Assembly: GCA_010093815.1 (NCBI GenBank)
Contig: ML996580.1
Direction: 5' to 3' (one strand)
Source: Pseudovirgaria hyperparasitica
Taxonomy: Eukaryota
DNA: 64,000 nt
Part shown: positions 1 to 64,000 of the stretch, one piece after another
Layout: the number at the start of each line of letters is the position of its first letter
Position numbering within the stretch: the stretch's first letter is position 1
Position numbers and translations under genes: made by a program
The notes under the pieces: model-generated
Database searches by the model: none
The model's input: only the letters and a program-made list of their open reading frames with translations
What the model was told of the DNA's origin: nothing

Positions 1-1828
1 TGGCCTCAAGGCCAGCAAGCTCCAGCTCCCAGTACTCAACAGGCATATTCCTATCCAAATCAAGTGCATCAGTCTCCCCAACACCAGAGTCAGGGATATT
101 CCCAGCAGTCACCGTATGGCACGTATCCACAGGCGGCCCCCCAGCATTACACCCACCCTTCCAACCATAGTGGCTACTATCAACCGCCTCCCCATAATCA
201 ATACACACCGCAGGTAGTACAACAACAGCAGCAGCAACCTGTGCATCCCCAACAGTATCAACACCAACATCAGCACCAGCCAGCCCTGCAGCACAATTCC
301 TCGTCTTCCTACACAGGCAATTCCCCTCAATCTACATTCTACCCTACATATTCGAGTCATGTGTCAGCCTCACCCCAGAGCGCACACAGTGCACAAGGAT
401 CATCCTCATTTACACATCACAAAGGTATGCAAAATGGCCATCCTTATGGTCAAACTTATCCTCCCCAAACGCACATCCAGAGCCATCATTCGCGGGCCTC
501 GCAACCACCTGGTCCGCAGTATCCTCAAAGCCAAGGATACGACTGGCTCGGTGGTGTCTATGCGGATGACATGGGTACTGACGCTATTATTCCGCATGTC
601 GATGAAGCTCCGCCACCACGAAAGCTTCCTAAAGAAGGACCGTGTATCTTTGCCCCCGAGGATGAGCATGTTTTCTGGGATTTCGAGAACTCTGTCGGAG
701 CATTCTGGCCAAAGGCCGGAGACTACGTAAACCCTCGAACAAGCATAGGTGTTCAAGGTATTTGATTAATTTGATGTAACATGCATAATCACTAAATCAT
801 TATAGTTTGGCGGTCTGCTCAAAGGCTCACGCGGCCGCTACCAAGCTTATGGAAGGAAGCCGAAGAGCAAGCACAAGCACCTCCTAAAGAACCACTCAAC
901 TATGGCAACTCTGTTTCAGAGTATCATACTGCTGAGAATGCTCACGAGTCTCAACTTGACGTTCGGCAGACAGACTTTTGGGAAGAGGTAAAACACTTTT
1001 CAGAGTTCAAAGAATTACAGATACCACGGACGTCAAATCCTAGAACCATATCCAAGGATGAATGGAGCATCATGGACTCTTTAGACCAAGCATTGAATAC
1101 CTCAATAAATTCTCAGCCCCCGACATCTTTAAGCCTACAAGGTGGAGAAAAGCAAAAAACCTTTGGATTTTCAGTTGACAGCAACCACCGTACCAGTAGT
1201 CAGTCATCGAGCAATGGAAAGCGTCGGTCTCCCGGACAGGATTATAGACAGACGAAGCCCCCTACCGATCTAACACAAAATGCCGAGCTAGACGCTGCCC
1301 AGGAGGAGATCCTCGCCCGATTAGGTGTCTCAGGGCCAGCGAAACCTTCTGTTTGGACGCCTGCTGATGTTGTGCCTGGGTCTATACCAGGTGCTCCACC
1401 TCCGCCGCCGCCGCCACCACCACCGGAGCCCCAAATGAGGCGCTCACCGTCAATAGATCCCTGGGCGGAGAATCGAGACCGACGTTCCCCCTCACGACAG
1501 TCTTCTGGCAGCCACAAAACAATTGCTGGTTCGGACTTTGATCCAGACGGCCATGACTCTCGTGTACTGAATGAAGAATCGATCAAGACCGAAGATGTTA
1601 CGCATAAAACGGAAACTTCTCTCCTTCGCAAGCGATCACGAGGTAACGACCTTTCGCTGTATGCCGCTTCGGACCTTGGCCGTAATCAAGAGGATGATGG
1701 CGGCAGACAAGCTGATGATGGTGGTAAGAAGAAGCGGCCTAAGCTGAACGGCCGCATCAGCTCCGTATATGGGTAAGCTGTTCTTCTCTAGTCCATTATA
1801 TTCCTAACGAACAAGTAGCCGCCGTTAA
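1..1828 (+). CDS. Low-complexity Q/H/P-rich fungal protein of unknown function (5' end lies outside the window)
   Basis: ORFs 64-765 and 1072-1776 join in frame through intron 758-805 (GTATTT...TAG). A second intron 1773-1818 (GTAAGC...CTAAC...TAG) gives the C-terminus ...SVYGRR* (stop 1826-1828). Contains a poly-Pro run and a basic NLS-like KKKRPK. Confidence 0.7.
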
Positions 1829-2840
1829 TATACAGACTCGCAACCTTGAAATGTTTTCATGGACTTCTTGCACATACCATGTCACGGCTGTGCAACGCAT
1901 TGTGTTTCAAAGGCACTCTCACTTCACGAGTGTCTTAAGTCGTTCCGTCCCTACACAGACATAACTTAGAATAGCACTTTGCAACTTGTCTTGTAATTGT
2001 CGCATTCTTTGGCTCTATAACTCACTCTCACAGCCTGACAAGGTGTTTGGGTTCGCTTGGGTACTGTCTTCTTCTTGAATATACCTTTTTCTGCCCAATG
2101 GTGGGTTTGTTTAGAGTTTGGCCTATCTGGTTCAGTATCGCTGTATTCCTTTACCAGAGTCATTTTTCTGCGCTGAAAGAATCTCGCACGCGGAATCCCA
2201 TGGCCTGATCGCCGTCTGTTCATGTCAATATTGCTACCCTGCTACAGTTGAGCTACTTTGCTTAGGCGAGTCGTACTAGCTTTGGTTCCACTGGTCTTCT
2301 AATTCAGTTGCCATAAGTCACTTCTATATCTCGCATTTTGGTAGTATTTACCCAAAAAGTCCCGAGTCCATTGCAGTCACAACGTTCTTTACGTCGATCA
2401 AAAAGTCTCTAATCTTCTTCAGTGTGCCAAATTCATGACTCTCCTTCATGTCTATAAGCCGTCTCCACAAAGCTTCGAAATATCTTTCGGCATGTTTCAT
2501 CCTTTCACGGTTCGCTCGTTGCCTCGTTGATCATGCTGACGTGTACAAGGACAAAGCTAGCATATACAATGAGGGAGACTAGTCTGTAGACTCTTCAGGC
2601 ACAAGTCAGGCCGCAAAGTGTCCACAGACCAATGTCCTAGTATTGTGTGTATACAGTTTAAATAGGGTGAGTATGCTTACATGCTGATATGAGCAGATAA
2701 ACCTTGGCCGCAGCACTTTGCTACATGCTTTATGGCACCTCACAAATTGAGCGTACGTCGTAGGCTTGTCAATCAGGAAGACCTTATCTTCACCAACCTT
2801 GGCATCGGTCCAGTCTGGGCTATTGCTGTTCTATTATACC

Positions 2841-5384
2841 TTATTTCACTAATCTATCATGTTCATCATCATCGTCGTCATCCGTCTCCTCTTCATACTC
2901 CTCCTCATCATCATCGTCACTCTCCTCCTCTGTCTCCTCGCTCTCTGTCTCCGTCTCCTCACTCTCTTCCTCTCCCGCATCGTCTTCTGCCAGCCAGTCA
3001 TCAAGCGTCTTTTCTTTCACTCCATTCGCCTTATGTGGCGTAGCGACTGGCTCTGTTATTCCCGCTCCTCGATCGAGCTGTTCGCTTGCGCTAAGCGTCT
3101 TCTCGCCATACTCGACCTTGCTTGCCCCTATTGCATCACGGAGCCTTGGTCCAGGCTCGTCACCAGCCTTCACCCACTCTGGCAGATCCTTGTACCCGCG
3201 CAAGCCACTGACACCAACCTCGTCTCCAATTGCGAGACTAGCGCTACCCAATGTGTAGTTTTTACGCGCGCTTGATGGGTTGGGGATCTGCGGCACGGGC
3301 TTGGGTGCGAGAAGCAGTAATGATGCGAGGGCAGTCGAAGATGGCACGCTAAGTAAGTTGCGGAATACGCGCGCTCGGTCGCGTAGATTATAGGATGTAT
3401 CGTAGCGGATGAGCAGTAAAGTGTGTTGCCATAAGAGGATGATTGGGTGCTCCGGAGTACTCGGAACCTCGGGTGAAGCTACATCGTCGGCCGTATCGCG
3501 GAAGCCAGCGTCGTCGCCTTCTAGTGCAGATGCAAATAGTGTCGAGCTCGTAGTTTCAACTAAATTGGTCTTTTCGTGAACCTGTGATTTATGTGGTTGT
3601 GTTTCATTCAAGTGATGCAAGTATACCTTGGCCGCGAGCAGCAGAATTTGCAGCTTCGCCGGCTCCTGCTCATCTGCAAAGCCCTTGACCAGGATGCGCA
3701 AAACATCAGGCGCAATGCTGTCACTCAACGAGCCATTCACAGCGGCAAACTCGCCCACGAGCCATATGATACTCGCACGAGCCTGCGGCGAAGTTGCCAC
3801 GTCAAGGTGCTTCGCGAGCCGCACGACAGTATTCCGGTGCGCATCCGGATCGCGCTGTATGAGATGTCTTATGACCTCCAGCGACTCGGCAACGAGATGC
3901 GCGTCCGCCGTGCCAATATGCGCGAGCAACAGCCGTAGACAGCGGGCGCTCGTGCCTGGGTCCTGAGAGCTCTGCGCGCAGCGTCCGATCGCACGGACGG
4001 CTTCGCGGACGAGCGAGGCATCGTAGCTACTGCCGGAGCGCGAGAAGTGACTGAGTTCGGCGAGAATCAGACTTTGGAGGCGGGCCGGGGCACAGGGAAA
4101 GATGAGGGTCAGGAGTTCGAGTTTGAGGGTCCAGATCTGCGGGGAGTCTGTTGCGCGGATGAAGAAGTGGCGGTAGTGCGGGACGAAGAGTTGGGGGTGG
4201 AGGAGGCAGATCTGGACGATGTTGTGCAGGGCGATTTGTTGCATTGAGGTTGGGGTGCGCAAGAGGGCGATGAGAGGGCCGATGGCGGTGGAGATGTGGG
4301 TTGTATCGCCGAGGTAGAGAAAGCAGCGGGTGACGGCGACAACTACGGCGGAGTTGCGTGAAGAAAGAAGCGGTTCCATGGCGTTGAGTAGGAGGGCGAG
4401 GTCGGGGTCGAGGACGGCTTCGGTGGTGTATTGGGTGTCGTCGTCGGGAGATTCGTCGGAGGAGTCGTCGTAGAAGCCTTTGGTGCCTTTTGATGGTGCC
4501 GCGGCTGTGGGTTTCTTCACCCGTCGTGTTCTTCTTGGGAAGCATTTTCGTGCGTACACGAGCATTAATTGGAGGGTTGCCAATTGTCCCCACTCGTCCA
4601 TGTCTACCAGTTTGCGGATCAAGCTACGATAGTGACCGTGGATAAGCTCAAGACGCTCTGGGCAAATCTCAAGGAATGCCGCAACAGCGGCTCCCACGAC
4701 ATAGTACTGCTTGTCACCGAGAAGAATGGACAAGTGTTCCAACAGCTGAGGCAGAGTGTTCGGGTCGAGCCGGTAGCATTTGGGTATTGCTAATGCAGCA
4801 GCTTTCCGCACGTAAGGGCTCATGTCTCCAACACCTCCTTTTATGCCTAGTGATACGATTTGGCTTATAACAGGAACCTTGATTCCTGACATTACTCGTA
4901 GCGCAAGAGCTCGCACTTGGGGGTTTGAGTCTCGAAGTGACTTTTGTATGGTATTAATGGACAAGAGTGCGGTGTCAGGCTCGGCTTCGGCATGGTGGAG
5001 GAGGTAGATGTATACCAGCTTCTTGATTTCGAGGTTTGGCGAAGCAATGTTCTTGACCACTGCACTGAAGAAGGGGAGGGTATGTTGGCAACGATAGGTC
5101 ATCTATATTTTAATGAGAACGTGCCATTCGGAATGAAGCCTGTACACACAGCAATGACCCGTCGTAGACCTTCTAGCACTTCGCGCTCACTACGACTATC
5201 CAGAAGCTTCTTCAATTGCGCAGCAGGAGTTGTGCGAGTCGTTGTCCTGCGCATGTTGCTGGCATCGCGTGCAGCTTCGAGAGTCAGGTCTCGAGCTATT
5301 GGTCAGGTCAGTGGATGTCACACAGCGAGCAGCATGTAACGTACCTGTTTCCAGCATCCCAGAAACCCTAGAAAGAGACTCCAT
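2841..5384 (-). CDS. APL6: AP-3 adaptor complex beta subunit
   Basis: Adaptin_N motifs (VVKNIASPNLEIKKLVYIYL, SINTIQKSLRDSNPQVRALALR, YDTSYNLRDRAR) and an acidic C-terminal tract. Start MESLSRVSGMLET at 5384, with two short 5' introns (~5344-5292, ~5152-5104). Confidence 0.92.
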
Positions 5385-5670
5385 GGTGCTGTCCGGGTAA
5401 CACGCCAATTAGCACAGAGTCTGAGACGACATGGAGGTGAGGTTGTTACCGGTATGTATATAGTGGGGGTCAGGCGTCAGGCAGGATTTTGTTATGCCTG
5501 AGGCACTCCGAACCTCCGTCTTCTCCGCAAACCACTCCAATTCAACAACACATCTCGCGCACGTGTCCCAAGGCCTGTGTATCTAATCATCACAACTCCT
5601 TGGTACATCGCAACATTTCGACCAAAATGCATGCTGTATCAGAATCAGTTGACTTGTATCGTGACGCAAC

Positions 5671-6384
5671 ATGACAGCCATACGCGCTCCATGTCCCATT
5701 GTCCTGGAACACGCAAAGCTTTTGCCTTTACTTATTTGGATATCGAACCATCGAAACACGAAGGTCACGATCTTGATCTGTGAGACTCGTTCCGACTTCG
5801 AGACGCGTATAATTCTGGAGCTACTAGCGACCGGTTCGAATATACTCCATCCTACCTTGGAGAGGCTCTCAAACAGCCGCTACATTGACCTCAGATTCTG
5901 CTCCACGGCAGAAGCATTACATGCATACCTTACTGCTTATAGTGTTAAGAGTACAGCAAGTATCGACGAAGACACCGAGGCTTCTGTCCTCGCTATTGTA
6001 GATCCCATCAAAATGCACGAAATGTCACCATTATATTCAGCGCAGGGACTCAGTAAGTTTTTCGCAGCTGCTGTGGATGCCTCCACTATATCAGGAGCGC
6101 AACTATATGTCGTCGAGTGCGCAGTGCCGCTGCTTCGATCAACCTCTATAGATATACCAATGGACGATTACAACGACACTCCAGCCGAGGCAACATCCCC
6201 GGGACTTGATCTCGAAGAAGTCTCTATTGCGACTGAGATCGACCCCTGGAATGCCGAAGTGCCCATTCTGAATGCAACAACCAGGACTTTTGGCCCCGGG
6301 CAACGTGGCTGGATGGGACGCACAGTGGGAATCAAGAGAATTGCAGCGAGATGGTGTATTTTCAAGCGATTGGACGAAACATAG
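5671..6384 (+). CDS. Fungal hypothetical protein (alpha/beta, 237 aa)
   Basis: Single clean ORF divergent from APL6. Protein-like motifs SAQGLSKFFAAAVD, DPWNAEVPILN and GWMGRTV. Confidence 0.7.
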   Translation: MTAIRAPCPIVLEHAKLLPLLIWISNHRNTKVTILICETRSDFETRIILELLATGSNILHPTLERLSNSRYIDLRFCSTAEALHAYLTAYSVKSTASIDEDTEASVLAIVDPIKMHEMSPLYSAQGLSKFFAAAVDASTISGAQLYVVECAVPLLRSTSIDIPMDDYNDTPAEATSPGLDLEEVSIATEIDPWNAEVPILNATTRTFGPGQRGWMGRTVGIKRIAARWCIFKRLDET

Positions 6385-6501
6385 CACTCCATCTGCGCCT
6401 TGAATCAAGATCCCATGTGTTGGCTACGATGTGACTAGAGTGTATTCCTCAGAATCGATCTGCTGCCTACAGTATCAACTTTCGAGACCTCGAAAAGATC
6501 T

Positions 6502-7506
6502 CTAGGATTCCTCGACTCTCCGTTTCGTAGTGAGAAGGTCCAGAATCGCATCATCCCTGTGCCTCGCAATCATTCCAAGATCAACGTCCACAACCATGTC
6601 TTGCACACTGTGATCGACCATCTGAATACCTTCCTCGGTCAGTGCTGTTCGATGCTCGTCCATGTCATCTAGCCACTCTTTGATCATAGGTCCAAGGTGG
6701 CGCTGGAGTTTTAAGAATCCGTCCTTACCGCCTCCCCCGCCCAGTACCTGGCTCATGAATGGCCCATTGATAGCCCATCGCGGGCCTAAGCTATTCGTCA
6801 TCGCCGCATCAACATCCCTCGCCGACACTACACCGCGGAACACCAGGCTCTTAGCCTCGCGTATGACGGCTGCTTGCAGACGGTTGGCGACGAAGCCAGG
6901 CGTTTCTTGGTGTATCAGGATGGGGCTCTTCCCCAGAGATCTGTAGAACTCCAGTGCCGTGTTTGATGCGTCTTTGGTCGTTCCGGTGTGAGGAACGACC
7001 TCGACAAGGGGCATCAAGTGCGGTGGGTTGAAGGGGTGGCCGATCAATACGCGTTCTGGAGCCCTGTGGCACTGGTCGATGAACTGCGAGGACGGTATCC
7101 CGGACGAGGAGGAAGCGATGACAGTATTTGGAGCTGCTTTTGCGTCAAGTCGCCCAAAAAGCTGTGCTTTGAATTCCTTCTTCTCCGGAGCGTTCTGGAG
7201 TCTGATCAGTCCAATCCCGACGCATCCATATAGATCTCAGCATACCTCTTGGACGAACTGGACTTCATCCAAGTGATCGACGACATCGTCAACGAATCTG
7301 TAGTTTGTCGGTGAAGCATTGTCGCTGAGACCTATCTTCCTCATTGTCGGCCAAGTAGCCTGGATGGACTGGTCCAGTTTCTCTCGTGCACCTGGCGCTG
7401 GGTCCGAGACTACGACATGTAGTCCGCGCGCAAGGAAAAGCGCGATCCAGCTTGACCCGATCACACCTGTGCCGACAACACCGACAGTTCTAATATGGTC
7501 GGCCAT
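6502..7506 (-). CDS. 3-hydroxyacyl-CoA dehydrogenase-like protein (lambda-crystallin / L-carnitine dehydrogenase family)
   Basis: Rossmann motif VGVVGTGVIGSSW; QE|NAPE across intron 7245-7195; ASSSSG; GHPFNPPHLMPLVEVV; PGFVANRLQAA; SLGPRWA. Confidence 0.9.
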
Positions 7507-8184
7507 GCTGTTATTTACCTGGACTTCACTGCACAAGGTTATGGACGTCGATATCTCACTCCGGGAACGAGGACTTTATCTGTAGACTAGCTACGAAACC
7601 TTAATCCGGAAGATGAAGAGTTTCGCTTGCAACAAGTCATAAGCATTTCGTGACAATTTCAACTGGAAAATCTTTGCATCAGCAATCAAGCACCCTTATC
7701 TGCGTCATTGTGCATGGCGACCAACTGAAATATTTATCATTCATGCATGAAGATAGCTCCGGGCCTTGATTCGGACCGGCTTGTAACCGTGACCGCCCAG
7801 CGGACATTGTGCACAAGTTGTCCAGAGATCGTCTTAATATGCAGCATCTCACTTCCCTTGGGAAAAGATACACGGACTTGTAGGCAACTCTAAACCCTGC
7901 AACAGAGAAATCTCAGCACCAAATCGAGCCAAGGCAAATGCAGTATGCAGGGGTAATGCATGTCTTCAAGTTATCGTACACTCTGATGACGTTCGAGCAA
8001 CTAGCTATAGGAACACACTGACGCGCATCATTCTTTCCCCCGTGTCGAGGCTGTTGATCACATTTATTTCTAGGTTATATTCCCCCCGGAGGTTCCGTAT
8101 GAAAATCCTGCACGAGTGCGGAGCATATAAAAGCGCACCATAGTATCGCGACAGTGAAGGCCAAAGACAAAAATCTCATACACA

Positions 8185-9947
8185 ATGGCTCAGTCTATTT
8201 CCTCTTTCTACGGACCTGGCACTTCCGTGGATGATACCTTTACTCCTGTCCCTCAAGATGCCTCTCGAATCCTCCACGAACTCGCTGCAAAGACTCCTGG
8301 CTTCACATGTGATGCATCTCTCCTGAATGGCGTCAATTTCACCGGTAACGACCTGCCAGCCATTCCAGGTCCCATCAAATCCACTGCCGTCACTGCTGCG
8401 CTTCATGCCATGGCCGGTATTATAGGCCATCAGATACTCTCTCTGCGTGGGCAATCTACAGATAATAAGACAAGCATCAATACCGATGCCGTTAATCTCT
8501 TCTTCAATACACCGGCCGTCGCCAGTATTGATGGCATCGACGGTCCGGCAGTTATGCAGAACCCTTCCCTCCAAGCGCAACAAACTACTATGGGCTTCAT
8601 TGGGGGCTCAAAACTCGACCTGCGCACCAGCGCCATATATCCGACGAAGACATTGAATACGTGGTACCAAGTGCACGGCAGCATGGACGCATCCTCCGTA
8701 TTAAAAGCCTTGGATATCGATCCAACACAGACTGTCGACGAGAGAGAAGCGTACGAAATCATCAAGAAACGTACACTGGAGCTGGAAGCAGCGGAGCTCG
8801 AGCTACTGATGCTTGAACATGGCCTATGTGGAACTATTGTGTACAGCCCAGCCGGGTGGCGAGCAACGCGCATGGGGAAGGACCTGGCACGACACCCCCT
8901 CGTGAACGGTGGTATGGTGCCTTTAAGCGAAACGATTCCACCGCCAAAATTTGCGCCTCTGGACCCGAGTGACAGGAGGCCGTTGGACGGCGTCAAAGTC
9001 TTGGAGTTGGCGCGTATCATAGCAGCACCAGCGGCTGGTGCGATACTGTCTAGTATGGGCGCCGAGGTGATTCGTATACAGAGCAAGGAATTGCCAGAGT
9101 ACGTGGTGAGTTATTCTATCTGTCTATCTGCGTAGTATAGCAGAGACTGATCGATCTCGAGCACGGCTGTCTAAGTCTCACGGCTGGAAAGAAGATGTAC
9201 GATCTTGATATAAACAATCCGTCAGGGCATCAACAACTCATCGACCTGATGTCATCTGCCGACATAATCATCCAGGGTTACCGCATCGGCTCCCTTGCGC
9301 GTAGGGGCTTTGGTCTCGATACCGCTATCAAAATTGCGGCTGCGCGAGGCAAAGGCATCGTCTACGTTGACGAGAACTGTTACGGGCCCGACGGCTATTA
9401 TGCCGAGCGGCCCGGCTGGCAACAGGTTGCTGATGCTGCGGCTGGAAGTTCGTATGTTATGGCAAAATCCTTCGGGCTTCCTGAAGGACAAGGCGTGCTG
9501 CCTTCTCTCCCTATCAGCGATATGTCGACGGGTGCACTGACAGCCGTGAATGCTATGCTCATGCTGCGAAACTGCATGGAGAAAGGAGGTGTATGGCATG
9601 GGACGTCCGCACTGACCGCATATAATGCACTAACACTAGAGCCGTGGGTCGGATTGTATGCCCCTGAAACGGTGCAGAAAGTCAAGGAAAGGTACACATT
9701 TCCGACGTGGGACGGCCGACTGCACGTAGTGGAGCTGTACTGGATGATGTTCAAGGCATGGAAGGAAGCGGGAGGCCTACTTGATCGCGAAGATATCTTC
9801 CAAACGTTTGCGGATAGTGCTTACGGGAAGAACCTGAGGATCTTGGCGCCGATTGTGAGATATCAGGATGAGAAGGCGACACCGAGATGGAGCTCGCCGC
9901 CGGAGCCGTACTGCTGCAGAACGGGTGTGCCACAGTGGGGAAAGTAA
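8185..9947 (+). CDS. Family III CoA-transferase (CaiB/BaiF-like, fungal long form)
   Basis: Motifs RPLDGVKVLELARIIAAPAAG, ADIIIQGYR, VYVDENCYGPDGYYAERPGWQQVADA and LPISDMSTG. One intron at about 9100-9160 (exact acceptor uncertain). TATA-like TATAAAA at ~8126. Confidence 0.9.
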
Positions 9948-10377
9948 GCGGAGGGTTCTGATTGTTCATTGAACTTACTTCGCTGACAATGTGTATGATG
10001 TCCTTTGTATACCCCATGACGGTACACACCAGTGGCTGGAGCAATTCAGGGGTGAGCGGTCGTTATACCAAGATCGACTTTTAGGCAGAATAACGCAGTA
10101 AAAGACTCATAAGCACAGAACAAGTCTTAGATGTTTTACCTGACTTGACTGTTGCGCCCTCAGGGGCCTTAGTTAGGTGGCTCCTATCAAAATAATCTCA
10201 TCTTTGCTCTCCGCGTACAGTTCATCCCAGGGAGTGCACCGCACTCACTCACCCGAGATCGGCCTCGGAGCTTCTCCGAAGCTCTAGTGGGCGGGGTCTA
10301 TCGCTATCGCAATTCATGCCGAAAGTACAAACGAGTTCCTCGTCATCCTCAGCAATTGCCCTCTTCTGCACATATAC

Positions 10378-11432
10378 ATGCCTCTCCAGCATCTCACAAA
10401 GCAATTAATCCGCCGTCCAATCGCGCTCCTACACAGTTCCCGCCCACAACACCTCCTTACCCAACAACAGCTTACCTTCCACCCCTTCGTCCATCTCCGC
10501 ACCATGACATCCACAATGGCCCAACGCCTCTCCGGCAAGACCATTGTAATAACCGGTGCCTCGTCGGGCATCGGCCGCAGCACCGCGCTCGAATTCGCAC
10601 GCACATCGCCCCAGAACCTCAAGATCGTCATCACGGCGCGGCGCATCGATGCCTTGCAGGATGTTGCGGCAACTATTAAGAGCGAGGTGGGTGAGGGTGT
10701 GCAGGTGCTGCCGGTAAAGCTCGACGTGAGCAACGCGGACGAGGTGCGCGGCTTCGTGGAGGGTTTGCCCGAGGGCTGGAGGGATGTGGATGTGTTGATC
10801 AATAACGCGTGGGTTTTTTCCGTTGCTTGAAGTGAAGGGGACAGGATGCTGATAGTAATTGGGATTTCGCAGAGGGATGGTCAAAGGCGTTGCGCAGGCC
10901 CCTGAGATCGCAGAGGATGATCTGAACACCATGCTTGCCACCAATGTTACCGGGCTCATTAATATGACGCAGGCCATTATGAAGATATACAAGGCGCGCC
11001 CTGATGGTGGCCGTGGTGATATTATCAATATTGGGTCCATTGCGGGTCGTGAGCCGTACCCGGGCGGGAGCATCTACTGCGCGACGAAGGCTGCTGTCCG
11101 CAGCTTCACGGATGCGCTGCGCAAAGAGAACGTTTCAAATCGGATCCGCGTCATGTGCGTGGATCCGGGACAGGTAGAGACAGAGTTCAGTGTGGTACGA
11201 TTCTATGGGGATAAGGAGAAGGCGGATGCGGTATATAAGTGAGTTGCACGAAGGTTCTAGGTGCAAGAGATGTACTAATCGATTGGATAGGGGTGTTGAT
11301 CCGCTTACGCCAGAGGATATCGCAGAAGTCATTGTGTTTGCAGCTGGACGGCGCGAAAATGTCGTTATGGCGGACTCATTGATATTTCCCAGCCATCAAG
11401 CTTCACCAGCGCATATGCACCGAAAATCATAG
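10378..11432 (+). CDS. Short-chain dehydrogenase, NADP-dependent 3-hydroxy-acid / L-allo-threonine dehydrogenase type (YMR226C/YdfG-like)
   Basis: Motifs ITGASSGIG, NNAG (across intron 10809-10872), GSIAG and YCATK. Second intron 11239-11290. Alternative in-frame ATGs at 10504 and 10516. Confidence 0.9.
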
Positions 11433-11548
11433 GAGCGAAAGCCACATGAATCAAAATGACCAAGTGCTGGTCTTCAATTACTTTTGTTCAGCGAATCTAT
11501 AAACCGTGTGCTCACGCATTGCATGTCGCCGTTCCCAGCTCAGACCAC

Positions 11549-12050
11549 TCAGGCCTTGCCCTTCCTCCTCAATTCCTCTTCCTCTTCATCCTGGATCTGC
11601 TTATCGATCTTCGCGCCCTTGGACGGCTCATTGCCATGGCTCTTCGCCAACAGCGTAGGATCCTTCTCAATCATCTTTTGTTCCTCCGTTTTCTCGTCAG
11701 CCTCGCTCTCACGCTGTGACAACCAAAAACCATAACGTTAGCATCACTTCTTACAGAACCATGTTGGAATAATGCCAAGGTTCAATCGACGATAACAATG
11801 GACGACGTACCTTGCTTTCGCGCGCAAGCTTGTTCGCAATGCTGCGCTCATCCTTGGAGTCTAGCGCCTTGTGGCTGTGCTCCTTGCCCTCATGGAACCG
11901 CTCTTCTTTCTTCGCGTCCTTGATCTCGGAGTCTTTGTAGTTTTTCTGCGGTTGTGTTAATGATCGATGACGTGTGTGGATGTGCGTGTGTGTGTATACC
12001 TGGTCGCCGGCCTCGTAGATCTGGCTGTTGCCAACGTTGGATTGAGACAT
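11549..12050 (-). CDS. Small hydrophilic fungal protein (probable stress/spore-associated)
   Basis: Three exons (introns ~11999-11946 and ~11810-11714) give MSQSNVGNSQIYEAGDQ...KDERSIANKL...KKDPTLLAKSHGNEPSKGAKIDKQIQDEEEEELRRKGKA*. Highly charged composition. Confidence 0.85.
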
Positions 12051-12177
12051 GATGATTGTGGATTGGAGATAAAGGTTCGGAGGCTGTGTATGATTGGAGG
12101 TGAACAGTGAGTATGTTAAGTGAGGATTTGTTGATGGGATTTGGGGAAATGCTGTGCGTCCTGGATCGAGATTTTGT

Positions 12178-12199
12178 AGGGGTTGAGGTGTGACGTCAC
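12178..12199. promoter_or_regulatory. STRE-like AGGGG plus palindromic ATF/CRE site GTGACGTCAC upstream of the small hydrophilic protein gene
   Basis: AGGGG at 12178-12182 and TGACGTCA at 12191-12198, about 130-150 bp upstream of ATG 12050. Confidence 0.5.
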
Positions 12200-12481
12200 T
12201 GGGTGAATGCGCGCATATGCCCCGCTGTATGATGATGCGAAGTCGCGTGCCCGTGCGCAGTGCAGTCGTGCATTCCGTGAAGGAAGGCTGTATTCATTGT
12301 ATCATGTCATTTCAGATCTATAGTCTAGGTGGGTATCTTTCAAGCACTTCTCGTGCAATGTGGTTGGGCGTGTCTGTGGGACACAGATTCAAGGTCTATG
12401 AACGCCTGCTACAAGAATCCATTGCATCTACTTCCGTCCCACCAGGAAGACCTGAGCGCGGTGCTTCCGGGCTGCTGGTCT

Positions 12482-14110
12482 TTATTCCATCTCAATAGTT
12501 CCAGGAGGCTTGCTGGTCACATCGTAGACCACACGGCACACGCCGTCGATCTCGTTGACGATCCTGCGGCTGACCCTCTTAAGGAACTCTCCGTCAAAGG
12601 GATACCAATCCGCAGTCATGAAGTCAGTAGTCTCAACCGCGCGGAGAGCGATGACTTGGGCGTGAACACGCTGGTCGCCCATCACACCAACTGCTTTGAC
12701 AGGCAAAAGTGCAGCAAAAGCCTGACTGATCTTACGGTAGAGACCGGCTTTCTTGATCTCCTCGATGAAAATGTAGTCCGCTTCGCGAGCGATGCGGACT
12801 TGCTCAGGGGTAACTTCTCCTAGAATGCGGACTGCGATACCCGGACCTGGAAATGGATGTCGCCACACGAGTTCTTCTGGTATGCCGAGTTTGGTTCCGA
12901 GAACGCGGACTTCATCTTTGAAGAGCTCCCGTAGTGGTTCAATGAGCTTAAGATGCATGCCCTCTAATAGCCCACCGACGTTGTGATGAGTCTTGATGGT
13001 AGCGCTTGGGCCTTTGAAGGAGATGCTCTCGATGACATCGGGGTAAAGTGTGCCCTGTAGAAGCCACTCGATCTCGCCAGCTCTGGATGTGTTCTGGGCT
13101 TCTTGTGCGATCCTCTTTGCCTCTTCTTGGAAAACCTCGATGAAAGTGTTTCCAATTACTTTGCGCTTTTTCTCTGGATCGTCTGTGATGCCCTTCAGAC
13201 GGCCAAGGAAGCGCTCACTAGCATCAATGACGGTTAGGTTGATGCCAAGATGTTTTGTGAGGGTCTCCTTCACAGTCTGTGCCTCGTTGAGACGGAGGAC
13301 ACCATTGTCGACAAGAATTGCGTGGAACCTGTCTCCAATGGCCTCTTGCATGAGCTTGGCAGCAACAGTCGAGTCCACACCTCCACTGACTGCACCTATT
13401 ACCTGACCCTTCTCGCCAACTAGGTTGCGGATGCGCTGAATCTCTTGATCAACAAACTTCCCCATAGTCCAGTCAGTCTTGGCTTTACAGATACCGAGCG
13501 CAAAGTTTTTGAGGACTTCGGTCCCCCGGGGAGTGTGAGTCACCTCCGGGTGAAACTGAATGCCGTAAAACTCTTTCTCTGTGTGAGCGATACCAGCGAA
13601 TGGTGCATTCGCGGTAGTGGCTATCGTGACGAACTTGGGAGGAAGCTGTGCAAGCTTGTCTCCATGAGACATCCAGACTTCCATATCATTTTCCAGCCCT
13701 GTGAACAGCGCATCAACGTGCGCTGCCTCCGACGTGTGCCTCTGCACATTCAGATTCGCATGTCCGTACTCTTTCTTCTCGCCAGCAACAACGTTCTTTC
13801 CGTGGTGCCACGCCAGCATCTGCAACCCGTAGCATATTCCAAGTACTGGTACTCCTAGCTCAAAGACAGCGGGGTCAACATGAGGAGCACCGTCTGCATA
13901 GACGGAGTAAGGACTGCCGGATAGAATGACACCCTTTGGACTCCAGGACAGCTCGGCCAGCTTCTGAGTACATGGAAGCATCTCCGAGTAGACATTGAGC
14001 TCACGAAGTCGTCGCGTGATGAGGTGGGAGTATTGTGAGCCGAAATCGAGCACCAAGATGGTGTCGAAGGTCTTGTTCGGCTCAAGCGCAAGGTCGCCGT
14101 TGGACGTCAT
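12482..14110 (-). CDS. GUA1: GMP synthase (glutamine-hydrolysing)
   Basis: Motifs [44 protein letters not shown] and [10 protein letters not shown]. Intronless; first ATG at 14110 (MTSNGD). Confidence 0.97.
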
Positions 14111-14436
14111 TTTTGGCGCGAAGGACTTATACAATTGATAGACGAAACCTAAGGGCAGGACGCGAAAAGTGCTTGAGGTGGGCGCGTCGCAACAAATTTT
14201 TGTGGAGGGGCAGCGGAGAGATACCTGAAGCTTAGTGCGCTCGTAGGGCTGAAAAAGTTCGAGTCTAGCTTCAAATTTGACCCCACACACTTAGATTCCA
14301 GTGAAACACAATCATTTGCTAGATAGATACCGTAAACACACAAGATCTTGAAACATTTACTGAACAGAGCATTCTGATTCACCAGTAAAGACACCACACC
14401 ACCGCAAACTTTCAAAGACCTCAATTAGACTACAGG

Positions 14437-15403
14437 ATGTCGAAGCGCAAGGAAGTCAACGGCGATGCGCCGGGCAAGAGGAAGAAGAATGACGATGAAG
14501 AAAGCGACGAGGCTCGTAGACCCTCCAGATGCGTACATGATGTGTAACTAATAAAGTTGCAGGACATGGAAGACATCCTCAACGTCGACTTTGAGTGGTT
14601 CGATCCGCAACCAGAGATAGACTTTCACGGTCTCAAGACATTGATGCGACAGTTGTTCGATGTTGACAACCAATTGTTCGACCTGTCCGCGCTGGCAGAC
14701 CTCATCCTCTCACAGCCACTTCTCGGTTCAACCGTAAAATGTGACGGCAACGAGTCCGATCCATACGCATTCCTCACAATCTTAAACCTACAAACACACA
14801 AGGTGCGATCAATAACACCGCCATCCGTTGCCAAGCTCTAACGTTTCCCAGGACAAACCTGTCATTCAAGAGCTCACCAAATACCTGACCTCAAAATCCT
14901 CAAACAGCTCACTATCACAACTTCCCGAACTATTGTCCCCCACCTCGAGCGCACAAGTCGGGCTCATCCTCACAGAGCGCTTCATAAACGTTCCCTCGGA
15001 GGTGTCACCAGGCATGTACAAATGCCTTCTTGAAGAGATCCAATGGGCACTGGAAGAGAAGGAACCATACGAGTTTTCGCATTACCTCGTAGCCTCGAAG
15101 GTATACACCGAAGTAGAATCAAAACTCGACCAAGAAGACGATCGACCTACGAAGAAGAAGCGAAAGGATGGTGCGGCATCGGAGCTCTTCTATTTCCACC
15201 CAGAGGACGAAGTCCTGCATAAACACGCCATCGGCCACCATACATACGACTACACAAAGCAAGGCGACGAGGGAGCATCGGATTCGAAGCGCGCATTCTC
15301 GGAGATGGGTGTGAAACCACAAGGTCATATGATCTTGATAGAAGCGGCGAAATTCAAGGCCGCTGTCGAGGCTGTCGAAAGCTATCTGCAGCCATCGACA
15401 TAG
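14437..15403 (+). CDS. BCP1: BCP1/BCCIP family protein (60S biogenesis, Mss4 nuclear export)
   Basis: Motifs [35 protein letters not shown] and YFHPEDE. Introns 14512-14562 (GC-AG) and 14803-14851. Confidence 0.92.
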
Positions 15404-16467
15404 AGTAGACATGTAAAATAACTAGCCTGAAGACAATTTGGTCTATAATTTCTGACTCGCTACTATCTCGGCTCCATTGTGAAATGGGAGATGAAGTGCA
15501 TGATATTGCTGCATCCAGCTATGGCAATCCCACAAAACCATCAAGCACCACGACAGATGCGGCATACCACTTACATTTGACACGCGCAGAACAGCATTCG
15601 CGGCACTTCCCTACTTCAAACTTAACATTGCAATAACAACTAGATCAGAAATACCTTCGCAAAAAAACCCCCCAACCCTCAAGCCCATTCCCATCCAATC
15701 CATGCTACCAGACTACCGACTCGCCAAAATGTGTGCAAAAGCAGTGTTCCATTCGCCCTTTTCCCTTACGACACACTCAACTCACAAAAGTCGCTACCGC
15801 GAAAAATTGCTCCATCCTTCCCTTCATATTGAGATTGATTGATGATGGGAGATACTAAACTTACATGCATCATACCACCACTAGCTAGGTAGTTAGGATA
15901 CAGCTCAGCGATTTCAATTTACATTTAGTTCATATATAGGGTATAACATGACGAACTCGCGTAGAACTACCGGAGCTTCCGCCGAGTAGAAGTTACTCTA
16001 CTATGGTGATTGCGCAGAACCGTCGTTGTTCTGAGCGAACAGTACTTTCACACGTTAACTATCACGCAGAATCACCAGTTAGTTGGCTATCTAGTCGCCG
16101 GTCTGCAGCACAAGAACATCGTCTGTAGACTTTATACGAGCAGCTATGATGGAAGCATCACCTCGACCTGTGTCACATATATAGAAATAAAGCACTCCAG
16201 ATACGTAGAACTGTGATAGTCTAGACTGATTACCTAAAATCAAAGCTGCATCTGACCGCTGGGACTGCAGACTAATGACACGATCATGAAAATTTCATAT
16301 CAGGCAGATAGGTAAGTGTCGTATCAGACCAATGACTATTGTGATTTGGGTATCATCATTTCTAACAAAACAAACAAAACCACCAACTCCAACGCTAAAA
16401 TCATGACCCCATGCCTCCATCCCCAGACAAGACAGCCACACAACTTCTTCAGTATCCCCAAAGAGAC

Positions 16468-18302
16468 CTACAGGGCCTTCCACTTCCCAGTAAGCCTACG
16501 CTCCCGAGCGGGGCTCGTGGTGGCACTCTCAAGCTTGCCACGCACACAGACGTAGCTGTACTGGGTCTTGAGATCCGCGCTGATCAGCACGTTCTCAAAG
16601 ATTGGAAGGCAACGCCTCTTCTTGAGGAGGCGACACCAGGTGTCCCGCAGCTTCTTCGGGTAGGCCACTGGGGCAAAGTCCAGCACCAGGTCCGTGACGT
16701 TCCAGAACGCCGCGTTTTGCAGGCTCTGGCAAATGCGTCTGCAGAGCATGTCCACGGCGGGTGCGTCGTTGTAGATCATGTTCATCATCAACTCGCACCC
16801 GCCGACGATGATGCGGAGCTTGGCCCCGTCCAGTACCGGGCAGCCCGCCCACATGTCGTCTTCACGACTCCAGTTGACCTCTGTCACTGTGAGATTGGCA
16901 TAGCCATCTTTGGACATGGTCAACGTCCCATTAGGGACATTTCCTTCTGGGAGCTTCTCCTCCCCAGCCTATACATAGTTAGAACCTTGAAACCTTCTGT
17001 TGGCTATCCCGAAAGTAGAGTGTGTACTTACCATGAGTGGCTCAACATTCTGCCGGGCAGCCGGGACAGGAGCCGGCTGCGTTACCGGGGTATACATAGC
17101 TGGGGCTTGGAAGCCCGTATACCCCATGCCAGTTCTCCCATGGCCCTGGGTCCTGGGTCCAATAAGCCCCCGAGGGCCCTGTTGGACAGCAGGAAACTGA
17201 GTGCCCTGTTGCCAGGGGCGTGACTGAACACCCATACCCTGGGCTGGGCCATTCAGAGGCTGGCCCGTGAACGGGCAGAACCGCGGACCAGCGCCGTACG
17301 GGAGCGGCACATTCCTTGACTGGCCGTAGCCAAAGGCACCAACCTGCGGGTTGATGGCCACATTGGCCGGAAACCCAGCCACCTGGGATGCCATCCCCGG
17401 GTATACCAGCCCGGTACGCATAGGCGCCGGGTTTGCAGGCGCCTGAGGCGTAGGCGCCGGGACGACAGGCGCCGGGATGGTGGGCGCCGGAGGAGTCTAA
17501 AACCACGCATTAGCACACATAATCCGTGATAGCTAATGGAACAGAACTTACCGGAACCAGACTCCGGTCAGCGGACCCGAGGTCCGTATTCGTCAGAAGC
17601 CTATCAAATAGGCCATGGTCATCGTCGGTGAACGACGGCAACTCTCCCAGAGCCTGCAAATTCTACGTTAGAACGTCGAATTCAAATGTGTCTAATGAAG
17701 CAGAACTTACAGATCCCCAAGGCTCTAGGGCGAGAGCGGCGTGGTCGTCCGCCACTGACGTTTCAAGCTGGGTGTCCGTACCGTTTGCCCAACTTTGCTG
17801 CTCCTGTCGAGCCTAGTACATGGGTATCAGTATAGTAGGTTTGAAATATCTCCAACAGAGGAAACCTACAGATCTCACAGCCGCTGGGTGAGCAGCGGCA
17901 GCTTCCTCCACCGACATCCCCTGAGTTGGGATGTCTACAGCGGTTTCCCCGTTCTGTTCCTCGCCCAGAACCTGGCATATCTGTGTCAGCATAGCACATA
18001 AGGCACGGATCTGGCAGCTCAAACTCACAGGGGCCACAGTCTGCACGCCAGCATTGGCGGCTTCGTCTGGCGACGCCAACGCCAGCGTGGTGTCTGAAAT
18101 GTGAGCCGCGTTTGGCGGCTCATCCTCAGCCTGTTAGACGCGTGTTAGCGTGCCATTTGGGGAAGTTAAGAACAATGAAACTTACAACTGGTGTGCTGAA
18201 CCTGTGACGACCCGCCCCTTCCGGGGTTGGGTCCTCGTCGTTGACCCAGTCGTTCATATTGAACGCAGGGTCCTCACCATCGTATACATCTACTGTATAC
18301 AT
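16468..18302 (-). CDS. Six-exon orphan protein (~512 aa): acidic / Pro-Gly-Gln-rich disordered N-terminal part plus a C-terminal globular-looking domain
   Basis: Exons 18302-18186, 18130-17879, 17812-17711, 17653-17552, 17496-17032 and 16968-16468 splice without stops through five canonical introns of 55-66 nt. CACCACCATG start context. Confidence 0.8.
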
Positions 18303-18325
18303 GGTGGTGTGTAAAAAAGAGAGCT

Positions 18326-18409
18326 ACGTGAGCAGTGCAAACTGCTTGAAGCCGAGAAAGGGAGAGAGAGGGAAGAGAAGCCACGTGAGCAGGGTAAACT
18401 GCTTGAAGC
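18326..18409. repeat. 27-bp imperfect direct repeat; each copy can form a hairpin
   Basis: ACGTGAGCAGTGCAAACTGCTTGAAGC (18326-18352) vs ACGTGAGCAGGGTAAACTGCTTGAAGC (18383-18409), 25/27 identical. Confidence 0.9.
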
Positions 18410-21400
18410 TGCAAGGAGGAGCGGAGAGTAGAGATCTTTGTTCTAGACAAGATCAATTCGAGCCACTTTACAGAAGGTAAAATATGCACAGGGGAGGTGG
18501 TACTATTTAAATTAAATTTTTCGTTGCAGAGTCCGAAGCATCCGCGAGAATTTTACGGTGACTGGTTTGTCTACGTGTAGACCTACAGACCATTCCGTGG
18601 TAGGAGAGTGAAAAATTTGTGAACTAGCGACATCCATGGTGCTATCGCAAACAAAAAACCATAGATCCAGCTCTTGAGCCTGTGTCGGGACCAAGCGGGA
18701 ATGCGTTTCGTTGGTAGTTGACGAAGGGGTGGGTCCACGTAAAAGGGGGGAGTTGTTCAGAGCGCGTCTTCGGATAGCTGTCGGATCTGGCGACGCTATT
18801 GAAGAACCAGCAGTCGCATCAGGCTGAAGCTGGTCATGGCGACAGTGATGCGTTTTCTGTTTCTTATGGAGAATAAATGATATGAATACTAATAAATGTT
18901 AATGAGGGACAGAATTGGTGGACTCTCGAGATCCGAGAATTTGCAGAGGAACATTGTACATAGACCATGAATACTGCTGCGCTCTCCGATAAGTATGGAG
19001 CCACCATCCATAGCTATCAATGAAGGCCTTGACGGCCACATCACAGGGAGTATAGTGAAGTCAGTCATGTCGATTGCGGGTCTAATGGCGAACGAGCCTC
19101 TGTCGACGAGGATATCCACGGGTGCGTTGACGAAACCTTTCACGATCACGAAGCCGACAATTGCCGGTGGAATTCTGCTCTCTAGGACATACGACTGGCG
19201 CGACATACGCAACTTAGGGATTGTAAGCAGCTACGATGCGTCTTGACACCCGTATTCATCTTACTGCAAGAGCTGTCTGGCGGCCAGAGCAATCCGAAAG
19301 CTGTAATACGCAGTGTAATGCCACGACTGACCTATCCTATAAACAGGACCCATGGGTTGTGTGCGTAGGTAGGTGGTAGTGTGGGCTGCGAGACCGAAGG
19401 TAGAGACGCCGCGGGAGGTCGAGGATCTAGCGCATGGTACGTTACGTGTATTCGATACTGAGGATGGTGAGTCAAAGGATATGATGAATTCTTTGCGCAG
19501 GGCGCTAGCAGTGCGATGAGCCATGGCCGACCTAGCGATGATGGTGGTCGTATGTTGAATGACTGCGTAGATTGGCCACAAGCATAGTAGTAAGACGGAG
19601 GACCAGAACCTAGAGTAGATGCTGCGCAAGCAAGACAAACAGTTAGACTCGAAGACTGTATTGGTGTACGGGTGGAGGTGGGCATTGATCTGGCGCCTCA
19701 ATCAGCGTGAATGTGCAAGATTTAAGGGGTAAGGTGGCCGCCCCTTCCAGCTCCCAGCATGGCAACTTTGCTTCGTGCTTGCGCTCTGTGACATGATCAG
19801 CGTTGTTACGCGGTCAAGATGCGCGAAGTATGCGTAAAATGATAATAACAAAGACTAAGTTGCGAATAGAAGTTCCGCTCAAAGGCAGGAATTTGCAATT
19901 ATGTCAATCCGATTGATGATGCTTTACTATGCTCGCCATTCCCCTCTCCTCCCTCCCGTTTCCTCTGCGCATCCTACAGAGGTTCGAAAGGTTCAAGGAA
20001 GCTCAGACTAATGCCACTGCAAGCTGTAAAGCATCACCACCGAAAAGCAGTAAATCATGCCACGTACCTTAAGAAAGCCGGTATTCATGGCGCGGAATCC
20101 TCACTTTCAGGCCTCACACCTCCACTGCCAAGCCTTCTCGTTTCGCCCTCTTATGTCACGATCGGTGTCCTTACGCACACTCAGTAGCGCGAAGCACTTC
20201 GATAGCGTAGAGTTCTCTCCCATGGCTCAAGTAAGGTCACGGCTACCCACGACAATGTAATGGCAACTGTGCAAAGATTGCAGACCACCAGACCTGCGAC
20301 TCTGTGGGAAGGACTAAGTGTGTGAACATCGCGTTATTTGGGGATCGATTGCTGTGTGACTAGAGTGAGCCTTTCTCCAGTTCTGATACTTCAAATCGTA
20401 GTATATGTGCGCGACCATAGCGACATAACGAGCATGCATCCCTTCCGCGCCATAAGTCGTAGCGAGGGAGGCATTTCGTACTAGACTATCCTCCCTTGAG
20501 CAACATCTCTAAGCTGCAATTGACTTCCATAGACGTGGACACACTCTCCTTTCTCGAATATTTTTTTTTTCATTGCTGAACGATACTCGTGGACGGACCG
20601 CTTCCTCGGAAGCCTCGAATGCCTGAGGCCTTTCACGCCCGGTATGCTACTCTCTTTTCCCCCTAGCTCTTTCCATAATGTCTTAAAGTCTGCTCTTGCC
20701 CCTTCCGGTCGCCGCAGTGTGCCGGCATGAGGTGTGCGCCCAAGTAGTCTACGCACCTTCCTTTATAATCTGGCCTTCTCTCCTTTCCACAGCTCCAAGA
20801 CGACGTTTCTCACACACATCTGCCACGATTATCTTGTTCTCATCCTACACATCTTTTGAGCAGACATGAGGTCTGTCGCTTGGTGTCTGGATGCTCGTCA
20901 ATCTTTAGCCAACGAATGGCTCTCATAATGGGGCGGTCGGGTGTTTTTTTGAAGGGAAGTGGCCTTCGGCGATGTCACACCAGTCTATGTTATACACATG
21001 AAATTAACATACGTACAGCATGTCGGCTCTGCGTCCCTACTTCGTTCTTGGACTCGTCGAATCATCTCTATGGACTCCCACCACCGAGGTGTTTTGAGAG
21101 TACACGGCAGATGCCATGGATAGATCTCCTCATCGATATCTTAGACCGGCAGTATTCCTTTCAGCGACGTGCCAGAGTATCACCGCTGCAATGACACCCT
21201 GTTGTCCCGACCTGGCGATTACTCGATGGACATCAACACAGGAGCTGGGGCTCAGAGTCGTGTTCATTGTTGTGGCAACCTCACCGGCAAGAGCGTGATA
21301 CTGCAGGCCATGGCGTGTTTTGTGGTCTGGACTCCAATGTACTGTAGAGTCAATCATCTACTCTGCTAACAATAAGGTCAATCATCCGGCTGAATTGCGA

Positions 21401-22989
21401 TGTCCGACTCATACCATGATTTTGGAGGCGTAGGCCACTTGTCTGTAGGAGATAAGGGACGTGAGAGGCATGTCAAGGATCTTGGTGTGCTTCGTAGTAG
21501 AGAGATTCCTTCGCTATGGTCAGCCACTTCAAACGTAGACGGAGAACTGTGCTCTTTGGACAGAAAAATATGGTGTTTGTCCAGGTGATACGCTCATTCA
21601 AAACAATCAGAAAGATAAGGACGTCAATATATAAGGCAGTGGAATTTTGAAACACAATATCTTGTTAGCATATCTGTAGACCGGATCACAACGGAGTAGT
21701 AAGATCCCATGGCAACTATCTCCTAACAGCAGCCGGAAGTAATGCATCAGATAGTATACACCAAAACACCATGGTAGAGGTTATAGCTATAGATGACTAC
21801 TATCCTAGATACGCCGCATTGCAGTAACCTGCGAGAATCCCGTGGAAACAACTCTTTGAGTAAGTTGCGCAACCAAGCTTTGTTTGATCGTGGTTCATAA
21901 GTGGCCGGTGCGGATATCTGAACACCATACAAGCTGCTGGTGTACCAGACAAGACATGCAGTCAGTTCTCAGAAGGCATATGGCATTGAGAGTCTTGTTT
22001 GCCGCCTGATGCCGCTGCACTGGGCGGCGGATACTCCAGCTGCGCGTTATGGGTCGACCCTAACTCTCTGGGAAGAAATTTTACTGCTTTGTTCATGTTG
22101 AGCTCAGCCCAGCCATGGAGTAGCCGTGCAGTATGCCAGTATCCAGGTCAATCCTGACTACTTCCCGGACGAAAACCTGGCCAAACTGCTCCATTCTCTT
22201 GCTGCACATATATGGACTCGAAGTCTTCTTCCATCAATCCCACGTGCATCGTGTCGAAAAATTACGATCTTGTGGACCTTCGTATCCAAATGTCAGGTGA
22301 CATCCCAGCTTTTTTTCTCAAAGCTGTATGTTAAATGGAGTTCATGAGCTTCTGTACGACTTGTATACCTCGATGCGTCCTTATCAATTTGCACCTCTTC
22401 AGATTGTCTTAGGGTGGATGGGCGTAATCTGAGTTGGCGACTTGGCAGTCTCGATGCCAATCATGCAAACGAAATATCATTTGTGCGATGCCCAGGATTT
22501 TATTCGTTTGCGAAAAAAGGGGTTGAACTGTGGCTAGTGCGGCTGGGACCATAACACTAAGCCCCCAAATCCCGCCACAGTGCCGTGCAGGGATGGAGGC
22601 TCGGAAACGACGGGCCGCGCGCTAAGAAGCAACAACAAGCCCCTTGCATCACTTTTCTTGTTCTTCTCACTTCCTTCCGGAAGCCGAGGCAACAATAGCA
22701 ACGGCGTTTTCGAATCGTGGGGCAATGCATTGTGATATGACTGCTTCATTTCACCCATGAGTATCATGCGAGACAAATATTGAAAGCAAACCATAAGCCG
22801 TGATCGACAGGCCGCACTTGTTTACTACCACACCGTAGTTCAAGACTTGACCATGCGGCGCCTTAGACTCCGGCCGTAACAAACGGCTTCGCCTGCATGT
22901 TCCTCCGTCTTCCCCACAGGAAATCCGTTGACACCTTTTACGCCCGTGACACAACGTATCCTCTGTTCTTCCACATCCCGACCTGTATC

Positions 22990-23010
22990 TATATATATAT
23001 ATATATATAT
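22990..23010. repeat. (TA)n microsatellite
   Basis: Direct reading of the sequence. Confidence 0.95.
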
Positions 23011-23234
23011 GAGAAGCCTTCATTAATTATCCTAGCCCGCACGCGTCGTACCCGTATGTCTTGTCCACGGCCGACCTTTTACACTGACTCGGATAACTAA
23101 AGTCCGCACTTCTACCGTGTAAGACTGGAATATTTATTAGTCTCGTTACTCCTTTGTCGAGCCAGTCAACCTGTCGTCGTACAACAACAATCCAATTCAC
23201 CACACGTCTTGTCACTCAGAATCACATTATCAAC

Positions 23235-24463
23235 ATGGGCTTCAAGAGTCTCATTCCACCTAGCTCGGTTCGGCCTCTCACGCAGTCCGAGACGAACGAG
23301 AGAAAGAAGGTCTTCGGAGTCATCTCGACTCGTATGGTAGTCGTACGTCTCTGATGCATGTTTCAGCCTATATCATGATGCTGATACAACATAGCAACTC
23401 CGTGATGCACTCTCCATTTCATCATGGCTTGCCCTCGGCGCAATCCTCCAGTCCATTCTCTTTGTTACGTTCGGCCACCGCGCTTTCATTCCCGCAGTCG
23501 CCCTCATAGGCTTCCGCATGATCAACGCCTTTCTCATCACCGTGGGCGTCAAAGCCAATCTCGAAATGCAGAACACGATTCTGTCGAAATTCTCCGCTCA
23601 GATTCCCCAATCAGACGGCACGTTCAGTGGAAGGCCAGCGGACGGGGATGTGGTTGTTCTTAAGATTGGAGCCCGCACCGATCAGTAAGCTTCACCTTCC
23701 TTCCTTGTCCCTTGCTTTCGTGCGGTTGTCGACGAGGTCTCGCCACATGTGCCGCATCGGAAGATACAATGACGTCCTACCCGTTGCAACTTGTACTCCC
23801 CAACCGAACACTTTCTCCAATGTGGCAAAGTCATGCAAGGCACATCCTTGCATATCCATTACCATGCCCCAATACCCTACAGCCACGCTATAAGCACACA
23901 ACCGCGCGGCAGAGAAAACACCCGACTAACTCCATCCTAGCCCGCTCGGCCTGTTCGCCCCTGGCTTCAAAGTCCTTGGCGAGTACATGACAGCCATGCA
24001 AGCCTCCCTCGAAGCCCACGCGACACACTACTCCTACCTCGGCGGCACATCCTACTCCGGCATGGAGCGCGCCACCGGCAACGAATTCACCTACATCATG
24101 TACTTCAGCACCGTCGAGGGCGTGCACGCCTTCGCACACGACCCCTTGCACCGCGACGGCTGGGCCTGGTGGAGTAAGGCTGCTCACGACCACATCATGA
24201 TCTACCATGAGCTGTTCAGAAGCAGGCGTGGCGACTGGGAGGCCGTTTATTCGAATACTCGGCCGATTGGCTTGGCGGCGACGCGGTTTGAGGGGAAGAC
24301 GGGTGGTGGGACGGTGTTTTATAGTCCGGTTGTGGATGCGAATAGGGGGTTGTTGGCGACGAGTAGGGGCCGCATGAGTGGTATGGTAAGGGACGGGGAT
24401 CAGAAGTTGCATGATGACTTGAATCGGGGGACGAAGTATGAGGCAGAGAGGGCGGAAGTTTGA
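23235..24463 (+). CDS. DUF4188 / af470-like monooxygenase-family protein with N-terminal hydrophobic segments
   Basis: Exons 23235-23342, 23395-23684 and 23941-24463 give ...WLALGAILQ...VVVLKIGARTDHPLGLFAPGFK...MYFSTVEGVHAFAHDPLHRDGWAWW...IYHELF...WEAVYSNTRPIGL. Confidence 0.8.
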
Positions 24464-24895
24464 GTTGCTGATTGCGAATGATGAAACCGTTGGAGTTAGC
24501 GTTTAGGAGGGGGTTTGCATGGATCGGATGTGGCGTTTAGACAAGGGTGGCTTATGAGACCATGCCTCACGACTTCGAACGACTGAACGATTTATGCTTT
24601 ATGTTGACTCATCTTAGTCTTATCGTGTTAATCAGATACTCTAGTCCTATTCTAGCATTTCTGCTCTAGTCTCCTTTCAAGAATATCCTTGACAGATCTC
24701 TGCATGATGTAGCCACGTGCCAAGTACAAGCTTGATTGCAATATATCCCAACCACATCGGTTCCAAGATCTGAGCAAAATAGCCCAAAGCAGTCAGTCCC
24801 TCTCCAGATCATCGATGACTTCTCGACAACATCCGGTCCGAAATCCAACATATATCTCCCATAAGCGGTGTGATACATCTCTCCATCATCCGGTC

Positions 24896-25782
24896 TTACA
24901 TATACGAGTAACCTCTATAAGACTTTCCCTCGCCAAATCCATACAACGAAGTGCCCATACCTCGAAGTGCATAGACAATCTAGTCATCCACCAAAATTAG
25001 CAACATAACAAATAAAAAAGAAAGCCTCGACCACCTCGTTTCAACAGGATAGGTGTGTCCACTTACATCGTTGGCCCGAACAGTCTTCTGCTGTCGAGCA
25101 TCCACAATTGCCACGGCACGGCGAATTGTCTCGGTCAGACGGCTGCGCAGCGCGAGTCTGATTTCGGCGTATACACCACCGCTGATGCGTCGGACACCTC
25201 CTCGGCGGGCGAGACGGCGGATCGTGGGCCGATTCATGCAGCTCTGGATTGCATCGACGGGACGTCGGCTGTGTAGGACTCGTGTGTTAGTGTGCATCAG
25301 ACAGACAAAAGATGAGGTAGGTGAGCGGTGAATTGTGAGACTGACCGATGGCGCTTCGCGCATCCAGCATTGCGCAAGCCGGTGCCACGACTGTTGAAGT
25401 GAGCCGCTTTTGAGAACTGAGGGCGCGGTGCATGGGAGCTGTTGCGGATGTCGACGCCACGAGCGAGCTGTGGAGCATTCAGAGGCGACGTAGAGGCTTG
25501 GTCAATTGCGTACTCGAGCTGCAGCGCACGAGGAGTTTGAGACTCGGAATCAGTGATGAGCGAATCGGTACGAGCACGAGTCTCTGGCTCGGGGCTGTCG
25601 AGGTAGGAATGCTTGGTAGACGAAAGCTGAGGGTAGACGTCAGTGAAGGCCAGATCTGCGTGGGCAGCGCGCGAGCGGGCAACTTCGTTGGAGCCGGCGG
25701 CGTCGATGATCTCGCGCTTCTTGCAGTTTTGAGTCTGCATGTTCTTGAGATATTCAGGCATTCTTGATGATGGACGGATCAT
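24896..25782 (-). CDS. Divergent histone H4-like protein (H4 variant) with a long N-terminal and a short C-terminal extension, ~240 aa
   Basis: Exons 25782-25346, 25268-25067 and 24979-24896 splice to ...GTGLRNAGCAKRHRRRPVDAIQSCMNRPTIRRLARRGGVRRISGGVYAEIRLALRSRLTETIRRAVAIVDARQQKTVRANDIVYALRGMGTSLYGFGEGKSYRGYSYM*, collinear with H4 from AKRHR to LYGFG. Confidence 0.9.
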
Positions 25783-26983
25783 GAGATCGCTGTTTAGGAT
25801 TTGGTCTTGAAAATATGTATAGGATGGAGACGAGAGTGGTCAGCGAAGTGCTGTCACATATTTATGCTGTTGCATTTGCGCCCAATTGTCATGGCTGGGC
25901 TCCTCTGTAGGACCACTGCTCTGGGAATCAAGCTGAAGTGACATTGGAGGTACCGCAGTGGACGAATCAGAGGTTGAGAGGTCTAAGTGAGCAGAATAGG
26001 AGAAGTGAATTGGGAGAGTGAACAGACCGAGAAAGCGGTGAGACTCCCCTTTCTCAAATTAGATGCAACGATTAATGGAATGAGCTCACCGGATTTGCTT
26101 AATATAAGTATATCAAAAAGTGAATCATGTACGAGACATTGCTACTCAGCGACGCATAGGTGTCAGTGGTCGCCGGTGATCATGTTTGCTGGAGCTTGGA
26201 TGCATCTCCAACACTGCATATTGTGGACTTCTCACGTGATACTTGCTCACTGATATCACGTTGTTTTCTTCGACAAATAAGTTCGCCTCGGTTTTCCGTC
26301 CGACGTTTACTGCTGCTTGGCCGAACTATGGGTTAGTCTTTCCTAACCATTATCGCAAAACTTTGTAAAACCGATGAAATTTCTATTTATGGCCTTGCCC
26401 GAAGTCACAGAGGTACAATTAGTCGAATAACAATCCTAGTCCGATTTTAGGAGGTATCTCGAATTACCGTCTTTAGCTTAGTGAACCACACTGGACGTTG
26501 AAGCCCCATGCACATGCTAAAGAAATAGAATGAAAATGGAGAAAAAAAACCACACCTCGCCAAAAACCCGAGATCGCTAGGAAGTTCGCGGGCGACTATT
26601 TCAGACTAAAACCATGACTTCCAGAGAACTGAAAAGTGAGACCCCATCAATTGTGAGTGAGGAACCTTGGAAATCAGTGAATATTGTTTGGGTCCCTTTC
26701 TTTTAATTACCTAGACATGGTACGGCTCGTTGTGATTGTACGGGTTTCCGGTGATGGTCCTGGTTCCACGGAATTGGAATATATGGCTGAATCCGCAACG
26801 GATCTCTCGGGATAGAAATAAATCAAGGCGTTTGAGCCATTCGCTATGCCTTCTAAAATCTTATATAAAGAACCGCTGTTTCCAGATATCGAATCCTCTC
26901 ACATCACAGCAATCTTCCTAAAAGTACTGAGATCACGCAGACCTTTACGCTTCATTTTCAATCACTCGTCATAATTATTCATC

Positions 26984-28969
26984 ATGTCTACCTTCATGTT
27001 CATCCTGTCGGCCAATGTGTCTGATAGCCTGGCCAGTCAGGCACCATGGCTTGTGCTGGCCGTCAGCATGATAATAGTGACCCTTTGCGTTATCTATCCC
27101 CTTGCTACGGTCACAGGAGTACAGTCATGGTTTGTCTGCTCTGAGAAGCCATGTGAGTTACGAAGACCAGTGCTCTCCAGGACGCAGAGAAAGAGGGAGA
27201 ATAGGCGTCTCATAAAGGATATGAACCGTGCTGTACCACACGGCTCAACAGCAACAACAGCCAAAGAGGTAAATCACATGACTGATGAGTTGAATATCAA
27301 CTGATCATTTGCAGTCCTCGAAGTTAAGTGTTGATACTCCATCGTCGAGTAACAACACGGGCCTGAGCATGAAGCAGTTCTCCACTGCTAATCGCTTTGA
27401 TATATTGGCTGAAGAGGGTTCAGGCAAGGCTCTCACAGTGAAGGAGAAGTCTGCATTTGGCATCTCAGCAGACCAGAGCAGAGTTGCCAAGGGTTTCGCA
27501 TTAGCCAGAAACTCAGCAGTGAAGAAGGCCATGAAGTTGGCTGTATCAAAAGAGAGTGAATCACGGCAGCCAAGCCCAACTTCGTCCGGTTCCGCTCAGA
27601 ACAGCAGGTATAATTCACATACCCATCTCGTTCTTTTGGCAGTCTCACTGACATTGACAGTCCTGTACATAGACAGGATGTCCGCATCCAGATAGTCCAA
27701 AGGGGCTCAAAACGCTGCTGTGCCGCCTCCTTTGAGCCGGCGAAAAGACTCCCCGAGAGTCTTGTATCGTGTTCCAGCTTTGCTGTTCCCAAAGCACCCA
27801 GTTCTGCAACTTTGGTCATCCCATCAAAGGGGTATCGATCATATGCGGAAGCGGTTTCGGGTGTCCCTCAACATGCTCATTCAGCCTGGCCATTGGAGTC
27901 CGGCCGTGTTCCTGCTGCTGAGCAGACTTATGTTTCTGCTATCCAGACGAGCGTAAAGCAAGCACTAGGCCTCGGGAATGGTGAAAAGTTCGCTACCCAG
28001 GCTGTTTTAGGGACTGATACAGTTGTTGAGGGTGGCAGAGACTCGGGTAGCCAGAAGGCTGAAAAGCAGTTTTCACTGACCGAAAACCATGAAAAGACGG
28101 CTGTCCAGGCAGTCTCACAACAAGTTCCCCTGCCTCACGAAGTCATAGTGAGGATGAGTAGGTGGATAAATCATGGTTATCCTCCACCAGCCGACAGCGT
28201 GTGCAGTGAGGAGCGTCAAAAGACGTTTGATGCAATCAAGCGGGGAGATGTCTTGATCGCTGTTGATTTCGAGTGGACCGGCGAAGGGGATGACAAGCAG
28301 GTCACTGAGATCGGGTTCGCAGAGCTGGATACCGGAAAGCTTGAAGGTCTCATAGACAAAGACTTCGATCCTTGTACAGTCTTACAGCATATGACGACGA
28401 CCCACCTCAAGATAGAAGGGTATGCGGCAGCACCTAGAAAGCTATTCGTACAGATGGAGTGCCAGAACGAGCCAAAGGGGTGCCAGGACTGTTTCCAATT
28501 TGGAACTTCGGTAGAGGGCCCGATAGACACCATACGTTCCATCTTCCAAGGCCTCATGGAACCAGTGTCGTCGTGTTTGCAGAAGTCGTACAGCGTCATA
28601 ACGCACGCTGCCGAGCATGAGGACAAAGTCTTCAAGCAGCTCAAAGTCGAGCTGAAGACTCATATTGATACCCAGGTGGTCGCGGGTCCATATTCTGGCC
28701 AGTACGACAGGAAAGGTCCAGTAAGTCTGTCGCAGGTACTCTGGGCTCAGGGGATAGATGGACCGCATCGGCATCTACACAATGCAGGCAACGACGCTGT
28801 TTACACCATGGTGGCAGCGATCTGCATGGCCAGGCCGGGGTACAACAGACTGATCAGGACAGATACTGTGCCAGAACTTGACTTGAAGCTCAATAGGGCC
28901 ATCCGTTCTCTCAAGACACCTGAGTGGCAGACCCGTGAGCAGGCTGAACTCCGCAGTACGGGACGGTAG
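26984..28969 (+). CDS. Gfd2/YDR514C/QIP-like DEDDh exonuclease-domain protein with a predicted N-terminal hydrophobic segment (~624 aa)
   Basis: C-terminal motifs LIAVDFEW...VTEIGFAELDT, IDTQ and LHNAGNDAVYTM. Upstream exons 26984-27268 and 27315-27607 join in frame through introns 27269-27314 and 27608-27672. TATATAAA at ~26862. Confidence 0.78.
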
Positions 28970-29327
28970 TTGATAGATGTTTTTCTGGAAGGGATGTTGA
29001 GGATCTGGCAGATTCTATAGGCTTCACACTGTTTGGATCGTTTATCTACGATAATTCTTTACTTATTGATAATACAGGGGTGGTGTATTTAAGTATAGCC
29101 ATCATAGCTTCTGATAAATTTGTACATTTTAATAATTCTACGGATAATTGTGCCTCAGGCACCAACTCGATGACGCTGAATGCGAGCGCGTTGCCCCGCC
29201 GCGGGGTTTGCTGGGGATTCAGGGACCATGTGAATATGCAGCTGACCTACGCCGCCTACCTCAGCACTCTGCTTCCTGCTCATCCTCCAACTTCACTCGC
29301 CAGATACCTGCAATCCTCATCGCAATC

Positions 29328-29842
29328 ATGGTCTCCCCCCAATTTGAGAAAGCTGCCATCGAGATCGAGCAGATCAACGGCAAGCTTGCTAACGACGATC
29401 TGCTAGATGTAAGTGCAGTTTACGAGTAACTCTTGATGATGAGCTTTGCCAGGCCATCGATCCAATATCTGTACTGTCGATTGAACTCAACGACTGACAT
29501 AACCACAGCTCTACGCCACCTTCAAGATCGCTCATGGCCAGGAGCCTTCTAAGCCAGGCATGTTCGACATGGCCGTAAGTCGACACCTAATCACCGCAAT
29601 CCTATTTCCTACTCCTTTGAGGGATACTCTTGCTAATATCATCTCGCGACTAGGGTAAAGCTAAGAGCAAGCGTTACACCGAGTGGAAGGAGAAGGGTAC
29701 CACCGCCGAGCAAGCCGAGCAAGAGTACATCAAGCTAGTTGAAGGCTTTAAGACCAAGCATGGACATGACCCAACACGCACCACCAAGGCTGATGGCACC
29801 GCGATCGACGAGAAGAAGCTGCAGAGACTGAAGGAGTTGTGA
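29328..29842 (+). CDS. ACB1: Acyl-CoA-binding protein
   Basis: Three exons (introns 29409-29508 and 29575-29653): MVSPQFEKAA...DDLLDLYATFKIA...KPGMFDMAGKAK...W...AEQEYIKLVE, the ACBP signature. Confidence 0.9.
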
Positions 29843-30698
29843 GCATGTAGTTGAAGTACCGAAAGGGAAACAACATGCTCACGAATCTTGACAACACAAT
29901 GTTTATGAAAGATCTTTCTAGGTTACGCAATATTGCATACGTATCATAACATCAAGGTCGCATATAAAAGGCCAAGCAGAATTGAATCTCAATTAGCTTC
30001 AGCCCAACTCTATTGATTCCCTAACTGTTCCGAGTACTGCAATAACGCGCAATGGTTGCCCCGTCTACCAAGTAATAATGAAAGCAATAATATCAGCAAC
30101 TAATCATTCCATTAGATAAGATTCTAGAAAGACCTTAATTACCTAGGACTGTGTAGTTGCAAGCACATCGTCCTTCTGCCCGAATCCTCTAGAGCTCTAT
30201 ACTTTCAATTTTCTACATGCCCGGCCCCGACTGAGCCATGCATCTGACCCGTACGAGATGCAACTGGAACAAATCACATGATGAGTGGGATCTGTGTAAG
30301 GATGCCAGATTTATCCTGTAGTGAAAGTGACTAGCGAGTTTTTTCGCTAGATGCGTATGGAGGTAATTTGGGATGTTTGATATTGCGCGAAAGGGTGAAT
30401 CTGGGAAGCATATCTGTTTTGAGAGCCAGGAAAAGAGATGCACGTATCAGTGGGGATATACTGGAACGATGCAATTAGAGGGTCAAGCCTGAGAGGCGCA
30501 GGAATAAGGAGGAAATTTAACCGGACAGGTGAAAGTATCGGAGTAGTGTGCACGGTTGTAATCACGTAGTAAACCATATACTGATGAGTGGTCTATTAGG
30601 CTATTGATGGACTATGATTATCCAGGATCGTAGGAGCATATGCACATTGGCGCCAGGGGTATTAGCGGCGTTGAGAAGGTAGTGAAATTAACCTCAGT

Positions 30699-32041
30699 TC
30701 AGCAGATAAATGTGGCTTCAATGAAGAGCTTTCCTTCCTGTTCGATAGTCTCGCCGTCAATGTCCATCTTTAGCTTGAGTGTAGGCGTGAACTGTAACGT
30801 ATCAGTATAGTCAAGACCGTATTTAGAGGCACGTACCTGGTAAATGTATGGCTTGGTGCCTGCAGCTGAGGCCAAAAGGCTCTTTATGACTGCTGGCACC
30901 TCGGCCATGACATCAACGCGGTCTGTACGTGGTCCAAGGTTTCCGGCAATTACTGCAGTCGCGTCTTTGCCGTCTTTAGTCTTCCCAGTCCATTTATACT
31001 CAACCTCACTAGGCTCTGGCCAGTTGTTTAGGTCATCGACCTTGCTCTTGACGTGCTTGGCAGTGTTTGATGCTCCGGCAAAGATGATTTCACCCTTTTT
31101 AGCAATACCCCCAACATTGACGACAGTGGTGCCATACGATGCAGGAGTAGTGAACTCCATCATGACTGCGGAGTAATCGGGACCCTGAAAGCTGACGAAG
31201 TTCCACTTGGCGCCTGTGACAAGATGTGAGTACTTGCTCGTTCATGTCTATGAACGCCTCTGCGTGACTTACCGGCATGGTGCGGCTTCATTCCCTGCAG
31301 AGCGTGAATGTACATGCCTCGGCCCTTGAAGTTAATCTCGCCAGACTTTGTGATCATGCTGCCCTCAACCTCACACACGGGCCAGAATTTGTGCCACATA
31401 GAACCCCATGGTTTCTGTGGGTCTGTGCCAAAGTGAGTAGTGCCATTTTCTCCAGCAATAAAACCTGGCGCAGCTCTTGAGACTTTGAGATTGACCAGGC
31501 AATCATTGCTGGTAGCAGACTTTATTGTGTAGTATGTTCCGTCTTCGGAGAATTCCAAAGAGCAGCCGTCTGCGTGAAAAGAGTATTTGTCGTCTGAGAA
31601 CCCATAGTTCTTGAGGGGTGTTGAACACCAGAGGCTCGGCCTGCCGTCGGGATAGATAATTTTGGAGTTGAACTGAGCAGCAGTCCTTATGCCCCTGTGG
31701 AAGTCATTAGTGGCACAGAGAGCAGGGCTCAACTTGCAAGCGAAGCTCACATGACATCGCTGTAGATGACCTGGGCCAGTCCGATGTGCCCTTCCTCTGA
31801 CAGCAGGTAGAACTGTTGAGTTTCAACATTGGTCGAGTCCTGAACCTTCCATCTCAGGTGTTCCTTCTTTAACTCGGTATAGGGAGTAGTCTTGGCCTGT
31901 TCAGTGACGGTTTGGATGGCTGACGGGCCGTAGATGGGCTCCTCGGTGCCGGCGACATTCGCAAGCCTATATGTGAGTCAGGTATCTGAATGAAGCACTC
32001 GTGAAGAACTTAACGTACTGTTGCTTGGCCCAGTTGAACAT
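30699..32041 (-). CDS. SVF1: Survival factor 1 (oxidative-stress survival / ceramide-binding Svf1 family)
   Basis: Start [22 protein letters not shown]; motifs [35 protein letters not shown] and FIEATFIC*. Four short introns. Confidence 0.92.
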
Positions 32042-32288
32042 TATGAAACCCGCTCTCTGATACGAGAGAATCGGCGAAGTAGGTATGTGAATAGGCTATT
32101 GTCTGGTGAGAAATGGTATTGCGGGATAGGAGTTTGGGCAGATCAATATGATGTCTTGTGTCTAGCGGAGGGAAGGTCGAGCCCTCGAGCCCATTGGTGC
32201 GCTCTAAATCCTCTGATCTGCGCGGGGCGGCTGCTAACCTCAAAAAAGGCAAGTGCAAGGAAGATATTCGGCCCACGACCACCGACCC

Positions 32289-32322
32289 GAGCCACTTGAG
32301 CCACTTGAGCCACTCTAGCCAC
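32289..32322. promoter_or_regulatory. Four-copy tandem repeat with 9-bp period containing TGAGCCAC (reverse complement GTGGCTCA, Crz1-type element)
   Basis: GAGCCACTT-GAGCCACTT-GAGCCACTC-TAGCCAC in the divergent SVF1/kinase intergenic region. Confidence 0.5.
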
Positions 32323-33553
32323 ACCAGTAGTCATTATCGATAAGGATTGAGGGGCAGCATGACACTCTGATGAGGTCGAAGGCAATCTACTAATCACCGG
32401 AGCCGCGATATTGCTGAGAGACAGAGAGAAGCATAAACATTATCTTTATAAATGAAGGTCACTAACGTCTATGAGGAGAGAGATAGATAGAGGTAATAGC
32501 AGTGCAACTCATTTCATAAATTCCGTATCCGCCGCCGTTTCAGCGAACCGAAATCACCACGATTCGCGGCCAACACCCGTGATACCACCTGCCCAGCCCC
32601 AATGCACATGCCATAAAATGCCATTTGCTAGTCTGCGCTCCTAATTTGGAGATTCGTGCTTCGTTATCCTTACGGTCAAATGGCTGCCTAGGTGGATGAC
32701 GGGCCGCGCTTACTGGCCGTTGCATTTGCCTACTTTGTTGTTGTCTGTTGGGTCAAAAGTCAAAATCACCAAATGGATTATGGATCACTAGTCTTCGCTG
32801 AAATTTTCCCAATCGCTCCAGTCGCCCCACCTACACCCTTCTACTTCTCCTCGCCCACGGGATCTTCGCCGCCCGCTGCATTGAAAGAATGTGTGCTCGC
32901 TCGTCGCTGTCTCCGTAATCAATCCTCGATTCCTCTTCCTCACTTTCTCACCTCTCATTCCCTATATCACTCTTCCACTGCATCGTCAACCCACGGAGCA
33001 TATATCCCGCTTGCCCGGCTACCTATTGATAGAACTCCCGACCCGATCGCGCTTCTTACCGCCGAAAGCCGCATAAACGATTTCGGCAATCTTTCGGCCT
33101 AGGAAATATAGGTATCAAACCGCATGACGCGCATGCGCATGTCACCACTAAGCTGCTCTGACTAGGTCCTAACCCTCGTACCTACACCAATCTTTGCACT
33201 CCAAACACCATCCACAACAATCGCCAATTCGCTTTGTTGTTGAATTACGGCCCTCGAAACCTCTGCCATTACCTTGCCCGCGCCGCTCGTCATATTACTA
33301 GCTTGCATGCCACCGCCAAGCTCGGACTGGCCTTCGCTACCATTCCCACCTCGGTCTCAGGCTCGGAAAGCAGCCAACAATTGCATAGCGATTACCGGCA
33401 TCCATCGATAACTCGATCCTACCTCTGTCACCTCGGCCGATATACCTGTGCGCCTTGCGTCTGCTCCTGCCTTCGCCTTACACGACGTCAGCAATCCTCG
33501 GAATTTAGGATTAAGGACCGTTGGTTAAGAAGAAGGCACTGATACTAAGCACC

Positions 33554-36029
33554 ATGGCAACCCAGGGTGAGAATGAAGGTGGTCAATATGGGGTACGATT
33601 CAGTTCTGTAGAGGAACAAATAGAGCCGGCTGCAAATCTCCAACATATAGAGACTCTGACAAACAAGGAGCGTGTCTCAAAGGATGATCTCACCCCAGAA
33701 GCCATACAAGAATTGAAGAATCTGTCAATAACCATGCAAAAGTCACGACTACAGTCAAAGCGAATGGCAGATTATTCCTTCGAGCCTGTGTCACTGCCAG
33801 CATCTAGGGTGAGTAATCACTCGTAGCTTCTCCCACAACAAGACTGCCAACGCATTACTGACTCTGCCCAGGCTCCATCCCCATCTTCCGGTTCTCGAAC
33901 ACCATCACTGAGACAAACAAATTCTCCTTCGAGTGGCTCTCCTGTACCCTCACCGCACAGTGGGTCAATACACTCCCCTCCTCTGACTCCCTCTGGAACA
34001 GCCACTGGTCGGACAGGACCAGGGTCAAGTAGCCTCAAAGGCTTGGTAGAACCAGCCTTGATGACGCCTGAAATTTCTCCCCCTCATGAAGCACCACCAA
34101 CGTCAATGGATGGTACTACGCAGAGGGACGATAGGAGGCCGGCATCAGGGTCTAATTCGCGCCGAGCGTCTCCAAAACCAGACCACCGACACAAGTCTGA
34201 GTCGGACGTCCCCGGTGTTGTATCACCACATCCAAAGCATGTGCCAACTTTCACAGTAGGGGCAGCTGGAGATTCTGTCCCTGCATCTAGGGACGCCAGC
34301 CCTGGCCGAAGCACCCCCGGTGAATCTGGGGCGGACACGCCTATTCAAAGTAGACCATACACGCCCAACGGGGATAAGGACAATCCATACGCCCGCAGTA
34401 GGCGAGGGCCTCAACCTCGCCATGTTGATGGTTTGGAGTCGCGTTTCGTCTTTGCTAAAGAACATGCGGCGCGACGTGGGCATGCTTCGTCCAGCTCAAT
34501 CTCGACTGTTAACGCTGCTCGTGTGTCTGTGAACGAGGCCAGAAAGAAAGATGAGAAGAGATCCAGTGGGTTCTTCGGTAGAAAACATGACCATACTAGT
34601 GAAGAAGACCACAAGGATCACCACGACTCGACCAAAGAACATTCGCACAGCTCAATGTCTGAACTGAAGAGGTTCTTCAAAATAGGTGGTAAACATAAAG
34701 ATAAAAAGTCGTCGTCTAAGCCTTCATCAAGAGCACCTTCACGGCAGCAGTCTCCCGTTCGGGGCTCTAAGTCAGGAACAAAGACTCCTCCAGTGTCAAA
34801 CACAACAACGACGTCAAGTCAGCAAGTCAATGTGCCATTTGCGGACGATCACGGGCTGCAGGACAAGTACGGAAAATTCGGAAAAGTCCTCGGCTCCGGA
34901 GCAGGTGGGTCGGTTCGATTGATGAAGCGAAGTAGTGACGGGGTAACCTTTGCGGTCAAGCAATTTCGGGCAAAACATTCGTACGAGTCGGAGAAGGACT
35001 ACACAAAGAAGGTTACAGGCGAGTTCTGTATTGGATCGACGCTTCACCACGGCAACATCATTGAAACTATGGATCTTGTAAACGAGAAAGGGAACTGGTA
35101 TGTTGTGATGGAATACGCCCCGTTTGACTTGTTTGCAATAGTCATGACAGGGAAGATGGACCGGGCCGAAATAGCATGTTCGACTCTGCAGATTCTAAGC
35201 GGTGTCACATATTTGCATAGTATGGGATTGGCGCACCGAGACCTAAAGCTGGACAATGTGGTGGTTAACGAGCACGGCATCATGAAGATCATTGATTTTG
35301 GTAGCGCTGCTGTATTCCGATATCCGTTTGAAAACGACATTGTTTTGGCCAGCGGTAAGGGATATTTCGTCAAATTGTCGTACACAGCGGTACTGACTCC
35401 AACTAGGTATCGTGGGATCTGATCCTTATTTAGCGCCAGAAGTGTACGACCTGTCCAAGTACGACCCACAGCCGACAGATATTTGGTCACTGGCGATCAT
35501 CTTCTGCTGTATGACGCTCAAACGGTTTCCATGGAAGCAGCCTCGTGTGTCGGACAATTCGTACAAGCTGTTTGTGTCACCTCCGACGAGCGGACCTAGA
35601 ACGGACATTGACACGAGGTCAAACGGAGGTCAATCCGAGCCAACTTCAAGAGCCAATTCGGAGCATCACAAGCATCAAAATAGGAGCGAGAATACGTCGG
35701 CTCCATCGACACGCGATGACAAGCAGGTGGCTTCAGATGGTGCTGCGACGAATTCAACGTCCTCAAACGGCAACTCCCAGCCACCGACAATTACTGGGCC
35801 ATGGCGACTACTGCGTCTCCTACCTCGCGAAAGCCGATATATTATAGGTAAAATGCTGGAAATTGACCCGAAGAAAAGAGCGACGATGGAGGAGGTGTTG
35901 AGCGACAAGTGGATCACGGGCAATGCTGTATGTCGACAAGAGGATGGCGGCCAGATTATACGAGCCTCTGGACATTCGCATACACTGCAACCAGGTGACA
36001 ACGATGCAGCAGCGAAGAAAGCAGCATGA
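33554..36029 (+). CDS. HAL4: Ser/Thr protein kinase, NPR/HAL family (HAL4/SAT4-like)
   Basis: Motifs [37 protein letters not shown] and GSDPYLAPE. Introns 33809-33871 and 35355-35406; probable 5'-UTR intron 33112-33165. Confidence 0.92.
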
Positions 36030-37671
36030 AGAGGCAACAGAGAGTGGTACGAACAGCGTCCACGAGCTCGTGGCGGGCATAGAACAAGCGTATATGACGG
36101 ACGGACAACAAGATGGGAGGGCGCACGGAGTACATTGGGTAATGAGCAGTTCTGCAGTCGGGTATTTATTTTGTAGCTTGGCAGGAGGTTATGTCGCATT
36201 CGTCGTATTAATATGGTGCCGGGCAGGAGATTTTGGACATGTATTCTTTCATCTTTCACCTGTCTGTGTGTTGGATGGAGGCCACTGGGGATGTTTATAG
36301 CGTTATATAGAGCATATTTGAGACGGATGTCTGGGGTACCGGACGGCAGTAGAGCGAGCGGGGGCGGAGTGCAGCACTACACCGGTGGTGCAACGACTGT
36401 ATCAGAAGACGCAACTTGCAGCAGGCAGAAAAGTACCGGGACGAGTCTTTTTTTTTTGAGGCAAACAGCAATGCTTGTGCATGGGTTCGTGCGTGCGTGC
36501 GTGTGTTTTGTACTGGGGTATGCTGCTATGTGTGCGTAGCAACGGCGCTTCTATTATCAGATCAGCCACTAGAACCTATCATTGCAGGTGTGATGATGAT
36601 AATGATGATCAGTGAAGGTGATAGTAGCTATTGTTAGTAGTGTTTCGTACTATATATGTATGTATGTGTGTATGCCTGTGTGTATGTCTGTGTGTCTGAA
36701 TGTGAGTAAGTATGTATGCGGCGTCTGGCGCGTGCAGTCTGGAACGGTTCGTGCTGGATTAGGTGCGCGCGCCAAACCAATGACAAGCGGGCGATTGGTC
36801 GTCAGTCGGTGGGCGCAACAGCCAAGGCCAGAACCGTGAAGATAAGATCATCCTATTGTACTCTGTGTATTGTGTGCTTGTTCAGTTGTAGTTGTGCCAA
36901 TGATAATAATCAGCGCAGCACGAAGCAACCCGCGGTCGGCGTCGAGGGAAGAGGGGGGGTGCTTTGCAGGAGTGGCAGGGCTTGCAGGGGCTTTTTCCAC
37001 CATGCATTGTGCATTTGGCGCTCGGACCAATGGCGTTGCGTGGGTCTATCTCTTGCTCCAACACACGTTTGACGTTTGCTGCCTTCAACTGGTTCAAAAC
37101 ATCTGCTTCTCCCCGCCAGAACTCTCTCACTTTCTCCATATCCTTCATGTTCGTCTCTACTCTAGGCCTGGCCGCCTACGAAATCATATCCTAAGCTTGC
37201 CACTGTCTCAGTCTGGGCCCTGCCTTGACGCTTGCTTGTAGACAAATCTTTTTTTTTCTGCTCCTGTCCACAATGGTACGCCATCTTTCTGCACCGCTCT
37301 ACGTCAATAGCGTGGGTGATAAAATACCTTTGATCCCCGGCTTCAAGACGTCTGCTGGTATGTGGCCATCTCCTCGTTCAATTCGTCTTGTTGCTCCTAC
37401 TATCTTGCCTATTGGTCGTTGGTACCTAGCATTGTGTACTATATCATAGCCGAGCCGCAGCGTGCAACCGTCAAATAGTCGCAACCTCTAGCTGCCCAAA
37501 CTTCAATCCTCGAAATATACCTGCTCACACAAGGCCTCGATAGTTTTCCTCACATCTCTATCCGCAAATCTACGAATCCCGGACGACGAGCTGTACCCTA
37601 CACCCATATCTACCCCCTCATTTCGCGGCTCCGACGCGATTCCTCTGCCTTCACTGTCCTCACTCTCCGCC

Positions 37672-38492
37672 ATGACACTGCCACACGAAGCTTCTGTCGC
37701 AGATGCACAGGCACTCAACGACCCTCTTGATGCTCCCGCTCCGTCTCCACTCGCTGATGTTCCCGAACTGACCACTTACACCGCCAAATCGCATGAAGAT
37801 CGCGTGGCAGCACTCAAATTGGTTGCAGACAGCATTGCGGAGCAACGAAATGCAACCTCTCGCTCTATCATCTACAATCCAACCATCCTTTCAATCTACG
37901 CAGCGATTGTCGGATTTGGCGTGCGGTACTTTTATGATGGCTTCGACACTCTCCCCGTTATCATAACGACGCTGATCGGAGCGACAATGACGGCATTGAT
38001 TGCCGTACGGTGGTTTGCTGGGCCTTATATTGACCTGGCGGAGAAGATTGGCTGGGACTGGTTGGGCGAGGATCAGATGATAATCACAAAGTGGGGAGAC
38101 AAGGTGATCGGCACTGTGATAATTGGTTGGGCGCGGCCGGGAAGCCCGAATGGAAGCAAGAAAGAGAAGAAGAAGAACGAGAAGAGGAAATGGGGTGTTG
38201 TGCGAGCTTGGACTGTGGCCGTCAAGTACCGCGGCAAGGGTGTGGCCAAGGCGCTTCTGGAGGATGCGGTGCAGGAGGTGAAAAAGCAGGGTGGAGAAGG
38301 AATTGAATTCTCAGATGAGCATGCGAGTACGTTGTAGAGATCACCCCTATGCTTGGTTGCTAACAAAGTCTAGATCACCACAGAGTTCTTCCTACATATT
38401 TCAATAAGGGCATCGATGCGGATGAGCAGCGCGCATTCGACCTCCTGCACGCCCTCTCGAGCATCAAAGGCACATTCAAGAATCGCCGATAA
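37672..38492 (+). CDS. GNAT-family acetyltransferase-like protein with two internal hydrophobic segments
   Basis: Acetyl-CoA binding motif A VRAWTVAVKYRGKGVAKALL. Intron 38327-38373; stop 38490-38492. Confidence 0.85.
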
Positions 38493-41400
38493 TCTTAGAC
38501 GCACACTATGAGGAGCGCCATAGATCCATATGACGCCATCGACGAATCTCCTTTGGCCGACTCAACGTTCCCACACGCTGTAATTCGGACCATACAATAA
38601 ACGAATCTACTAGAGAACACCGAGTAATCTTCCCATATCTGACTCGGCATATACAATGATACCCCTCGGTCCATGTTGGATCGGCATTTTTTGTTGTAAC
38701 GGACGACACCCACATATATTTATATATTAGATAGATGATTGGACATGAATGACACGTATAATTCAGAACTCGGTCCTTCTTTTTGTCTGCGGCGCTCCAG
38801 GTTTTAATTTTGGTGGGTTTCTGTTTCAGGCTTTTCAGCTGCCTTGTTGCGCGTCAAACTCCGGCCTGTTCTGGCCCCACAGAGCTGCGGCGTCAGCAGC
38901 GCCTAAGAGAAAATTTTAGGTCTCCACAAACACAGTACCATCGATCAATAGCATTCGATACCAGACAAGGAAGGAGAAGAAACCCCCAAAAAATGCAAAT
39001 GCCTTGACCCATTAGGATGGCTTTTGTAATTGGCTATTGACTGAGGATATGAGATATGGTCCGACGAGAGCGTGCCGCTGTGTAGATATATATATATATA
39101 TATGTATGTATGCATGACGCATGCGTGGTGGATGTGATGGGATGATATTACTCGGCGGCGCAGCACCATATCTAACATCTAATCAGATCCAGTGCCAATA
39201 GGTATAATGTTATAATGAATAAATGCAGTGTAGTATAGTCTTGCCAATGAGACTTGTAGGTGTCGTCGGGTGTCGTCGGCGGGTGTCGGGTGTCGGATGT
39301 TTGGTGTCGGGTTCTTCGCCTTGCTGGGTCACTGTCTAAGATTGCGGGATCCATAGGTTGCGTGCGCCGGCACTTAGGCACGTGGTAATTAGACGGGCAC
39401 TCCGTAATGGACTCGGGAGGCACCTAAAATATAGCAGAGCGCCCTGTGCTGTAAAGCACGATGGATTGATAAGAGCGATGGGTTTGGTAGTAGGAGTGAT
39501 AATGCGAATAAGCTCTCCCTAAGTATCCACCAATGCCTGCTAGAGTAATACCGCTAGTTATGGATACGAAACATGACATGATTGTATATAAAACGTATTC
39601 ATCAAGCTAGACGAAGATACGGCGTGCTTAGTTGTGGTGTGGTGTGGTGTGGTTTGTCGGGCATGGATAATGCATGGTTGATGCGGTGGTTGAATGGTTG
39701 AATGGTTGGTCAGATTGTTGTTCGTCAGATGATCGTCCTCGACGGACTGGCACGGCGTGTATTGTGGTCTGGTAGCTGATTGTATCTTATCTCACTCCAT
39801 ACGCCGTTCTGATGTGCGTTGTGATCTTCGCCATGACGCTGACACTGACGCTTACGCTGTGTTGGGATCTATGCGTCAAATACTAGATTGGATGCATACA
39901 GATCCAGTACCAGTACCAGACTTGAAAATCAAAGCAACGTGAGTCGTTACTTTGACGCATATCTTATCATGTGCGAAAATCCGGACTCTCACAGATCCTA
40001 GCAATCCGTACAAACCAACCACTCTGCTGTGCACTGACCATTCATCCGACACAACGCCTCGTATAATGTATCTATTCATATCTCTCTCTCACATTTACGC
40101 TCACAAGGCTACCTTGCAAAAGAAGTAGCGCAGCGACAAGCAGTATATCTTGATTTTGCATCAGAGCATATCGTAAAATCCGAACAACAATATTGCACGT
40201 CCAAGGATGCACATTATGGCCCCGCGTCGTTGGAACGTGGACCCCACGTCATGGGGTGTGGTGTGTGTGGTATGGATGGCGGGGAAGTGCGCAGGGTTTT
40301 TGCTTATCGGTTCGGATCACTCCCATGCATGATGCATGATACGTATGGGTGTACACCGAAGCGGATAATACGCGCGTGGTGAGATGTGGGTACGTCACTG
40401 TGCGAGATCGGCTGCGTGGTTGGTTTGTTACCTCGTGTATATATTAGGTCGCTGTACGCACGGAAGACAGCTTGGTTCTGGCTTTTGTTCGGTTCATGTA
40501 GCCGGATAAGCAGACTGTCAGGTGGTATAAAGTGGAGGGCGAATGCGATACTATAGATATATCACGCACTAGCTAGCACGCCTGGCATGGACGGGCGTGA
40601 ACGCCTGTGATCGACGACAAGGCCAACCCCTGAGCCCTGGCCTCGCTCATATAACCCCTGGCATGACGGTAGATATGCCGAACGTTAAAGGTTAGACATG
40701 GCATTAGCACGTATGGGTATGAATGCGACTGGTGCAGAACTTGATTAGCACGGACCTTTTTTTCTTTATATTAACGATGTGTGTTTCTTTGGTAGTTTGT
40801 TTATCGACGACGGCACAGGCTGTGATGTGCACCGCGACTTGTACTGTACATGGTACAGAGTTTCCGAGTAAATCGCGCTTCTGGAGAAATATGGATAGAT
40901 GGAGGGAGAAGATGCTAGAGGAGGAGATAGTGATGAGTGGTAGAAGTCGGGTTGGACGCATAAACCTCTCGGACCGGATATATGACTATGTCTAATCTTC
41001 GTACATTGCGCTGAACTAACGCTAGAGCATAATTAACTTATTTACCTCGAATGGGCAGGTTCGTCATCCGAAGCTGTATGGCCAGTAACGTCAAGTCTGA
41101 GACAATGGCTTGCACATTTCAATGTTTTCAAGATCAGACTATAGCTGGCGTACCATTAACCGGTGAGAAGCGAAGATACTGGCTGGTACGGACGTCGCTG
41201 GCTCAGGGTTGGTATCGAGAGAGGCAAGGACGGGCGCCTCTCATGCAGCATCGTCCGAACATTCGCAAGTATCAATGGTTTCTTAGACTTACTATTGATA
41301 TCTCCTTAACGGAACGACGAATGTGTTGACAACGTTGTTGAGAATTTCGGTATGCGCAACGCCATGTCCATGAGCCGTCAATGACGATAGATTCTCGACT

Positions 41401-41952
41401 GGGCTGGTGCACCTATTACCAACATGCTTTGTCTGATACAGCACCGGGCGCAACTTGCAGGTAGTTTACCAATAGTTGCTACGACTAGGTGACCTGTACA
41501 AATTCCTGTTGCAAATGGCAAAACATTCGTGGCTGACAGGCGGAGGTCGAAGGCACTCAGAGACAGATCTAGACCCTGACACTAGCATCATCATGCTAGC
41601 TACAACGCGTATCGGACCTAGTTATGCGCCGTGAGTAGCCTAGACCTGCACCACGTCTAATCTCCACCAGTCGCTTCGGGCATCGTGGGCGGAGCCTTAT
41701 GTTTACATTTAACCGCTTTTGGAATGACATGTCCACGCCCGTATCCGTCTCTAAACTTCATAGCTATGGTAGCTGTACGCTAGACAGTCATTCGGAACCC
41801 CCGTTGATCCACGATGGCAGAATTTTTAAGAGAACTAGGAATCTGGATTTGTAGCCCGTACGTCTTCACCACCAGTCTTTCCCTACAAGTGTTCAAGTCG
41901 CTCTTTCAGTGTCCTTTTGTGTCTCTCATTCTTGTGTGCCCATATTGCTACG

Positions 41953-43457
41953 ATGCAAAGTCTCCTTCTGCTGCTTACGGCCGTTTTGGCTGTAGCATCC
42001 CCTTTTCCAGATATCGAAAAACGTCACAACACGCCCACTCCGCAATCCCTTATTTGTGGGAAAGTAGGCTACGACAAGCACAATCCAAGTGCATTCCTCG
42101 TTGATCACAAGCACACGTCTCTGAAAAGATGTAAGAAGCTCTGCCTGTCCAATACGGACTGTGAGAGCTTTGCATACGATACAGAGAATTGTCTACTTTA
42201 TAAATCTGGTCTGGTAGAGAACTTTCATGCCGCCAGGGGGAGCTCCCACCGATTCTTTGATATAAATTGCTCGTTTCCTAGTACCGCTTCCAAGTCCTGT
42301 TATAGAACTTCTTCGACGGTGATTACGATATCGCGTGGAGTATCAACTACGTCTCTGGCGATTTCGACTCCCAGCCCTGTTGTGTCTTCTTCGAGTCTGT
42401 CGAGCTCCTCTTCAGGGCATGTTTACATCCGACTAGTCGTGTGCTAAATGTGGAATATAAGCTAACAGCTTATAGAATCTCGTTATCAGTCTCTACGCCT
42501 CTACTGTCTTCGTCGTCTGTTTCCGTCGTCTCGTCGTCTTCGACTCCTTTCTTAACTTCTTCCGATGTCTTGTCAACTCCTACCCAATCACCGTCCGGGT
42601 TGTCAACAACCTCCAGCGACGTTCTTTCCTCATCCCCCTCTCCTGATAGTTCCATGTCTAGTACACCCGAATCATCTTCAGAGACACCAATCTCTACTCC
42701 AGAGCCTACTTCTGAGACTCCAACTCCGACGCCGCAGTCTCCCACAGAGACGCCAACACCTACCCCAGAAACCCCAGTTGAGTCCTCGTCAAGCGAAACT
42801 CCTACTCCGAGCGCGACACCAACTCCTGCACTCCCAGCCGGCTGCACTCTAATTGATGTGATCCCAGTCGCTACCAATGCTGTTGTTCAAGGCGGCTTCG
42901 AAGGCTTTGTAAGCTCCACGAACAGCCCACCATGGTCCCGCGCCAACAGCTTTGCTGTGTTCTACAGTCTCGCATCCTTCGCACGCGAGGGCAAAGCCTT
43001 TGCGTATGTCACTCTTTCTCCTCATCTGTATCCGCGCCGCTAATACTCTAGCAGTCTCCTCCAAAGCCCTTCCTCTCCCACCTCTGCGTCCGAAGTCTCC
43101 GTCTTCCAAACGCTCTCGAAACTCGACACCACAAATTCATACACCTTCACCTTCTATTACCGGCCATATGTCCTGGATGCGTACTATAACGCGGCTAACC
43201 CGGCGTACGTGGCTGTCTACCTGGATGATGTGCAGATTGCACGCGCGCCCATTACGGCGCGCAGTGTTCCGTATCTGCCATTCACTGTGACGGGGATTGT
43301 GCCTGCGTCACAGAATCCGGTATTTAAAATCAAGTGGGAGGACCACCGCCCGCAGAGTGCATATTCGAATTCGCAGATACTGATCGATTCGGTCAGTTTG
43401 GTAAATGAGCGTGTTGCGGCGCCTTATAAGGAGGTATCTTGTCCGGCAGGTCGGTAG
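41953..43457 (+). CDS. Secreted modular protein: signal peptide, PAN/apple-like Cys domain, Ser/Thr/Pro-rich stalk, C-terminal beta-rich (CBM-like) domain
   Basis: Signal MQSLLLLLTAVLAVASP...EKR; CGKVGYD...CKKLC...CESFAY...CLLY...FFDINC; ETPTPTP repeats; NAVVQGGFE. Introns ~42400-42475 (donor ambiguous) and 43004-43051. Confidence 0.8.
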
Positions 43458-43864
43458 GTATGATAAATACCAACAGTTGTGTTTATAGTATAGGCCTGAC
43501 CGCCTTTCGGAGGTCAACTTTTGGTTTTCCATTCATTTTCTTCTGACTGTATATATTGCAAGTTGAAAGCATAATGGATCTAGAATAAGATCTAAATATA
43601 GAACATAAGCTAGTAATTCGTACTATATAACACACCAGCACTAGCTTCATGGGAGAAGGGTCTAAATTCAATATCTAGGTCTATCTTGATAAATTTCATT
43701 ATACATGTCTATTAGAACCAATTTGCTCAAGTATACTGAGATGATGGATGAATGAGACAGTTATGGAAAAGCAGTTATCGAAAGGCATTTGTGGTAAAAA
43801 AGTAAATTCTTCTTCTCATCAAAATAAACAGCGCTTACTCTGGATTGATCACTGGTCAACGGCA

Positions 43865-45617
43865 TCACTGTTTCTTCTCTCTCACAGACCGCCATGGTAT
43901 AAGTAGACTTCCCACCATAGTGGCACATCCAAGTGCAATAGCCAGAGACCACGTCGTAGTCAAGCTCTTACTCACTCCCTCCAATACCTCTACAAGTCTT
44001 TCAGGAGCCACCCCATCCATGATCCCATTCAGCCCTGTCTGCGCGATATATGCCGGCGTCAACCCAGGCACAACATCCTGCAGCCTACGGGTAAGCTCAT
44101 TTGAAAAAATGACTTGTGCAATCGCAATGAACACGGCTGGCCCGATGCTCTGCCCGAACAAAATGATGCCAATGCCTAGATTGATGTCGGCTGCACTGAG
44201 CATGACCTGGACGGCTGCTTGGGGCCCTTGGAACCCAATCCCGCCACTGAAGCCGAGCAGGCCTGGGTATATGATGAATTTAGCGAAGGAGGTGTTAAGG
44301 TCGTAGGTGGTGATGAGGCCTGCGGCGATGGGCATGAGGATGGAGGCGAAGATCATGAAGGGTGACCAGTAGCCGAATGTTGTGGTGCCGATACCTTGCA
44401 GAACGAGGCCTATCAGCATGCCGGCAAGGATGGGGGCCATGAGGTAGCCGCTGCTGGCTGGAGACTGTTGTATATGTAAGCAGATAGACGTACACAAGGG
44501 ACGGGAATTGAGCCGGACCTTATTCTGTACAATCTGATAGTATATTGGAAGGTACCATTCCAGGACATTAGTCATGGAGTTTGTGCACATTGTGAAGAAG
44601 AATCCCGCCATTACGGTGCGGTTCTTGATGATTCGGAAGGGAAGGACGGCAGAGTCTCCGCGGCGGTATTGGTTGTATAGGAAAGCTGTGAGCAGAACGA
44701 CGGATACGACGAAGAGCCCTATCACTCTCCCATCCGACCACGGATACTTCACTCCTGCCCAAGACAGAGTGACAAAAAGAGTTGTCAAGCAAGGAATTAG
44801 GAGACAGTTACTGACGAGATCCAGCTCTTTGATCTTCTCTGCCAGCGTGAGATTATCTTCAACGCACGTTCTAGGGTCTGAGAAGATGAAGACGAGAAGC
44901 ATAAGTGCTATGCCGCCAATGGGCAGTGATATCCTAGGAAATGTCAGCATTACTTATCTCTTCTGCAAAAGTTCACACCTACCAGAAACACCATCTCCAC
45001 CCCACGGACTGCGTCAATGCCCCCCCAATAATCGGCGCACTTATTATAGCACATGACTCCATGGCCGCCATCAAGCCAGCAAACAATGGCCTCCTATGCA
45101 GCGGTACAATATGCACCAAGACTGCAAAGCAACCCGACATTTCGCCCGCAAATCCAACCCCTGACAGGGCCCGTCCGAGGATAAATACAATCGACGAAGG
45201 TGCCAAAGCGCAGGTCATCGCCCCGATCAGGAAGATAATGTTGTTGAATATCAACACCCCTTTGATCGGAAACAGTCGATATGCCTTCGCAAACCCGAAT
45301 TGGAATGCGCACGAGCAGAGCCTGAAGGCGGATGAGTACCAGCCCACGTCCGTCACGGTCTTGAATTCGTCGGTGATGCTGGGTACGGCAGTGGCGACGA
45401 TGTTAGCGTCGAGACCACCTAGAATGAGTATGACCCAGAGTGTGATTGTTATGAACCAGAATTTGGTGCCGGTTGGGTACGTTGGCTCTTCAGGGGGCGT
45501 CGATGCACTGCTGAGTGATGGACATTCTTCCAGTGTCTTGTCAGAGGCCAACGTTGATCGATCTTCCTCGTATTTTTCCTGGGTAGAGAGGGTTTCTGGT
45601 ACAGTTTCTGTCGCCAT
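43865..45617 (-). CDS. MFS efflux transporter, DHA2 (14-TMS) type
   Basis: Motifs LDANIVATAVPSITDEF, VGWYSSAF, FILGRALSGVG, PIIGGALTQSVGWRWCFW and GGIGFQGP. Two introns (~44980-44935, ~44517-44465). Confidence 0.92.
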
Positions 45618-48600
45618 CTTGCATGTATACAAGGAGGGGCAAGTGAATGCGTTGTTTCTGGCAATGAAAGGCTGTATCAGGTTGTTGCACACTACTGAGT
45701 GGCTATGGATAGCACTTAAATATAGTTGAGCATAATAATCGATCCTTTACAAGTACGTATATGAATATTTTATCACTTACGCCTTGATATTCATAGAGTT
45801 ATTATACCATAGAGTAGAGAGGACTTGAGGTAGTGACCTCGGCTCGGCATAAGATTCGACTCTGAAAACACACTAAAAGGGAAATCATTCCAACCGACGG
45901 TTACTGACACAATGGTTGGCCAACCCACACCGACAACATGATAAATCGCGCTGCACCCTTGAAGCTAATAACTCTACTGCGTACTTGACACGACCCGTGA
46001 CGGAGAAGGGCTGGAAATCGGTTCACGCAGATAAGGTGCCTCATCCAAGTACCTGCATGGATGGATGAGTGCCACGGCCAAATTTGGCCGTACACTGACT
46101 ATGCTATGCAGGGCCATCCACGTTAGTTAGCGTGGCAGATCTTGGCTGGCAAATCGGTCCTTATATATACTATGTAGATGACCCTATGCATTCAGTAAGA
46201 TCGTGGGTAATTAACGATACTAATGGCCTGATCAGATAAGAAGCCTGGAACAAATTTTTAGATTAAGTAGATGGAGCCTTCCCAATCCATGCTAAGAAAT
46301 ACTACCCTGTATCTCATGGTACTCCATACCACCAGAGTTGGCTAATCTAGAAGCCGTTACACTACACAAACTAGTGAACGTGTAGCAGGCACGGGACGAT
46401 CCTTACTTGCGCCGTCTATGTCCACCACTCTTATAGCGTGCCATAGTTCGAAGACGTCTTTACCATTTTTGTTTACCAAGCGGTATTTCTTGGTCATCGT
46501 TTGTCAAGAACTTTCGTGATTGTGGCCTATGCATGTTTCAAAGCCAGAGTAGCTTCGAGCTAGCATCGAAGTAAGCGAATGGTGCAATCCTCGTGCGTGT
46601 TGGAGGATTTGCTATTAGATAATAATGTATAAAGTCTATTTCTGCTAGCTCCATATACAGAAATGATGGAGGCATATTTCACAGCACGGCTCCATGGCTA
46701 CGTAATAGGAGTAAAAGCCTTTCTTGACACGATCGTCAAGAGATATTTCATACGGTACGGCACGGCACGTGCCATGACCTACCATGGTATGCCACAGTGG
46801 GGCCAGTAGGGGCTAGTGATCTTATATGACTATTCACACTTTAACTGCAATACTCAGAACACATAATAGGGAATAAAATACTGTCTACTAGAAAGTCAAC
46901 GAGTCCTGTGTGTAAAGGGTTACTGGAATCCCCGTATGATGTAATATATCGCTCCCCTCGTTTCAAGTTATGCACACGTATTATGTCACCTTGCAAGAGG
47001 TCATGGTGTCGATATATAATTTTAGAATGGCTTCTGAGTCATTTTCCATCCTAATACTCGGGTTTCGTCAATTTTGAGCGATATATACCACCTTCTGACT
47101 GCAGAGGTCTCTGAAGTGGATTTTGTGATCAATACTCACACAGGGAGGGCTCATAGACTTATTTTCTATAAATAGATGACACTAAAATACCTCGAACTAA
47201 AGTTTCGAAGCACATACATACTATGCAGTGAGTACACATTGCCCTGGCCGGATGGAGTGAGTGATATGTCTGTTGGGAGCAGATGCTGAGGTTTAGAGTC
47301 TAAAAATGGAGTTAGGTATATTATAGAGTAAAGACGAGTATAGAGGAGTAAAATTCAGATAGTATTTGGCCGTCAGGTGGCACTATGTTGAATAGGATCT
47401 GTTTCATATGTGTCTGTGTCTGTGTCGTGTTTGAGTTTGAGTTTGACCGCGTATGTGCCCTTGTGTCTCTTCAATTTGCTTGTGCTGAAGCGGCTTGTCC
47501 TCGTCATCAATAACTACAGATGGCTATATATACGTATGAGGCATATCCACGATGGGTGCCTGGTCCATGCGATATATAATTTCTTATGACTGGTGGAATA
47601 TAGCCTATACATCTGTCTTAAATGACAGCTGACATCTCATCATCTGGGTCGACAAGTATCCCGCGCCCAAACAAGCCATGATTGCAGTGTATCCCATGTG
47701 GGATTATGAGTGTGTGCTCGAGATGGTCATTCACAGTCTCTCCAAAGACAGTCTCTTCAAAGAACGCAGCGTCCTTTGTTACCTTGATACCGACATTCTT
47801 CATGGATGTTCGAAGGGTAATTAATTTATCTAATACAGGCGCAACGCAGCTTTATATAGTTCTTTCTGAGGTTTCTGGGCACTCCTGGTATCAACTGGGC
47901 TTGCTAGTGCCATCCATTGGATGATGAGATATTCATAATACGTAACTAGACGTAGGTGTGGAGACCATGTATATTCATGTGTCACGAAGAAGCTCTACTG
48001 GAGTAAATAGGCCTTGTACTAGCTGCCCAACTATTCAATGAAGTCCGTCTATGGCGATTCTAATACAATAAACATATTCTTAGAATGACTTCTTTTACAG
48101 GCACCAGGAGGCTCAGAAGACGTTGACTTGGTTTAAAATATCAAGAGAATGAGGTTCACCGGCTAAAGGTGCTTAAAAACATCGATATCTCCCATCATTA
48201 TTACACAAGTAATATAATATCACCACTCCAACTTCAGGGGCTTACGGGACTTATCATACATGAGTTTGTTAGAACATTGATCATAGTCTGCTGCATGAGG
48301 CACTAGTATCTTAGCATAATGGTGGAAGTGACTCAGAATACTGTTGTAGACGCACTGGAGGTCTGCTTGTCAGATACGGTCGACATCACTTGGAGCTAAA
48401 AACTGAGAGTAACTTCGTCAATGATCGTCATAATTCCAAACAACGTCAACAGAAGTCTCGCTCTGGACTACCTACTATATAGTTCTTTAAATAAAATAAG
48501 CTTAGTCGTCTCACTTGCTCGTAATTCCGTGTGAGCCTCATAGACATAGCTTCTGTATCTGCAACCATAATACCGCGTGCACCAACAATTCTGGGACTGC

Positions 48601-49478
48601 GGCTCCCAGGTCTGTCTTGTATTGCCCGTTAGAAAAAGAGCTGCTTAGCTCCAGACATGTGCTCTGTCACGAACACCCTTCAGCTAGTGTAATCGAGCAC
48701 GAAACTCTGTTGCTCCTCTTCACAGTGACCGTTCTCATCAGCTAGAATTCGTACGTCGAAATCACATCTCGACTCCATCTCTTCCACATCACGAAACGTC
48801 TTCGTATTTCCTCTTTCATAGTCTAATGATCAACAATAGCTCCAATGAGAATCTTGGACCAAGCTGTACTGAAGTCGCTACTTCCATAGCAAAACATTGA
48901 TTGCTGCATTCGAAGGCAGTATGAGTTCGGCGGGAGTCAAAACGTCTCCATATCTATCGGATACTCGCCCCCTTTTCACCCTAAGTCACTTTCTATCTCA
49001 TACATCATGCTCGTCACCTATCCAAATTGCAAAGTTGTCTCTTTGGTAGAAGGTAGACCTAGAAGGGGGGCCTTTACATATGATCGCTTCACCGCCACTA
49101 CTTGACAAGAGTCGTAGCATCGACTCCGGAATAGATATGGCATTGCGTAAGCAAGTCGCAGCATTTATGATGAGTAATGATACGACTGCACCTGATAAAA
49201 TGTCGCTAGCATAGATGGCGATGACAGGGGCTGTATTTTGCATCACTGGTTAGGTCGAGAAATTTGCGAGCGTTCTACGACTATGATAGGCAATTGGTGG
49301 GTAGGATTAGGGAGAAAACCTGGACTGTGATGGACTTGCTTCTGTTATAATTAAATGCTCCATGTAAGACATGCACGTATTTCCGTTCTGACAAGATGAT
49401 AACATATATGCAGAGCTCAAGTACATTCCACAAGCCCAGCAACACTACCACTGAATCACAGTACCAACAACACCCACC

Positions 49479-50147
49479 CTAAACCCTCCTCAACACAACC
49501 ATCCTTCCCCCCTCCTCCGCCCAATTAAGTATTCCAAAATCATCCAAACTCACAACCTGTACCACCCCTTCCGCCCTCAACCTCTCAACCTCAGCCCTAT
49601 ACCCCCCACTCTCAAACACCTCCCCATGCACCGTCACAACAACCAATCCACCCTTGACAGCCAACCTCACAAACTCTGCCAAAACCCCCGGTCCAACATG
49701 CGCCTTCGTAAGCGTGCCCACGCAAAGCACAACATCGTAGCTCTCGTCCGGCTTTGGAATCCTCGCATTTAGATCTGCGATTGCTAGGTCTTGATAGATG
49801 CCTGTCTTGCGAGCTGCTGCGGCTAGCATACCTGGGCTGAGGTCTATGCCGTCAAGTAAGAATTTGTTGCGCAGAGATGGTGATGCTGCTAGGCAGGTGC
49901 CGACAAGACCTGTTCCACAGCCGGCATCGAGGATTTTCAGTTGGCTAGGTGGGTCGGCAGGGAGGTTGGCAATGACAGTCTCGACAGCCCGTCGAGGGGA
50001 GGCGTAGACGGATGCAAAGTCCTCATCGTAGGAGTCAGCCCATTGGTTGTAGAACGAGTTGTTGGCGTCCGGGGTTCCGTCCAGGGTGTATGCGCGGTCG
50101 AGATGTTCTTGAAGATTCGCGGGAAGCGGTTTCGATGATTGTGACAT
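49479..50147 (-). CDS. Class I SAM-dependent methyltransferase (METTL27/WBSCR27-like)
   Basis: Motifs YNQWADSYD, ILDAGCGTGLVG, GIDLSPGML and YDVVLCVGTLT. Single exon. Confidence 0.9.
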   Translation of the reverse strand: MSQSSKPLPANLQEHLDRAYTLDGTPDANNSFYNQWADSYDEDFASVYASPRRAVETVIANLPADPPSQLKILDAGCGTGLVGTCLAASPSLRNKFLLDGIDLSPGMLAAAARKTGIYQDLAIADLNARIPKPDESYDVVLCVGTLTKAHVGPGVLAEFVRLAVKGGLVVVTVHGEVFESGGYRAEVERLRAEGVVQVVSLDDFGILNWAEEGGRMVVLRRV

Positions 50148-50993
50148 TTTTTCCTTCGTTGAAGAGAATTAATTATTATATTGGAGCTTGAATATTGCTC
50201 TGTGAGGCGGGCAAAATTTAGCACGTCTTATGGCACATGCTCGAATAGTGACATCAGAGATAGTTCGATTCGCTAATATCACATTGGGTCACTCTCTTGT
50301 CTGTTGTGCTTAAAATCCTACGGCTCGCAACTAGGTACCTCGCAACCCCGCTTTGTCAGAACTCGCTAAAACAATCGGATCAGATCTTACTAGAGCTTAA
50401 AGATGTTCCGAACCATTCCTACTTATCCCTGCAACAGGGGTTTACGGGTAGTCACCCACCTGATCCCGGTACAACCTCCTGCGTCCGATAAGCACCAACA
50501 TATGCCTAACCTACAGATGTGGCTTTTACCACAGGCAGAATGGAGCCATATCTTTGTGACCGGACTCTAGAACGAAGATTTGCGTATAGCATCTAATTAG
50601 TACTGAGACGGGCCCTCCCTTTCTAGTCTCTTGTACCTGTACATATAATATCATACCCGCAGATCGTCGGACAGTTCATGGGTTCTGGATAAACATTAAT
50701 TTGAGCCTAGATCGTTACCGAGCTGGAAACAGGGGGATAATTTTTCGTAGGTATATGTGTGTTCATGTAACCTCTTCTGCCAACAATCTAGTAAGAGCGC
50801 ACAACGGGGACGGGCATATCGCCCAGCTCTATATTATTCATAGGACAAACTCACTTCAATGACGTCATTTCTAACATAAAGCTTACTTGGTAAATTTGGA
50901 TCCACTCGTCTCAAACTTGAATCAGACAATTTTAACGATGCTCGTATATGCGATGTCTTTACCATCAGGGTATCTCAACATAGACCATGACCT

Positions 50994-52720
50994 CTACAAT
51001 AACGTAAGCACCACCGCCAAAATCGTGCCGAGTAACACTGCTGGTGTCATTCTGAGTCTATCAGATCCTCCTTCGTCACCACCGTTACCCGTGTTGGCAT
51101 CTGAGCCGCCGTCATTGTTTCCAGGAGTGTTGGCACTCTCGTCGGACAAAATCTTGAGCTGGAAGTTAACCTCGTTGCCATTGGTGCCGTAAACCTTCAT
51201 CGGCAGCGATGTTGCAGTAACCTCGACCAGTTTGCCTATTTGTGGGTTGCTAACACCATTCCGGATCATATCTGCAACGCCGTCTGGTTGTGATGGGATA
51301 TCGAAGCTTTTGCTGAACGCACTATTCGTGATCAAGTCGTCTGAGCAGGTAGGAGCTTGAAGAGATGTGGCAGTACCGTTGGCAGACTCTATCAAAGTGA
51401 TATTTAGCTGGCTGTATTGAGATTCAAGATTGTCGAAGTCAGTCCGGAGGTTGACAGTGCGATCAGAGTGGATCACCACAAGACCATAGTCCGCTTCTTC
51501 TTGCGAGTACCTAGAATAAGTTTAGTCAACCATCTAGTCAAGGGCTCGGCTGACTCACTCGTATACTAGACCTCCGCTCAAAACTGTCATCTGTGGACCA
51601 TATAGAGCTTGAACTTCATCAAACACCCTGGGCTTGACCTCATTGCAGCCATATTCCGAGAAGAAGACTGGGACCGTCGTATTCGAAAACATCGTGACCA
51701 GATCGTCGTATCCAGAAGTGTCGAAAGTTGCATCACCTCCGCACCAGGAATAGGAGTTCAGACCGAAAAAGTCAGATCGGGTTTGGTCGTTCTGGTCACC
51801 GTCGATAGCGCACTGCAGATACTCCCAGCTGTCCTGAAGGATCTCGCGGACGTCAGCAGCCGAGTATCCGACTGGTATAGTTCTTTCAGCATGATTGGCA
51901 ATATACTGCTTCAAGTCACGTTGGACGGCCTGCAAATTTCAACTTATTGTTCGTCGCATCCATTGAATACAAAGCTTACCCGTATATATGGCGGATTGTC
52001 GGCGGATGTCCCGACGTCATTCATGACTTCGTTCGCAGCGAAGAAGCCGAGGGTGTTCGGAAAGCCTTTGAACGCTTCAACGACACGGAATACTCGTTCG
52101 AGATAGCCGACATGATAGGAGCTACTAGGATTCGAACGATCAATGCTCTCTCCGCCGAATGGGGAGTTGACATCCTAGATATCAGTGTCAGTCGTATGCA
52201 ACACGAAGCTATACTCACTCGTACCATGAGTATATATATACCAGCTGCATTAAAGATACTCGCGCACTTGTCGTGGTTTAATGAGGGGTCGATATTGTAC
52301 ACTCGGATAGTGTTGACCTATAGCGCAATGATCAGCATTTTCATCGCTCAATCCAGCAGTTTGAACATACACCCAGATTCTGCATGACAATCGCATCGCG
52401 CAAGCACACATCACCATCACTGACAGGGTTAGAACATTCTGAGGAAGAAAGGAGAAGATACGGTCTCACGTGAGCGCATCTGAGCCTTCTTGTGGCTTAT
52501 ATCCAGCCTGACCACCAGGCTGATAGTCTACACCAAGAAGCATGAATCGCGACCCCGTGGAAGCGATGACAAACTCCTGCTGGCGAACTTCGACAGGTCT
52601 GACAGCATCGGCGACGCCCAATGCCGCTGCAATGACTGCAACGAATCGCAGAAGCTGTTTGAAACGAATGTCAGCTCACGTAGTCATAGTGGTCGATGAC
52701 ATGAAACTTACAGCAGACAT
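50994..52720 (-). CDS. GPI-anchored 1,3-beta-glucanosyltransferase, GH72 (Gel2/Gas3-like, no X8/CBM43 domain)
   Basis: Signal peptide after a 3-codon first exon. Motifs GVDYQPGG, CLRDA, NTIRVYN, FFAANEV, PVGYSAAD, FFGLNSYSWCG and VFFSEYGCN; hydrophobic GPI tail. About six introns. Confidence 0.93.
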
Positions 52721-53364
52721 TCTTAAGTCAAGCGTATTGCAAGATGAAATACCCGATTATGATACTATGAGTCGCTTCGATTCTGCCGCCAGCGCCGCTC
52801 CCAGGAGGGAGGCCTGCTATAAATGAGTGACGTGCTATTATCACCTTAATTTTACTCCAATATTGCCGTCTGTAGCAAAGTGAATGTGTACGGAGAGCGA
52901 GTGAAAGTTGATGTTTGGCAATCGCAAGACAAACGAGCGACGACGATGTGAGAGAAGTAGTCCGGGACGAAGCCAGGGAGGAAGGCGTGAATTGATTAGA
53001 TCCGTGTTCCGCCCAGCTGTTCCAGATTGCTTTCCTTGCGGGAAGGCGTATGGCTGCCAAGTGGCCAAGCGGCGGGGGGCGCGGTGGACATTGTGATTGA
53101 TGGATGGATGTCGCTATCGATTGTCGCTATCGTCGCCGCTGCAGCACTAGCTTCTAACTTTGAAAGGACATGTTTCGTCTTTGATGAATCAGGAATGTCA
53201 TGGTCCGGGCGTGTTTGATGTAGTACACCAAGACATGGGTATGCGGCCACATAGTGGCCTCTCAACCACTCGACTATTTGATACATACCAAGGCTTACAT
53301 TGCCACTCACGGAAATCTGGCAGAACATACACGCTATTGGCAATGAACACTGCCACCTTTGCTT

Positions 53365-54642
53365 TCATTCTTTGCCTCCAAGATATCTATAGACGACAGA
53401 AAAGTCTTTGCCTGCGCAAGTCGAATCCGCCTGTACTGCATCATAGACCTTGGCTGCTTCCTTTCCTAAAACAGTCTTAACTTCATGTTCTTCACAAGCC
53501 TTCAAGGCCAGTCTCAGGTCTTTGTTGGCCAGCGACACTCCAAATCCCCCCTCGTAGCCCCTGCTCGCGGGAGAGCCTTCGATAACGCCAGGAACAGGAT
53601 TATTGACTTCACTTGGCCAGCATCTACCAGTGCTAATGTTAATCATGCCAGCTAAGGCCTTCGGATCAAGTCCCCACTTCACACCCATATGCATAGCCTC
53701 AGCAGTCGCGATGTTGTTCAACGCGAGTAGATAATTGTTGGCAAGCTTTCCCTTGAGACCAGATGTCGGCGGTCCGAGGTGGAGGACCTTCTTTCCCATC
53801 AGGGACAAGATCTCTGTGGCACGCTCGACCAGTTCGTCCGGAGCTCCGATCATGAAGGTAAGTGTGCCGGCGCGCGCACCAACAACGCCGCCTGACATAG
53901 GTGCGTCAATGAACTTGCCTTGTTGAAAGGCTGCTCGAGCGACCTCTGCAGATGTCATGGGATCTATCGTTGAGCAGTCGATGAAGAGGCGACCTTTGGA
54001 GATACCATCATTCAATAATGTCGGAGGCTCCAGCATTGACTTGTAGACGCCAAGCACATGACTTGGCTCTGGTAGAGCTGTGATGATAGTTTCCTGAAAC
54101 TTGTTAGGAACGAGTCCGCTTATGCAGTTGTCAAGACGAAGATCGGGTGTGTTAATGTTCAGAGGATTGGCTATATGATAGAATAGAATCATGACAGGAT
54201 TGCGTGAGCAAACCCAACTTAGTCATTAATGGTACTTGGGAAAATCACATTCATCATAAAATAGAAGTAAAAGAGGTTGAGGTAACATACCGATTTCTCT
54301 GCAACCTCTCTCACATCCTTGGCGACGGTCAAACCTTCACTGCCAATTTCTTGCAACAGGCCGGCTGTTGCTTTGGCGTTGATATCGTGCACGAAGAGGT
54401 GGTCATCCTTCGGGAGCTTTGCGCGTAGGTTCTTAGCCATAGGATATCCTGAGCTTATCAGTCGAATGCTCTTTTGAGCGTCACATGATTCGCGTCAATT
54501 TACCCATACGACCGAGTCCAATGAAGCCCCAATTGGCATGTGGGCTCGGTGAGGTCGAGAACGGCTTCTGTGAGACTTTACTTGCCACGAACGGCGTGCT
54601 TGGCCGTACGGCTGCTCCAAATAGTGATGCCAGTACCCTCAT
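53365..54642 (-). CDS. 3-hydroxyisobutyrate dehydrogenase, mitochondrial (valine catabolism)
   Basis: Presequence-like MRVLASLFGAAVRPS; WGFIGLGRMG|YPMAKNL; IDCSTI; DAPMSGGV; KLANNY. Introns ~54503-54449 and 54290-54094. Confidence 0.93.
54154..54262 (-). ncRNA. Intronic box C/D snoRNA
   Basis: Inside the 197-nt intron 54290-54094: box C ATGATGA (54257-54251), D'-like ATGA (54226-54223), C'-like ATGATT (54192-54187) and box D CTGA (54162-54159), preceded by AGCCAATCCT. Confidence 0.8.
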
Positions 54643-55277
54643 TTCGTTGCTTCAGATGACTGGAGTCGAGGCAGGCGGGTGTTGGCAAAGAGAGGTACGA
54701 GTAATACGAGGCCTGACAAAACCCCCCGATCGTCCTTCCTTGGGCCTTAAGCCGAGGTCACCCTGCCACAGGCGGCACAGCAAATGCGTCTGCCTGCATA
54801 GGTAGGTTACAGCGGACCGAACCGCTGCGGTATTATGTCTTCATCCCAAGGAGACGTCTCTGTTCAAATGCTTCAGCAGAAGCAAGTACTGTTACATTTG
54901 AGTTGTTGTCAGGATGGAGGATGAAAAGCGAACGAAGAATTTGCAGCGGTGAGGGAACAGCGACAATCTCCGCACGTGCCACATAGGCGTGTTTGCCGAG
55001 GATTTGAGGCCTGAGGCACTCATTTCATTCTTCCGGAATTAAATAATGAGAAAATATCAAGGTCACTTCTTCGATCTATCAACGGCAAAGTATACGCAGG
55101 ACAGTCGAGACTCTTGAATCCATAGTGTCGATTCCGCATGAACCCTGATTTTTCATCTCACAATGCATTGCCATGATTGCCAGCCGTGATCATGTAATAT
55201 AACGCCATTGCTATGCAACCGTTTTCCGATTCTACGTCCCGCTGAAATGCTTATCACACCGACATAAACATCCATCC

Positions 55278-56462
55278 TCAATCTACCTGTACAACTTCGC
55301 TGGGTACCTGAGCTTTCGCAGGTTTTTGGGGCTTCTCCTTCCCGTCGGAATCGTCCGAGTCATCAATGTTTCGCATTTCCTTCTTTGTCAACGGCTTTTT
55401 TCTTGTGCGACCACTGGGATCTACACGTGGGGCACTGATTGCTTCCAGGTACTGTTCGTTGTTCAATGAGGAGACCAGTTTCGGATGGTCCGGGCCATCG
55501 GCGTCCTTGTGAAGGAATAACTTTTCTGAGTACTCAAGATATGCATCCCCATGCTAAATTCTGTTAGAAAGAAATTGATTAATATGTGCAATGATTTTAC
55601 CTCTTCATCATGATATTTCAGTCGTGTCCATGTGTCCTCTTTGGCCTTCCTGAGGTATTCCTTGGTTGAAGCCATGTCTACGTTGTCTCCATCGAAAGAT
55701 TTGATTGACATTTGGACAGATCGTGGCTCGGCAGCTTTGGCGTTCTCCGCTGCTTCTCGACGTCTATTAGACTGCTCTAGATAGCTTGCAGCATCAACAT
55801 GGTGGAATTGAGGACGCATTTGTACAACGCCAGTAAGCTTTGACAGGTGAAGCTCATCTGCTGTGGTTAGAGTAGTTCATATAGAGAAGCGTCAATAAGA
55901 CTTACTTTCTCGAAATGCTCCGAGCATATACATGGGCTTACCCTCTTGCTCTTTCAGTATCTGGCCCCCCAAAGTATGCTTGTTGTAAACGCGGCCGGCA
56001 CGATTGGCTTCTGGAAAACGTTCTACCATGCGCTCAATGTCGCCTTCTGGATCCGCACTCGTCGTTGTACGAGCTAGCCCGCGAGGAATCGGCATACGAT
56101 CAAACCCAGCGGTGGCGCCGAATGTGCTCTGGCCTTCATCCTTTGCCTGCTTCAACGCCTCTCCCCACCGCACTCCCTTCGTCTTGTCAAATTTCGAGCT
56201 TAATTCGATGGGTACGTCGACCTCGACAAAGCCTGCCTTCTGCTTGATACGCATTTCCAAGGGTTCCGTGTCATTGTTGGCATTATAGGGAAGGTCCTTA
56301 TGTCGATTGGGATACTGCAAGAGATACAGTTGCTCACTGATCTCTTTTGTAATGAATACATCATACTCTGCGATGACAGGATCATCGTCTGCCGATGGCG
56401 CTCCTGTTGATCTTTGTGAGCTTGTGGCATCCAATTTTCTTTTCTTTTAACATACCTGGCAT
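55278..56462 (-). CDS. RPC37: RNA polymerase III subunit RPC5/Rpc37 (Sin_N domain)
   Basis: Motifs DDDPVIAEYDVFI, LYLLQYPNR, HTLGGQ, YMLGAFR and QMRPQFHHVD. Introns 56455-56404, ~55905-55861 and 55600-55561. Confidence 0.88.
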
Positions 56463-56753
56463 ATTTCCAAAGCTATGTTGTCAGCTCAATAGCTGAGTCG
56501 CAAAAAAGTTTAGAGCTCTTCCTGGTCCGCGCGCGGGGCTGCCGATTAGGAGGATAAAGGGCGGAGTAGCGCGCGTCATGTCGCGCGACGACCGTCTAAA
56601 GTCCGAGCGGGTAGCTTAGCTATAGTATAGTTCTGTTGCCCCACGACTTCAAGGTCCCGAGTAGACGACTTTATATTGCTCCCGCTGGGTAAATTCAACC
56701 TTTTGCTACCAGATGTTTGCCTTATAAAGCTGTAAACTTGAATCTTCTCCACA

Positions 56754-59700
56754 ATGGCGTACATTGCACCGATACACCGGCCTAGCAGTGTTCGCCATGC
56801 GTTGAAGTTGAACTTCCTCAGCCATGAGGAAGAGTCCCTAGTGGTCGCGTAAGAGATTCTTGCTGTCAAATTTTGGGGTCTCACTGACTTTCCGGCTATA
56901 GCAAGGCGAATCGTATCGAGATCTATTCGCTCACACAAGATGGCCTTCTCTCACTGCAACACAGCAAGGCTCTCTATGGCAAAGTTACTATACTTCAGAA
57001 GATACGCCCGGAGTCCTCGCCCACCGACCACCTCTTCATCGGTACGGACCGCTATATGTACTTCACAGTGTCATGGGATCCCGACTCGAGACAGCTGAAA
57101 ACAGAAAAGAGCTATGTGGATCTAGCAGACAGATCAGCACGAGAGTCGCAGACAGGCGAACGATGCTTGGTAGACCCAACATTAAAAGTCATGACTTTGG
57201 AGATCTTTGAGGGTATCTTGACCGTTTTACCTATAGTCCAGAAAGTTAGAAAGAAAGGACTACCAGGCGAATTAGGCTCTTTGTCAGAACCTATACAATA
57301 TCGCATAAGCGAAATGTTTGTACGATCATCAGCTTTCTTATATCCGCGGTCGCAAAGCGATAAGCCGACGATAGCACTGCTATATGAAGACACACTTGGA
57401 AAAGTACGTCTGAAATTACGAGAGATCCGGTACCCACCTACGATACCCGACGGGGACACTGGGTCTGGCGAGCTAGACATTGTGGAAGGTATTGATGAGG
57501 AACTTGAATTGGGAGCCAGTCTTCTTATACCGGTCGCGGCACCCTCTTGTAAGACCACTCCTGCTCAGGCGGGTCAGTAGCTGACAGTATCAGATGGACT
57601 ACTAATTATAGGCGAAACATCAATTATGTACTACAGCGGCAACACAAAAGAGGTGACTAGGCAGGCTCTAGATGAAGCTACGATATTTGTAACATGGGAG
57701 CAAATCGATAGTCAGAGGTTTGTTCTTGCGGACGATTACGGGCAACTTTACTTGCTGATGCTTGTCGTCGAGGACGACGAAGTCGTGGACTGGAGGTTAG
57801 ACAATCTGGGAGAGATCTCCCGGGCTTCGGTTTTGATCTATCTAGATGACGGCAACCTATTTGTTGGCTCGCACCAGGGCGATTCGCAAGTCGTCAAAAT
57901 CTCGGAACGGAACCTTGAGATCATACAGACATTCGCTAATGTAGCGCCCATCCTCGACTTCACGATTATGGACATGGGCAATCGTTCTGGACAGGGTCAA
58001 AGCAGCGAATACTCTTCAGGACAAGCTCGTATTGTCACTGGTAGCGGCGCTTATCAGGATGGAAGTCTACGAAGCGTGAGGAGTGGTGTAGGTCTCGAAT
58101 ATCTTGGAGTAGTCGGCGAAATGGACCATATATCCGGGCTTTTTAGTTTGTCATCAGACCAACAATCACCACAGGCTGATACCATATTGGTGGCATTCAT
58201 CGATGAGACTAGGATCTTTCACTTCAGTCCTGACGGAGAAGCCGAAGAGAAAGACGAATTTAAAGGCCTGGTCCTGTCGGAGAGCACTCTTCTGGCCCGT
58301 AATCTGCCCCACGGGCGCTTGCTTCAGGTGACCAGTAGTGCTGTACGCATTACAGACCTGGATAGTGGCATGGTGACGTCTGAGTGGAAATCTCCATCCA
58401 AGATCACGGCTGTCGCAGCAACTGATGAAAGTCTGATCGTTGCTCTTGGCGGCATCGCACTGGTCAGTCTGCAATTGAAAAACGAGATACAGGAGCAGGC
58501 GAAACAGACCTTCTCCGAGGATGACCAGGTAGCATGTATTGCTTGCTATGGTGGTGTGTGCTTTGTTGGATTCTGGCAAGGAGCTCGAGTGGCCGTGCTA
58601 GATACCACGTCACTGAAGAGCATCAAGTCTGTGTCGGTGGCTGAAGACTCTGTTCCCAGAGCGCTGCTCGTCGCACAGATGTTCGCAAATCAACCGCCGA
58701 CACTATTCGTGGCTATGGCTGATGGAAATGTCCTCACCTTCTCTGTAAATCCCCAAACCCATGAGCTCTCTGGCCGGAAAGCGATCGTTCTTGGTACCCA
58801 ACAAGCCAACTTCACTCCGTTACCCCGGGGAGATGGACTGTTTAATGTTTTCGCAAGTTGTGACCACCCCAGCCTGATATACGCATCAGAAGGGAGGTTG
58901 GTGTACTCCGCAGTGACGGCTGAGAATGCCACCTCAGTATGCGCATTTGACTCAGAGGCATTTCCGGAAGCTATCGCGATTGCAACTCCAGAAGAACTTA
59001 AATTAGGCCTAATCGATAATGAACGAACAACACATGTACAGACGTTGCAAATCAATGAGACGGTGCGCCGCATCGCATATTCTCCCTCCTTGAAGGCTTT
59101 TGGCATGGGTACGATCAAGCGAAATCTCAAAGACGGTGTGGAATCTATACAGAGTCATTTTCAATTGGCAGATGAGATCTTGTTCCAGAAGCTGGATGCA
59201 TACGCTTTAAACCCTGACGAGCTAATTGAGAGTGTCATGAGATGCGAGTTGGATGATGGCGCTGGCCAGACGGCTGAACGTTTTGTTGTGGGAACGGCGT
59301 ATCTCGACGAAGAGCGAGCTGAAGCTACCCAGGGAAGGATCCTGGTGCTTGAGGTCACAGAAGATCGAAGGCTAAAGGTTGTTCTGGAACACGCTTTGAA
59401 AGGTGGTTGTCGCTGTCTCGACATGGTTGACGGAAAGATAGTCGCGGCGCTGATCAAGACTGTAAGTTCGATTTCCTTGGAAGAACTTTAGCATACTGAC
59501 TTTTGACACAGGTCGTTGTCTTCGCTTTCGAATATTCAGCTCCAGGAACACCACAACTAGTCAAGAAAGCAAGCTACAGGTGCTCTACAGCACCAATTGA
59601 TCTTTACGTATCTGGCACTACCATAGCGATTGCGGATCTCATGAAGAGCATCACGATTGTCGAATTCAAACAAAAAGATCTCGGTCTACCTTGCACATTA

Positions 59701-60325
59701 TCAGAGATCGCTCGCCACTTCTCTACCACATGGGGTACAGCCGTTGCCGAAGTCGATGAAAACGTGTATCTCGAGAGCGACGCCGAGGGAAACTTGATTG
59801 TACTCCACCGAGACTTGGATGGTGCAACTGCGGACGATCGCCGGAGATTGCGCGTGACCAGTGAGATCCTCCTCGGTGAGCTAGTCAACAGGATAAGGAG
59901 GATCGATGTTGCGACGACAGGTGAAGCCCCCGTGATCCCCAAAGCATTCCTAGCCACGGTAAGTGCCAGGCATAACACAATCCCATGCCACCATCCGTAT
60001 CCGAACGCACTAAGACATACGACAGGTCGAGGGCTCAATCTACCTCTTCGCACTCATCCACCCATCGAAGCTGAATCTCCTCATCACGCTCCAGAACAAC
60101 CTCGCCGAATGCGTTCAGACACCCGGCAACGTCCCCTTCAACAAGTTCCGCGCCTACAGGACACAAGTCCGCGACACCGAGGAACCATTCCGCTTCGTCG
60201 ACGGCGACCTCATCGAGCGCTTCCTCGACTGCAGCCCCGAAGTCCAAGAGACTGCCGTACAAGGCTTGGAGGCCAACGTCGAAGAAGTTCGGTCTATGGT
60301 GGAAGCGCTGCGACGTCTGCATTAG
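56754..60325 (+). CDS. DDB1: DNA damage-binding protein 1 (CUL4 adaptor)
   Basis: Start MAYIAPIHRPSSVRHA; motifs FVGSHQGDSQ, GSGAYQDGSLRSVRSGVG, FVVGTAY, IADLMKS and FRFVDGDLIERFLD; ends RRLH*. Four introns (56848-56900, ~57548-57593, 59462-59511, ~59958-60026). Confidence 0.95.
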
Positions 60326-61569
60326 GCAGGACAGACGAAATGCGCGAGGCCCCATCGCCCCAAACCAACCAAAAGTACATACAATGAGCAGCTGCTAAGA
60401 AGAAACAGATAATTGCAACAGGTCGTTTGCATCTAGCAGACCCTGCTAGCTCCTTCTTCCTCATCCTTCTCGCCCCAAGTCTGGCTTGAAAATTGTATCA
60501 CACTTCACTACGTAACTTGCGTCTCCCAATTTGTCCCAGCAACACGGCATAGCGCGTCCTTGCCTTTGCACAATCACCTTCCAGTCTTGCCTACTGGAGA
60601 TAGTCTGCCAATCCTCATACCAGACCACATTACCATGCCGTACTCGATACACCTTAAACCCCCCTCCCGCCCCTGCCAATACATACCTATCCACATTCCC
60701 AGCTCTTCCATCATTCCCATCCATGAAAACCCACACGAAAAATAAATTACCACCACGATCCGTAAAAGTAACCCTCCTCAGCAGAATAGAGAGAATTAAG
60801 AAAATATGCCCCCAAAAAATGTCACTTACCCCTTTTTTTCCCAAATTTCGGGTCGTTGGAGGACAGGACGAGGACAGGACAGGACAGAACAGGACAAAGG
60901 ATAGAAAAGTGAAGTTCTTTTCAAAGACATCAGAATTGTGATCTTGGATAGATTCAAATGAAAACAAACCATATAAACGTAAAGAAATAATACCTCACCA
61001 TTATACTGTAGTAGCAGTGTTGATTCTTTTTCTTTTCTTTTTCTTTACATGTTAAAAAAAGCCATCGTGTGAACCACCCAGCCCCCAACCCAAGCACACA
61101 CATCAGCAAAGTAGCTCGTTTCGGACATAAGAGAGGAGAGAATAGATGATGATGGTGGGAATATCAAAGTGTGTGTGTGTGTGTGTTTGCACCGGCCTAG
61201 CCTGGCCCGGCCTAGCTGAGCATCTCTGAAACGAACGGCCAGGGAAGAGGGGGGGCAAGGGGGGCAAGGGAAAGAATCCCATCAGAATACAATTCAAGAG
61301 AGAAGCAGTCATCGAAGGCCGCAGAATCGACACGCGTAGGCATGTAGTATATAGATGTCAGGCGCAATCACATTTATTAGTCAATGCACGATACGATACA
61401 TACACACGCACCAGCAACAACAACAACAATCAAACAACAGCAAATCTAATGATTACACAATCTAGGTAATATGCTAACTAGCAATCCAGCCATTAATAAA
61501 CAAACAAACAAAATCGAAACCAAGAAACTATATCAACAAACGAAAAACAACCCCAAACAACCCCCAACA

Positions 61570-61608
61570 CTCCCTCTCCCTCTCCCTCTCCCTCTCCCTC
61601 TCTCCCTC
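61570..61608. repeat. (CCCTCT)n simple repeat within a microsatellite-rich convergent intergenic / 3'-UTR region
   Basis: Direct reading. Nearby (GT)n at ~61168-61184, (AAC)n at ~61415-61428 and (CA)n at ~61700-61722. Confidence 0.9.
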
Positions 61609-62058
61609 ATAGCAACAAAGCATCGAGTTTAACAAAAAAAAACACGACCCATCATTCAGGACACAAGACCGACTTAGATGTCTGACTGTCTGACTGGATC
61701 ACACACACACACACAGACACACAGAGAGAGATGGTATAAATAGACATATCGCCCCGTCGAACAATGAAACGCTCAGGAAACGCCCGGAAATGCAAAAAGT
61801 CTCGCACACGTGGATGCACGTGTATGTGTATGTGAATGTGAATGTGAAAGTGTGATATGCGAGACTGCCGTTGACCCCGCCCTGCGCCAATGGGAAAAAG
61901 ACCGTACGTGACGTGTGTGAAATATCCATCATGCTCGCTCAAGTGCTGTACAAATTGAAGAAGGGTCAGGCGTTGTTGGGATTGGGGGGACCGATAATCA
62001 TCTATCAGCCAAGTCTTTCTTCATCCATTCTTTCCATCATCATCATCATCAACCACCA

Positions 62059-64000
62059 TCATCCCTCTGCTTCTGCCTCCGCCATCACCTGCTCGCCCTC
62101 ATCAAGCAGGTCACACACCATCCTCAGATTTCCAATCATCTCCTTTGCCTGTCCGACCAGAAGCAGCTTCTCTGCATTCGCAGGCAGACCCAGATACGTC
62201 GGCGGTTCGCGCTCTGGCAGCTCATTGACCCACTCCGTAAAGTCTTTCCAGCCGGTTGAACTAGGCAATTCCAAGCCCTCGCTGTCTCCTTCAGTGGGCT
62301 TCACAAGCTTGAAGTTGTCCTCGAATGCAGCCGGGGTCATCACGCTCTCGACGATGGAGGTGAGTTGTTTGAAGTCAGACTCGTTGTCGATCTTGCCGCC
62401 GTACATCTCAGTCATGAGCATGCGCAGCATGTCCCAGGGAATGTTCTTTGGTGCCACATTCGTTCGACCTTGAGTGACACGGTCGATCCAGGTGTCAATG
62501 ATGAAAGCACAACACTCGTAATCGCTGTCGTTAAACTCCCAGAAGCCCTTCCATCCGAGCTGAGGCGCATATCGCAAGCGCTCTTGGACAACGGCGTGGA
62601 GGAAAGAGAGCAGCAGGTAAACTCTAGCTCGTTCGACTGGTTGCTGGACAGCTCTGGTGGATAATGAGGACAAAGAGTCCTTCATGTTGGCGCGGATACC
62701 AGCTGGCTGTTCGTACATGAGAATGCGAGACGCTCGGAGAAGGTTGACTGGTATCTTAGGACTAGTTTCCATGGACAGGAATAGTCTGAAGTCTGCATGC
62801 GGCTTGAGAGAATCGATGCGCTTGGTGAGATTCTGCAGCCACATTGGTGCCAAGTGTACGTTCTTGACGAGAACCCAAGAACCTTGTGCTGCAGCATTGG
62901 AGATAGCTTTGTCTGCGCTGGCAGCGCCTTCATTCGAACCCATGGCGATATTCGTGCATGTAGCCTGAGTCTTCTCTACCAGGCTGTCGACCTTGTAACT
63001 GGCATCAAATCCGGGACTGGAGCTCAGGGCGATTGGTGTAGTTGATGTGACTTCTCTGACTATTGGGCCAAGATCGCCACTCGCATCCATCAAACCCTTA
63101 CCAAAGACATCCGTAACGAAGCGCTCCACAGCGGGGATGAATCTGTCTATGCGGAAGAGTTTGACCAGAATAAGTGACCGCAAAGACTTGTCGAAACGTT
63201 CAATCCCATCCGGCCAGGCAGCAGGTACACAGTTCTCAGCAAGCTCTTCGGTGTAAAATCTCTCCCAATCACCAGCAGACGGCTTCTCGCAGTCGTCCTT
63301 GAACAGTTTCATCTTCGACAATCGATCCATTACGTCCTGACGCTTGTCGGCTTGCGTAGAAAGGTCGCTACCACCTAGGTCCTCGTCCAAAACGTGGTCG
63401 ATGAGGCTCTTGTCCATCTTGTAGGGTGCAGCTTGTACAAGCAGCATGGCCAGAGCAATGCGATCTTTCTGAACGAGAGATAGCGAAGTTCGCTTATAAG
63501 TATCGACAAAAAGGTTGCGAATGATCTCGTCTATCCGTGCAGCATTGTTCGCGTTCCCAGCTGACTGCTTGACTCGCAACAAAACCGCATCGAATATATC
63601 AGTAAAGTACTGCAACGAGAACTGATAGAAGTGATTGAGGTGATGCAGCTGCTCCAGTACCGCAAATAGAGCAGCACAGGAACGTGCGATAACATTATAC
63701 TGCAGCGTAACTTTCTCGACTTCGCCCATGACGCCCTCAGTCTCAGCAACCTTGGCAGTGATATCGGCAGCTTCCTTCTTGAGGGTTTCTAGGGTCTGAA
63801 TAACATTGTCGTCGTCAAGAATGTTTCCTTGGGACTCATTCAAAGCCTGAAGCAGTCGTTTCTCGAGACGACGGAGATGCACACTGAACTCTCCTTGCAT
63901 CTTGATCAGGTTCGATCGTCGCTCATCAACATCAGGACGCTCCGATTTAAGAACCTCATTAAGCGTCTGCGTCTGAAGACTGCTTTGCGTGACCGTAAAA
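62059..64000 (-). CDS. DYN1: Cytoplasmic dynein heavy chain, C-terminal part (AAA5-AAA6); gene continues beyond the window
   Basis: Motifs [63 protein letters not shown] and LGLPANAEK. Confidence 0.97.

Follow-up and report, generated by a model that had tools for sequence, protein, structure and literature searches.

Histone H4 varies least among the core histones and has few true variants. The canonical H4 genes of Pezizomycotina contain two introns. Two intron hot spots have been described in these genes by Yun and Nishida (PMC3029354). A fungal family of H4 variants, H4E/H4v, which includes hheA (AN12228) from Aspergillus nidulans and H4v (hH4v, NCU04338) from Neurospora crassa, was termed ‘enigmatic’ in 2024 (Flipphi et al. 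2024, PMC10878826). The H4E genes have seven introns, with one extra in Dothideomycetes, in a structure described as ‘strikingly conserved’ (PMC10878826). In Eurotiomycetes and Dothideomycetes, hheA lies between nudA and svf1 (PMC10878826, section 2.1), and the H4E from A. nidulans binds H3 and is nuclear (PMC10878826, abstract and discussion). Starvation for nitrogen at an elevated temperature induces the A. nidulans gene. H4v from N. crassa binds ASF1 and H3, acts in the SAD-6/ATRX pathway, and is deposited by SAD-6/ATRX; in genome defence, H4E/H4v serves SAD-6, the ATRX orthologue, as its histone partner, and the tested members of the family are nucleosomal (bioRxiv 10.64898/2026.08.11.744009). 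The first-pass annotation of the locus described here, which regarded the function of the family as unknown, is outdated in this respect, since N. crassa H4v has been assigned to that pathway.

The locus is a real, intact, and already annotated protein-coding gene of the mycoparasitic fungus Pseudovirgaria hyperparasitica, referred to below as the H4-variant gene. It was read from the sequence of a 64-kb window (the whole stretch of DNA that was analysed) on the minus strand, from an ATG at 25782 to a TAA at 24896. Three exons and two GT-AG introns (77 and 87 nt) give a protein of 240 residues, or of 233 if translation starts at Met8. The shorter form has exactly the sequence of the NCBI ‘hypothetical protein EJ05DRAFT_520684’ (public model P0004), the exon junctions of which are the same as those read here, and UniRef names this protein ‘Histone H4’; the gene was therefore wrongly called cryptic. 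The first-pass reconstruction, in which removal of the two introns restores a complete H4 fold ending in LYGFG and an 11-residue tail (EGKSYRGYSYM), is borne out by the translations and by the junctions of the public model, and the TATA-like element that it placed about 75 bp upstream is seen as ATAAATAT at 76-83 nt before the ATG (Table 1). No stop or frameshift interrupts the 240 codons, and both introns have consensus GT-AG borders and branch sites. A RIP-mutated duplicate was rejected, since the GC content is 0.51-0.55 and the AT-rich signature is absent.

Table 1. Positions of the H4-variant gene, its parts, and the two synteny anchors in the 64-kb window.
Feature	Position	Strand	Details and basis
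TATA-like element ATAAATAT	25865..25858	-	putative; upstream of first ATG; read from sequence
Exon 1	25782..25346	-	437 nt; translated
Orphan N-terminal extension, codons 1-127	25782..25402	-	in-frame ATGs at 25782, 25761, and 25740 (Met1, Met8, and Met15); translation
Exon 1 end, H4-tail-like HFNSRGTGLRNAGCAKRH(R)	25401..25346	-	includes basic patch KRHR; translation, alignment
Intron 1	25345..25269	-	77 nt, phase 2; GTCAGT...CTAAC...AG; splits Arg codon after K-R-H; junction as in P0004
Exon 2	25268..25067	-	202 nt; H4-fold helices alpha1 and alpha2 and the beginning of alpha3; translation, PDB phmmer, AF2
Intron 2	25066..24980	-	87 nt, phase 0; GTAAGT...CTAAT...AG; between D and I of ANDIVYAL; junction as in P0004
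Exon 3	24979..24896	-	IVYALRGMGTSLYGFG, 11-residue tail, and TAA stop; translation
svf1 orthologue	30702..31822	-	synteny anchor of the H4E locus; Pfam Svf1 (E 5e-46), Svf1_C (E 1e-54)
nudA orthologue (dynein heavy chain), 3' part	62062..63999	-	second anchor; continues beyond the window; Pfam AAA_9, Dynein_heavy, AAA_lid_11 (E 1e-24 to 2e-30)

An H4 histone fold makes up the last ~100 residues of the protein. Compared with the PDB by phmmer, the 66 residues of exon 2 alone had matches at E <= 1 to 94 distinct sequences, of which the 60 listed are without exception histone H4 (best E 1e-11); the H4 likeness is well above chance. A search with P0004 against 1.84 billion representative sequences gave 3831 matches at E <= 0.001, and H4 was found in all sixteen sequences examined from the best 150 of these. 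The AF2 model of P0004 has helices at residues 152-160, 163-196, and 204-214 (helical span 145-214), with a block pLDDT of 86-97 across residues 171-210. In Foldseek against the PDB, all 50 listed rows are H4 chains (E 5e-5 to 6e-4; TM by target 0.45-0.65), and the rmsd values are large because the AF2 monomer model merges L1 into one long helix. The Pfam histone families (PF15511, PF00125, and PF02969) gave no match at E <= 1 with P0004 or with single exons. The Plenodomus H4E likewise had no histone match, and N. crassa H4v and the Neohortaea H4E had sub-threshold matches only; therefore, the Pfam test is insensitive for such proteins.

The stretch HFNSRGTGLRNAGCAKRH(R) at the end of exon 1 aligns with GKGLGKGGAKRHRK, which is found in canonical H4 as well as in H4E. 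Of the 30 columns that reach at least 90% conservation in H4E as well as in canonical H4, 24 are kept, and three of the six changes are from Lys to Arg; at the other columns, only 26 of 56 match either consensus (Fisher p 0.003 against the conserved columns). The substitutions in the fold follow the constraint of the H4 family. Basic residues are retained at 14 of the 17 mostly basic columns for which the H4-variant protein has a residue. The fold contains one Lys and nineteen Arg, whereas the medians are 7 and 13, respectively; the sum of both is 20, as compared with medians of 20 in H4E and 21 in canonical H4. Lys has thus shifted to Arg with the total basic charge preserved. The K79 equivalent is the only lysine left in the fold, all others being Arg or another residue; relative to canonical H4, K5, K8, K12, K20, K31, K44, K59, K77, and K91 are lost and K16 is kept. 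The alpha1/L1 DNA-binding block IRRLARRGGVRRIS, K79-T80, D85, Y88, Y98, G99-F100, and the basic patch KRHR are retained. Q, G, and A stand in place of R78, R92, and H75, three residues that contact DNA or H2B in canonical H4, and the D68 equivalent is changed as well.

The fold is preceded by an N-terminal extension that is coding-like and orphan. Since Met in exon 1 is restricted to codons 1, 8, and 15 and the K16-equivalent lysine is residue 143, any AUG-started product carries 112-126 residues more than canonical H4 before K16. The first-pass annotation had argued from the same three codons for an obligatory extension of more than 100 residues, possibly an unusually long one, and the extension indeed exceeds those of all 124 H4E-type proteins compared, with two over-extended annotations set aside. 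Its description as Ser/Thr/Pro/Arg-rich holds only moderately, as the 127 residues include 16 S, 8 T, 10 P, and 11 R along with 16 A; the extension is S/A/P/T-rich and near neutral (net +1). AF2 gave no secondary structure in the extension, which is predicted to be disordered. In frame, its codon usage scores 0.21 bits per codon, as compared with a training median of 0.18; the other frames are negative, and the maximum among 120 non-coding control chunks is -0.005; this coding signal begins at the ATG. An open frame of 164 codons appears in 2.1% of composition-matched resamples.

The searches for relatives of the extension gave none. A word-index search with residues 1-125 returned only the protein itself (one of 39 candidates), and in an exhaustive phmmer search with P0004 the ten strongest non-self matches were gene-prediction fusions of two canonical H4 copies, with no relatives of the extension. 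A metagenome scan with exon 1 yielded 250 pattern stretches, only one of which passed tblastn; this match of 20 residues was seeded by the search pattern and lies on a 2223-nt contig without an H4 fold, and it was rejected as chance. There was no usable match to the extension in the ESM Atlas, and Pfam gave DUF601 only, below threshold (E 0.016 and 0.065).

The svf1 and nudA orthologues lie 5 kb and 36 kb from the H4-variant gene, and all three are on the same strand. The H4-variant gene is not between the two but on the side of svf1 away from nudA; a single exonuclease gene separates it from svf1, and ~30 kb of other genes lie between svf1 and nudA. A second H4-like gene between the anchors was not found with eight probes, and the locus is the sole H4-like one in the window. 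The first-pass annotation saw no adjacent H3 partner gene, and this extends to the whole window, in which no H3-like sequence was detected (best tblastn E 7.9). Overall, the H4E neighbourhood is preserved and the exact gene order is altered.

The H4-variant gene is probably a derived, fast-evolving positional orthologue of the H4E/H4v genes of Pezizomycotina such as A. nidulans hheA and N. crassa H4v, and we infer that orthology to H4E is the most likely relationship. Judged by sequence alone (trees, AU test, and profile scores), the gene appears equidistant from H4E and canonical H4. In a quick tree of 83 rows it stands beside a Sordariomycete H4E (SH-aLRT 81) on a branch of 3.44, and in a careful tree of 44 rows it is attached to an unresolved node on a branch of 1.95; its fold branch is 15-25 times the median. 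In the careful tree, the canonical rows cluster without the H4-variant gene (support 91/92, and 96% of bootstrap trees). A phylogeny with canonical H4 and H4E/hH4v, as proposed in the first-pass annotation, thus leaves the gene outside the canonical clade in the careful tree, and the two trees differ in whether it stands beside an H4E. No stable phylogeny for H4E was obtained by the authors of the family either (PMC10878826, section 2.2).

It is also possible, although rather unlikely, that the gene arose within this lineage by duplication of a canonical H4 gene; the copy would have diverged rapidly, gained its own extensions, and acquired its few H4E-like residues by convergence. The profile scores are slightly in favour of such a duplicate (H4E 95.7 bits, canonical 101.0 bits, a difference of +5.3), and so is the AU test, in which constraining the H4-variant gene with canonical H4 is not rejected and has a likelihood higher by 3.48 (p-AU 0.62). 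Of 15 diagnostic columns, nine carry the canonical state in this gene, two the H4E state, and four neither; it ends in LYGFG, and its fold has 45% identity with the H4E consensus, as compared with 63% to 100% for the H4E rows. However, ITKP and YGFG are also kept in H4Es of Mycosphaerellales and Cladosporium, and therefore the ‘canonical’ states may simply be ancestral. The exclusion of the gene from the canonical clade and its location beside svf1 and near nudA, which is the neighbourhood of H4E, also argue against a canonical duplicate. Furthermore, V57A and F61R are both present, a hallmark that was derived here from 118 H4E cores rather than taken from a published definition; they occur in 82% and 86-88% of H4E rows but in 3% or less of canonical rows, where sites 57 and 61 are V and F at frequencies of 0.89 and 0.95. 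An A-I-V segment in place of T-Y-T is typical of Dothideomycete H4E and is common to these and the H4-variant gene. Against H4E membership, only nine (29%) of the 31 derived states that the gene shows where canonical H4 is conserved are common in H4E; the corresponding share is 67% in the median H4E row (minimum 24%) and 0-33% in unrelated odd variants.

The intron number is a further point for a canonical duplicate, since the gene has only two introns as canonical genes do, whereas H4E has 7-8. The H4E exons spanning the fold measure 88, 60, 18, 21, and 18 nt, or 205 nt from i3 to the extra intron of Dothideomycetes (PMC10878826); as exon 2 has 202 nt instead of the expected 205 nt, at most one of its borders is at a conserved H4E position. 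For an H4E orthologue, intron loss would account for the low number. An H4E intron site taken from an insertion in an Aureobasidium protein (P0279) was dropped, since it fits no simple intron retention. The first-pass assignment to an H4E/hH4v-type variant therefore stands as far as an intact H4-like variant with svf1 and nudA nearby is concerned, but it is not supported by the sequence placement or by a structure of 7-8 introns.

A decaying or non-functional H4E copy, in which the start codon was lost, the sequence is drifting, the open frame upstream arose by chance or is not translated, and the public model simply takes the longest ORF, appears improbable. It would agree with the long end branch, with an extension that has no relatives in the searches made, and with the lack of a Met where the H4Es of Pleosporales start (MVNERPRQF, aligned with ...HAPRPQF here); an open frame of this length does arise in some composition-matched resamples, and H4E has often been lost in certain orders (PMC10878826, section 2.1). 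However, a drifting copy is difficult to reconcile with 240 codons without a stop or frameshift, consensus splice sites, and a normal GC content with no RIP signature. Conserved columns are kept far above the others, the charge is preserved through the change of Lys to Arg rather than lost, and codon usage in the extension is of the coding type, in no frame but the right one, with a score higher than that of any of the 120 controls. A functional but non-nucleosomal role, as a histone-fold adaptor whose working part is the disordered N-terminal region, is very improbable, since IRRLARRGGVRRIS, K79-T80, D85, Y88, Y98, G99-F100, and the KRHR patch are retained and the tested H4E/H4v relatives are nucleosomal (bioRxiv 10.64898/2026.08.11.744009), even though the equivalents of R78, R92, and H75 are altered and the extension makes up more than half of the protein. 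Nothing speaks in favour of the histone mimic suggested in the first-pass annotation.

A history and mechanism of the H4-variant gene as an H4E orthologue can be potentially described as follows. Most of the family introns and the ancestral start codon may have been lost, and an upstream ATG may now be used, which would place an orphan, disordered stretch of ~125 residues before the H4 tail (GTGLRNAGCAKRHR) and the fold. Expression of the protein is presumed, and its H3 pairing and deposition route are proposed by analogy with the tested relatives: the fold would pair with H3, ASF1 would pass the pair to the ATRX orthologue SAD-6, and SAD-6 would deposit it independently of replication where chromatin is perturbed or repetitive. 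The resulting nucleosomes would retain the K16-R-H-R basic patch. Acetylation, methylation, and ubiquitylation of the usual H4 lysines would be impossible in them, since all fold lysines but the K79 equivalent are replaced. The long flexible tail would be displayed and could recruit or exclude partners. A further, tentative and somewhat doubtful suggestion is that the mycoparasite remodelled an H4 variant linked to SAD-6/ATRX into a ‘modification-proof’ histone fused to a new disordered domain of ~125 residues. If so, its nucleosomes would be beyond the reach of the enzymes that acetylate, methylate, and ubiquitylate H4 and would have a recruitment tail of their own, and the protein would represent a new functional class of H4 variant beyond a divergent orthologue.

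The H4-variant gene shows how far this H4 variant can drift with the constrained positions of the fold kept. Its distinguishing traits are an obligatory N-terminal extension that is the longest in a comparison of 125 proteins, a near-total change of Lys to Arg, and the absence of most family introns. If expressed, it would be a natural ‘all-K-to-R’ H4 that could reveal which lysines of H4 are required in the SAD-6 pathway, and it could show the effect of an added disordered tail on the nucleosome. Without expression, the gene would be a record of the route by which H4E decays, a gene lost in several fungal orders.

In comparison with H4E/H4v, the protein likewise has N- and C-terminal extensions on an H4 core, the KRHRR patch, fewer tail lysines, no linkage to H3, and the nudA/svf1 neighbourhood; V57A, F61R, and A-I-V are shared, and the lack of a Pfam histone match is seen in several bona fide H4Es. 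It differs in that 129-143 residues precede the K16 equivalent, whereas the median of 124 H4E rows is 52.5 and the maximum is 98 (for rows without an internal conserved start, two over-extended annotations being set aside). It also differs in having two introns rather than 7-8, an extension without relatives, and one Lys in the fold, as compared with a minimum of four in H4E rows. The 35-residue C-terminal element of N. crassa H4v is missing.

The fold is 52-56% identical to canonical H4, with which the protein shares a GxGL...AKRHR tail remnant, IRRLARRGG, KT, D85, YAL, and LYGFG. It falls outside the canonical clade, has 31 derived states at canonical-conserved columns, carries 112-126 additional N-terminal and 10 additional C-terminal residues, and has no divergent H3 partner gene in the 64-kb window.

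The H4 variants of Mycosphaerellales and Cladosporium (Neohortaea acidophila P0053, Cercospora beticola P0044, Septoria linicola P0084, and Cladosporium fusiforme P0143) share YGFG-type ends, ITKP, and short C-terminal tails with it. The tail of the Neohortaea H4E, EAKGSSLRRGF, resembles EGKSYRGYSYM (E-A-K and E-G-K at the start); RQQKTV and DIV.AL are shared with Septoria, and RAALIVE with Cercospora. However, these variants are only 125-144 residues long with N-terminal tails of ~25-45 residues, and their identity with the canonical consensus is 63-71%, whereas that of the H4-variant gene is 52%. Outside fungi, CpBV-H4 of the Cotesia bracovirus has an H4 fold behind a 38-residue tail (PMC10878826, discussion). 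A long added N-terminal tail is common to both proteins, but that of CpBV-H4 is basic, Lys-rich, and of unrelated origin, whereas the tail of the H4-variant protein is near neutral.

Joining the three exons of the H4-like variant gene gives a protein of 240 aa, 233 aa or 226 aa when translation starts at Met1, Met8 or Met15, respectively; no further Met is found in the translation of exon 1. The first-pass annotation is right about the coordinates, the lengths of both introns, the positions of Met, the LYGFG end and the 11-aa tail, and its TATA-like element is found upstream of the ATG. Its description of the gene as cryptic has to be withdrawn since the gene is annotated publicly. A query with exon 2 retrieves a 100% identical 233-aa protein, 'hypothetical protein EJ05DRAFT_520684 [Pseudovirgaria hyperparasitica]', with the UniRef name 'Histone H4', which starts at Met8 and has the same exon junctions as those derived here. 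PMC7082219 places the organism, a mycoparasite, in the dothideomycete order Acrospermales. No H3-like sequence was found anywhere in the 64-kb window, in agreement with the earlier remark that no H3 partner gene is adjacent.

Features of the H4-like variant gene and its neighbours
Feature	Position	Strand	Signals or evidence
ATAAATAT element	76-83 nt upstream of ATG	minus	read from sequence
Exon 1	from ATG 25782, 437 nt open frame	minus	up to GTCAGT donor at 25345
Intron 1	25345..25269, 77 nt	minus	CTAAC branch site, AG end, phase 2, within Arg codon after K-R-H
Exon 2	25268..25067, 202 nt	minus	GTAAGT donor follows
Intron 2	87 nt, to 24980	minus	CTAAT branch site, phase 0, D/I split of ANDIVYAL
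Exon 3	to TAA 24898..24896	minus	translation
Monooxygenase af470-like ORF	23930..24460	plus	Pfam E 5e-22
DEDDh_C exonuclease-domain gene	27614..28966	plus	Pfam E 7e-25; between variant gene and svf1
svf1 orthologue	30702..31822	minus	Pfam Svf1 E 5e-46, Svf1_C E 1e-54
nudA orthologue, dynein heavy chain, 3' part	62062..63999	minus	in window

The monooxygenase ORF is convergent with the variant gene and ends about 440 nt from its stop codon; on the other strand, the same interval holds an open frame of 204 aa.

Searched as a whole protein or exon by exon, the variant receives no Pfam histone family at E <= 1. The Plenodomus H4E likewise receives none, and the Pfam histone score of N. crassa H4v stays below threshold. 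When the 66 aa of exon 2 were compared with PDB sequences by phmmer, 94 distinct sequences were found at E <= 1 (best E 1e-11), and the best 60 of the 94 were all histone H4. In the AlphaFold2 model of the public protein, built from a 29-row alignment, helices are predicted at residues 145-148, 152-160, 163-196, and 204-214, with block pLDDT of 86-97 across residues 171-210, and H4 chains account for 50 of the 50 Foldseek matches listed from the PDB. These three approaches agree with the earlier claim that splicing rebuilds an H4-like fold, and the C-terminal part of the protein is an H4 fold.

The K16 equivalent is residue 143 of the protein; therefore, the N-terminus exceeds that of canonical H4 by 112-126 residues. 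No secondary structure is predicted before residue 145 of the model, and blocks within the first 150 residues have a pLDDT of 46-63. When residues 1-125 were used in a word-index search for relatives of the extension, the protein's own entry was the sole match among 39 candidates, and an ESM Atlas search gave no usable match. In a phmmer search against 1.84 billion representatives, the ten best non-self matches were fused predictions of two canonical H4 copies, whose doubled scores rank them above true relatives, and no relative of the extension was present among the best matches examined. Best non-self matches of this kind (P0019-P0033) are public gene-prediction artefacts, in which H4 pairs, H4-H3-H4 or H4-H2B-H4 are joined in one 'protein'. 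One metagenome match of 20 residues, which was seeded by the search pattern itself and lies on a contig without an H4 fold, was attributed to chance.

By itself, the open frame is weak evidence that the extension is coding, since resampling the 164-codon frame at matched composition gives a stop-free sequence in 2.1% of cases. The exon 1 region contains two more open frames, 25479..25778 (minus) and 25414..25767 (plus), of 99 and 117 codons. Stops are scarce here in several frames, so an open frame alone was not counted. Codon usage is stronger evidence. A codon table was trained on 15 ORFs of the window that have Pfam support. It gives the extension 0.21 bits per codon in its own frame, against -0.17 and -0.27 in the alternative frames; 41 training chunks have a median of 0.18, and 120 non-coding control chunks reach a maximum of -0.005. 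When the score is followed in steps of 90 nt, it is negative upstream and becomes positive at the ATG cluster. Pleosporales H4Es start with MVNERPRQFGG, where the variant has ...SSHAPRPQFSKAA without Met. The ancestral start codon may have been lost and an upstream ATG may have taken over, giving rise to the extension.

After 87-residue cores were cut from the collected proteins and duplicates were removed, 118 H4E-type and 80 mostly canonical cores were compared. The variant core shares 52% of its residues with the canonical consensus and 45% with that of H4E, and H4E rows are 63-100% (median 74%) identical to their own. The terminal branch of the variant has a length of 3.44 changes per column in a quick tree of 83 rows (median 0.14) and 1.95 in a careful tree of 44 rows (median 0.13). 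The core keeps 24 of the 30 columns conserved at >= 90% in both groups, three of the six changes being Lys to Arg, whereas the other columns match either consensus in 26 of 56 only (Fisher p 0.003). Judged from these alignments, the fold is strongly divergent, yet non-random. Lys occurs once and Arg 19 times in the core, against medians of 7 Lys and 13 Arg in each group (minimum Lys 4, maximum Arg 16), while K+R is 20, with medians of 20 (H4E) and 21 (canonical). In the canonical H4 numbering, which we assigned on the 29-row alignment, Arg is found at the K20, K31, K44, K59, and K91 equivalents and Gln at K77; K5, K8, and K12 are lost from the tail remnant GTGLRNAGCAKRHR, and only the K16 and K79 equivalents are retained. 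The charge-conserving replacement, together with intact splice signals and the lack of a stop, argues for selection rather than decay.

The first-pass annotation took the gene for an H4E/hH4v-type variant. According to Flipphi et al. 2024 (PMC10878826), who described the H4E family, N. crassa hH4v is an orthologue, and A. nidulans hheA lies between nudA and svf1 in a synteny kept in Eurotiomycetes and Dothideomycetes. Here, the variant gene, the only H4-like locus detected in the window with eight probes, is separated from svf1 by 5 kb, in which one DEDDh-exonuclease gene lies. It carries V57A and F61R, found in 82% and 86-88% of H4E rows (canonical H4: V 89%, F 95%), and shares with H4E the A-I-V segment replacing T-Y-T. 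The tail at its C-terminus, EGKSYRGYSYM, is similar to that of the variant from Neohortaea acidophila, EAKGSSLRRGF.

Against this, the gene is on the side of svf1 facing away from nudA. About 30 kb and roughly ten other genes separate svf1 from nudA; therefore, the tight nudA-hheA-svf1 order of Aspergilli is broken here. The interval includes genes for a protein kinase, a GNAT acetyltransferase, a PAN-domain protein, a methyltransferase, and an RSE1/DDB1/CPSF1-type beta-propeller protein. The 7-8-intron structure of H4E is called 'strikingly conserved' in PMC10878826, whereas the variant has two introns; with the H4E exon lengths given there (88+60+18+21+18 = 205 nt), the 202-nt exon 2 cannot match conserved positions at both borders. 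At 15 diagnostic columns, the variant has the canonical state in 9, the H4E state in 2, and neither in 4, with an H4E consensus biased to Pleosporales; several 'canonical' states are retained by Mycosphaerellales and Cladosporium variants. Its profile scores are 95.7 bits (H4E) and 101.0 bits (canonical). Among its derived states, 9/31 (29%) are common in H4E (H4E median 67%, minimum 24%; 0-33% in 14 unrelated odd variants). A tree forced to join it with canonical H4 is 3.48 log-likelihood units above the free quick tree (p-AU 0.62). The careful tree groups the canonical rows in a clade that excludes it (91/92) and places it on an unresolved node. The H4E authors did not obtain a stable H4 phylogeny either (PMC10878826, section 2.2). 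Overall, the original observation holds, and its interpretation is supported in part only: the fold, the extension and the svf1/nudA neighbourhood favour it, and the intron number, the profile scores and the trees do not.

In PMC10878826, A. nidulans H4E is reported as nuclear and H3-binding, with no visible phenotype upon deletion. For N. crassa H4v, a 2026 preprint reports that deposition depends strictly on SAD-6, the orthologue of ATRX, and takes place at telomeres, at tRNA and rDNA loci, at decaying mobile elements and where chromatin is perturbed, with RNA exonuclease ERI1 as a modulator of H4v enrichment (bioRxiv 10.64898/2026.08.11.744009). By analogy, the protein studied here would pair with H3 and would be deposited outside replication; the resulting nucleosomes would retain the K16-R-H-R basic patch without other modifiable lysines and would expose a long flexible tail.

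In a set of 124 H4E-type proteins, a median of 52.5 residues precedes the K16 equivalent; two values of 143 come from models in which the conserved MVN start is present as an internal Met, and the next longest is 98. In these 236- and 237-aa models, from Parastagonospora nodorum (P0186) and Plenodomus biglobosus (P0190), the Met of the MVNERP/MVNQRP start is found at positions 79 and 75, and over-extended annotation probably accounts for their long N-termini, unlike that of the variant. With 129-143 residues against 98, the variant therefore has the longest obligatory extension in this comparison, and stands at the end of a length continuum in the H4E-type set. As read from this one genome, the gene appears to be set apart within the known H4 variants by its extension length, lysine depletion, and intron loss.
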